From contig NC_086108.1 of assembly GCF_963921235.1 (NCBI RefSeq), forward strand, positions 11,036,001 to 11,100,000: a DNA stretch of 64,000 nucleotides, given 5' to 3'. The translations under genes and the position numbers were made by a program. Each line of letters opens with the position of its first letter. Positions within the stretch are counted from its first letter, which is position 1. Shown one piece after another: positions 1 to 64,000 of this stretch. The stretch is from Mobula hypostoma. Lineage: Eukaryota. The notes below the pieces were generated by a model. It did not search any database and had not been told where the DNA came from. It saw nothing but the letters and a program-made list of their open reading frames with translations.

Positions 1-285
1 TGATCCACACAGATTGTGGTCTCCCAGTGAGGAAGTCAAGAATCCAGTTGCAAAGTTGCAGTTGCTATTTGTTCTACACGGACTGTACCTACGCAGATCT
101 TCCTGTGGAAGTTTTGTACAAAATAAAATTTAGAATTATGCAAACTATTCCCGATATTATACTCCCACTGATTCATCAGAGTGTTGACTGTGATTACCCT
201 AGTTTTGAAATCTTGCACTGTTGAGTTTTCCTTGAAAGCTATCTTGATAATTCCATTTCAGATTTTGAATAACTTATCAAACATA

Positions 286-470
286 CAGTGCCTATAAAAA
301 GTATTCACCCCCCTTTGAAAGTTTTCATGTTTTATTGCTTTATAACATTGAATCATAGTGGATTTAATGTGGCTTTTTTGACACTGATCAACAGTAAAAG
401 ACTCTTCTGTGTCAAAGTAAAAACATCTCTACAAAGTGATCTAAATTAATCACAGATGTAAAACACGAAT
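286..470 (+). mobile_element. Tc1/mariner terminal inverted repeat remnant
   Basis: TA followed by CAGTGCCTATAAAAAGTATTCACCCCC, a typical Tc1 TIR start; no partner TIR found. Confidence 0.5.
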
Positions 471-2139
471 TAATATAGTTAAATGAAACAGCGTTTCTAC
501 GGGGCCAAGGTGCAAAACACATTACCAACAGCACACAGCACGCTGTACATGGCACAAATAAGTTTCAAAGTGTACTTGTCATCAAAGTATGTATGCAGTA
601 TACAACCCTAAGGTTTGTCTTCTCCGCAGACAGCCATGAAGCAAAACCATGGAACCCATTCAAAAAAAACATCAAACCCACGTGCAAAAAGAAAAATAAA
701 TCTTGCAAATGGCAACAAAAGAAAAACAAGCAAAAACACGCAAAAACACAGAATATAAAACACAAAGTTGAAAGAGCCCATGCATATTCAGTTCCATTTA
801 GAGTTTGTTATCTGCAGACTGCCCCAGTTCAAAATCTCCCAAAATAGCAACAAAGAAATAAGTGACCAGAAACCAGAACCAGATGATAACTGTTCTGAGA
901 AGCTCCCAACTGCACCAGCTTCTGGGATTTAGACACGCTAACTCTCCAGAGCAACCATGTTTTGGGCACAAAGAATTCAGTATTTCAAGAGCACCTGAAT
1001 GGAGGTCCGGAGCTCAATGGTAAACCCTGCTGGTGATATCATCTAGCGTTTGTTTTGTGCTCAGTTCTTGATCCAGTCTGATATCGTGCCTTGATCTTTG
1101 CTCCAGCAGTTGGGTCCAAACCATCCTCGTCAAGGACTCTAGCCACAGTAACATGAATTCAAGTCCAATCCACAAACCACATTGATTAAACCTTGCCCAA
1201 GAACTCTGGCACCATCCACTGGCAGCATCAAGGGAAAGAAAGACCATTCAAATGCAGGGACCTTCCTCTGGCAGCAGAGAGCGAGAGGCTGGTCGATGTC
1301 ACTGAACACCCTCTCGCCTTCTGCACTTGCCTCAATGACCTGAATCTTCCTCAGCGCTTTGATAGGTGAGACCAGTGAGAAAAGGAGTCGATCACGGGCT
1401 CACACCCTGTCTTCAGGCCGTACACTTCACACTAAACCTGTCGGAGCACTCTCGGAGACTGCAAAGTGCCAGATCACTCAAATCGGCCCAAAAACACACC
1501 ATCAAAATGTAGAACACAGGCTCCAACAGTAGCAGAGCCATAATTGAAAGAAAAAGAAGACATGAAAGTAGTCTTGTAAACTGCTGGGAGGATGTTGCCC
1601 TCGGTTGTGTTGTTCGTTGACACTATCTTCACCCCTGAAATCATAATCTATGGTTACGCTTTCAGAAAAAGATACATCTAGACCAGAAACATCTACCACC
1701 CTCACAGATGCTGGTCAACCCGCTAAGTTCCTCTCACAATTTGTCTCTGCTGCAGCCTTCAGCAATTGAAATCTCTGCATCTGTTGGTGTAGTGTTGGGG
1801 AGTTTTGATCACTTTATTTTTCTGTGAGAAACACATTTCATACTGATGGTGTCAACCGGAAGATGACAACAAAGAACACAATAGCTCCTGTCAGCAGTGT
1901 GGGCACAATATGTAAACATTCTAAATGCAAACAGCGATGCTGTGACAGGTACAAAGGCACGAGATGGATTGAAATCGATCCTTGGCTCTGTGGCACAAAT
2001 ATGATCAACATGGACCGGCACCAATCAAATTGTCCCCTTCCCTTCCCCACGCCACAACACAACGGATCAAGATACAGCCGCCGTCAGGAGACCTGATGCT
2101 TGGTCAGACAGGGCCGGTTCTAAGCTGCTTCTTAAAAGG

Positions 2140-2500
2140 GGAGAAAGAGAAACAGAGTGAAAGACAGGGTGGAATGTTTAAAGAGAAAGGGAGGGCTGTA
2201 GGGGCTGGGGTGGTGGTGGATTACAGAGACAGGGAGGGGTGTTGGGGCCAGAGGGGTTTACAGAGATGGGGAGTGGTGTAGTGAAGGGAGGGGATTACTG
2301 AGACAGGGAGGGGTGTAGGGGAGAGAGGTGTTTACAGAGACAGGGACAGTGTAGAGGCAAGAGGAGGGTTACAGAGACAGGTAGGGGTGTAGGGACAGAT
2401 GGGGGTTACAGAGACAGGTGAGTAGGGGGTCAGAGAGGTTTACTGAGGTTGGAAGGTGGTGTAGGAAGTTGCAGAGTTGAGGATGGGTGTGGTGGTCAGA
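2140..2500 (+). repeat. G-rich degenerate minisatellite
   Basis: Repeated ~30-35 nt units resembling GGGTTTACAGAGACAGGGAGGGGTGTAGGGG. Confidence 0.7.
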
Positions 2501-2896
2501 GGGATTTGAATGTCCTTGAGGCACGATGTTGGGACAAGGAGAGGGAGCAAAGAGAACGGGTGTAGGCACATAGCACCAGGCACACTGGTCACTGTGAGAC
2601 GACCTGTTGCTGCTTCAGTTCTCCGGCAATCCTCAGCCCTGTGGCTGACGTTTCACTGCTGAGACGCACAATCGTCCGAAAGTTCCAATGCCTAAGTAAA
2701 TATATTACCAACGTACATTTACAGTATTACCATATACAACCATGAGATTAATTTCCTTGCAGGCATTCATGGTAACTACAAGGAACACAATAGAATCAAT
2801 GACATACTGCCCCCAACAGGACGGACAAATGACCAGTGTGCAAAAGACAGCAAACTGTGCAAATACAAATAAAAGCTATAATTATGGAGTATCCAA

Positions 2897-3554
2897 TTAG
2901 ATTATGAGGACACTCAGTCCTCATTTATTGTCATTTAGAAATGCATGCATTAAAAAATGATACGATGTTCCTCCGGTATGATATCACAGAAACACAAGAC
3001 AGACCAAGACTAAAACTGACAAAAACCACATAGTTATAACATATAGTTACAACAGTGCAAAGCAATACCGTAATTTGATAAGAGCAGACCATGGGCACGG
3101 TAAAAAAATGTCTCAAAGTCCCGATAGCCCCAACGTCTCACGCAGACAGTGGAAGGGAGAAACTCTCCCTGCCATGAGCTTCCAGCGCCGCAAACCTGCT
3201 GATGCAGCACCCGACTACAGTCCAAATCTGAGTCCATCCGAAAACTTTGAGCCTCCGACCAGCCCTCTGACACCGAGCACCGAGCACCATCTCTACCAAA
3301 CGCTTTGACCCCCGCCCCGGCCGCCAAGAAACAGGCAAAGCCGAGGATTCGGGGCCTTCCCTTCCAGAGATTTCGATCGCACAGTAGCGGCGGCAGCAAA
3401 GCGGGCATTTCAGAAGTTTCACCAGATGTTCCCCCGTTCTCTCATGTCTGCCTCCATCAAATCAGAATTGTGCACGGCCTCCTACTTGACAGATAACAGA
3501 TATTCATCACCGGAGAGGCCGCGCACTCTGCGTCACGTCGCCATCTTCTCCTCC
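2897..3554 (-). mobile_element. Non-autonomous retroposon with (TCTAA)n-type tail; same family as 48044-48570
   Basis: Near-identical inverted copy at 48044-48570; 5' GGAGAAGATGGCG head. Confidence 0.75.
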
Positions 3555-4496
3555 CACCAGAGTTTATAGAGTTCTTAAAAGAGTGTCCATAGGTTGTGGA
3601 GTTAGTTCAGTGGTGGGGAGTGTGTTATCCACTCTGGTTCAAGAGCCTTATAGTTGAGGGGCAATAACTGTTACCTCTATGGCCGACCCTCACTGCAGAG
3701 GCATACAGTCCTCCCACAGAGTCTGCGTCTTTGCCCCCTACGTCTTTGGATCAGGGATGGGAACGGTGCGAGTTAACACATTAGAAGCACACTCTTGTAC
3801 TGGGCCACTCTTGTTGGAGACATGCTCATGTTTCAGTCAATAGCCAGTTCTTTAACTAGCATTAACTCAATTCTAAGTGCCATTGATCCCCCAGAGATCA
3901 GCCAGTCCTTCCACAGATCCGTCAGGATCAACATCTGGAATATTTATATCACCACAGTATTCTCAGTTTTCTTGGGAGTCTCCCACTGGATGCAGTGACA
4001 GTTGTAAACTTGTTAAAATCATCCATGTATTTCCACACAATGTCTTTTTGTATTGTACACGTGGCTGTTCCTCCAGCACCCTGGTTCCATCAGCACTTGA
4101 GCCCTGTCATGTTCTTTGAATTGCTTTTTCCTGCTGAATTAGGATCCAGTTTTTGTCTCAGCCCTGTCCCTCCCACTCTTCTGTCAAGGATGAACTAACT
4201 CTGTTGTGTTCTGAGTCTTCGACAAATCGGTTACTCAGCAGGAGTCTTCCTTTTGTAGTTGAGCAAAGTTGCTGTCTTCTTACATGAGTCCACCAACTCC
4301 CTGTTAACACTTGTACGTCCAATAATTCTTGGCGTCTTTATCATTCCGTTTCAAGCTGCGTGATATGGTGAAACAAGTCTGTAGTCAATCCAAATTGTCT
4401 CGTGAAGCGTGGAGCCAAAAACCAAATAAAGGTAGTATGCTGTATCCGAGACTCACAATTCTGGTAAGTCACTCTTGAGCAATGGAGGTCAATTAT

Positions 4497-5360
4497 AGAG
4501 TCACAGAAAAGTACAGCACAGGAGTAGGCTCTTTGGCCCATCTAGTCCAGGCCAAACTATTTAAACTGCCTACTCCCGTCGACTTGCATTCGAAACTTAG
4601 CCCTCCATACCCCAACCGCCCATGTACTTCTCTTCAACATTGAAATCGAGCTTGTATTCACCACTTATGCTGGCATCTCCCTCTAAACTCTCACTACCCT
4701 GAGTGAAGAAGTTTCCTCTCATGTTTCCCTTAAATTTTCACCTTTCACCCTTAACCATGACCTCTAGTTGTAGTCCCACCCAACCTCAGTGAGAAAAGCC
4801 TGCTTGCATTTACCCTCTCTATACACCTCATAATCTTACATACCTCCATCAAATCTACCATCAGTCTTTTATGTTCTACTTTTGCCACTTTCATCGAATT
4901 ATGGACCTCTGTTCCCAGATCCCTTCATTCCACAGCACTCCTCAATGCCCTACTGCTCACTGTGTAACACCTACCCTGGCTGGTCTTACAGAGGTGCAAC
5001 ACTGCACACTTGTCTGTATTAAATTCCTTCTACTATTATTCAGCTGATTTTCCCAGCTGGTCCAGCTCCTGCTGCAATCTCTGATAGTCTTCCTCAACGT
5101 TCAATACACCCCCAATTTTGGAGTCATCTGCAAATTTGTTGATCCAGTTATTCACATTGTCACCCAGATCATTGATATACATGACAAACAACAAAGGACC
5201 CAGCACTGATCCCTGTGACACTCCAGTAGTCACAGGCCTCCAGTCAGAGAGGCAACCATCTACTACCTCTCTCTAGCTTCTCCCACAAAGTCAATGTCAA
5301 ATCCATTTTGCTCCCTTATCTTGAATGCTGAGCGACTGAACCTTCTTGACCAGCCTCCCA
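4497..5360 (-). mobile_element. CR1 LINE fragment (RT plus 3' end, internally deleted)
   Basis: GVSQGSVLGPLLFVMYINDL...KFADDSKIGG in ORF 5036-5233. Confidence 0.85.
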
Positions 5361-6061
5361 TCTCTGAGTGTACAGTCAGAAGAGTCATTAGCTTTCACAC
5401 TGAGCTTGCTCAAGCGAGTATGTCAAAATTCAAGATTCAAGTTTTGAGATTCAAATTATTCATCACATGAAATTGAAACATACAGTTTTTAAACTTGAAA
5501 TGCATAATTTGCGTTTACAGCCTGGGCTTTAAAAAGTGCTGGACGCAGCCTGCAAGTGTCACCACACATTCCAGCGCCAACAGAGCATTTCCACAATGCT
5601 CGGCAGAACAACGCAGAACACAGCAAGCAACAAAGCAACAACAACAAAACAAGCCCCATTTCTCCCTCCCTCCCACCCATCTGTGCACATACACAGTCCT
5701 CTGACTCCAGGACAGACCATCTTCTTCAGCCTACAGCCTCCCACAGACTCAGACTGGGCACGGAGATTCAGATATTGGTCCTCCAAATATGACAGTGGAC
5801 ACTCAGAGATACACAGACCCGGACTGCTGGACAACATGACTCAACTTTTAGTCTTATGTTTCCCCTGACCTCAATCCTCGGAATTGACCACAGGAGCTGC
5901 AGATCACTGAACACAAGGCCTCGGACTCTGGCCTTGCGATGAATGCTCTGTTTGTTAATGTAACAGAGTTACTCCTCTCACAGTCATTAGCATGTACATG
6001 CTGTGGAGGTCTCTCAGCCGTTAACATGTCTTCACTGGCTTGGTTCTGTGATCCCGACAAG

Positions 6062-7431
6062 ATCCTGGTGGAATGCAAGACAGCAAGTGTCACGCCTCCT
6101 TTTAAAAAAGGATGTAGGCAAAAGACAGGAAATTATAGGCCAATTAGCTTCACATATGTAGTCGGGAAGATGCTTGAAGCTATCATTAAGGAAGAAATAG
6201 CGAAACATTTAAAAAGGAGGGGTTCCATTAGACAGACGTAGCATGGATTCAGAAAGGGCAGGTCCTGTTTGACAAACTTACTGGAGGTCTTTGAGGACAT
6301 AATGAGTGCAGTGGATAGAGGGGAACAGGTGGATGTCGTATACTTGGATTTCCAGAAGGTGTTCGATAGGGTGCCGCACAAGAGACTTATAAATAAGATA
6401 CGAGTGCATGGAGTCAGAGAAGGTGTATTGGCATGGATAGTGGATTGGTTAACCAATAGAAGGCAGAGAGTTGGTATAAATGGACGTTTCTCCAGTTGGC
6501 AGTCAGTGGTGAGTGGGGTGCCACAGGGGTCAGTGCTGGGCCTGCAGCTGTTTACCATTCACATTGATGATTTACAAGACAGGACTGAGTGTAGCATAGC
6601 AAAATTTGCTGATAACACCAAACCGAGTGGAAAAGTAAATTGTACAGAGGATGTGGAGTCTGCAGAGGGATATAGATAGGTTAAGTGAGTGGGCCAAGTT
6701 CTGGCAGATGGAATACAACGTTGGTAAATGCGAGATCATCCTCTTTGGAAGGAATAATAGAAGAGCAGATAATTATTAAAATGTGCTGGAATGTTGGCCT
6801 TTATTAGAGGGATAGAATTCAAGAGCAGAGAGATCATGCTGCAACTATACAGGGTACTGGTGAGGCCGCACCTGGAGTACTATGTGCAGTTCTGGTCTCC
6901 ACACTTGAGGAAGGATATACTGGCTTTGGAGGCAGTGCAGAGGAGGTTCACCAGGTTGAATCCAGAGATGAAGGGGTTAACCTATGAGGAGAGATTGAGT
7001 TGCCTGGGACTATACTCTCTGGAATTCAGAAGAATGAGAGGGGATCTTATAGAAACATATAAAATTTTGAAAGGGATAGATAAGATAGAAGTAGGAAAGT
7101 TGTTTCCATTGGTAGGTAAGACTAGAACTAGGGAACATTGCCTCAAGATTCAAGGGAGAAGATTTAGGACCGAGATGGGGAGAAACTGTTTTTCCCAGGG
7201 AGTGGTGAATCTGTGGAACTCTCTGCCCAGGGAAGCAGTTGAGGCTTCTTCACTAAATATATTTAAGATACAGTTAGATAGATTTTTACATAGTAGGGGA
7301 ATTAAGGGTTATGGGGAAAAGGCAGGTAGATGGAGCTGAGTTTACAGACAGATCAGCCGTGATCTTATTGAACGGCGGGGCAGGTACGATGGGCCGGATG
7401 GTCTACTCCTGCTCCTACTTCTTATGTTCTT
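6062..7431 (+). mobile_element. 5'-truncated CR1 LINE (ORF2 RT and C-terminus, 3' tail)
   Basis: NYRPISFT, VDVVYLDFQKVFDRVPH, GVPQGSVLG, VRPHLEYYVQFWSP, VVNLWNSLP; TTCTTATGTTCTT tail. Confidence 0.92.
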
Positions 7432-7467
7432 TTGTCCAAGGCTAGATCAGCTCTTCAGGATCTTAGA

Positions 7468-8070
7468 TCATAAGGCGTAGGAACCAAATTAGGCCATTCG
7501 GCCCATCAATCTGCTCCATCATTCCATCACGGCTGATTTATCTTCCCTCTCAACCCCATTTTCCTACCTGCTCCCCATAACTTTTGACGCTCTGACTAAT
7601 CAAGAACTTATCAATCTCTGCTTTAAATATAGCCAATGCCGTGGTCTCCACAGCCATCTGTGGCAATGAATCCACAGATTCACCACCCTTTGGCTAGAGA
7701 AATATCTCCTACATCTTTGTTCTGATTGATCTCTCTCTATTCTGAGGCTGTGCCCCCTGGTCCTTGACTCCCCCACTAGAGGAAACATCCTCTCCACATC
7801 CACTCTATCTCGGCATTTTAATGTTCAATCACAAACATAAGAAAGTCTGCAGATGCTGGAAATTCAATGCAGCACCCACAAAACGCTGGAGGAACTCAGC
7901 AGGTCAGGCAGTATTTATGTAAAAGAATAAACAGTCGAGGTTTTGGCCAGAAATAGAAACCAGTTATTCTTTTCCATAGATACTGTCTGACCTGTTGTAT
8001 TCCTCCAGTGTTTTGCTTGTGTTGCTTTCAATATTCGATAGGCTTCACTGAGACCCCCTCATTCTTCTGA
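7468..8070 (-). mobile_element. CR1 3' fragment interrupted by a PLE terminal fragment (~7830-8027)
   Basis: DVERMFPLVGESRTRGHSLRI; PLE tail motif GTCTGCAGATGCTGGAAAT. Confidence 0.75.
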
Positions 8071-8370
8071 ACAATCTTTATTCAATTTTTCACCTGATCC
8101 CAGGCCAAACTAACATCTGCTTTCTCGATACATTGATTATGATCGCCTAGTGCCTCCCATTTAACACAGCCCTGTTCTTTCATCAGCACTCTCAGTTGTT
8201 GCTTGCTCTCATGGCTTCATCTGGACACTTGGAGTGAAAATAAGCTGCTAGAGGGATTCAGCAGCTCCAAATCTGAATCAGAAAGAAATTTGATATCACT
8301 GATATATATCATGATATTTGTTATGTTGCAGCAGCAGTACAGTGCAATACATAATAATAATCTATAAAGC

Positions 8371-9040
8371 TCAAAGTTCAAAGTCAATTTTATTATCAAA
8401 GTACATATATGTCACCATATACAATCCTGAGATTCATTTTCTTGTGAATATACTCAATAAATCTGAATAATAACTATAACAGAATAAATGAATGACTGCC
8501 CAGCTGGAGTGATCAACCAGAGTGCAGAAGATACTGTGTGAATTAAAAAAAACAAATAAATAAGCAATAAATATTGAGAACATGAGATAAAGAGCCCTTG
8601 AAACTGAGTCCATAGGTTGTGGGGACATGTGGGCATAGGATGGGGCAAGTGAAGTTGAGTGAAGTTATCTCCTTTGGTTCAAGAGCCTGATGGTGAGGGG
8701 TAATAACTGTTCCTGAATCTGGTGGTGTGAGTCCTGAGGCCCCTGTGCCTTCTACCTGATGGCAGCAGTGAGAAGAGAGTGTGTCCTGGGTGATGGGGGT
8801 CCCTGATGATGGATGCTGCTTTCTTATGGCAATGCTTCATGTACAGTAGATGTTCTCAATGGTTGAAAGGACTTTACCCTTAACTACTGGGCCGCAACCA
8901 CTACTTTTTGTAGGATTTTCCATTCAAAGGCATTGGTGTTTCCATACAAAGCTGTGATGCAGCCAGTCAATATACTCTCCACTACATATCCATAAAAGTT
9001 TGTCAAAGCTTCAGGTGTCATGCTGAGTCTCTGCAAACTC
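8371..9040 (-). mobile_element. Rex1-type LINE 3' fragment (dispersed family; similar copies near 565, 12187-13455 and 43825)
   Basis: Shared TCAAAGTTCAAAGT..ATCAAAGTACATATATGTCACCATATAC end; degenerate KAASIIRDP-like coding. Confidence 0.6.
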
Positions 9041-9199
9041 CTAAATCTATAAATTACAAGAAAAAATATATTTAAAAATTTAAAATAAATAAGTAGTGCA
9101 AAAAGAAAAGAAAAAGAAAAAAAACAAAGTTATGTAGTGTTCATGGGTTCAATGTCCATTCTGAATCTGATGGCTGAGAGGAAGAAGCAGTTCATGAAG

Positions 9200-9604
9200 A
9201 TTGACGGGGGATCTTATTGAAAGGTATAAAATTCTAAAGGGATTGGACAGGCTAGATGCAGGAAGATTGTTCCCAATGTTGGGGAAGTCCAGAACGAGTG
9301 GTCACAGTTTAAGGATAAAGGGGAAACCTTTTAGGACCGAGATGAGGAAAAACTTCTTCACACAGAGAGTAGTGAATCTGTGGAATTCTCTGCCACAGGA
9401 AACAGTTGAGGCCGGTTCATTGGCTATATTTAAGAGGGAGTTAGATATGGCCCTTGTGGCTAAAGGGATCGGGGGTATGGAGAGAAGGCTAGTACAGGGT
9501 TCTGAGTTGGATGATCAGCCATGATCATACTGAATGGCAGTGCAGACTCAAAGGGCCGAATGGCCTACTCCTGCACCTATTTTCTATGTTTCTATGTTTC
9601 TATG
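9200..9604 (+). mobile_element. CR1 3' fragment
   Basis: GDLIERYKILKGLDRLD...FFTQRVVNLWNSLP; (TTTCTATG)3 tail. Confidence 0.88.
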
Positions 9605-10844
9605 AAACATTGAGAGAGTGTCTTCAGGCTCACACTTAACAACCCATCTATGGAGGTAATGAGATGCTTGTTGCTTCAGGTGAGGACTCTTCATCAGAAA
9701 ATTTGATTCAGTCTGTCCTTTAAGGTTCTTACATGCTTGCTTTCAACTGAAGTCCTTTTGCATCTTCCCAGCTACCAGTGAAGCTATAACTGGAGCTCAT
9801 GGTCCACTGATGTCACTTGGAATCCTTGAATTCGTTCCTTGTAGCTGGCACTAGAGTTTGGTCTGTACAGACAAAGAGATTAGTTAGGGTGTCAAAGGTT
9901 AATGGCATCTACTAGTCCAGCACCAAAAGCTGAATAAACTGGATGAATGGAGATTTTTTATTTTGTGCCCAGGATGCATCACAGAGCGATCAGACCTTTC
10001 TATGGAGGGGCGGGGACCCATTCAGAGGAATGGGGAAAACAGGAAAGCAGTGGGATTGAGATTAATTAAAACAGTTAGAGGTCATTGATACCTCAAGTGC
10101 TGGAATCTCTAGTTACCAACAAAATGCTGGGGGAACTAAGCAGATCAAACCAGATCTGTGGGCTGGGTGGGTGGGTTGGTCAACTTCTCAGGTTGAGATC
10201 CTGCGTCAGGAAATTGCATCTGTTATGCTCGACGCATTCACCAAACCAACAAAAGAAAATCCAAGACAAGCTCTTTCAATGATTTAATGCAACTTAATTA
10301 CTTTTCTCCGAAGAGAAGAAGTTTGTCTTGCTGAGGTTGTTCAGAGTCTAGGCTGAGATTGGTTAGCCGGAAGCTTGGAGTCTGGAGAATATGCATGAAT
10401 TCCTCTCCCCCTAATTACAGGGAGCTATAGACGCGTACACTCCCCCTGTGTCAGTACTGCGCTGATAGACCATTAGACACATTTTGACTGTTGTGCAAAG
10501 CACATAAAGCGGTGCCAAACGAGAGTTAAGGCCTCGGGTGTTTTACAGAGAGTGCTTCAGCAAATCTAATCGAGAGAAAGCAGCTGTTTACCAGTGCCAC
10601 TGTGCATCGTGGCACTGCTTGTGTGCAAGGAACTCAATGAAACTGAATGGGTAATTGTCCCCATCATTGACAGCAGACGAGACCGGAACTTAATCTGCTC
10701 ATTGTGCAGACTCTGCTTTCTACACATTTGGGTACAATCTGGTCTCGCTGAAACCACAACATAGAAATCCTCAGTCGTGCCTTCCTTACATATCATGGCC
10801 TCCTCTGTAATGTAGAATTGAACTTCCCTCTTTCATTCAACACA

Positions 10845-11110
10845 ATGTGGTGCAATAGTATAGTGGTTAGCACAACGCCTTATAGTACCAGTGACCTGGG
10901 TTCAATTCCCGCCACTTCCTGTAAGGAGTTTGTACGTTCTCCCTGTGACTGTGTAGGTTTCCTCCGGGTGCTCTGGTTTCCTCTCACAGTCCAACGATGT
11001 ACTGGTTGGTAGGTTAATTAGTTATTGTAAGTTGTCCTATGATTAGGCTAGGATTAAATCAGGAGATTGCCAGGTGGCGCAGCTATTTGGCACTGTATCT
11101 CAATAAAGAT
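10845..11110 (+). mobile_element. tRNA-derived HE1/V-SINE-like SINE (other copies at 14205-15370 split, 23225-23440, 57483-57760)
   Basis: A-box-like TAGTGGTTAG, B-box-like GGTTCAATTCC, V-domain GGTTTCCTCCGGGTGCTCTGGTTTCCTC..CAGTCCAA. Confidence 0.75.
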
Positions 11111-11504
11111 ATACCTCTTGGGCAGATTACAGATCTCACCTTCTCCTAGGGATGGCCATGACAAGGTGGCTGGATGGTTTTCTGGATAACTAGACAGGGG
11201 AAAGTGTGTCTCACCTCTCCTCATATTTAATTCCTTCAGCATAGGCAGCACAAAACAGGGCCCCGAGTTCTCCACCTTCATTCTTGACCTAAAACATCGA
11301 CTGTTTATTCTTCTCCATAGATGCTGCCTAACCTTCTGAGTTCCTCCAGCATGTAGTGTGTGTTGCTCTGGATTTCCAGCATCTGCAGAACCTCCTATTT
11401 TTCCCATCAGCATTCCATCTAGATCCCAATGTTTTTTTTACTGTTGTCCCTGGCCATTATCTGAGGGGTCCATAGAGCTGAGGTTGGGAACCCTTGATCT
11501 AGAT

Positions 11505-12005
11505 GTATAATGTCTTGATAGGGCCTCTGCTCTGCATTTGACTGCAAGAAACTGCAAAGAGTTGTGAACACAGCTCAGCACATCACAGGAACCAGCCTCC
11601 CCTCCATGGACTCTGTCAATACTTCTCACGGCCTTAGTAAAACAGCCTGCATGATCAAAGACCACACCCAACCCAGACATTCTCGCTTCTCCCATCTCCC
11701 ATCGGGCAGCAGATACAAAAGCCTGAAAGCATGTCCCACCAGGTTCAAGGACATTTTCTCTCCTACTGCTATCAGACTCTTGAACGGACCTCTTGTATGA
11801 TAAGGTGGACTCTTGGCCTCACAATCTACCTCGTTATGATCTTGCACTTTATTGCGCTTTCCCTGTAGCTGTAACACTTTATCCTGCACTGTTAGTGTTT
11901 TACCTTGTTCTACCGCAATGCACTGTGTAATAATCTGAACCGTATGAACAGTATGCAGGACAAGCACTGTATCTCTGTATGTGTAACAATATTAAACCAA
12001 TACCA
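11505..12005 (+). mobile_element. Rex1/Babar LINE 3' fragment
   Basis: KKLQRVVNTAQHITGTSLPS...LPSGSRYKSL. Confidence 0.75.
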
Positions 12006-12311
12006 ATATCTCCCTTTCCCTGTCGAAGGTTCTTGGCCCTACAATCTACCTCATTATAATCTTGCTGGTATAACTTTACAACATAGTCACTCAATACTGA
12101 ATATAGCAGACAAACCTGTCTCTTTAGGAATGTGTGGACCAAACATCTGACAAGGTCAAGCACTTTACCCATAAAGCTGGTGGTGGTTCAAAGTTCAAAG
12201 TAAATTTTGTTATTAAAGTACATATATGTCACCATATACAACCCAGGAATTCATTTTCTTGTGGGCACACTTAACAAGTCTGTGGAATAGTAACTATAAC
12301 AAGATTAATGA

Positions 12312-13124
12312 TCAGTGGGGATGACGAGATGGCCTACAGGGACGAGGTCCAGCGCCTGGCAAAAACAACCTGGCCCTTAACACCCAGAAGACCAAGGAGA
12401 TCATTGTGGACTTCAGGCATGCTAGGAGCCACACTCATGTCCCCATCTACATCAACGGAGCTGTAGTGGAGCATGTATCAAGCTTCAAATTCCTTGGTGT
12501 CCACATTTCCAAGGATCTCACCTGGTCCCTGAACTCCTCCATCCTGATCAAAAATCCTGTGGAGCATCAAGAAAGCTCACCTCTCTCCCAGGATACTGAC
12601 AGACTTTTACCGCTGTACCATTGAGAGCATACTCACCAACTGCATCTCAGTGTGGTATGGCAATTGTCCCGTATCGGACCGCAAAGCACTCCAGCTTGTG
12701 GTGAAAACTGCCCAGCTGATTATCAGCACCCAACTGCCCACCACTGAGAACATCTGCCATAAACGCTGCCTGGGCAGGGCGAAAAGCACTATCAAGGATA
12801 CATCTCACCTTCACCATGGACTTTTACTCTCCTCCCATCTGGTAGGCGCTACAGGAGCCTCCGCTCCTGCACCAGCAGGCACAGGAAGAGCTTCTTCCCT
12901 GAGGCTGTGACCCTGCTGAACCTCACATCACAACGCTAAGCAGTATTGCACCCGTATTGTACTGTCTCAGTACTTTTATATTTGTGTGCTGTAGCACTTT
13001 TTATTTGCAGTTATTTTGTAAATAACACTATTCTTTGCATTTCTGGTTGGATGCTAACTGCATTTCATTGGCTTTGTATCTGTACTCAGCACAATGACAA
13101 TAAAGTTGAATCTAATCTAATCTA
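12312..13124 (+). mobile_element. 5'-truncated Rex1/Babar LINE nested in an older Rex1-type repeat
   Basis: VDFRHARS..VEHVSSFKFLGVHISKDLTWS, WYGNC..DRKALQ; (TCTAA)3 tail; TSD ATTAATGA at 12304-12311 and 13125-13132. Confidence 0.88.
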
Positions 13125-13937
13125 ATTAATGAGAGATCAACCAGAGTGCAGAAGACAACAAACTGTGTAAATGCAAAAATAAATAAATAGCAATAAATAA
13201 TGAGAGCATGAGATAAAGAATCCTCAAAGTGAGATTATTGGTGGTGGGAATATCTCAATGGATGGGCAAGTTAGTGTAATCCCCTTTGGTCCAAGAGCCA
13301 GATGGTTGAGGGGTAGTAACTGTTCCTGAACCTGGTGGTGTGAGTCCTGATGCTCTTGTACCTTCTAGGCAGTGGCGAGAAAAGAGCATGGTGTGGATGG
13401 AGGGATCTCTGATGATGGATGCTGCTTTCCTACAACAGCATTTCATGTAGATGTGACAGAACGTTCATCAGTAGTCTTGGATTTTCAGTCTAGCGGGGAC
13501 TTCAGTGTTTCAATGATCTGCAAATACACATCATGAATCACCCTTTAAATATGCTCTGCCTCTTTGTATTATTCACACTGTTGAAAAATTAATAATGTTT
13601 GAATTTATCCAATCATTTCACTAAGAGATTGGGTCGAAGGCTATTTGCATCATTTTTATTTAACCCAGCGTGTGTCTCACTCAGAGCCTAATGGGCCCAG
13701 ATCAGAGATCTCAAGGACCATTCTGCTGTTTGCTGCTTGATATAAAGTACAGCTTCATTCATAGGCAAAGAGCCACTTATCACACAATACCACACAAATT
13801 GCTTTCAACTGGATTCTTCCTGTTTCAAATGTGCTTTAAATAATCTGCAGTTTTACATTACAGCCATATGTCTCTGTTTTTCCCTCCTTGTTCTGTGTTT
13901 GGTAAATCAAGCCTCGATCATTCTCCCTCTCTGTCTC

Positions 13938-13964
13938 CATATATACATATACATATATATGCAC

Positions 13965-13995
<31 letters not shown>

Positions 13996-14063
13996 TATAT
14001 ATTCACTCTATTCTCTCTTTCACACAGACACAACCTATCTCTCTCTCTCTCTCTCTCTACATA
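13938..14063. repeat. Compound (TA)n/(CA)n/(CT)n microsatellite
   Basis: Directly visible. Confidence 0.95.
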
Positions 14064-14453
14064 TCTCAACCACTGTGCAGAATGACATGTAACATGGTAG
14101 TATACGGGGAGAAGGCTGGAGATTGGGGGAGACAGGATTAATTGGATCAGCCATGATGAAAAGGCAGAGCAGACTCGATGGGCCGAGTGGCCCAATATCT
14201 TATGGTCATGGGGATTAGCACCATGTTTTACAGCACTGGCTGCAAGACTGGGGTTCGATTCCTTCTGCAGTCAGTGTGGAGTTTGAACTTTCTCCCCATG
14301 ACTGCTTGGGATTCCCCGGGTGCTTCACTTTCCTCCCACAGTCCAAAGGCACACGGGTTAGTGTTAGTGAGATATGCCCATAATCTGTTGGTGCCGGAAG
14401 CATGGTGACGCTTGTGGGTTGCCCCAGGACATCAATGCTAATTTGATTTGATG

Positions 14454-15309
14454 TGCCACGTGATCGGCAACAATGAATATATCGAGTCAGGATTTATAAA
14501 CAAACAAACATTTATTAAACCCTGATAAACAATGAAAAAAAAATGAAAACCCTAACCAGAAGTAAACAGCTATGCTGCCATTCGGTAAACCACTACTCAG
14601 TACTATTTCTTAAAGCGATAATGCGAAACCAGTTCTTAAAGCAATAAATTCAAACACAGTCCTTTGAATGGTAAATTTTAAAGTCCAAGGGATTTATACA
14701 GTCAATTAGAAGAGACTTTCATGAAGTAACGAATTCCTCGAAGACACGGCGTCACTGCCACTCCCAGTCGGATCCTGCCTTGTCCGCAGGATCCACGGCA
14801 ATGGAAATAAAACAGTTTTAAAGGCACTGACCTTCCTCCTCCATAGAATAGATACTACACAGCCTTTCTGCCACTTTTAACAGAGGCTATCTCATGCAAA
14901 TCACTCTTTCTTGAACGAATTCAATAATGGTCGATGCTTTCCAAACCCGTCGAACGTCTCCTTCAGGGTCCCGTCTTCACTCTCCAATGTTACTGAAAAG
15001 ATACATTAACAAACCTGGCTGCGATTGGTCAAACTGTTGGCTCAGATCTCTGTACCTTACATTAGAACATAAGACTCTGTTTAAAATCAAAATTGCATCA
15101 TAATGCAAATACACAGCAGAGCAGAGTATCTCATTGATGTTCTAACTGAAAAACTAAACTGCGTCACCAGGGGTCTTCCCTTTTATACCCGTGGTGAACA
15201 TGTCATCACGTGACCTCACATCGGTGGGAAAATTATATCAGGTGACCTCCAAAAGAGCATTACATCATTCTCACAAGAAAGTCACAAGATCTCTTTGAGG
15301 TATGTAACA
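14454..15309 (-). mobile_element. Solo LTR inserted in a SINE
   Basis: TG...CA termini (TGCCACG...TGTAACA); 4-bp TSD GATG/GACG; minus-strand AATAAA (~14512) and TATAAA (~15182); shares GAGTCAGG/TTTATT end motifs with 31296-32003. Confidence 0.75.
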
Positions 15310-15884
15310 GACGCAAATGACACATTTTGCTGTAAGTTTCAATGTACATGTGACAAATAAAGATAATCTTTGTGTCTTTTCTTCATATCTCACACCCAGT
15401 CCCCCTTTCTCTCTAACTTGGCCTGTCTTTCATATCCTATGCATCTCTGAAACTCCACCCGCTACCTCAGTTTGGTCCCTCTTTATCTAAAGAGCAAGGA
15501 TCGTGGACTGTGGCCTCTGACTGATTATCAGCCTATCCCTGACGGTCTGAATGTTGAGTTCGCCACTGACCCCAGGGTCGGGCAGTGATGGCAGGTGATG
15601 AGATCTGTCTGCAGGGAGCCCAGAAAAAGGAAAACAGTCTAGAGCTGTGGAAGAATTCTGTGCATCGAATGGTGTCTGTGGAGGCAGAAAGTGTCTGTCG
15701 ATGTTTCTGGAAAAGACCCTGCATCAGGCCAGGGAGGAAAAAGGGGAGGGGGGCAGTGTAGAGCAGTACAAAGGAGGGCAGGAGAGCGGTTGGTAGGTTG
15801 TAGGTGGAATCGAATGGGGAGGAGTTGGTGGGCAGATGGAACTAGGTGGGAGTAAGGGAAGGTGTGAGAAAAGATATGTGGGAA

Positions 15885-16280
15885 CTGCCCTGGTATGGAA
15901 ACACCAATGCCCTTGTACAGAAAATCCTACAAAAAGTTGTGGATACGGCCCAGTTCATCACAGGTAAAGTCCTCCCCAGTATTGAGCATATCTTCCTGAA
16001 GCATTGTTGCAGGAAAGCAGCGTTCATCATCAGGGACCCCCACCACCCAGGACATACCCTCGTTTCACTGCTGCCGTCAGGAAGAAGGTACAGGAGCCTC
16101 AGGACTCACACCAGAATGATCAGGAATGGTTATGTCCCCTTAACCATCAAACCCTTGAACCAGAGGGGATAACTTGATTCAAATTTACTTACCACATCAC
16201 CGAACTGTTCCCACAACCTATGAACTCATTTTCAAGGACTCTTTATCTCATGTTCTCGATATATGTTGCTTATTTATTGA
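15885..16280 (+). mobile_element. Rex1/Babar 3' fragment
   Basis: WYGNTNALVQKILQKVVDTAQ...LLPSGRRYRSL. Confidence 0.8.
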
Positions 16281-16299
16281 CTAATATGCTTTTCTTTCA

Positions 16300-19140
16300 G
16301 AACAAGCTGGTAAAATGTGAGGTAAGGGCAGAGCCAAGCGTGCTCATTTGTCAATTGCTAGGAACTTTTGAATGATTCTAGTAGTGTTTGGTATTGTGGC
16401 TTTCTGGGGATTTACAGAGATATTGCCGTATAAACCTAATCGTTTAATGCTGTTGTGTAGGGACAATAAATACCCTGTTTGTGTTCATCAGTCTTTCAAT
16501 TTCCTCTTTTAATTCACCATATTTCTAGTGTTTTTCACTAATTGATAAATCATTCTCAATAATTATTCTCAGAGTAATCATGATGAGAGCAAGACACTGT
16601 ATAAAACCAGAAATCAGTAAAGAACAATGTGGCTTTGTGGAAAACACTGGAACCAGAAATGCAATTTTCATGCTACGGATGATCTGTGAACGAGCCATCC
16701 AGGTACAAAAAGACAGCTACCTATGTTTCATCAACTATACTAAAGCTTTTGACACTGTCAGGCAGCAAGATCTTCTGGAAATGCTTCAAGATCTTGACAT
16801 AGGTGGGAAAGATATACGTTTCTTAAGAAACTTGTACTAGGACCAGACAGCATCCATCAGAATAGAAGGAGAAGTGAGTGAGTATGTGAATATCATGAGA
16901 GGAGTCAGGCAAGGTTGTGTCTTTTTGCCAGACTTATTCAACCTGTATAGTGAAAATATCTTGAGAAGTATCAAAGACATCAAAGGATTCACAATTGGAG
17001 GCCATAATATAAATAACATCAGATATGCTGATGACATCGTACTGATAGCTGACTCAGAAACAAAACTTCAAGAACTATTCACTATAGTGGCAGCAGAAAG
17101 TAATCACAGAGGGCTCTCAATTAACACCAAGAAGACAGAAAGCATGGTCATCTCCAGAAAGGCAAACATCCCACAATGTGTGATCAAGATCGGAAATACA
17201 AACATCAAACAAGTCAGCAAATTCAAATATCTTGGCAGCCTAATAACAAGTGATGGCAGGTGCGACACAGATATCAAATACAGAATAGCAATAGCGAAAG
17301 AAGCTTTCCAAAAAATAAAGACCAAATTAACAGACAGAAAGATGAGCACATACACTAAAAACAGAATACTGCAGTGCTACATTTATTCTATCCTGACTTA
17401 TGGAAGTTAATGCTGGACCATTTCTCCAGCAATGGAAAAGAGACTAGAAGCAGCTGAATTATGGTTCTACAGGAGAATGTTAAAAATATCATGGACCACA
17501 CACACGTCAAATGAAGAAGTTCTCAGAAGAGCCCAAGCAGTTCGATCACCCATACCAACAATAAGAGAAAGACAACTCAGATTCCTAGGACATATCATGC
17601 AGAAGGATGAACTAGAAAAACTCATACTCTCTGGAAAGATTGAGGGGAGCAAACCTACAGGAAGACCTCGGCTTATGCACATCAAAAGCCTAGCCAGGTG
17701 GCTACACCTCGAGGAAATGGAAGCCATCCAAAAAAACGAAGGATAGATCTATATGGAAAACCATGGTCACCAACGTCCACATCGGATATGGTACCTAGAC
17801 AGACAGATAAATATCTAAATGTTGTGTGTGTGTGACATGGCTAGATCTATAAAGTTGTTTTTGCTTGTTTATCCTGTATTATTAGATATGAACAGTTATT
17901 ATAGATTGCCCTATCTGTAATAATGGAATGGTCATAATATAATTTGTTGGACTGATTCTAAAACTGGATCAGGCTTGGATTTATAGTAAAATATGGTACC
18001 TTTTATGGGTTTGTGAATTTTGATGAATAATGTTTCCCACTTGATTGTGTCTGTGTAAGTATTCAGATTGAGTTAAACTGCTGCAGGATCCTGTAATATG
18101 TTGTATTGTTTCTGACTTCTCTTGGCATTTTCTGTAGTTATCGCCTTGAATTTGTTGGTGATTTATTATGTATTTTTGATAAATACTTGTGTTTACCTCC
18201 TGGTCCTGTATTGCCACAAGGAACCCCCTTCTGTTTCTGGGATCCAAATCTGAGCCAGGCATTGCATGCTTCCTTGTCAACATCTGGTCTGCTCAGATTG
18301 TGAGGATGTCTTCCGTTGAGGGTCATGCTTTTCCATTGGTTAACTTTTTCTTCAATAGTGATAATTTCTTAACTTTTCTGGGTTGTGCTCTCATTTAAGT
18401 TCAGTGGTGTGTACTTCTTATCAGAATTGCATATGCTCACGCGGAGTGCAGAATCCTGTTTACTTAGATGAAAATATATCCTTAGAAGTTTTATCTGACT
18501 GTTGTGTAAATGTTTTATGTGTTATTCCTCTTCTTCCTTTTGTCCTAGGTAGTGTTAATCTAAGTATATTTGAGTGTATGTAGCGTAGAGTTTTTTTAAA
18601 TTTGTTGTTTGAGTTCTTAATTTTGTTTGTAAATTTACCAGATTGAAACATGACATTATGCCAAAAGAATACATTAATATAGGTACAGTGAAAGTGTTTA
18701 TTGCCTTTGTTATACTTTTACTATTGAGCTCTGTTCAGCAGATTTTCTTAAGCCTGGAAGTAAATTCTGATGAAAATCTTTGCTTTCTCACATTATGATC
18801 TATTTTCTTTGTTTGTTGATACGCTAGGTATTTATATGTTTCATATTCATCCATTGGCTGTGTCGTATCCTGTCGCTCTGTTTTGTATTCTATTAGCTCC
18901 ATTGCACCTTTCTTTCTGTTTAATGTTCTGCACTTATCTATTCCAAAGTTCATGTTTATATCTTCCGAAACATTTTCCACTGTTGGAATTAATTGCTTTA
19001 ACTTTACTAGCGAAGGAATGTATAATTTCAAATTGTCCATGTATGTAGTTTGTTTGTTTGTTTCTGATTTGATACCTAATTTTATGGATGATTCAGCAAA
19101 TTAGAGAGTGAGCCTAAAGCTAGACAAAAACATAGTGGCC
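16300..19140 (-). mobile_element. R4/Dong(Rex6)-like RLE-type LINE, degenerate, split by an RTE insertion
   Basis: YMDNLKLY RT motif, GRHPH..VDKEACNAWL, GFLVAIQDQ, zinc knuckle KCQEKSETIQHITGSC, HRHNQV. Confidence 0.8.
16551..17805 (+). mobile_element. 5'-truncated RTE-clade LINE (one frame with two premature stops)
   Basis: EQCGF..GTRNAIF, YTKAFD, GVRQGC, IRYADDIVL, LEAAELWFYRRMLKISW; (AGAC)n tail; TSD GATAAAT at 16544-16550 and 17806-17812. Confidence 0.92.
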
Positions 19141-19149
19141 TTATTATTT

Positions 19150-20450
19150 TTTTTCTTTCAGCTCAAGCTGATAAAACCTGAGGTAAGGACGTAGCTAATT
19201 ACACAAATTTCTTAATTGCTAGGATCTTTCAGACTATTCTGGTGGTGTTTGGTATTGTGGCTTTCTGAAGATTTACATAAATATTGTTGTGTAGCCCTAA
19301 TTGTTTACTGCTATGGTGCAGTGACTTAGAGAAGATACCAGTTGTAGATACTACTGTTTATGTTCCATAGTCTTTCAATTTCAATTTCTTTTAATTCAGC
19401 TTATTTCTAATGTTTTTCAATTATTGATGTCTATATGCTATGTGTATTTGGGATGGTTATATCTTGCTGACTGGTGGCGTAGTGACATCAGCGCTGGACT
19501 CCAGAGCGAAGGTTCCCGAGTTCGAACTCAGTCGGGCCGCTCCCGGGTACGCTTTCCATCCGTGCTGGGTTGAGTGTCGAGCTCGCAACTTGGCCTCGTA
19601 AAAAAAAACTGCGCTGTGAGAAGGACGTGGGGGGCCACTCACAGAAAACCACTTGAAAAAGTGGTCGCCAAGGCTGTGGCAGTAAAAATAAAGCTAAGTT
19701 GTTCTTGCTTGTTTATCCTGTAATATTATATCCAGATGTTTATTATGGATTGTCCTATCTGTAATAATGGATCACTCATTATATAATATGTAGGACTTGA
19801 CTCCAAGACTGGATCCAGCTTGTATTTATAGTAAGGTATGATTTCTTCTATGAGTTTGTATTTTAAAGCAAGATTTTGGAGAATGATGTTCCTCACTTGA
19901 TTGTGCCTGTGTAAGCAATCAGATTGAGTTAAACTGCTGCAGGATCCTGTAATGCATTGGATTGTTTCTGGTTTCTCTTGGCATTTTCTGCATTTATCAT
20001 CTTGAATTTGTTGGTCTTTTATTATGTATTTATGATAAATTTTTAGGTTAAACACCTGGTCCTGTATTATAACAAGGAACCCCTTCTGTTTCTGGGAAAA
20101 GGTCTCCAACTCTGAGTCAGGCATTCAATACTTCCTTGTCAACATCTAGTCTGCTCAGGTCGTGAGGATGTCTTTCATGGAAGGTCATGCTTTTCCATTG
20201 GGTAACCTTCTCTTCAATAGTGATAATTTCTTCATTTTTCTGGGTTGTGCTTTCATGAAAGTTCAATGGTGTGTATTTCTTATCAGAATTGCACATGCTC
20301 ACGTGAAGTGCTGAATCCTGTTTTTATTGATGGAAATATATCCTGTGAAGTTTTATCTGACTGTTGTGCTGATTTTTTTATGTCTGTTATTGCTCTTCCT
20401 CCTTCTGTCCTAGGTAGCGTTAATTTAACACTTTCAAATGTACATAATGT
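19150..20450 (-). mobile_element. Second R4/Dong-like LINE 3' fragment, interrupted by a SINE
   Basis: DDKCRKCQEKPETIQCITGSC..HRHNQV; parallels 16300-18570. Confidence 0.8.
19470..19690 (+). mobile_element. tRNA-derived SINE
   Basis: A box TGGCGTAGTG, B box GAGTTCGAACTC, internal A-run. Confidence 0.65.
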
Positions 20451-21339
20451 TGGCTGAAATGTGTCATTTCATTTCTTATTTTTGTATTATTATTATTTTG
20501 TATTTGCAGTTTGTTGCCTTTTGCACATTGGTCGTACATCTGACTATTTAGGTGTGGTGTTTCATTGATTCTATTGGGTTCCTTTGTGTGATTTATTGTG
20601 AATGCCCACAAGAAAATTAATCTCAACGCTTATTATCTCTACGATAATAAGTTCACTTTGAACTTTGTGTTTTCTGCTCTTTGTTCTAACTTCACTCTCC
20701 CAGTATCTTGGTGCCTAATGCCATCTGTCATCAGATGCACCAGGAACCTGGCGGCGACATGTGTTGCAAGGTTGAAGTTGAAGCAGCATGCACCACTTCC
20801 TCTGGCAGTTCATTCTACACTCTCACCTCCCTCTGATACAGTCACAGAGTCACATTGAAGTACAGCACAGAAATAGTACCTTTGGCCCATCTAGATCATG
20901 CCGAACCATTTACACTGCCTACCCCCAACAACCTGAAGTGGGACCATTGGCCTCCATGTCCCCACCGTCCATGTACCGATCCGATATTGAAATTGAACTC
21001 ACATCCACCTCTTGTGCTGGCAGCTCATTCCACACTCTCACAACGCTCTGAGTGAAGAAGTTTACCCTCATGTTCACCTTATACATTTCACCTCTCACCC
21101 TTAACCCCTGACCTCTGTTTGTATTCCCACCCAACCTCAGTAGAAAAAGCCTGCCTGCATTTACCCTCTCTATACTCCTCATAATCTTGTATATCAAATC
21201 TCCCCTCAACCGTCTACATTCCAAAGAATACAGTCCTAACCGATTCAATCTTTCCTTATAACTCAGGTCCTCCAGTCCCAGTAACATCCTTGTAAATTTT
21301 CTTTGTACTCTTTCAGCCTTATTTACATCTTTCCTGTAG

Positions 21340-21755
21340 ATTCTCCGTGGATTGTCTCCTTGTCGTGGTGGAGAAGCTTGTGTGGTCCTGTGATCCCGAG
21401 AGCAATGCCGTCTGGAGCTATGCTCCTGGTAGGGTCACCCATGGCGGTAAGGTCGAGGGTGAGGTCCCTGACAAAGAACAATCCAGCCAAGACCTCAACA
21501 GTGGAACAGGCAGACAAAGTTACTTCGAACTCAACGGCCATGAAGATGGATGAAGGCTGCAACAAATCCATCAGCTCCAATCATCGTGGTTTCCATGCCA
21601 TTGGAATCAACTGGTTGATTTGTGAAGTATCGTGTGCTTCTTGGAGTGTAACATCAAGTACACATTAAACAAATATACGCACAGGCGTCTTCACCCTGTG
21701 GGCCACTTCTTCAGAATGAAGACAACCATGCTTGACCTCGAGAGATAGCCACGGT
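21340..21755 (+). mobile_element. Non-autonomous RTE-derived element (Rex3/BovB-like 5' region)
   Basis: CTTGTCGTGGTGGAGAAGCTTGTGTGGTCC..GGTAGGGTCACCCATGGC..CTGACAAAG; interrupts the CR1. Confidence 0.6.
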
Positions 21756-21851
21756 TGGTAGGTGACCCAAACCACACACAATGCTCCAAATTAGGCCTTA
21801 TGAGCATCTTATACAATGTTAACATAACGTCCCATCTCCTGTACTCAATAC

Positions 21852-21946
21852 AAACAAGAGAAAATCTGCAGATCCCGAAACATTGACTGTACTCTTTTCT
21901 TAGATGCTGCCTGGCCTGCTGGGTTCCTCCAGCATTTTGTGTGTGT
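21852..21946. mobile_element. Miniature PLE insertion with an inverted end
   Basis: 15-bp TSD TCCTGTACTCAATAC at 21837-21851 and 21947-21961. Confidence 0.8.
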
Positions 21947-22723
21947 TCCTGTACTCAATACTTCAATCTATGAAAGCCAATGTGCCACAAACTTTCTTTA
22001 TGGCCTTACCTACCTGTGATGCCACTTTCAATGAATTATGAACCTGTATTTCCAGATCCCTCTGCTCTACCACACTCTTCAGTGCCCTGCTCTTCACTGT
22101 GTAAGACCTATTCTTGTTGTCCTACCGAAGTGTAACACCTCACACTTTTCTGCATTAAGTTCCATCTCCCATTTTCCAGCCCATTTTTCCAACTGGTCCA
22201 GTGTCCACTGCAAGCTCTGATAGTCTTCCTCACTGTCCAAGACATCCCCAATCTTGATGTCACCTGCAAATTTACTGATCTAGTTAACCACTTTACTAAC
22301 CATGTTATTAATATGCCAGGTTGGCAGGGCCCTGGTGGCTATGTATGTTACAGTCAGAGGTTGTTCACAGAGGATTGTACTGGGAAAACGGCCTGTGGCT
22401 TCTCTGAACACTTACACCGGGCTGTGAGCAGAGGTTTGTTTTCCAAATTGCTCCCTCTGTCATTTTAGTTCAGCAGGAGTAGGGACCATCTGTTCCCCAG
22501 GCTCTCTTCCTCTCTCCCCTGTTCCCTGCACTATTTCCAATGGATAGTTGGCACATTGGGATACATTCTGTGCTAATTCTCAGATCCCTTGTCGTCGAGA
22601 CCATAATCGTACCAATTTTGACAGATATTTTTCTAGAGATTCTGCTTAAACCCATCAGATTATAAACAAGGGAAAGACCCACCAGTTTTTAAACAAGCAC
22701 ATGTTTAATAGCGGTTCCTTGAT

Positions 22724-23522
22724 ATACGCCCAGTGGCCGCTTTATTGCGTACCTCTTGTACAAAAATAAAGTGGCCACTGAGTGCATGTTAGTGGTCTTG
22801 CTGCTGTAGCCTGTTCACTTGAAGGATCAATGTACTGTGCGATCAGAGACGCTTTTCTGCACACCACTGTTGTAACATGTGGTTATTTGAGTTACTGTCA
22901 TTTTCCTGTCAGCTTGAACAAGTCTGGCCATTCTCCTCTGACCCCTCTCATTTACAAGGTGTTTTCACCCACAGAACTGCTGCTCACTGGATGTTTTTTG
23001 TTTCTTGCACCATTCTCTGTAAACTCTAGAGACTGTTGTGTGTGATCAGCAGTTTCTGAGACACCCTAACTACCCTGTCTGGCACCAACCATCATTCCAC
23101 GGCCAAAGTCACTTTGATCATATTCCTTCCCCATTCTGATGTTTGGTCTGAACAACAACTGGACCCCTTCACCACATGTGCATGGTTTTATGCACTGAGT
23201 TACTGCCACATAATTAACTGATATCGGCACGATAGCATGGTGGTTAGCAGAAACACTTTGCAATACCGGCGATACAGGTTCAATCGCTGCCTGTAAGGAG
23301 CTTTCTCCCCGTGACCATGTGGGTTTCCTCCCTCAGTCCAAAAACGTACAGGTAATTGTCCCATGGCTAGGTTGGGTTGCTCTGCAGAACGGTTCGAATA
23401 GCTGGAAGGGCCAAGTCCACGTTGTATCTCATTAGATAAATGAACAAACAGATAAATGAATAAAAACTCAATTTGCTTTAACGAGCAGGTGTACAGGTGT
23501 ACCTATTAAAGTGGCCACTGTA
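22724..23522 (-). mobile_element. Tc1-like non-autonomous transposon (SINE nested at ~23225-23440)
   Basis: CAGTGGCC(A/G)CTTTATT-type TIRs; transposase remnant MGKEYDQSDFGRGMMVGARQG. Confidence 0.8.
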
Positions 23523-23989
23523 TTGCAGTCTGTTGCAGAGCAGTTATCTGGTGCTGTTTGATTAATATGTAAGGCCAAATGAATTAATTACAGAAGGGAA
23601 ACATTGGAGTTGAAAACCTTCACCACAGTGGGCAGACTGAAATCTAAACAGTGCAGGTGCCGGACTTGGAACGAGACCAGAAAATGCCGGGGAATTAAAC
23701 AGGTTTAATGTTTTGGACCGAGAGCCCAGACTCACCAGCAATTTCTCATCATAATCTTTAAAAGTATATTGGTAATTGTTCATTTCACTGGGATTCATAC
23801 TCAAGTTTCTTGTGAAATTAGGAATGATTACATGATAATAATAATTCACACAATATTCCTCTGTGCAACTTTGATGATTTTTGCTTTTTACATTGTTTTA
23901 AGAATTGGAATCAGGCTTGCATGTTTTGTTTGGCAGCAGCTGTGCAGAGCAATGAATTTCACAATTCAATGAGATTTACAGGAAGATGT

Positions 23990-24910
23990 TTTTTCCTGCT
24001 TGTCATTGCTGCTTGCTGTGCCTCCAGCAGCGCCCTTAGGTCAACTACAGCGTTATCAGCCAGGGGACTGCTACTCATTGATGTTTCGCTCCTGGTAGCC
24101 CTGGTTCACCTCCAAGTGGCAGAGACATGTCCCTGACACCCTCTGCAGCTTTCAGTGAGGTTAGTCAGTTCCCCAACTTCTGTCCTTCCTCCTCAGTCAG
24201 TGGGTGCCATCCCGAATCTGGGGTTGGCAGCTATGCACCTCCATCTTCTTCGATCTTGCGACAGCACCGAGTACAGCCTCTCCTCCAGTTGGTTCTCGCT
24301 GGCGCCTTGGCACCGCCCGCCGAACTCGAGCCCGAGGCTGTGTCGGCTTCCAGCCGCGGCTGCTTCTTCGAGCTTGGCCCTTCCTTAGGCGGAGGCCTTG
24401 GGCAACACGTCTCTTCTAACTAGGTGCATAGCATACGATTCGTAGATATGTGGTGAGGCTTTAATCTCTTCCACGGAAGATGGCCGTTGGCTCACAAGGA
24501 GCTCATCCGCCCTTTGTCAGGTCTGGTTTTTTTTAGTCCTGCTGGGTGTCCTCACACCCTCCTCACCAGGCTAAGTCCGGTGGGGGAGCCGGCCCAAGTC
24601 GCCGACCACTCGACCACGACCCCCGGCCAAGCGCCGGGCACCCGCCCCCTGCCAAATCACTCCAAGCGTCCGGCGCCCGACTGAAAACCATGGTCGAGTG
24701 GCCGGGGACCTTCCTCCTCAGCCACAGTCCAAAGCTGCCCTTTCCTGCCTCTTCAGCCAGCTGTCTGGTGGCCCTCCTGAGCCTCGCTCCAGTCACCGCC
24801 ACCTCACGGACTATCCTTGCTGTTGATGCACTGATGAAGCCCAGGCAGCCTACCTCCACAGGGTAGAAGATGGGCGTCCAGCCAGCTTCCTTACACCCAG
24901 CTGTCAGGTC
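23990..24910 (-). mobile_element. HERO-like RLE LINE 3' end, split by a 512-bp insertion
   Basis: CKEAGWTPIFYPVEVGCLGF..LAEEAGKGSFGLWLRRK continues as DRSWGTD* across the TSD. Confidence 0.75.
24197..24708 (-). mobile_element. Non-autonomous RTE-derived retroposon with a 5' hairpin
   Basis: 13-bp TSD CCTTCCTCCTCAG at 24184-24196 and 24709-24721; 3' part reads SQDRRRWRCIAANP, like RTE C-termini; CpG-rich, so probably young. Confidence 0.75.
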
Positions 24911-25179
24911 ATAAATAGTGGAATAATGGACCATCCAAAAATTGAGTGACAGAGGAGAAAAAGCTTCTTCCAAATCAGTGAGTGTGGGTCTTCACGTTCT
25001 GGTATTGAGAAGAAGACATGTTCCAGGTAATAAGACTCCTTAATGATGGATGTGGCCTCGTGAAGGCGTTTCAGTGGTGTGGAGGGCTGTGGCAGTGGTG
25101 GGGCTGTGTGAGCTTACAACCCTTTGCAATTTTTTCCAATCCTGTGCAGTGACCCTCCATGCCAGAGAGTGAGTTCCTG

Positions 25180-25580
25180 GAATTCTACTAATTGCCACCA
25201 CTTCGTCTTCTTTTCCTATTCCCACTTCCCTCCCTCACCTTATCTCCTTACCTCGTCATCACCTCCCTCTGGTACTCCTCCCCTTCCATGATCTTCTGTC
25301 CTCTCCTATCAGGTTCCCTCTTCTCCAGTGCTTTACCCCTTTCACCAATCAACTTCACAGCTCTTTATTTCACCCCTCCCCCTCCCAGATTCACCTATCA
25401 CCTTGTATTTCTCCCCCACCTTCTTACTCTGACTTCTCATTTCATTTTTCCAGTCCTGTGGAAGGGTCTTGACCTGAAACATCATCCCTTTTCCATAGGT
25501 GCTGCCTGTAGTGTTGAGTTCCTTCAGCATTGTATGCGTGCGTGTTGCTCTGGATTTCCAGCACCGCAGATTTTCTCCAG
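25180..25580 (+). mobile_element. Degenerate PLE 3' terminal fragment
   Basis: Pyrimidine-rich pLTR, degenerate hammerhead region, TGTGTTGCTCTGGATTTCCAGCA tail. Confidence 0.65.
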
Positions 25581-27799
25581 AGAGTGACACAACCAGATAG
25601 AGCGCTCTCCATCACACTCCTCGGAAACCTGCTAAAGTCTTTGGTGTGCTACAAGTCTGCTCTCACCAGGTAGCACAAGGGAGTCAGGCCACGACAGGAA
25701 TGACACACAGAAGATGTTTATTAAATTAAAGTTGAGGTAAAGGAGAGAAGTGTAACATGTGGTGTGGTAGTGCTGGCTGCAGAATGGGAGAGGGAATTTC
25801 TGCTTTAGGCTTAGTAAGGCATGTGAGCTGGCTGGGGAGAGCTTGAAACCAGCCCAGGAAAAGGTGAAAACCTGGTACGATCGGATGGCTAGGCACAGAG
25901 TGTTATGTCCACGGGACCAGGTTCTTGTCCTGCTGCCACTGCCTGGCTCTGTGTGACTACTTAGTAAAGACTCCAGATCGTAAGTATAAGATGCGTCTGA
26001 GCCACGTTAGCCTTTTAAAGCCCGGCAATGACCAGAAACACACTGTGTCCACACAGATTAACCCTGTGGCTGTACTGAAGTCTCCATCTGCAGGTGATGA
26101 GGGAAGTGATAGCGCCATTTCTAAAGAGATTCCGAAAGGCAGGTTGCCAAATTCCAAAATCCTGGCTGATTTGGACACTCACCTGTCTTAACTAAACCCC
26201 CCTGAGCACTCTGACATCATTCAGGTAATCAATCAGAATATTTCCCTCCTCTCTGATATTCCAACCAGTACTGATGTACTTCAGGATGATATTGATGTGG
26301 GTAATGTTGCCCATATCAAACAACATCCATACAGGGTAAACTCTGCTAACATTAGCTTCTGCATAAGGAAGTAAACTACATGTTGGAAGATGGCATGGTT
26401 GAACCCAGCTCATGTCCCTAGAGTTCCCCTGGTTTAGTACATTTTCCAGATGGTTTAGTACATTGTTGCACAGCCTTTCACAAGATAAACTCTATAACCA
26501 AGCCTGAATCCTACCCTCTACCTCATCTGGAAGATTGTATTGGCTCCGCATCCTTTGACACTAAGCTACGTCTCTTAGTGGGCTATTGGAAGACACCATC
26601 AACCCGGCAAGCCTGTGAGATTTCTGCTTTTGTGACTCCTGATGCCAGTACAAGGTCATGGCTTTTGGAATGAAGGATGGCCCAGCAACCTGGGTAAAGT
26701 TGTAGCCGGGGTAAAGTCTACCCTACTGGGGCTAAAATTGAGGTCACTGTGAACGTTGGTGTGCCAGAATCCCAGATGAGCCCCCATGGTGTTACAATCA
26801 TTATGTTACAACCTCGGCTCTCATGAAGTAACATAAAGAAGTCAGGCCACAACAAGAATTACACACAAAAGATATTTATTAAATGTAACCAGGTGACTAT
26901 TGAATATCACTTTTATTGTTTAAGTGCACTTATGTATTCGCCTTGGTAATGCTGAAATAGCTGCCTGTGCCTTTAAGAGAAAACGGTGATGTCATTTTGC
27001 ACGGGTGGAGTAGAACAAAGAGTTGCCGTGTTCTAGAAAGGACGACTTTTGAAAGCTTTTCCCAGGTTTGGTGCGGAAAGCTGAGTAATATTTGATAATA
27101 TCCATGTAAATTCATTTATACTTGTTTGTAATTCTAGAATATCAGTAATTTGACGTGTTTTACATGTGAATGCTTTAGATTTTCGCAAGTAAATTGATCA
27201 GTGCTGGATAGTGTGATTGCGAAGTTCCTTAATTGGCCTACTAGGTTAATATTTCTAGTAATTCAGCTACAAGGCAATATATTGTAAAAGTTTATTTGTC
27301 TTTCTTTATTGTTTCATGACCGAATGTGAATGTAACAGTGTAATGTGAATGTGTTAATCGCGGTTCACGTAGCGTGAGCGAGGAGAACTCATTTCAGAAT
27401 CTAGCCAACATGTGTTTGGAAGTTAAGCACGTGTGTGCCAAATATGAGTATATCTCTTAGTTGAGATGAGAGGTATTTATTCATTTTTTCGATGTTGTGT
27501 ATAAGGTACAAGATTGGTGGGATTCTAACTTTGTTTGTATTGTTTTTTCAGTTTTGCCACTACGGTATCGGTTTTGTATATTGTGTTTTAGTTATTTTCA
27601 TACTGCATACGTAACAAGGGTGTGGTCTGAAGTTAAACAGAGATTGTAATAGCGGGAACTGTTCTTTAAAAATTTATTTTGTCGTTTTTATCTTGATACC
27701 CTCTTTCTGCATTAAAACATCTGAAACAGATAAAAGAATTTAAGACCCGAAAAAGTATTTGTTGTCCTGCGTGTGTGTTTTTCCCCAGGCTACAAAATG

Positions 27800-27815
27800 T
27801 GGTACCAGGAGTGGG
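27800..27815 (+). promoter_or_regulatory. Primer-binding site of Gypsy A, complementary to tRNA-Leu(UAA)
   Basis: TGGTACCAGGAGTGGG, 5 nt after the 5' LTR, is the reverse complement of the vertebrate tRNA-Leu-TAA 3' end as I recall it. Confidence 0.8.
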
Positions 27816-30800
27816 ATAACTCCAAGCCAGTTTAGAGGATTTTTGATTTTTGTGTGCAGAACAATATACAATACATTATACGGCAGTGGTGAAGAACAAG
27901 ACAGGCGCGCCTGTGGGACGGAAGGAGAGCCGGTTATCGCACGAAGACTGTGGAAGGGTCTTGAGACCGGGCTGGGACATCGGGACTGACACCAGGATGT
28001 CGAACTGTGACGGTGATCCAGATCAACTGCGGCCGTGAAGTCATCGTGTTTTCTGCAAGAGACATCAGCAACCCCTTTCCCAGGCTTCTTGTAGAGACTT
28101 TAAAGACTTGAGTTTTCAAAATGTTACACACAGAGAATGAACAAACTGAACCTGATTTGAATGAACAAATTAGAGAGTCGCGTAGTAGGCATGAGGAAAC
28201 CATGGCAACTGTAGATAAATTAAGCAATGTATGTTCCAAGGGAAAGACACATTGCTCCATTTACAGGGGATGTTGAGAAAGATGGGAGGTCTGTTGATGA
28301 CTTTATTGAAGAACTGTAGAAGTCAGTCTGACCAGGATCAGTATGATTTTGTTATGTCAGTGCTCAGGGGTGCAGCATTAGAGGAAGCACGTATGAGCAG
28401 CGATGCTGAGGAAGATCAGGCTGATGATTTGTTCACCTATTTCAGGGAAGCTTTTAGTGACAATCATAGTACACCCCAGCTGTTGCATAGCTTCTAAAGT
28501 CACAAACAGCGTCAGGGTGAAGACATGAGAGAGTTTTCACATGCCCGTAGCCCAAGCTCTTAAACTGCTACTGAAGCATTCTCCTGATGCTTTGGCCAAT
28601 AAGAGGGTGGTGCCCAGGGATCAATTTGTAGAGGGCATCAGAGATCCTTCCCTTTAGAAGGAAGCTCCACCGATTTATGCGGAACAACCCCGAGTCCTCA
28701 GTGATAGAAGTGTGAGAGGAGGCTCGTCTGTGGTTTTCAGAAGAGTGTAAAGTCAAAGTAGCAGTAGTCAGGCACAGTGCTCAACCCTTAAAGCTCAGGG
28801 ATCTAAGTCTGTCACTCTAGAAGATGTCCTTAAAGTAGTTACAGAGCAGGGCAAAACCATTAGTGAGTTGACTCAAGCAATGAAAGATCTTGCCAGACAG
28901 AGAGGTGTTACACATGCAGTAGACCTAAGTTACAGCCTAGATTCACAAAGTTGCAAAGAATTGACCACAGAAGCAAAGTGCAAAAGATGTACAGCCTGAA
29001 TCCTCCAGCCCTCAGGTTGTTGTGAATTGGGCAATTCGGGGGAACCTCATAGACTCAGGTAATGCACAGCCATCCTGTGACCGTGTGCCGCAACATGCTG
29101 TAGGAACATGTCCTGATGTTGAGCTTAAGATATAAGGTGTCGCTGTCCATTGTTTGTTAGACACTGGCAGTCAAGTGAGCACCATGACTGAGCAGTTCTC
29201 TCGAGAACACTTGAATGGAGAGGGTGAGGATATGTTGTCCACTGCTTGTTGCCTTAGGTTAACAGCTACTAACGGTCTTGATATTCCTTACCTTGGGTAT
29301 CTGGAGCTAGAGGTTCAAGTAATGGGCATGAAGATTCCCAACTCTGACTTTCTAGTAGTCAGAGATCCTACTAGCACTGAACAACCTGTACCATGCATTG
29401 AAGGCATGAACATTATCAGCCAAAGTAGACAACTTGTCTACTCTGAATTTGACACAACCCTTGAAGGAAAGTTCGATTCTGATTGGAGAGATGTTTTCCA
29501 GAAAGTGCAGATGCGCGCTACTGGAAAGCAAGTCATAGTCCGAGTATAAAGAAAAGATACTGAGCACATACCTGTTGAATCTGTAGTTACCATTGTGGCT
29601 AGGAAGCCCCCTGGAGATGCTGGTACTGACCATAAGATGTTTCTTGAGCCACTGAACACCCGTCTACCGGGTGGTCTTGTAGCTATTCCCATGCCTATTG
29701 ACTCTTGTTGTCATACAATGCCAGTATAGGTTTTAAACCTCTCTCTCACCTAGGACCTGGCTGGGTATACTATCAAAGGTAGAATGCGTAGATAGTGATC
29801 AGCAATGTGCTGTAAGATTTCAGTGCATCTCAGCTGGCATTGAACAAGTGACAGCTGGTGTAAAGGAGGAGGGTAGTAACCCCAAGTTAAAGTAAATTCT
29901 AGCGAAATTCGACATTAGGGGTAGTGAAGAACAACAAGCTCAGAGAAGAGCTTTACTGACTAAGTACCTGGATATCTCTGCAGTCAAAGATGAAGACCTT
30001 GGGTACACTGACAAGGTCAAGCATGAATTTCATTTAATTTATGACGAGCCTGTTTCACAGCCATACCATCACATTCTGCCAAATCAATACAGTGAAGTGA
30101 AAAAGCACATCTCAAAGTTGTCAAAGAGGGGTGTGATTCAGGAGAGCAATAGTGCGTATGCCTCGCCAGTAGTGTTGGTACAGAAGGCTGATGGTAGCAT
30201 AAGACTGCGTAGGTTATCGCAGACTGAATCTTAAGACTAAAAAGGATGCATTCCCACTCCCACGTATTGATGAGAGTTTTGATGCTCTGCGGGGAGCGCA
30301 GTTTTTCTCAGTGAAAGATCTTGCGAGTGGTTATCGCCAAGTGGAGGTAGAGGAGCGTGATAGGCATAAGACTGCTATTTCGACCCCATTTGGTCTGTAT
30401 GAATATCTTTGCAGGCCATTTGGAGTCTGCAATGGGCTGGCAACTTTTCAAAGACTCATGCAGGCAACCATGAATGATTAAGATACACCAGTAAGTTATG
30501 CTGGTGTAGCTGGATGATATTTTGGTATATTCACCGACTTTCTAGAAACACTTGTAGAGGCTTGACACTGTGCTTCAGCATCTCAAAGAAATGGGTCTGA
30601 AGGTGAAATTGGAAAAATGTCATTTTCTGCAGTCAGAGGTAAAGTTCTTAGGACACCAGATATCAGCCAAGGGATAGACACAGATCCTAAGTAGGTCTCG
30701 GCTGTTCAGCAATGGCCAGTACCATCTACAGTCAAAGATTTAAGATCATTTCTTGGCTTTTGTAGTTATTATAGACCGTTCATTCAGGGATTCTCAAAGA

Positions 30801-31295
30801 TTGCATGTCCACTGCATGGTGTAGTGAATTTGTGTCTTAGTGCAGGGAGTTTTAGAAAATAAACCAGCTGTTAAAACAGTCTTGGACAGAAGAATGTCAA
30901 ACTGCCTTTGACTTGCTCAAAGAGAAACTGACCAGTTCACCTATCCCTGGCTTTGCTGATTTCACACAGCCTTTCATAGCGGAGACCGATGCAAGCAGTT
31001 GTGGACTAGGAGCTGTTTTATACCAGCAATGGAGAGACAAAGAGAGTTACTGAGTATGCAAGCTGATGATTGAGAAATGCTGAAAAGAATGATAGGATAT
31101 ATAGCAGCATGGAATTAGAGCTGCTTGCACTTAAGTGGGCTATAGTAGAGAAGTTTTGTGGTTACTTATTGGGTTCCAAATTCAAACTGATAATAATCTG
31201 TTATCCCACTTGAAAACTGCCACGTTGGGAGCAATTGAGCAGAGACGGATCTCATAGCTGTCAGTGTTTGACTTTGATGTTTAGTATCGTCCAGG

Positions 31296-32003
31296 TGTCA
31301 CGATTTTGTAACGTACCAGCAGTAAGAGATGACAGATTGAGTCAGGTTTTAATATTAAAACCACTATATTTATTTACATCTACTCAAAAATGTAGAAAAT
31401 TAAATAAACTACTTTCTTAAACAGAAGTTAATAGTGTTATGCGTCTAAAGCTCCCAAACAGTCAAACTTAGAACCCGTTCTTAACAGATCTTACTCAAGC
31501 ACAGTCTTAACGTGGCAGTTCAGTGAGTCCCAGTAATTCACGAAATAGGTGAGAGGAGAGACTTGTGGATTCACACTGCAGCGACGAGGCGATCATGACG
31601 AATTCCAAAGATTCCACAGCTAGCAAACGAAGAAACGGTTACCAAAGATCCCAGCCAAGGAATACTGTTCTGACGTCAACAAAAAGCAATTTCACAAAGT
31701 GACTGTCACAAAATCCACATCCATGGATCATACGAAGGACAGACACATCTCCACAATGCACAGTGTGCTGCTGATTAACCCAAATCTGTGGGTCTGGATA
31801 AGCATTAGACTTTACCCTTCTCGATTGTGAGCTGTTCCCGGATAGCTCGAAGCCTGCGATCTTCACTCGCTCTCTCTTTCCTTCGGCTCCCTTCTCAGCA
31901 AAACGTCCACATTTCTTTTATACCGTCGCCATACGTCATAAGGTAACGCTCACAGAAACGAAACTGTGGACTCAAAGTAAAACAAAACTGTGGACGCGTA
32001 ACA
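31296..32003 (-). mobile_element. Solo LTR inserted in the RNase H/INT junction of Gypsy A
   Basis: TGTCACG...CGTAACA; TSD CAGG at 31292-31295 and 32004-32007; removing it restores YRPGRSNTVADVLSR. Confidence 0.92.
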
Positions 32004-33890
32004 CAGGTCGGAGCAATACTGTGGCTGATGTTCTCTCTAGGCAGCCATTTGCAGGGGAGACTGAGCCTGTCTCAGAGGGTGCTGAGTTTGACAGGTCTGT
32101 GGTGATTAGTAGTCTGATCATTTGCGGCCCTGCTCTTGACCTGGCACTGGTTACAGCTGGTCTTAAAGGCCGTAAGGTTAAGCAAATTCGAGCTCCTGAA
32201 GCTGATACTAGTGATGTAAGTGGGCTGATGCAGGGAAACACCCCAACCTTCCCGGGTTATTCAACTGGGGATTTGCACGCTTTTCAGCAACAAGACCCTG
32301 TGTTAAGTGTCTTCAGAAACTTATGGGACTGAAAAGTAAAGTTGAATGGCAAGCAACATAGAGCTCTGCCTAAACTGGTTTTGTCTCTGTTAAAGCACTG
32401 GGACAAGATCAGGGAGCGTAAGGGGTTACTGTAACATGTAATTGATGAGAAGCACGGTGAGTGTTACCAGCTTCTGCTGCCTACCTGCTTCAGTAAAGCG
32501 TTATGGTTGGTACATGACTATGGGCCTTCACGGCATAGGGCATACTTTGCACTTGTTGAGAAGCAGATGTTTTTGGGTGGGCATGCACGAGGATGGGGTA
32601 CAGTGGATCAAAAATTGTCCACCTTGTGTTTTAACTAAAATGCCACCCCCTAAGATCCATCCTCCGCCCCCCCCCCACCCCATAAAATCATTTCATGCTT
32701 CTAGGCTGCTGGAAGTTGTTGCTGTAGATTTCACTGTGCTTGAGCTGGCAGCTGATGAACATGAAAATGCCTTAGTAGTCACAGACGTTTTTACAAAATT
32801 TACCCAAGCATTCCCTACTTGGGATCAAAAGGCAGATACCACAGCAAAGGTGCTCTTGAGGGAATGGTTCATGAAGTACGGTGTTCCTGAGAGGTTGCAT
32901 TCTGACCAGGGCCGCAACTTTGGAAGTGAGGTCATAACTGAGCTTTGCAAACTGTATGGGGTAAAGAAAAGTCATACTACACCCCATCATCCTGCTGGCA
33001 ATGCTCAGTGTGAGCGTCCCAACAGGACGATGCGTGATTTGTTGCGTACGTTGCCTCTGGAAAAGAAACGCAGGTGGCCAGAGCATCTACCCGAGTTAGT
33101 GTATGTGACGCCTCATGCAACCGCCAGATATTCCCCTTATTACCCACTGTTTGGTGTGGATCCCCGCTTGCCAGTGGATGCTCTGCTGGGGCGAGAACAG
33201 CCTGTGAACAGGAATTGTGACGGGTTAGCCACACACCAGAAACGACTGAGTGATGCCCATGCCAGAGTGAAAGAGTACTCTGAGCAGAAGGCTGCAGAAC
33301 ACATTGCCTCACAGGAGGATAAAATTCATTGTCCCCAGATTGACGTAAATGCACTGGTTTACCTCAGGAATAGGCTATTAGGGTGTAATAAGGCCCAGGA
33401 TGCTTGGAAATCAGCTGTCTACAGGGTGGTGGAGGTGCTAGACAACACATACCCTGTAGAACCTTTGGAGGGAGGGCTGATCAAGAGGGTGAACAGGGTA
33501 GACATCAGGCCCTGAGAGACCCTTCCCACCCCAGCTCCTCAGAGGAGACTGCAAACTCCTGTAATTCAGGGTAGTCCTTCCCTGGGACATGAATCAGATT
33601 CTGAGGATTCAGAGAATGGTGTGATATTGGGAGAAGATGTGTCAGAACAGGGTGTACACTAGCCTTGACAACATAACTTCTGGAACTGAGACCACAGCGC
33701 CTGTGACAGCTGATACAGGGTCAGATGTTGGTCGTCTTCCTGTTGCAGCACCCCGCAGGAGTAAAAGAGTAAATGCTGGACGGCATTCTAACCCACATCA
33801 GGAACCAAGGTCAGTCCTAGATGTGGCCTCCAGTGTCACAGATACTGGCCAGTCTAAGTTCAGTTCTATTCAGAGAAGTGGTTAAAGAGG

Positions 33891-36800
33891 TGTGGTAAAC
33901 CATGTATATATATTGTAACTGGGTTACCTGTCTGGACACACCCCTCTGCTGACTGCCCCTGTGGCTCCTCCCACAGAGTCCTGTATAAAGGTGTTCGCCT
34001 TGCCCCTCCCCCTCAGTCCGGGGGCAGACACTCACTGTGGAGGTCGTATTGTACAGCGAATAAAAGCCTTTCAGTATTTTACCAAGCCTCAGTCTTTTGA
34101 ATTTATTGAAGGTGCTTCAATTTTATTCGCTGTACATCTTAAAGCATGGAACATGCACTGAGACCAGACAAATTAGACCTGGATCTGCAGACACCTGAAG
34201 CTGGAAATGCTTTCGATCTCTAGCTGGCTTGCTTCAAAGCGTATCTAGAGGAGATTAAAGCGACCGACCCCGTAGCGAAGTGCAGAGTTCTACTCTCCAG
34301 GGTCAGTCCACGGGTCTATTCGCTGATCAGAGACCAGCCGAGCTATGATGTCGCGATGAGCACCCTCAAAAGACAATACCTGTGGCCGATAAACGCTGTC
34401 TATGCTCGGCACCGATTAGCGACTCGGCACCAGCAGTCTGGGGAATCGAGTGCTAAGTTTGTCCAGACACTACAGACACTCGCGCGAGCCTGCAATTGCC
34501 AGGAGCTGACGGCAGTGCAGCACGCAGAGCTCCTAGTGAGGGATGCCTTCGTCACGGGGACCAGGTCAGTGTACGTGCGCCAGCGGCTGTTGGAAAAAGC
34601 CGATCTTACTTTAAGTTCGGCAATAGAGCTGGCCAACACGCTGGAGGCCGCTGTGCATAACTCCGAGGCTCTCCAGGCACGCGATCCCCCAATGACCTCA
34701 TGGGCGCTGCAGACCCCGCAACCCGCCGGCAAATCGACCTCGGCTGCCGCCAGTTGCAAGACCCCGCAACCCGCCGGCGAATTGACCTCGGCTGCTGCCA
34801 GTCGCGAGTCCGCGAAGTGCTACTTCTGCGGACTGGAGAAGACCCCCCGGAAACGCTGCCCGGCCCGACAAGCTACCTGCTCCAGCTGCGGAAAGAAGGG
34901 CCACTTCGCCAAGGCCTGAAAGTCAAAACCGCGAGCGGGATCGAGCAGCGCCGCATGCGAGACATGGGGGTCGCCATCTTCCTTGCACACTGCCACCACG
35001 TGCGAGACATGGGGGCAGTCATCTTGGTCAGCGCCACCTCCTACCGCCTACGACCAACGGGTGCTCACGGGGCGCCCCACCACGCCAGACCAAGACAGCG
35101 ACCCAACCCTGGCGTCTGTGACCCTCGACCAAAGCGCACACCACCAGCTCGCAAGGTCAATGATGGACATCCTGGTGGAGGGGCACAGGACAAGCTGCCT
35201 GTTTGACACAGGCAGCACGGAGAGTTTTATCCACCCGGCCACGGTGCAGCATTGTGGACTCATGATACGGCCGGTAAGTCAGAGGGTTGCCATGGCTTCT
35301 GGGTCGCATACAACAGACATCCGGGGGGGTTGTGTAGCGACACTAGTGGTGCAGGGCACAGAATATCGAGACTTTACGTTACTAGTCTTGCCTCAACTGT
35401 GTGCCCCTGTGCTGTTGGGGCTCGACTTCCAGAGCCACCTGAAAAGCGTGACAATGAAGTATGATGGGACCCTCCCGCCAATTACTGTCATAAATCACCA
35501 GTTTTGTAGGGACACGTCACATACCCCGCTACTGACCACACACACATGCCGACCTGCACATCCCACCCAACACCATGCCAACTGCCACACTACCGATGCC
35601 ATTTGCAGCCTCTCCACCCTCAGGATCCCTTCCCCACCGCTGTTCGCCAACCTGACCCCCGACTGTAAACCCGTGACAACTAAAAGCAGGAGGTACAGCG
35701 CGGGGGACAGAGCTTTCATTAAGTCGGAGGTGCAGCGGCTGCTCAGGGAGGGGGTCATTGAGGGAAGCACAAGTCCTTGGAGGGCACAGGTGGTGGTTGT
35801 TTGGAACGGGGAGAAGAATAGGATGGTCGTGGACTATAGCCAAACCAATAGGTTCACGCAGCTCGGTGCGTACCCTCTACCCCGCATCGTGGATATGGCC
35901 AATCAGATAGCACAGTACAAGGTGTACGCGACCATAGACCTAAAATCCACTTACCATCAGCTCCCCATCCACCGGGAGGACCGCCCTTACACCGCCTTCG
36001 AGGCGGACGGCAGGCTTTATCAATTCCTGCGCATCCCCTTCGGTGTCACGAGTGGTGTATCTGTCTTCCAGAGGGCGATGGACCGGATGGTGGACCAGTG
36101 CCAACTGAAGCAACGTTCCCATATCTGGATAACATCACCATCTGCAGTCACGACCGGCAGGATCACGACAACAACCTCCAAAAATTTCTCCAAGTGGCCA
36201 AAGCTTTCAATCTCACCTATAACAAGGACAAGTGTGTGTTCAGAACCACCGGACTTGCTATCCTTGGGTGTGTCATGGAGAACGGAGTCATTGGCCCTGA
36301 CCCCGACCGTATGTGCCCCCTGTTGGAACTCCCTCTTCCCAATACCCTCAGAGCCCTCAAAAGGTGCCTGGGCTTCTTTTCATATTACGCCCAATGGGTC
36401 TCTAACTACGCAGACAAGGCCCGCCCCCTGGTTAAGTCCACCACATTCCCCCTCTCTGCCGAGGCCCACGCGGCCTTCAGCCGCATAAAAGGGGACATTG
36501 CCAAAGCAGCAATGCATGCGGTGGATGAGGCCATTCCCTTCCAAGTAGAGAGTGACGCCTCCGACTTTGCGCTGGCTGCTACCCTCAACCAGGCAGGAGA
36601 CCAGTGGCGTTCTTCTCCCGTACCCTTCAAGGCCCTGAACTTCAGCGCTCCGTGGTGGAGAAAGAGGCCCAGGCCATAGTGGAAGCTATTAGGCACTGGA
36701 GGCACTATCTCGCCGGCAAAAGGTTCACCCTGCTAACTGACCAGCGCTCAGTCGCATTCACGTTTAGTAACCAACAGCGGGGCAAAATGAAAAACGATAA

Positions 36801-38360
36801 AATTCTAAGGTGGAGAATCAAACTCTCCACCTACAACTATGACATCATGTACAGGCCTGGGAAGCTCAACAAGCCCTCCGATGCCCTATCCCGGGGAACA
36901 TGCACCAGCGCGCAGATCGACCTGCTATACGCCCTACATGTAGACCTTTGCCACCCGGGGGTCACCCGGCTTTTCCACTTCGTGAAAGCCCGGAACCTGC
37001 CTTACTCCCTTGAGGAGATCAGGATGATGACCAGGGACTGCCAAGTCTGCGCAGAGTGCAAACCGCACTTCTACCGACCCGAAAAGGCACCACTCATCAA
37101 GGCCACCCGCCCCTTTGAGCAACTGAGTGTTGACTTTAAGGGCCCCCTTCCCTCCACCGACCGCAATGTGTACTTTCTTAATGTTATCGACTAGTACTCG
37201 CAGTTCCCCTTCTCCATCCTCTACTCCGATACCACTACCACTTCAGTTATAAAAGCCCTGCACAAGCTCTTCACTCTGTTCGGATACCCATGCTATATCC
37301 ACAGTGACAGAGGGTCCTCGTTTATGAGTGACGAGCTGTGCCAATACCTGCTGGCTCGGGGTATTGCAACTAGTAGGACCACGAGCTATAATCCCTGGGG
37401 GGAATGGACAGGTGGAGAAGGAGAATGCCACGGTATGGAAAGCCACACACTTAGCCCTCAGGTCAAAGGGACTGCCGGTCTCCCGCTGGCAGGAGGTCCT
37501 TCCCGAGGCACTCCACTCCATCCGCTCCCTGTTATGCACAGCCACCAATGCCACCCCTCATGAGCGGCTCTTTTCTTTTCCCAGAAAACCGACCACTGGA
37601 ACCACCCTACCAACTTGGCTGACGTCCCCGGGGCCAGTGCTGCTTCGGAAACATGTGAAGAGCCATAAATACTCCCCGATGGTCGAGAGGGTTCACTTAC
37701 TTCATGCGAACCCCCAGTATGCCTACGTGGTTTTACCTGATGGGCGGGAGGACACGGTCTCCATCCGCGACCTGGCGCCTGCAGGAGCTCCAGGCCCCTA
37801 CCCTGAACAATCCGTGGTGACTATAGACCCTGTACCCACTGATGTATGTACCCACGAGACACCGTGCACCCCAAACCCTATACAGACACCACACGACACT
37901 CCCATACTGGGCGCGACGCACACGCCCATTAGCAACGCCTAACGTGCTGACACCTCAAGTCAGGCCGGAGCCAGCACAACCGCCGTCGCTGATGCAATCA
38001 CCACCGGTGCTACGTAGATCACAGTGACAGACTAGACCGCCTGATAGACTTGACCTGTAAATATACTTGTTTTAAATATTGTCAGTCACTTCACCCTGCT
38101 GGACTCTTTTTTTAAAAAAAGGAGGGGTGAATGTGGTAAACCATGTATATATGTTGTAACTGGGTTGCCTGTCTGGACACACCCCTCTGCTGACTGCCCC
38201 TGTGGCTCCTCCCACAGAGTCCTGTATAAAGGTGTTCGCCTTGCCCCTCCCCCTCAGTCCGGGGACAGACACTCACCGTGGAGGTCGTATTGTACAGCGA
38301 ATAAAAGCTTTTCAGTATTTTACCAAACCTCAGTCTTTTGGAGTTATTGAAGGTGCTTCA
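33891..38360 (+). mobile_element. Gypsy B: young full-length LTR retrotransposon (Mag-like gag with two zinc knuckles)
   Basis: 229-bp LTRs at 33891-34119 and 38132-38360 with about 8 differences by eye; 5-bp TSD AGAGG; PPT AAAAAAAGGAGGGG. Confidence 0.97.
34146..37942 (+). pseudogene. Single gag-pol ORF of Gypsy B with a few stops and frameshifts
   Basis: ATG at 34146; CYFC..C and CSSC..GH knuckles; LFDTGSTESF protease; YPLPRI and YLDN RT; ESDAS RNase H; CHPG..CQVC and HSDRGSSF integrase. Confidence 0.92.
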
Positions 38361-40066
38361 AGAGGTTAAAAGTACTTTTGCAGTGAGTGAGTATTTGAGG
38401 ACGCTTACTGGTATGCAGGGGAGAATGTAACCAGGTGACCGCTGAATACCATTTTTTATTGTTCAAGTGCACTTACGTATTCGCCTTGGTAATGCTGAAA
38501 TAGCTGGCTGTGCCTTTAAGAGAAAACGGTGATGCCATTTTGCATGGGTGGAGTAGAACGAAGAGATGCCGTGTTCAAGAAAGGACGACGTTCGAATGCT
38601 TTTCCCAGGTTTGGTTAGGAAAGGTAAATAATATCAGATAATATCCATGTAAATTCATTTATACTTGTTTGTAAATCTAGAATATCAGTAATTTGATGTG
38701 TTTTACATGTAGATGCTTTAGATTTTCATGAGTAAATTGATCAACACTGGATAGCGTGATTGCGAAGTTCCTTAATTTGCCCACAAGGTTAGTATTTTTA
38801 GTAATTCAACTACAAGGCAATATATTGTAAAAGTTTATTTGTCTTTCTTTATTGTTTCATGACTGAATGTGAATGTGTTAATCTCGGTTCACGTAGCGTG
38901 AGCGAGAAGAACTCATTTCAGGGTCTAGCCAACATGTGTTTGGAAGTTAAGCACGTGTGTGCCAAATATGAGTATATCTCTTAGTTGAGATGAGATGTAT
39001 TTATTCATATTTTCGATGTTGTGTATAAGGTACAAGGTTGGTGGGATTCTAACTTTGTTTGTATTGTTTTTTCAGTTTTGCCACTACCATATCGGTTTTG
39101 TATATTGTGTTTTAGTTATTTTCATACTGCATACGTAACAAGGGTGTGGTCTGAAGTTAAACAGAGGTTGTAATAGCGGGAACTGTTTTTTAAAAATTTA
39201 TTTTGTCGTTTTTATTTTGATACCCTCTTTCTGCAATAAAACATCTGAAACAGATAAATGAATTTAAGACCCGAAAAAGTATTTGTTGTCCTGTGTGTGT
39301 ATTTTTCCCCAGGCTACATAAAGTAAAGTTGAGGTAAAGGGGAAAAGGGTGTTGTGTGGTTTGGTAGAGCTGGCTGCAGAATGGGGGACAGAGACTGTAC
39401 GTAGGAGAGACCTTGTCTTTAAGCAGCCCCCAGTGGATGCTGGCAACGGAAAAGTAATTGCAGATATGATGTCCCAGGGAACTGCAACACTGTTGCAAGA
39501 GAAAACACAGGCCAGGAAATGTACAAGGCAGAGTAGGTGACAGAAGCTTCTGAGATACTGAAACCACCCTGTCTGGCACCAACAATCACTACACAGTCAA
39601 AGTCACTCAGATCACATTTCTTCCCCATTCGGTCTGAACAGCAACTGAACCTCCTCAAATTCCCAATGAAGTAGAGTCTCAGCCATTCAGCCATGCCTCC
39701 TAGTGATTGCATTGATGTGTTGGTCGCAAGATATTGAGGCCCAGGAACTTGGAGCTGCTCACTCCTTCCACTACTGACGCCTCGATGAGGACTAGTGTGT
39801 GTTCTCCTGATTTCCCTACAATCAGTTCTTTGGTCTAACTGACATTGAGTGTGAAGCGGTCATTGTAACAGCACTCAACTAACTTACCTTTCTCACTCCT
39901 ATTTTCCTCATCATCACTGTCTGAACAGTGGTTGTCTAGGCACAGGTGATAGGTGTAAGAGAGAGCAGAGTAGCAGGCTAAGCACACATTCCTGAGGTGC
40001 ACTTGTGCTGATTGTCAGGGAGAAAGAAGGGTTAATACTGATTTGCAATGACTGTGATCAGTCCAT

Positions 40067-40415
40067 AAGACCATAAGGTATAGGAGCAGAATTAGGGCAT
40101 TTGGCCCATCGAGTCTACACTGCCATTTTATCATGGCTGATCCATTTCCCTCTCAGTCACAATCTCCTGCCTTCCCTCCTTTACCCTTCATGCCCTGACA
40201 AACCAAGAATCTATCAACCTCTGCCTTAAATATACCCAATGACTTGACCTCCACAGTCACCTGTGGCACCAAAGTCCATAGATTCACCACTCTCTGGCAA
40301 AAGAAAGTCTTCCTCATCTCCATCCTAAAAGGAATTCCCTCTATTCTGAGGCTGTGTCCTCTGGTCTTAGACTCCCCCACCATAGAAATCATCCACTCTA
40401 TCAAGGCCTTTCAAC
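40067..40415 (-). mobile_element. CR1 3' fragment
   Basis: VGESKTRGHSLRIEG..FFCQRVVNLW. Confidence 0.8.
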
Positions 40416-40549
40416 AATCGCCCCTCAGACTGCACACACATCCTTGAAGTGTGCTTGTGTTGATTGTCAGTGAGAATGTGGTGTCATTACTGATCTGCAC
40501 TGACTGCACTTTTATCGATGCGGAAGTTGAGGATTTTTATTTTGAAACT

Positions 40550-41080
40550 AAAGACAAGAAATTCTGCAAATTCTGGAAATCCAGAGCAATACATGCAAAA
40601 TGCTGGAGGAACTCAGTAGGACGGTTAGCATCTATGGAAAGGAATTGTTTTGGGATGAGATCCTTCTTCAGGACTGGAAAGGAAGGGGGAAGAAGCCAGA
40701 ATAAGGAGGAGGCGAAGAGGAAGGAGAACAAGATGGCAGGTGATAGGTGATACCAGATGTGGGGGAAAGTGGGTGGTGGGAGAGGGGATGCAGTGAGAGG
40801 CTGGGAGGAGGTAGGTGGAAGAGGTGCAGGGCTGAAGGAGGAATCTGATAGGAGAGGAGAGAGGACCAAAGGAGAAAGGGAAGAAGGAGGTGATGGCTAG
40901 ATGAGGAGATAAGAAGGGGTAAGGGGGGAACCAGATCAGAGATCGGAAAAAGAGAGGAGGAGGAAAGGGAGAGAAATCACTGGGAAGTTAGAGAAATCAA
41001 TGTTGATGCCGTCAAGTTGGAGGTTTACAGGTAGAATAAGATCTTGCTCCAAATTCTGGTGTCTGCAGTCTCTGAGTCCC
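40550..41080 (-). mobile_element. Degenerate PLE 3' fragment
   Basis: PLE tail, purine-rich pLTR, end of the GIY-YIG region. Confidence 0.65.
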
Positions 41081-41277
41081 CAGCACTCTACTGCAGTCTG
41101 ATGTTACCGAAGGGATGCAAACCTTCGGGAAGGGCTTCTCAGAGCTCTGAAACTTCTTATCATGTGATGTGCTTATTTTCTGCCGAAATGGGCATTTCTC
41201 CGCATTACACACTCAGTGGCCTTTTTATTAGGCACACCTGTACACCTGCTCATTAAAGCAAATATCTGATCAGCCAA

Positions 41278-42090
41278 CACACATCAAAGTTGCTGGTGAA
41301 CGCAGCAGGCCAGGCAGCATCTCTAGGAAGAGGGGGCACGGTCAATGTTTCGGGCCGAGACCCTTCGTCAGGACTAACAGAAGGAAGAGCTAGTAAGGGA
41401 TTTGAAAGTGGGAGGGGAAGGGGGAGATCCAAAATGATAGGAGAAGACAGGAGGGGGAGGGATGGAGCCAAGAGTTGGACAGGTGATTGGCAAAAGGGAT
41501 ATGAGAGGATCATGGGACAGGAGGCCCAGGGAGAAAGAAAAGGGGGAGGGGGAAGCCCAGAGGATGGGCAAGGGGTATAGTGAGAGGGACTAAGGGAGAA
41601 AAAGGAGAGAGAGGAAAAGAATGTGTGTGTATAAATAAATAAATAACGGATGGGGTATGAGGGGTTGTTGGGGCATTAGCGGAAGTTTGAGGAGTCAATG
41701 TTCATGCCATCAGGTTGGAGGCTACCCAGACGGAATATAAGGTGTTGTTCCTCCAACCTGAGTGTGGCCCTCTGTCCCTCTCACTATACCCCTTGCCCAT
41801 CCTTTGGGATTTTCCCCTCCTCCCCCTTTTCTTTCTTCCTGGGCCTCCTGTCCCATGATCCTCTCATATCCCTTTTGCCAATCAACTGTCCAGCTCTTGA
41901 CTCCATCCCTTCCCTCCCACCTTCAAATCTTTTACTAGCTCTTGTTTCAGTTAGTCCTGACGAAGGGTCTTGGCCCGAAACGTCGACTGTACCTCTTTCT
42001 AGAGGTGCTGCCTGGCCTGCTGTGTTCACCAGCAACTTTGCTGTGTGTTAGCTTGAATTTCCAGCATCTGCAGATTTCCTCGTGTTTGCG
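41278..42090. mobile_element. PLE insertion made of two inverted pLTR arms
   Basis: Minus arm 41278-~41767, plus arm ~41768-42090; imperfect TSD TATCT(G/A)ATCAG(C/T)CAA at 41263-41277 and 42091-42105. Confidence 0.85.
41953..41988 (+). ncRNA. Minimal type I hammerhead ribozyme motif in a PLE pLTR
   Basis: AGTC-CTGACGA-A-GGG(TCTTGG)CCC-GAAA-CGTC-GACT: CUGANGA and GAAA cores, stems I and II, palindromic ACGU stem III, GUC cleavage triplet. Confidence 0.75.
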
Positions 42091-43085
42091 TATCTAATCA
42101 GTCAATCATGTGTCAATGACTCAATGTATGAAAGCATGCAGACATGGTCAAGAGGTTCAGTTATTGTTCAGACCAAACATCAAAATGAGGTAGAAACGTG
42201 ATCTATGTGATTTGATCATGGAATGATTGTTGGTGCCAGACGGGGTGGTTTGAGTATCTCAGAAACTGCCGATCTCCTGGGATTTCCATGCACAACAGTC
42301 TCTAGAGTTTACCGAGAATGGTGCAAAAAACAGAAAAACATCCAGTGAGCTGCAGTTGTGTGGGTGAAAACACCTTGTTAGTGAGAGAGGCCAGACTGGT
42401 TCAAGCTGACAGGAAGGCAACGGTAACTCAGATAATGATGTGACACAGCAGTGGTGTGCAGAAGAGCAACTCTAAATGCAGAGCAGGTGAAACCTTGAAG
42501 AGGATGGACAAAGGCAGCAGAAGACCATACTGGGTTTTGTTACTCTACCTAATAAAGTCTAATTCACTGATGTTCTCCCACTCCCTTACACTCTCTGCAA
42601 CTCCCTTACAGAATTAACAATCTGCTGGGGGAACTCAGTGGTTCAGGTACCATCTTCAGAGGGAGATGTACAGCTGATGTTTTGAGCTGAGAGCAAATTT
42701 GTCCACAGATGGTGTCTGACCCATTGAGTTCTTCCTGCAGTTGGTTTTTGCAGATGATTGCTGATTTTCAGGTGACACCAGACCCTGTGTTCCCTGCTAC
42801 CACACCAGCCCAGGGGCCAACGAGAGATATTGGGAACATTTCAGACACTCTGCGGAACACATCCGGGAAAAGTGGCTCCATTTCAGGTCAGACCATACCT
42901 GACTTTGTTCAGCCTTTCACCCAGCTAGGTTTCCCAGCCTACATGTTAATGGCAGGGGCTGTAAGATTAGATTAATCACCGTTCACTTGGTTGGGGATCC
43001 AATTGGAAAGCAGGGCTGGATGAAGCTTGCTTTCTTAGCCAGCAGCAAGAGCTTTTCAGGTTTAAAGTTCAAAGTAGATTTATTA

Positions 43086-43819
43086 CACTGGACTTTGTTT
43101 TTTGCTTATGACAGATCACCTGAAGTTGAACACAAATAGAATTTCAGACTACTTGTATCACGTAAGAATTTGGAGAAACAAGAAATGAGCTTTTATTGAA
43201 TATAGTGTGTTTAATTGCATAATGGTGCTGATGCTTTGCAATATTTCAACCAAGCTGAAAGTGTTTTGTTGATGATTGCCATTTGTACTCGATGTCTGGG
43301 GCTTCTCGTTTAAGTGTCCCAAGAATAATCAGCCAGCATTGATGGATTCCAGTTGCCCTGATACCATTTCTCAATGACTGCAATGTCCTGGTGAAATCAT
43401 TCACTGTGCTCGTCACTGACAGTGCCAAGATTTGCAGGGAAGTCTAAATGGGAATGCAGAAAATGAATCTTCAGTGACATGTCGCACTTCATGGTTTTCT
43501 GTGCTTGAAGCATATTGTTAACCAGTTTCACTTTGTTTGATGCTCTGTAGTTGCCAAGAAAAATTTCTACACCCCTGAATGCCTTCCATGTGATTTTCTC
43601 TGGTCCCACTAGATATTCTTTGAATTGCCTGTCATTGATAATCTGTTTGATTTGTGGACCACAAAAATGCCTGCCTTAATCTTGGCATCAGTTATTTAGA
43701 CATCAATCATGAATTGATATAGGTGATTTCAAAAAAATTGTGTGTGGTAGGGAAATTCCACGGTGATTTTCATGATCGGGAGCGCCAAGTCCATAAGATA
43801 CACCCAGTGTTGTCCATTG
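43086..43819 (-). mobile_element. Internally deleted Chapaev3-like (CMC) DNA transposon
   Basis: MSLKIHFLHSHLDFPANLGTVSDEHSE transposase motif; termini CACTGGAC...GTCCATTG; flanks TTA/TTC. Confidence 0.6.
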
Positions 43820-45724
43820 TTCTCAAAGTACATGTATGTCACCATATACAACCCTGAGATTCACTTTCTTGCGGGCATACTCAGCAAATCTATTAAAGAA
43901 TCAGTGAAAGACCGCACCAACTTGGGTGTTTAACTAAAGTGCAGAAGACAACAAACTGTGCAAATACAAAAAGCAATAAATATTGAGAATGTGAGATGAA
44001 GGCCTTGAAAGTGAGTCGATCAAGATTTAATAATGTCAATGAGAGGTGCTCATTCAATGCCACTCTGCTGAGTGCTAATTTGCTTTCTCACTCTCCCAAA
44101 GTCTACACAAAGCTGCACTTGATCTTATTTTGACCTGCAGTTTTCATTAAAAGATAATACAAATGTTTGTATTTTCCCAGGGTGCTTTATGGCCTGGAAA
44201 TCATTCAGTGAATGTGGTGAGGTGAGTGTGTGAAGTTAGAGCTGGTCAGGGAGCTAGTCTGGGAGATTCAGACTCAGATCTGTGGCTTTGACCTTTCTAC
44301 GTCAGCTTGCCTCAAAGTTCAGAGTTCAAAGTAAATTTACTGTTGCCATATTCAGCCCAGAGATTCATTTTCTTGCAGGTATTTACAGGAAGAAAAAGAA
44401 ATACAATAACATTTTGCAAAAAGGATATGTTGACATTGGAGAAGGTTCAAAGGAGATTCAGGAAAATAATTCTGGGATTGAAAGGTTTGTCACATGATGA
44501 TTGTTTGGTGGCTCTGGGCCTGTACTCACTGGAATTCAGAAGAATGGTGGGGGTGACCTTATTCAGACCTCTTGAACGTTGAAAGGCCTCGATAGAGTGG
44601 ATATGGAGAGAACTTCTCCTATTATGGGCATAGGAAACACCAAAAGGTGGAGCAGACCCAATGGGTCAAGTGGTCTAACTCTGCCCTTATGTCTTAGGTG
44701 TTATTGTTTCTATATCTCCTACCTAATGTTAGTAGCCTGGGTGGTGGGATCCTCGATGATGAATGTGTTCCTTGTGGCAACGTCTCTGTATAGATGTGCT
44801 CAATGGTGGGGAAGACTCTGCCTGAGATGAACTGGGCTATGTCCACCACTTTCTGCAGACTTTTCCATTCCTGGGCATTGGTATTTCCATACCATGTTGT
44901 GAAGCAACAGTTAGGATACTCTCCACAACAGCCTATGGAAGTTTAAAGTGTACAGAAGTCCAGAAGTATAAAAATATAGAACCCTTCTAAGCTAATCCCA
45001 GCCTGTCTCAGGGTAAATAGACCAATTTGGTTATGTCAGATATAGGAGCAGACTAGCCCAGAGGGAAACAGATTGTCCTCTTACCCCTGACGGCTTTTCC
45101 AAACCCATGGTCTACTGTTGGTCAGCACTCTACAGAGATCACAAAATCTGCTGCCTACAAATGGCAGGAGGAGGTTGTTTGAGGGAGGGGTGAGGACCCA
45201 GTCACTGTGTTTAGGAAGCTAATGTGGGGGCAGTTTGTACAGAATGAGGGGACACTTCACTCGATCATTGAATAGAACCTTTCCTACCTCCTGGTCTCAC
45301 CTGTCACCTGCACGTACTCATTCCTTTCCAGTCCTGGTCAAGAGTCTCATCCCAAAGCACTTTTGCTTTATCTTATAGTAACTGCTACATTTTGTTAACA
45401 AAAATATAGTTATACCAAATGAACACCATCTACGGTAAAGGATTGGCTCAGACCTGTTGGCAAAATTGGAATCGGAACACTGAGAAGCTTGCAGCAGCAA
45501 GTAACGACCTTTTGTTGATTTGTGCTGTTTATTTGCGGTTTGAACCACATTTGGATTCATCAGCGCTGCCCATATGGTGGTTTGATGATGGTGGTGTTTG
45601 CCTAAGGGTTTGTCGCTTTGTTCTATTGAAGTGCTGAAACATTCCGGTGGCCGACAGTTGAATTGAGTGTTTGGTCCAGTTTAAGTGCTGCATATGTCCG
45701 GATGGTCCGTTGGTTACATTTATT

Positions 45725-47597
45725 ATCATCATCTGTCTATACTGATGGCAGTTAGGGCAGCAATGAACGTCCTCCATCTCTGGTGATGTTCAGGGATTCC
45801 TTCATCATGTCAGTAGCTTCCTCTCGGTTTTCACTACTGTCAGTCTTGCAAGTCCCAGGTGGAGACTCTGGAATACCATTGTACTCAGATGTAGAACGAT
45901 TCTTCGTAAACAACACACATCAAAGTTGCTGGTGAACGCAGCAGGCCAGGCAGCATCTCTAGGAAGAGGTACAGTCGATGTTTCAGGCCGAGACCCTTCG
46001 TCAGGACTAACTGAAGGAAGAGTTAGTAAGAGATTTTAAAGTGGGAGGGGGAGATCCAAAATGATAGGAGATGACAGGAGGGAGCCAAGAGCTGGACAGG
46101 TGATTGGCAAAAGGGATACGAGAGGATCATGGGACTGGAGGTCTGGGAAGAAAGACAAGGGTGGGGGAAACCCAGAGGATGGGCAAGGCGTATAGTCAGA
46201 GGGACAGAGGGAGAAAAAGGAGAGTGAGAGAAGGAGAGTGAGAGAAAGAGTGTGTGTCTAAAAATATTAACGGATGGGGTACGAGGGGGAAGGTGGGGCA
46301 TTAGCGGAAGTTAGAGAAGTCGATGTTCATGCCATCAGGTTGGAGGCTACCCAGACGGAATATAAGGTGTTGTTCCTCCAACCTGAGTGTGGCTTCATCT
46401 TTACAGTAGAGGAGGCCGTGGATAGACATGTCAGAATGGGAATGGGATGTGGAATTAAAATGTGTGGCCACTGGGAGATCCTGCTTTCTCTGGCGGACAG
46501 AGTGTAGGTGTTCAGCAAAGCGGTCTCCCAGTCTGCGTCGGGTCTCGCCAATATATAGAAGGCCACATCGGGAGCACTGGACGCAGTCTATCACCCCAGC
46601 CGACTCACAGGTGAAGTGTTGCCTCACCTGGAAGGACTGTTTGGGGCCCTGAATGGTGGTAAGGGAGGAAGTGTAAGGGCATGTGTAGCACTTGTTCCGC
46701 TTACACGGATAAGTGCCAGGAGGGAGATCAGTGGGGAGGGATGGGGGGGGATATAAATGGACAAGGGAGTCGCGTAGGGAGCGATCCCTGCGGACAGCAG
46801 AGAGGTGGGGGAGGGAAAGATGTGCTTAGTGGTGGGATCCCGTTGGAGGTGGCGGAAGTTATGGAGAGTAATATGTTGGACCCGGAGGCTGGTGGGGTGG
46901 TAGGTGAGGACCAGGGGAACCCTATTCCTAGTGGGTGGCGGGAGGATGGAGTGAGAGCAGATGTGTGTGAAATGGAGGAGATGCGTTTGAGAGCAGAGTT
47001 GATAGTGGAGGAAGGGAAGCCCCTTTCTTTAAAAAAGGAGGACATCTCCCTCATCCTGGAATGAAAAGCCTCATCCTGAGAGCAGATGCAGCAGAGACGG
47101 AGGAATTGCGAGAAGGAGCTGGCATTTTTGCAAGAGACAGGGTGAGAAGAGGAATAGTCCAGATAGCTGTGAGAGTCAGTGGGCTTATAGTAGACATCAG
47201 TGGATAAGCTGTCTCCAGAGACAGAGACAGAAAGATCTAGAAAGGGGAGGGGGGTGTCGGAAATGGACCAGGTAAACTTGAGGGCAGGATGAAAGTTGGA
47301 GGCAATGTTAATAAATTCAACGAGCTCAGCATGCGTGCAGGAAGCAGCGCCAATGCAGATTCTTTGTTGCTGTTTCCAGAACAATTTTGGGTTGTTAGCC
47401 CTGAATTGAACCCCCGAACCTGGAGGATCATTGAACCACTCTTAGTCTGGCCTCTACCGTTTGATCTATTTGGCATGGGTGACTCGACCATGATCCAAAG
47501 GATAAAACCTTGACTCCAGCCAACGTAGCTCTCTGGGTCATTGAGGCACACAAGCCTCCAAACCCTATGACAAGGCTGTGGACCTCTTGGAGGTGAC
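45725..47597 (-). mobile_element. Non-autonomous RTE-derived element split by a PLE; related 5' copy at 63912-64000
   Basis: TSD TAC(A/G)TTTATT at 45715-45724 and 47598-47607; (GAT)n tail; RTE-like 5' region. Confidence 0.65.
45908..47357 (-). mobile_element. 5'-truncated Penelope-like element (RT C-terminus, GIY-YIG endonuclease, pLTR)
   Basis: FHPALKFTW, YYKPTDSHSYL, CSRCGLLYIGETRRRLGDRFAEH; TSD GATTCTT(C/T)GT at 45898-45907 and 47358-47367. Confidence 0.92.
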
Positions 47598-48043
47598 TAC
47601 GTTTATTGAATTGGAATATTGCCAGTGCGACAGATGAACAATGAATTAACTGCAAGTGGTGCAGCTAGAAAAAGTAACCTGAGTAGAACTGACGTCATTG
47701 ACCTTGAAGTTGGGACAAAAAGAGAAACTAAACTTACACCGAAAGCTTTAGCGATTAGAATCAAAAGTTTTCAAAAGAAATGTAAGAAAATTGTGAGCAA
47801 AGTTAAAGATTTAATATCATCAATTAAAGATCTTATGTGAGATAAAGAAAATATCATACAAGTGCAGTCTTATCTTTAAGACTTGAGTAGTTTCCGTGAG
47901 TCTGTTGCTGAACAGCACCATGTGTTGCTGACTTTAATTTCAGGGTCACAGCAAGGTAAACAAACTGCAAGTTTTGTAGATATTGAAAACCTTAGAAGTG
48001 AAATCATAGAGGATGCTGAACAATGGCTGAAGCAAGCATATAA

Positions 48044-48570
48044 GGCCGGAGGAGAAGATGGCGACGCAACGCAACGTGTGTAGCCTCTCCCGTCACTGCC
48101 GCTGTTACTGTGCGATTGAGAATCTCTGGAGGGAAGGCCCCAAAATCCTTGGCTTTGCCTGCTACTGGCAGCCGGGGCTGGAGTCGAAGCGTTCGGCAGA
48201 GATGGTGCTCAGTGCTCGATGTTGGAGGGCTGGACAGAGCTCGAAGTTTTCGGGCGACTCAGTGTCGGACTGTGGTCGGGTATGGCAGGGAGAGTTTTCT
48301 TCCTTCTCCCATCTTCGTGAGATGTGAGACTTTCGAGAGACTTTGAACTTTTTACCGTGTTAATGGCCTGATCTTCATCAAGTTATGGTATTGCCTGCAT
48401 TGTTGTAACTATATGTTATAATTATGTGGTTTTTGTCAGTTTTTCAGTCTTGGTCTGTCTTGTGTTTCTGTGATATCACACCGGAGGAACATTGTATCAT
48501 TTCTTAATGCATGCATTACTAAATGACAATAAAAGAGGACTGCGTGTCCTCATAATCTAATCTAATCTAA
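48044..48570 (+). mobile_element. Non-autonomous retroposon with (TCTAA)n tail, inserted in BEL gag
   Basis: Matches 2897-3554 in inverted orientation. Confidence 0.75.
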
Positions 48571-50650
48571 TAATGTTGAAGGTCATGTGTTGAAACAAGT
48601 GAAACTACTTCTCAAGTTCAAAGGCATGTTTTAATGCCTGCATAAAGCTGAGGATCCACAACATGACGTACACCTGAGCAACAGTGTGTCAAATGTACAT
48701 GCACCAAGTTCTGCTGCAAAGACAGCAGCTTCTGTTCCTAAAACTCTCTCAGCATGCGTTAAAATGGAGGCTAATTTAGCTGCATTGATCTCACAGCAGT
48801 AATTATTGAAGGACAAACTTGCGCTGGAAGAGCAAGAGGAGCAGCTACAAAGAAGGAAGAAATTGCTGTACAGATGGCCAGTGTGAGGGGTGTACGAGTG
48901 CTCCAACAGGAGAGTCCTATGGTGTGAGTTTTTTTAATGATAAGAGAAAGCCCAACACATGCAATGTCACCGTTGAACTAATTTTTCCGCAAATGTCTGT
49001 GAAACGTAAGTTAGATCTCCAGGGGGTCGTTCAGGATGTTCACTCACAGTCTGCACTAAGGAAGCATTCTGAACCTATGTCATAGCCAACGGCTCAAGGT
49101 GCTCATGGGGGCATTCACTAATATTCTTGTTTAGATGATACTGTTGGAAAAATGAAGTAACAACCTTACTGGTAGAACAGCAATGCGTTGCATCTCTGCC
49201 TAAAAGGAAGATTCAAATTTTTGATGGCAATCCATTGCAATATCATGCATTCGTAAGGGCTTTTAAGAATAGTGTTGAAGGCAAGACTGACAACTATGGT
49301 GACTGGCTCTATTTCCTTGACTGGAGGGCACCCTAAAGAACTTGTCAGACGTTGCCAGCGTGTTGACCCTAAGGAAGGATACCTAAAGGCCAAGGCTTTA
49401 CTACAGGCAACACACACAAAATGCTGGTGGAACACAGCAGGCCAGGCAGCATCTATAGGAAGAGGTACAGTCGACGTTTCAGGTTGAGACCCTTTGTCAG
49501 GACTAACCGAAAGAAGAGATATTAAGAGATTTGAAAGTGGGAGGAGGAGGCGCTACTTCCTGCACGCATGCTGAGCTCGTTGACTTCATTAACTTTGTCT
49601 CCAACTTTCACCCTGCCCTCAAGTTTACCTGGTCCATTTCCGACACCTCCCTCCCCTTTCTTGATCTTTCTGTCTCTACCTCTGTAGACAGCTTATCTAC
49701 TAATATATACTATAAGCCTACGGACTGTCACAGCTACCTGGACTATTCCTCTTCCCACCCTATCTCTTGCAAAAATGCCATCCCCTTCTTGCAATTCCTT
49801 TGTCTCCGCCACATCTGCTCTCAGGATGAGGCTTTTCATTCCAGGACGAGGGAGATGTCTTCTTTTTTTAAAGAAAGGGGCTTCCCTTCCTCCACCATCA
49901 ACTCTGCTCTCAAACGCATCTCCTCCATTTCACACACATCTGCTGTCACTCCATCCTCCCGCCACCCCACTAGAAATAGGGTTCCCCTTGTCCTTACCTA
50001 CCACTCCACCAGCCTCCGGGTCCAACATATTATTCTCCGTAACTTCTGCCACCTCCAACAGGATCCCACCACTAAGCACATCTTTCCCTGCCCCCCCCCG
50101 CTTTCCACAGGGATCACTCCCTATGTGACTCCCTTGTCCATTCGTCCCCCCCATCCCTTCCCACCAATCTCCCTCCCAGCACTTACCCTTGTAAGTGGAA
50201 CAAGTGCTACACATGCCCTTACACTTCCTCCCTCACCACCAATCAGGGCCCCAGACAGTCCTTCCAGGTGAGGCAACACTTCACCTGTGAGTCGGCTGGG
50301 GTGATATACTGCGTCCAGTGCTCCCGATGTGGCCTTCTATATATTGGCGAGACCCGACGCAGACTGGGAGACCGCTTTGCTGAACACCTACGCTCTGTCC
50401 ACCAGAGAAAGCAGGATCTCCCAGTGGCCCATATTTTAATTCCACATCTCATTCCCATTCTGACATGTCTATCCACGGCCTCCTCTACTGTAAAGATGAA
50501 GCTACACTCAGGTTGGAGGAACAACACCTTATATTCCGTCTGGGTAGCCTCCAACCTGATGGCATGAACATTGACTTCTCTAATTTCCGTTAATACCCCT
50601 CCTCCCCTTCGTACCCCATCCATTATTCCCTTATTTATCTATTTATTTAT

Positions 50651-53600
50651 CTTCCTTTTTCAATCTTTTTACTAATTTCAAAATATAGAAACAAAACATA
50701 GCAATAATACAAATAGTAGGAGATATATTGTTACACTTAAAAAAATTAATTGCAAAACCAAGTAGTGTAAGTTAACAAAGCTCCCAATCATGTAGAACTA
50801 ACCATGGATAATACAAAGCAAAAAAAAACTGGAAAAAAAAATCATGAAAAAGAAAAAAAAACAAAACAAAAAAAAAGCAAACCCCATCCCCAAAGAAAAA
50901 CAAAATTAATCAACTAAACTAAAAGACTTGGGCAAAACGAACAACTTAAAAATGGAAAAGAAGAAAACCTTAGTGTCGACGACTCCATTCCCCTCCAACA
51001 ACAGTACAGAGAGATAAAACAAGTTTGGAAATGATCAAATTACATCAAATGAAAATGCTGAATGAATAGCCTCCAAGTTTTTTCAAACTTAATGGAAGGG
51101 TCATAAACTGCACTTCTAATTTTCTCCAAATTCAAACACACCATAGTTTGTGAAAACCAATGAAATACAGTAGGAGGGTTAATCTCTTTCCAATTCAACA
51201 AAATGGACCTTCTAGCTATTAAAGTAAGAAATGCAATCATCCTTCGTGATGAAGAGGTTAAATTATTTAAGTCTATCATTGGTAGTCCAAAGATAGCAGT
51301 AATTGGATGAGGTTGTAAGTCTATATTTAGGACCGTTGAAATAATATCAAAAATATCTTTCCAATATTTCTCCAACAAGGGACATGACCAAAACATGTGG
51401 GTTAAAGAAGCTATCTCGGAATGACATCTGTCACATATTGGATTAATATAAGAGTAATAACGAGATAGTTTATCTTTGGACATGTGAGCCCTGTACACTA
51501 CTTTAAACTGTATCAACCTATGCTTAGCACATACAGAGGATGAATTCACCAACTGAAGAATTTTTTCCCATTTTTCAGTCGGTATATTAATCTCAAGTTC
51601 TCTTTCCCACTCAGCTTTAATTTTATTAGAAGCATCAAGACATAAATTCATAATTATATTATATATAATTGCTACTACACTTTTCTGAGAGAGATTTAAA
51701 TCTAAGATTTTTTCCAAAGTGTCCATTGGATATGGGTGTGGAAAATTAGGGGAGACAGTAATTAAAAAGTTTCTAATCTGTAGATATCTAAAAAAGTGAG
51801 ATCTGGGTAAGTTATATTTATTAGAGAGTTGATCAAAAGACATAAAACAATTATCCAAAAATAAATCGCGAAAAGATATTATACCTTTGGTTCTCTAATC
51901 AAAGTAAGCTTGATCCATCGTGGAAGGTTGAAAAAGAAAATTTGATGTAATGGGACTTGCTAGAATAAATTGATTAAACCAAAAAAATCTTCTGAATTGA
52001 AACCATATACGTAAAGTATGCTTAACTATTGGGTTGTTCATTTGTTTATATGATTTAAAAGAAGTAAAAGGAAGTAAAGTTCCTAAAATCGAACCCAAGG
52101 AAAACACTTGTAATGAATTAGATTCAAGATTTACCCAATGAGGGTTTAAAGATGCGTCCAAATCTTGTAACCAAAATTTTAAATATCGAATATTAATTGC
52201 CCAATAATAGAATCTAAAATTCGGGAGGGCGGGCCCTCCCTCCTTTTTAGATTTCTGTAGATACCTTTTACCTAACCTAGGATTTTTATTCTGCCAAATA
52301 TATGAGGAAATTTTTGAACCTACGTTATCAAAAAAAGATTTTGGGGTAAGAATTGGAACCAATTGGAATATATACAAAAATTTGGGCAAAATGATCATCT
52401 TAATAGCATTAATCCGACCAATCAAAGACAAAGAGATTGGGGACCATTTGTTAAATAAAAGTTTAATCTGATCAATTAAAGGTAAAAAATTAGCTTTAAA
52501 TAAATCTTTATATTTTTTCGTAATTGTTATACCTAAATATATAAATGAATCAGTAACCAATTTAAATGGTAAACGTCCATAAATAGGTACATGCTTATTT
52601 AAAGGGAATAATTCACTCTTACTAAGATTCAATTTGTAACCAGAGAAGTTACTAAATTGAGCTAACGGATCTAGAATAGCAGGAACTGACTTCTCCAGGT
52701 TAGAGGTGTATAACAACAAATCATCTGCATATAATGATAATTTATGTATTTCGTTTCCACGGGTAATCCCAACAATATTTGGTGAGTCACGAATAGCAAT
52801 TGCTAAAGGTTCAAGAGCAATATTAAATAGTAAAGGACTAAGAGGGCAACCTTGCCTAGTACCACAAAAAAGACGAGAAAAAGGAGATCTATAATTATTT
52901 GTACAAACCGAGGCTACTGGGGAGTAATATAACAATTTAATCCAAGATATAAATGTCAAATTAAAATTAAATTTCTCAAGAACATTAAATAAATAAGGCC
53001 ATTCAACTCTGTCAAAGGCTTTCTCAGCATCTAATGAGATAATACATTCCGGGGTAGTAAATGAGGGGGTGTAAACAATATTCATTAACCTCCTAATATT
53101 AAAGGATGAATAGCGCTTTTTAATAAATCCGGTTTGATCCATAGAAATAATTTGAGGTAACACCTTCTCCAGTCTAGTTGCTAGAATTTTTGAAAAAATT
53201 TTAGAGTCTACATTCAGAAGAGATATCGGTTTGTATGATGCACAATCAGTAGGATCTTTATTCTTTTTAAGAATCAAGGAAATAGAGGTTTCATAAAACG
53301 ATTGTGGTAATTTACCTAAACTGATTGCTTCCTTGAATATTCTAGACAACTTAGAAGAAATAATGGAGGAAAAAAATTTTAAAAATTCCACTGTAAACCC
53401 ATCCGGACCGGGTGCTTTACCGGAATTCAATGATGAGATTGCAGTTATTATTTCTTCCTCTGAAATGGAAGTTTCTAATGATAGGCAATCTTCGGGTGAT
53501 AGTTTCGGAAAACTCAATTTATTTAAAAAATCATGCATGAAATTAGAATCATGAGGAAAATCAGAGTGATATAAAGAGGTATAAAATTCTTGAAAGGTTT

Positions 53601-54518
53601 GGTTTATCCCAACATGATCAACTGTGAAAGTATCATCCTGTTTGCGAATCTTAGTAATTTGACGTTTAACCGAATCAAATTTCAATTGTTCAGCCAGTAA
53701 TTTACCCGATTTATCGCTATGAATATAAAAATCACTTCTAGTTCTCATTAATTGATTTTCCATCGAGGATGTTAATAATAAGCTATGCTCCAATTGGAGT
53801 TCAACTCTGTGTTTGTACAGCTCCTTACTGGGAGAAATAGCATATTTTTTATCGACTTCTTTAATTTTATCAACCAACAGAAGTATTTCATTGTTAATAC
53901 GTCTTTTCAAACCAGCCGAATAGGAAATAATCTGACCACGGATATAAGCTTTAAAGGCGTCCCAAACAGTTCCATTGGAAACTTCTTCCATAGTATTAGT
54001 TGAAAAGAAGAAATCAATCTGCTCCTTTATAAATTTGACAAAGTCCTGATCTTGAAGCAAAATAGGGTTAAATTGCCATTGTCTGCTAGTACAAGAGGTG
54101 TCCATTAACTTGATGGAAAGTTTCATTGGAGCATGATCTGAAATAGCAATAATGTCATAATTACAATCAACTACATATGGAATCAAACGAGAGTCAATCA
54201 GGAAATATTCAATTCGGGAAAAAGAACGATGTACATGTGAAAAAAAGGAGAATTCCTTATCATTTGGATGTAGAAATCTCCAAATTTCTGAGATCCCAGA
54301 ATCCAACATAAAAGAGTCAATAATAGTAGCCGACTTATTCAGTAAAGCCGGACTACCTATGGATCTGTCCAACATGGGATTCAAACATAAATTAAAATCA
54401 CCGCCCATTATCAACATATACTCGTTTAAATTAGGAAAGGAAGTGAGTAAGTGTTTAAAAAATTCAGGATAATCCACATTCGGAGCGTAAACATTAACCA
54501 TAGCGACCTTTTTATTAT
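50651..54518 (-). mobile_element. Young 5'-truncated L1-clade LINE
   Basis: Probable 20-bp TSD TTATTTATCTATTTATTTAT at 50631-50650 and 54519-54538; 3' end AGTAAAAAGATTGAAAAAGG. Confidence 0.93.
51040..54501 (-). pseudogene. L1 ORF2 (partial APE endonuclease, RT, zinc knuckle) with one in-frame TAG at 51895-51897
   Basis: NVYAPN, GGDFN, SDHAP, SLDAEKAFDRVEW, GTRQGCPLSPLLF, YADD, CDRC..THMFWSC; the 868-aa and 272-aa ORFs share a frame. Confidence 0.95.
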
Positions 54519-55611
54519 TTATTTATCTATTTATTTATTTATTTATTTATTTACCCACCTCTTTCTTTCTCTCTCTTTTTTCTCCTTCTGTTCCTCTCAC
54601 TATACCTTCCACTGATGCTCCCCTCCCCCTTTCTTTCTCCCTAGGCCTCCCGTCCCATGATTCTCTCCCTTCTCCAGCCTGGTATCCCTTTTGCCAATCA
54701 ATTTTCCAGTTCTTAGATCCATCCCTCCCCCTCCTGTCTTCTCCTATCATTTTGGATCTCCCCCTCCCCCTCCCACTTTCAAATCTCTTACTATCTCTTC
54801 TTTCAGTTAGTCCTGATGAAGGGTCTCGACCCGAAACCTCGACTGTACCTCTTCCTAGAGATGCTGCCTGGCCTGCTGCGTTCCACCAGCATTTTGTGTG
54901 TGTTGCTTGAATTTCAAGTATCTGCAGATTTCCTCGTGTTTGCGGCTTTACTATGGGAACAGTTTGGTGATGAACAGTAATTCTTAACATTTCACAAGCA
55001 TCTCAATAGAGGAATGTAAGCATTTTGCGCAATGTGGCCTCTAGAAGGCTGAAGCTGAAGAATAACACATGGGTGTCATTATCTTCTTCATCTCCCTTCT
55101 GTTAGTTCCAGGTTTGGTTTTAGCTTTGCTTCTCACCATGGCCACAATATTGGCAAAGCTGCTTTCTTCAGCCTTAGAATGAAATTTTGGCTTAGTTTTG
55201 TTTACACTCTTGCTTACTGCAGGTGATGTAGTGTCCTGTATATATCCAAACACCGGGTGTGTAGCAATCTCTACTTGTCTTTTGTTACAATGAATGTCAT
55301 GCAGATTGAAGAGGATGTGGACACGGTAACACGTATATTCCATCACATCTTGTCTTGGATCTATTTGAGTAATACAATGGCTTACATTCTTAGATTTAAG
55401 AACCTGCTCCTGTTTCTTAGTTGGAAGAGGAATCAATTGAATATTGTTTTTATGCAGTCTGAGTCGGATGAAGAACAGCAAGTGTATTCTTTGGGGAAAG
55501 AGACTGAGAAGGCTAAATTGGCCGAGATTATCTCTTACTGGTGGATCTCTGTAAGGCTGAAATAGAAATTGTTGTTTTTTTGTCAAAGAAAGAGAAATCC
55601 AGATGAATTCT

Positions 55612-56430
55612 AAACACAAAATACTCTGCAGATGCTGGGGTCAAAGCAACACTCACAACACACTGGAGGAAATCAGCAGGTCGGGCAGCATCCGTGGAAA
55701 CGATCGGTCGACGTTTCAGGCCGGAATCTTTCGTCAGGACTGTCAAGGGAAGGGGCAGAGAAGGTGGGGGGAGGGTGGGAAGGAGAAGGCTGGTAGGTTC
55801 CAGGTGAAAAACCAGTAAGGGGAAAGATAAAGGGGTGGGGGAGGGGAGGCAGGGAGGTGATAGGCAGGAAAGGTGAAGAAGAAATAGGGGAAAACACAAT
55901 GGGTAGTAGAAGGAGGCGGAACCATGAGGGAGGTGATAGGCAGCTGGGGGAGGGGCAGAGTGAAATAGGGATAGAGGAAAGGAGGGGGAGAGAATTACTG
56001 GAAGTTGGACAATTCTACGTTCATACCAAGGGGCTGGAGACTACCTAGACAGTATTTGAGGTGTTGCTCCTCCAACCTGAGTTTAGCCTCATCATGGCAG
56101 TAGAGGAGGCCATGTATGGACATATCCGAATGGTTATGCAAAACTCCCTTATGGTTCCACCTCCTTCTACTACCCATTGTGTTTTCCCCTATTCCAACTT
56201 TTCCTGCCTATCACTTCCCTGCTTCCCATTCCCCACCCCTTTATCTTTCCCCTTACTGGTTTTTCACCTGGAACCTACCAGCATTCTCCTTCCCAACATC
56301 CCCCCATCTGCTTTATAGGGCCTCTGCCCCTTCCCTCTGCAGTCCTGATGAAGGGTTCCAGCCCAAAACGTTGACTGATTGTTTCCACGGATGCTGCCTG
56401 ACCTGCTGAGTTCCTCCAGTGTGTTGTGAG
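55612..56430. mobile_element. PLE insertion with inverted arms (second PLE subfamily) inside BEL pol
   Basis: Perfect 14-bp TSD TCCAGATGAATTCT at 55598-55611 and 56431-56444. Confidence 0.88.
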
Positions 56431-56789
56431 TCCAGATGAATTCTCATTTGCAAAGGGGAGAAAGTCTGAGGAAGGTCCTCAATTCTACAATGAAGAATCT
56501 TGATGAAGAGGGTTTTCACACAGTCCTTTGTGAAGTAGAGGCTATTATCAATGGTCATCCAATTCCTAAAGTATCCTCTGATCCCAGTGATTTAGAAGCA
56601 CTAACACCCAACCACCTGTTGCTTCTGACGATCTCATCATATTTAACACCAGGAGAGTTCCAAAAGGAATATGTTTATGCTTGTCACAGGTGGAAGCAAA
56701 TCCAATATATGTCAAACTTGTTTTGGAAATGTTGGGTTGAGGAGTATTTACCATAGTTACAGGAATTTCAGAAATATAAAGTGGGGCAG

Positions 56790-57225
56790 TTCCACTCTTG
56801 ACCTCAGAAGTCCGGGTCCAGTGGTATGAACAAGCGTTACAAACTGGAGTCTTCCTTGGTTGCAGTGGATGACCATGATGTCTTCTGTGCCTTGTTATGC
56901 CCTTCGTCTCCACGGAGCATTGCGGAACCGCCTTCCTGGCCGTTAGATCTCCCTGTAGATCTCATCCACCTAGTCCGCCGGAGCCGACTTCTCGTGCTGG
57001 TCAGGCATGTCCCTGTCTCACCGGTATACAGCCTGCCTGTTGAAGCAGTATACTGGGATGTGGCTGCTGCCACATGCAAACAACTGTTAGGAAGAACAGG
57101 TGAGAGCTGAGTGCCCAGAGGGATCCAGAGGTGAGTGAGCCGCTCTGGAATGGACACGAGAAGCCCCTAAGCCCCTTCACCAGAGGCGATACCCCTCCTT
57201 GGACACCACATACCACACAGGTTCA
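56790..57225 (-). mobile_element. Non-autonomous RTE-derived element
   Basis: 5' CTGGTGAAGGGGCTT..GTGTCCATTCC resembles BovB/RTE leaders; no TSD resolved. Confidence 0.5.
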
Positions 57226-57764
57226 GCGTAAATGGGTCAACTTAGAACCTGTGGGTCGAAGTGCCTACTTCTGTACTGTCACTCTCTGTGGCTTTAGCCA
57301 CAGGAAACAGGAGCTTGGCTCACCTCTTCTAATCCCAACTGGCCTCTAGTCCCTAATGTCCAGGAAAAGGGGAAGGTAATACTTGAGGTTCCAGGTGGCT
57401 GTATGTCCAGAAGCTACGGTTACGATGTTACCTACTATATTGGTATCCAATTAACACAGATAACGCTCTTCCACTCTGTTGGGTGGCCTGGCAGAGTAGT
57501 GGTTAGCACAACAGTTTCAAGTACGAGAGACCCAGATTGTTTAATCTGGAAGGAGTTTGTATGTTCTCCCTGTGACCGCGTGGGTTTCCTCTGGGTGCTC
57601 CAGTTTCCAACCACAGTGCAAAGACGTACCAGTTAGTAGGTTAATTGGTCATTGTAAATTGTCCTGTGATTAGGCTAGGGTTAAATCAGGAGATTGCTAA
57701 GCAGTGTGGCTCGAAGGACCGGATGGGCCTATTCTGCTTTGTATCCCAATGGGTAAATAAATAA

Positions 57765-58640
57765 AGGGTGTAATGTTGAGACTTTATAAAGCACTGGTGA
57801 GGTCTCACTTGGTGTATTGTGAGCAGATTCGGGCCCCCTATCTTTAAAAGGATGTGCTTGGAGAGGCTCAAAGGAGGCATGTGAAAACAATTCCAGGATT
57901 GAATGACTTGTCATATGAAGAGGGTCTGATGGCTCTGGGCCTGTATCACTGGAATTCAAAAGAACGAGGGGTGACCTCATTGCAACCCATTGAATGTGGA
58001 AGGCCTCGATAGAGTGAATGTGGAGAGGATGTTTCCTATGGTGGGGGAGTCTAAGACTTGAGGACACAGACTCAGAATTGAGGGGTGTCCTTTTAGAACA
58101 GAGATGAAGAGGAATTTCTTTAGCCAGAGAGTGGTGAATCTGTGGAATTCTTTGCTATGGACAAAGAATTGTGTATTGTGAGCAGTTTTGGGCTTCTTAT
58201 CTAAGAAAGGATGTGCTGACACTGGAGAGGGTCGAAAGAAGGTTCACAAGAATGATTCCAGGAATGAAAGGGTTAATGTGTGAAGAGAATTTGATAGCTC
58301 TAGGCCTGTATTTGCTGGAATTTAGAAGAACGAAGGAAGATCTCATTGAAATCTATCAATATCGAAAGGCCTAGATAAAGTGGTTTTGGAGAGGATGTTT
58401 CCTATAGTGAGGGTGTCGCGGACCAGAGGCGCCGGATAGAGGGACGTCCATTTAGAAAAGAGATGAGGAGGAATTTCTTTAGCCACAATGAGTCTGTGGA
58501 ATTCATTACCACAAACGGCTGTGGAGTTCAAGCAATTGGGTATATTTAAGGTGGAGATTGATAGGCTCTTGAAAAATCAGGGTGTCTGAAGTTGCGGGGA
58601 GAAGGCAAGAGAATGGGGTTGAGAGGGATAATAAATCAAA
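57765..58640 (+). mobile_element. Two tandem CR1 3' fragments
   Basis: YCEQFWASYLRKDVLTLERV..ALGLYLLEFRR-type segment present twice. Confidence 0.8.
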
Positions 58641-59830
58641 GAGAAACCAGTTTTTACCGGGCATCTCTAGAGACGCGGCTCGTTAGCCGCTAGCTAACAG
58701 CCACCAAAATAGCGATGAGAAAACCACCATTCTCAAACACCGTAAGTCCAGGGTTGGTATGACATGGGTCCCACCAAACCCTTGAGGGGCTATCTCGCCC
58801 ACCCGAACCCTGATCTGTGCAAATACTGTGTAAGTACTGCCCCCGCACAATTAGCTGTTGGCAAGAAATGCAATTAGTAGGAAAGCATATTTACAAATTT
58901 CAGCTTTATCGAACAGTTGGTAGGGAAGAGAAAAGAAAAAATAAATTAGAAATGGCTCATTGCAGTTAACCCAGTCCAAATGTGCACATAAGTTGGAGCT
59001 CATATCATATATTTATTTATTTATTTGCAGAGTTGTGTTTCACTGATAACTTGTACACTTTTGTTGTCTGGTATGTACAAGGACCAGATCCTGAGTCCAT
59101 TGAAATCTTCAGACAACCATGTCTTCTGCTGGGCCAACACTGGGAGGGGCAGTACCAGGTGCTGTGCCACACTCTCCCTGGTGTGGCCCACAAGCTCTGT
59201 CACCCCTGAGCACAAACTGTGCGCCTCAGTCACTTTCCACGCATTGATTAATTGAAATCCCACTTCCTTCCACCAGGCTTCCTTAATATTAATATAACCC
59301 ATTCTCACACACACGCAGTGAGCTAATGGATTCAGTTCAAAACACAGTGGCGAGTTTATTAAAAAAAATTGCCAAGCAGCTAATGAGTGGAAAGAAGATG
59401 AATGCTGGAGAGCTCAAATCCAGTTTAATCTTCATCATACAGTAAACTCATCCAGCCTTTGGGAACACTTTTACAATTTAATTTTGGTAAATATTTTCTG
59501 TTGACTTTGGCTCGGGTTGGGATGCTAGCTGGTGTGTGAGATGGCTGGGTGCCCGGTCTTGGCCATGTTTCTCGATCAGAGAACCTGGGATATATCTGCA
59601 CAGGGGCTAGTCTGGATGCAGCTGTACTGGTCCCGTGCACGCGGGCCAGCCGAGGAGGCTTCCCTGCAAGCAAACAGCCATGTAGTCTTCTGCATGGTGA
59701 GGGCTCCTCAAACAGGTAATTCACTGCCCTGGTGGCTCTCCGGTGCCCCCTGCTGGGTGGTGTCTGAGACAGGCATGGGGTCTAGGTCTGACTGCACGGA
59801 AGGAAAATCAGAATCAGGTTTATTATCGCA

Positions 59831-60051
59831 AAACACGAGGAAATCTGCGGATGTTGGAATTCCAAGCAACACACATAAAATTGCTGCCGAACGCAGCAGG
59901 CCAGGCAGCATCTATGGGAAGAAGTACAGTCGACGTTCCGGGCCGAGACCTTAGTCCTGACGAAGGGTCTCTGCCCGAAATGCCGACTGTACCTCTTCCT
60001 ATAGAAGCTGCCTGGCCTGCTGCGTTCACCAGCAACTTTTATGTGTGTTGC
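59831..60051. mobile_element. Foldback PLE mini-insertion
   Basis: TSD TCAGGTTTATTATCGCA at 59814-59830 and 60052-60068; inverted pLTR arms flank a hammerhead-like segment at 59953-59988. Confidence 0.85.
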
Positions 60052-60316
60052 TCAGGTTTATTATCGCAGCCATATGTTGTGAAATCTGTTGTGTTGTCAC
60101 TGTAGTTCAATAAAATACATAAAATTTACAATACAGTGCAATAAGAAAAGAAGTACAGCCCAGGGACAGGCCCACTTAGTCCATGCTGAACCATCTAAAC
60201 TGCCTACTCCCATTGACTTGCACCAGGACCATAGCCCTCCATACCCCTACCATCCATATACCTACCCAAATCTCTCATAAACGTTGAAACCGAGCTGACC
60301 ATGCCTTAGTACCACT

Positions 60317-63300
60317 CTTTTTCTTACAAAACTATAAAAGTTTATTTACATCGCAAATACACAAGGTACAAATATTCAGTATTTACAAGACAGTGAGTAC
60401 ACTCTGGATAAAATATGGTTCTATTAAACAGTCAATGCCCCACTCCCAGAAGTGGCCCCACCGCTCCCGGGAATTCCCCACTGTACCCATCGCGACCGCG
60501 TGTTCCTTCTCCAAGGACAGCCGGGCATGAACGTATCCTCAGAAAAGGGGCAGGCAATCGGCCCGGGCAGCACCCTCGACTTTCTGCCACATGGACCCGT
60601 GAATGTCCATCTTGGCCAGGCTCAGGAGCAAACCTACCAGCAGATCCTCCTTGCGACTCGCACCTTTCCGTGCTGGGTACCCATATATGAGGAGCACAGG
60701 GCAGAAATACAACCAGAACCTCAGCAGCAGCCCCCCTGAGAAACTCAGGGGCTGCAACCTCTCACACTACATATAAGCGTGATCTACTGACTCCTCATGG
60801 CCACAGAATGGACAGGTGGACAGTGTGTCAGTGAACCTGTTGTATGGTACTGCCTGATGGAATACCTTCCACCACAGGTCCCCATGTACAGGGGAAGGAC
60901 CCCTGTGTATAGAGATTTCCACTGGGAACTTCCTCCACTGCCAGATGGTAAATCAGTCTGCTAAGGTGAGTCCGGTCGGCAGACGAAGGTGAGGAAGTGA
61001 AAGGTGTGCAGGAGCAGCCCGTACAAGAAACACTTTGGAGTTTCAAGGAACGGCAGGTGGGCGTCCCCGCGAGACGGCTCACGTTGTGCGGGACCCTCTC
61101 GCGCGTGGTCTCCCAAGGCCTGCGTCTGACAGCACATCAGGTGGTGAGGCTGACAGAATGCCTCCACGTCCCTGAGCCCCACTGACACTCACCGAAATAG
61201 GATCGGGACCAGCTCCCCCAGCAGCAGGAAGAGCACCGTCCATCGCAAGAGCACCCTGCCCGAATGAGGCCAGACCCCAAACCCTCCACCGTTCCCGGTA
61301 GAAGCGAAGCAGTTCCCTCAGAGCGGCACGGATGATGCCATCCACCGGGATTTGCATGCCCTCCTGCAGGCAATGCCCCCGGCGGAGAAAGTGCGGGCCA
61401 CCTCGGAGGGTGGTGACAGTCCTGAGCTGGAGAGCCGCCAGCTGGGTGCGCACGCACATCAGGACTGGCCCGCCCACTGCGATCGGAACACTCAGGACCG
61501 CTGCAGAGACCCAAGGCCTCCTGTTGCCCCAGAAAAAGTCCACCAGCCTCTTCTGGGTCCTGGATGCAAACGCCATGAGTGGGACCAATGCAGTCAGCCG
61601 GTACCACACCACAGAGGTGACCAGCTGATTTATCACTAACGCCCTCCCCCGGTACGAGATCTCACGAAGGAAGCCTGACCAGCACCCCAGCCGGGAGAGA
61701 TCTTCATCTCCAGATCCCACCAGTTCACCGGCCAGGCCTCCTCTGTCGAGCTCAGGTAGACCCCCAAGTAGAGGAGGTGTGTGGTGCTCCACGCAAATGG
61801 CCTCAACCCCTCCGGTAGGGGTCCACCTGCCACTGACCCACCAAGAGGGCCGCACTCTCCTCCCAGTTGACCCTTGCAGAGGACGCAGCCCAGGAGACCT
61901 GCTGGAGATCTCGCATCCTCTACAACCAACCAGGTTGGTGACCATAAGGAGGATGTCATTGGCATAAGCAGAAAGTACAACCTCCATGACTGGTTCATGT
62001 AGAACCAAACCCATTAACCTCATGCAGAGAAGGCACAGGAATAGCTCCATGCAAACCAACTGTCCCATCATGGGACACCCCTGACGCACTCCCTCCCAAA
62101 GCACAAGGGTGCTGCCAAGGACCCATTGATCTTAACTAGGCACTCTGCGGCAGTGTACAGCAGTCAGACATGGGCCATAAAATGCTTGCAGAGACCCAAA
62201 AAGGTACTCATGGTCCACCCTGTCAAATGCCTTCTCATGGTCGAGGGATAGAAGAGCAAATGACATTCCAGCCTCCTGGCACAGGTCGATCAGATCCCGG
62301 ACAATGTGGATATTGTCCTGGATCAACTGCCCCTGGACCGTGTAGGACTGGTCAGGGTGGACCACTTGTGCCAGCATGGAGAACCAAACGATTGGCCATT
62401 GCCTGGGCAAAGGCCTTGTACTCCACAATGAGGAGGGACACTGGGCACCAATTCCTCAGGCAACGGAGATCCAACAGCAGCCAGAGCACCGTCCGTCACA
62501 GGAGCACCCAGCCCAGATGAGACCAGACCCCAAACCCTCCACCGTTCCCGGTAGAAGCGAGGCAGTTCCCTCAGAGCGACACGGCAGACGCAGCCCGCTG
62601 GGATTAGTGTCCCCCCCTGCAGGCAGAGGCCCCGGCGGAGAAAGTGCATCGCCAGCCCGTGCCATCTCGGAGGGTGGTCACACTACCGGTATCTCTGCAG
62701 GGTCCCGAGGTGGAGAGCCACCAGCTGGGTGCGCACGCACATCAAGGACTGACCACCTCCCGCAATTGGAACACTCAGGACCGCTGCAGAGACCCAATGC
62801 CTCCTGTTGCCCCAGAAGAAGTCCATCAGATTCTTCATGGTCCTGGATACAAACACCGTGTGTGGGACTAAAGTAAGCAGCCAGTACCATATTACTATTA
62901 TAAACCAGCTGATTTATAACTAATACCCTCCCCCGGCATGAGATTGCACAAAGGAGGTCTAAACAGCACCCCAGCCAGGCAGAGATCTTTGTGTCCAAAT
63001 CCCACCAGTTCACCGGCCAGGCCTCCTCCGTCGAGCTCAGGTAGACCCCCAATTAGAGGAGGTGTGTGGTGCTCTACGCAAATGGACTCAACCCCTCCGG
63101 TAGGGATCCACCTGCCACTGACCCACCAAGTGGCCCGCACTCCCCTCCCAGTTGACCCTTGCAGAGGACGCAGCCGAGGAGACCTGCTGACAGTCTCGCA
63201 TCCTCTGCAAGTCATCCGGGTCGGTGACGATAAGGAGGATATTATCAGCGTAAGCCGACAGGACGATCTCCATGTCTGGTTCACGTAGAACCAAACCCGT

Positions 63301-63345
63301 TAACCTCTTGTAGAGAACGCACAGGAATGGCTCCATGCAAACCAA
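60317..63345 (-). mobile_element. Tx1-clade LINE ORF2 remnants with an internal duplication
   Basis: VVHPDQSY..IQDNI, SLDHEKAFDRVDH, GVRQGCP, SAYADN, GRALVINQL, CPFCG knuckle; AATAAA near 60345. Confidence 0.88.
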
Positions 63346-63911
63346 GTACAACTCTACCACCTCTTCCACAGTTTGACCGTCCCTCAGTACCACCTCTCCT
63401 TCCAACACATCACCATTCCATTTCTCACAAAACTGCTTCAACGTGCTGTGTTTGAACCTTTGAAGGTGAGGTCAAAGCTGAATTGGATTTACCTTATACA
63501 GTGCAGGGTTCCCTATAGCAGGCACTCTTCAGCACCCCCTGGGCAGATTTGCATGTTTACCTGATCGAATCAAAGAAACACTGATTTTTCAATTGAAGAT
63601 GAAAGCTTTATCTGGCTAATTTCTTGTCACTTCATCTCAGTCTATCATATATTTACATTTCTGTTTGTGTCATGTTATCTGTCACCACTGCTTATTACAT
63701 GTTTCTTGTCACTCACATTAATGAGGCTAATTTGTATTTTAATTAACAAGCAGGGTGATCCAGGGGAAATGCTGGCAAGAGCACATGTGATAGTCAGTCA
63801 CTGCTGGTGCTCTCTGTCCCAGCTCCCAGGCTCAGCTAGGTCCAGACATTCTGGAGGGTCTGAGGGTTCCTCACGCAGGATCCCCTAAACGTTAAATTGC
63901 TGGTTTCTCCA

Positions 63912-64000
63912 GGAGGACCACCAACTTGTCATAAGGTTCAGAGGCTTGTGTACCTCAGTGATCTGGAGAGCTACGTTGGCTGGAGTCAGGGCCTTGTCCT
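63912..64000 (+). mobile_element. 5' end of an RTE-derived element (family of 45725-47597), cut by the window edge
   Basis: GAGGCTTGTGT..GAGAGCTACGTTGGCTGGAGTCA shared with ~47510-47590. Confidence 0.6.

Follow-up and report, generated by a model that had tools for sequence, protein, structure and literature searches.

Mirrored changes in the LTR and the primer-binding site point to self-priming in a chromodomain-less Gypsy lineage of animals

Results

Structure of the Gypsy B locus

The window (the whole stretch of Mobula hypostoma DNA that was analysed, 64,000 nt) contains two nested LTR retrotransposons. The outer one, Gypsy A (26884-39318), has LTRs of about 900 nt (26884-27794 and 38426-39318), a 4-bp target site duplication (TSD), TAAA, and an ordinary primer site beginning with TGG (27800-27817). 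The inner one, Gypsy B, is inserted just upstream of the Gypsy A polypurine tract (about 50 nt). The window also carries an inverted duplication of about 1 kb (46287-47351 against 49549-50607, 91-95% complementarity) and, on the minus strand, a remnant of a non-LTR retrotransposon ORF2 with RT and zf-RVT domains (51040-54522). The parts of Gypsy B are:

33891-38360, plus strand: Gypsy B element, inside Gypsy A
33886-33890 and 38361-38365: 5-bp TSD, AGAGG, flanking Gypsy B
33891-34119, plus strand: 5' LTR, TG...CA, 229 nt, bounded by the TSD
33984-33989, plus strand: putative TATA-like box, TATAAA, replaced by AATAAA in the genome's older subfamilies
34013-34018, plus strand: putative Inr-like motif, TCAGTC
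34050-34065, plus strand: LTR arm, the putative self-primer, whose 3' terminus is predicted at 34065 or 1 nt earlier
34059-34064, plus strand: AATAAA inside the LTR arm
34066-34116, plus strand: inner stem GCC...GGT, initiated by RCC and stacked on the arm/PBS duplex; RCC is conserved in the clade and the remainder is variable
34121-34136, plus strand: primer-binding site (PBS) position, reverse-complementary to the arm, with its first base 2 nt past the LTR-terminal CA
34146-37942, plus strand: gag-pol, comprising gag with two CCHC arrays, PR, RT, RNase H and IN, lacking a chromodomain
38120-38131, plus strand: polypurine tract, followed by AA ahead of the 3' LTR
38132-38360, plus strand: 3' LTR, with the arm but lacking its PBS partner; AATAAA predicted to lie outside any stable stem

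Gypsy B is a Ty3/gypsy LTR retrotransposon, with TG..CA LTRs, TSD, polypurine tract and domains in the order PR-RT-RH-IN. Its two LTRs are 96.5% identical, and the gag-pol frame of the window copy is disrupted by premature stops and frameshifts; in intact relatives gag-pol is a single ORF of about 1200 aa, and the RNase H acidic motifs are found in proteins of the lineage.

Complementarity between the LTR arm and the PBS position

The 16/16 complement reported in the initial annotation is exact: 34121-34136 is the perfect reverse complement of LTR positions 34050-34065, and the next pair would be T/T. A single A (34120) separates the PBS from the LTR end at 34119, an end that the TSD AGAGG, bounding the element, fixes independently of the arm/PBS motif. 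In the 200 nt ahead of gag the longest perfect inverted repeat is this 16-nt one, against a mean of 6.65 and a maximum of 9 in 20 shuffles. The fold of the 5' LTR with the PBS has a z-score of -4.2 to -5.2 against 200 dinucleotide shuffles, none of which was equally good, and the 3' LTR with its flank reaches only -1.0. The inner stem of the initial annotation does fold in the window copy, but two of its nine pairs are broken, uncompensated, in about half of 114 genome copies. An Rfam scan of 33850-34250 gave no match.

Arm and PBS vary together among the copies of the genome

A first search gave 1233 candidate places in the genome, of which 40 were scored. In all, 120 genome copies were retrieved, 80 of them the top entries of one search, 10 further entries of that search and 30 additional ones from another; with the window copy they make 121. 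The 5' arm was obtained in 119 and was in register in 114 (L195, L199, L204, L206 and L254 were dropped as out of register). TSDs match in 80 of the 85 copies having both ends, which places the LTR end independently of the motif. Directly after the LTR stands ATTT in 109 of the 119 copies and TGG in none, which bears out the reported absence of a tRNA-type PBS. Two of the retrieved copies (L203 and L213, G000:C50:78905737-78914919) share their orientation at a spacing of about 4.2 kb and are possibly a tandem sharing one LTR.

With arm positions numbered back from the arm 3' end, four subfamily substitutions in the LTR arm (-8, -9, -11 and -15) are mirrored in the PBS. The copy counts below, given as 5' arm against PBS alleles with table rows separated by a semicolon, represent these four substitution events and not independent copies:

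-8, G/T: 44, 1; 1, 49; concordant in 93 of 95 two-allele copies
-11, A/T: 41, 2; 4, 65; concordant in 106 of 112
-15, G/T: 29, 10; 1, 67; concordant in 96 of 107
-9, C/T: 68, 7; 10, 23; concordant in 91 of 108

Where both LTRs of a copy agree, the PBS deviates in 0/65 copies at -8, 2/84 at -11 and 5/81 at -15. Position -15 lags: in 10 copies the LTR has already changed and the PBS still shows the former letter. Position -16 is paired in only 23 of 114 copies; the perfect 16/16 match therefore belongs to the young subfamily, and the common core is 15 nt.

At least five arm variants occur in this one genome, each mirrored by its PBS. This is difficult to reconcile with priming by a fragment of a host tRNA or by some other small RNA to which the LTR match would be incidental, an explanation that we consider extremely unlikely even though half-tRNA priming is known in copia lineages (parts of PMC6317226) and the host tRNA set was scanned only in part (of about 248,000 candidates, 63 were scored in the Rfam tRNA search, which is not exhaustive; the 26 loci checked were all tRNA-Lys). 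The families of other genomes, described below, speak against it as well, since 17 of them have different PBS letters, each matching its own LTR only.

The inner stem of the same fold served as an internal control. Its substitutions at +5 (58/114) and +11 (56/114) are similar in frequency, and the compensating partner was never seen. If the primer is copied into the PBS, a mirrored arm beside an uncompensated inner stem is the expected pattern; the same contrast could come from stronger selection on the outer duplex, and the mirrored arm/PBS changes could result from selection by itself. It is extremely improbable that hairpin correction or gene conversion acting on the DNA of inserted copies maintains the match with no role in replication. 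Such correction would fit position -8, where the PBS equals the 5' arm in 5 of 7 copies with discordant LTRs, but at -11, -15 and -9 taken together the split is reversed (3 to 8), correction is absent from the inner stem, and the fixed geometry and missing tRNA site would be left unexplained.

The 5' and 3' arms differ at 15 copy-positions despite mostly intact TSDs, differences that a simple self-priming model does not predict. Six insertions with an intact TSD (L184, L209, L252, L265, L273 and L276) have 5' and 3' LTRs that disagree in their subfamily letters in U3 and in the arm; in L184, L252 and L273 the region past the arm is identical. Discordant LTRs within an intact TSD suggest intermolecular strand transfer or cDNA-mediated conversion.

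The pairing recurs with different letters in other families

Among the matches listed, relatives of Gypsy B were found in rays, sharks, insects, crustaceans, corals, a sea cucumber, a fluke and a nematode, the closest named proteins being from rays (81-90% over the RT piece); a search of IMG/VR gave no relative. A profile built from 41 relatives gave 80 metagenome loci, of which the 39 with a match starting near the gag start were tested and, one being too short (L046), 38 were examined. A perfect arm/PBS pair of 11-18 nt, with differing letters, is present upstream of gag in 32 of these 38 loci, relatives at a protein identity of 50-70%, and in each of the 32 it is longer than the best of 20 shuffles of the same locus (shuffle means 6-7.6). 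In L071, L084 and L094 the pairing contains a mismatch or extends over 9 nt, in L045 and the too-short L046 the pair is present across a circularly permuted contig, and L034 (mis-anchored) and L047 (cut at the arm) are uninformative. In the LTRs of L045, L046, L074 and L084, pyrimidine runs that end in AG and strongly resemble splice acceptors occur within U3 or at the arm, and no spliced form was seen; in L074 the LTR end and the first 12 nt of the PBS are duplicated in the leader, which could reflect an assembly artefact or slippage during strand transfer.

The geometry of the pairing is constant, with the arm ...TAAA/RCC opposite CA-A-TTT, and in the 14 loci with both LTRs the PBS starts at LTR end +2. 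The arm 3' end is AAA in 20/20 rows, followed by a purine in 20, C in 19 and C in 17. Among 17 non-redundant families, positions -5 to -9 are paired in 17/17, -10 and -11 in 16, -12 and -13 in 15, -14 and -15 in 12 and -16 in 9, against a cross-family pairing expectation of 0.37; the register was picked to maximise pairing, and LTR ends are independently fixed in the 14 metagenome loci and in the own-genome copies. A family's own arm and PBS pair at 7.6 of 8 positions versus 4.1 for cross-family combinations, and pairing over -4 to -11 is complete in 0/272 cross pairs. In 14/17 families the arm is immediately followed by a stem of 4 bp or longer, which exceeds shuffles individually in 5.

Within multi-copy families, L039 (1 of 7 copies) carries a rare private G-to-T transversion at -7 in both LTRs and in the PBS, L037 has both LTRs changed with the old letter still in the PBS, and a PBS change at -14 has no mirror in 4/7 copies.

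Since arm and PBS change letter for letter in the elements of many animals, the group likely primes with its own RNA. For the candidate self-priming put forward in the initial annotation, good support comes from the covariation, seen both inside families and from one family to another, and from the fixed PBS geometry.

Poly(A) signal and transcription start

Some retroviral leader hairpins hide the 5' poly(A) signal, and the same function had been proposed for this fold. At the 5' LTR, and only there, the fold of Gypsy B is predicted to cover AATAAA, but this is not general: the canonical hexamer lies in the arm in 10/20 rows, is downstream and unpaired in 3 and is absent in 7 (A[AT]TAAA is also found in the PBS complement of two further rows), and the invariant junction is TAAA/RCC, not AATAAA. 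Masking is therefore secondary, and in roughly half of the families hiding the 5' AATAAA is likely a useful by-product. We regard as very unlikely the stronger alternative, in which the duplex does nothing else and another RNA primes at another site: it would account for the hexamers in the arms and PBS complements and for a stable fold restricted to the 5' LTR, but in L031, L032 and L044 the canonical hexamer is downstream and unpaired with the PBS, masking does not need a partner fixed at LTR end +2, no TGG site remains for a tRNA, and the arm is mirrored while the inner stem is uncompensated.

In 20/20 rows 3-4 A close the arm and 3-4 T open the PBS, and the arm is present in both LTRs. These features would also suit a primer made without an RNase H cut from the 3' LTR arm, which cleavage or trimming of the tail would leave as the 3' terminus of either the genomic RNA or a short transcript. 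Poly(A) processing, however, needs a hexamer 10-30 nt upstream of the 3' end, and in the families examined none lies at that distance upstream of TAAA, the hexamer being inside or after the arm; we consider this route very unlikely.

A transcription start about 35 nt upstream of the arm, as previously proposed from the TATA-like box, was not borne out, a TATA box at -73 to -82 being present in only 3/17 families and the box of the window copy reading AATAAA in older subfamilies. A is found at -11 in 14/20 rows and G at -10 in 17/20, after a T-rich run, a combination that we take to be initiator-like. A start at -11 would yield a primer of 11 nt, the length of that of Tf1; as significant pairing reaches -13/-15, the sequences argue that the RNA extends further. 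Four RNA runs cover the LTR, as contigs that cannot show starts or levels, with no joint inside it. The pyrimidine run and AG at -11/-10 of many arms also raised the possibility of a splice-junction primer, which was rejected: pairing with the PBS spans the AG and continues upstream of it, and TG stands in its place in older subfamilies.

Phylogenetic placement

No chromodomain was detected in 20 full-length relatives (E <= 0.01), nor among the 120 matches listed. In an RT-RH tree the 24 rows of the lineage form one clade (100/100) with a long stem, separate from the chromodomain-bearing, Mag-type and Gmr1-type elements of the same genome; a second tree left out winA (a poor fragment), L350 and L108. 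The chromodomain references are elements of this genome, not the named Tf1 or sushi-ichi. Elements of the genome with the CGDYK motif are presumably of Mag type, and the Mag-type and Gmr1-type labels of tree rows were assigned in part by such motifs. The Mag-type elements have a TGG PBS and about 28% RT-RH identity to the lineage clade; the TGG primer site is likewise present in Gypsy A and the Gmr1-type controls.

The Mag-like affinity initially assigned to Gypsy B holds for the two CCHC arrays of gag, a trait of Mag and Micropia/Mdg3 (parts of PMC2577118), but not clearly for RT, where grouping with Mag has a support of 51 and carries a long-branch warning. The RT is not nested in the chromoviruses, whose rows form their own group, and a sister relation to them is not rejected (p-AU 0.267). 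Placed among the genome's own elements, the lineage is thus a separate deep clade with neither a Mag nor a chromovirus sister settled, and an origin of self-priming independent of Tf1/sushi is, on these two values, possible only.

Three chromodomain-bearing Gypsy elements of the same genome (L342, L345 and L350) also lack TGG after the 5' LTR, as expected for the sushi type; no long perfect self-complement was found in these decayed copies. No name for the clade was matched by motif searches of papers and supplements, including part of PMC6238403 and of PMC8556966, and an atlas search returned only generic gag clusters.

Discussion

To our knowledge, self-priming has been proven so far only in yeast Tf1. 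Based on the sequence comparisons and on the analogy with Tf1, the Gypsy B lineage very probably primes minus-strand DNA with its own LTR arm instead of a tRNA, the PBS being re-copied from the primer. Following the Tf1 model, the Gypsy B RNA would fold back and bring the arm onto the PBS, RT-RNase H would cut at or beside TAAA/RCC, and the freed 3'-OH of the arm would be extended through U5; the strong-stop DNA would then jump, using as R the short segment from the cut to the poly(A) site, and in every cycle the PBS would be rewritten when the primer, still attached, is copied during plus-strand synthesis. The 5' end of the primer would be either the transcript start or the product of a second trim.

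A broader reading, which we put forward tentatively and hold to be somewhat short of probable, is that in an animal-wide, chromodomain-less Gypsy clade self-priming evolved independently of Tf1/sushi, with an internal primer cut at the fixed TAAA/RCC from the element's own poly(A)-signal region, one duplex both silencing the 5' poly(A) signal and supplying the primer, and the PBS rewritten from the LTR in each cycle. If self-priming of the lineage is true, it would become a common route in animals, beyond the Tf1/sushi chromoviruses and the few plant lineages for which it has been predicted. Such elements would be independent of the tRNA supply and likely invisible to silencing by 3' tRNA fragments and to PBS-based annotation, and the TAAA/RCC junction offers a precise site for testing the cutting of an RNA/RNA duplex by RT-RNase H.

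The available parts of the literature tie self-priming to Tf1/sushi, Tcn1 and the plant TAR copia elements (PMC6317226, PMC3601003, PMC6238403, PMC6934838, PMC5445492). No self-priming of a chromodomain-less animal Gypsy clade is described in these parts (for PMC8556966, the supplements only); subscription journals, Repbase Reports and the primary Tf1/sushi papers lie outside this scope, and an earlier description is possible.

Comparison with known systems

Several known groups share part of these features. The Mag lineage (A, B and C clades), the unnamed mollusc clades MolGy1-16 and Cigr-1 (PMC6238403, in part) are, like Gypsy B, compact chromodomain-less animal Gypsy elements with two CCHC arrays, the arrays being a Mag trait (PMC2577118). 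Plant Tcn1 (gypsy) and TAR/Houba/Osr-1 (copia) are self-primers predicted from the same kind of evidence as that presented here; in portions of the same source (PMC6317226) the rule is an LTR complement of at least 10 nt starting 0-5 nt past the 5' LTR, and Gypsy B falls within it. Unlike Gypsy B, these elements belong to another superfamily or to the chromovirus branch, and their hosts are plants.

The closest parallel is with Tf1/Tf2 (Schizosaccharomyces pombe), Tj1, Tosmo1-3 and the Tf1/sushi chromoviruses, which like Gypsy B are Ty3/gypsy elements lacking a tRNA PBS. In Tf1 an 11-base primer is cut by RNase H (PMC7175516), the primer is copied into cDNA (PMC11042837) and the RNA adopts a pretzel structure (bioRxiv 2022.12.06.519325), further facts on the mechanism being given in PMC4600332 and PMC5341516 (all cited in part). 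Of the pretzel, the central duplex and the stem at +1 (at least 4 bp) have candidate counterparts in 14/17 families; for the third helix, leader-loop pairing was no better than the cross-family control in the 17 families. In both groups the PBS directly past the 5' LTR pairs with a stretch of the LTR, a helix begins right after the primer 3' end, and copying is expected to return the primer sequence to the PBS. In contrast to Tf1/sushi, the Gypsy B lineage has no chromodomain (0/20), two CCHC arrays and an RT clade of its own; its arm ends in an invariant TAAA, often a poly(A) signal, and its duplex is of 13-16 nt compared with the 11 of Tf1. The Tf1 primer consists of the 11 nt that begin its mRNA; in the Gypsy B lineage, where the pairing continues to -13/-15, the primer may be either such a 5' end or an internal segment.
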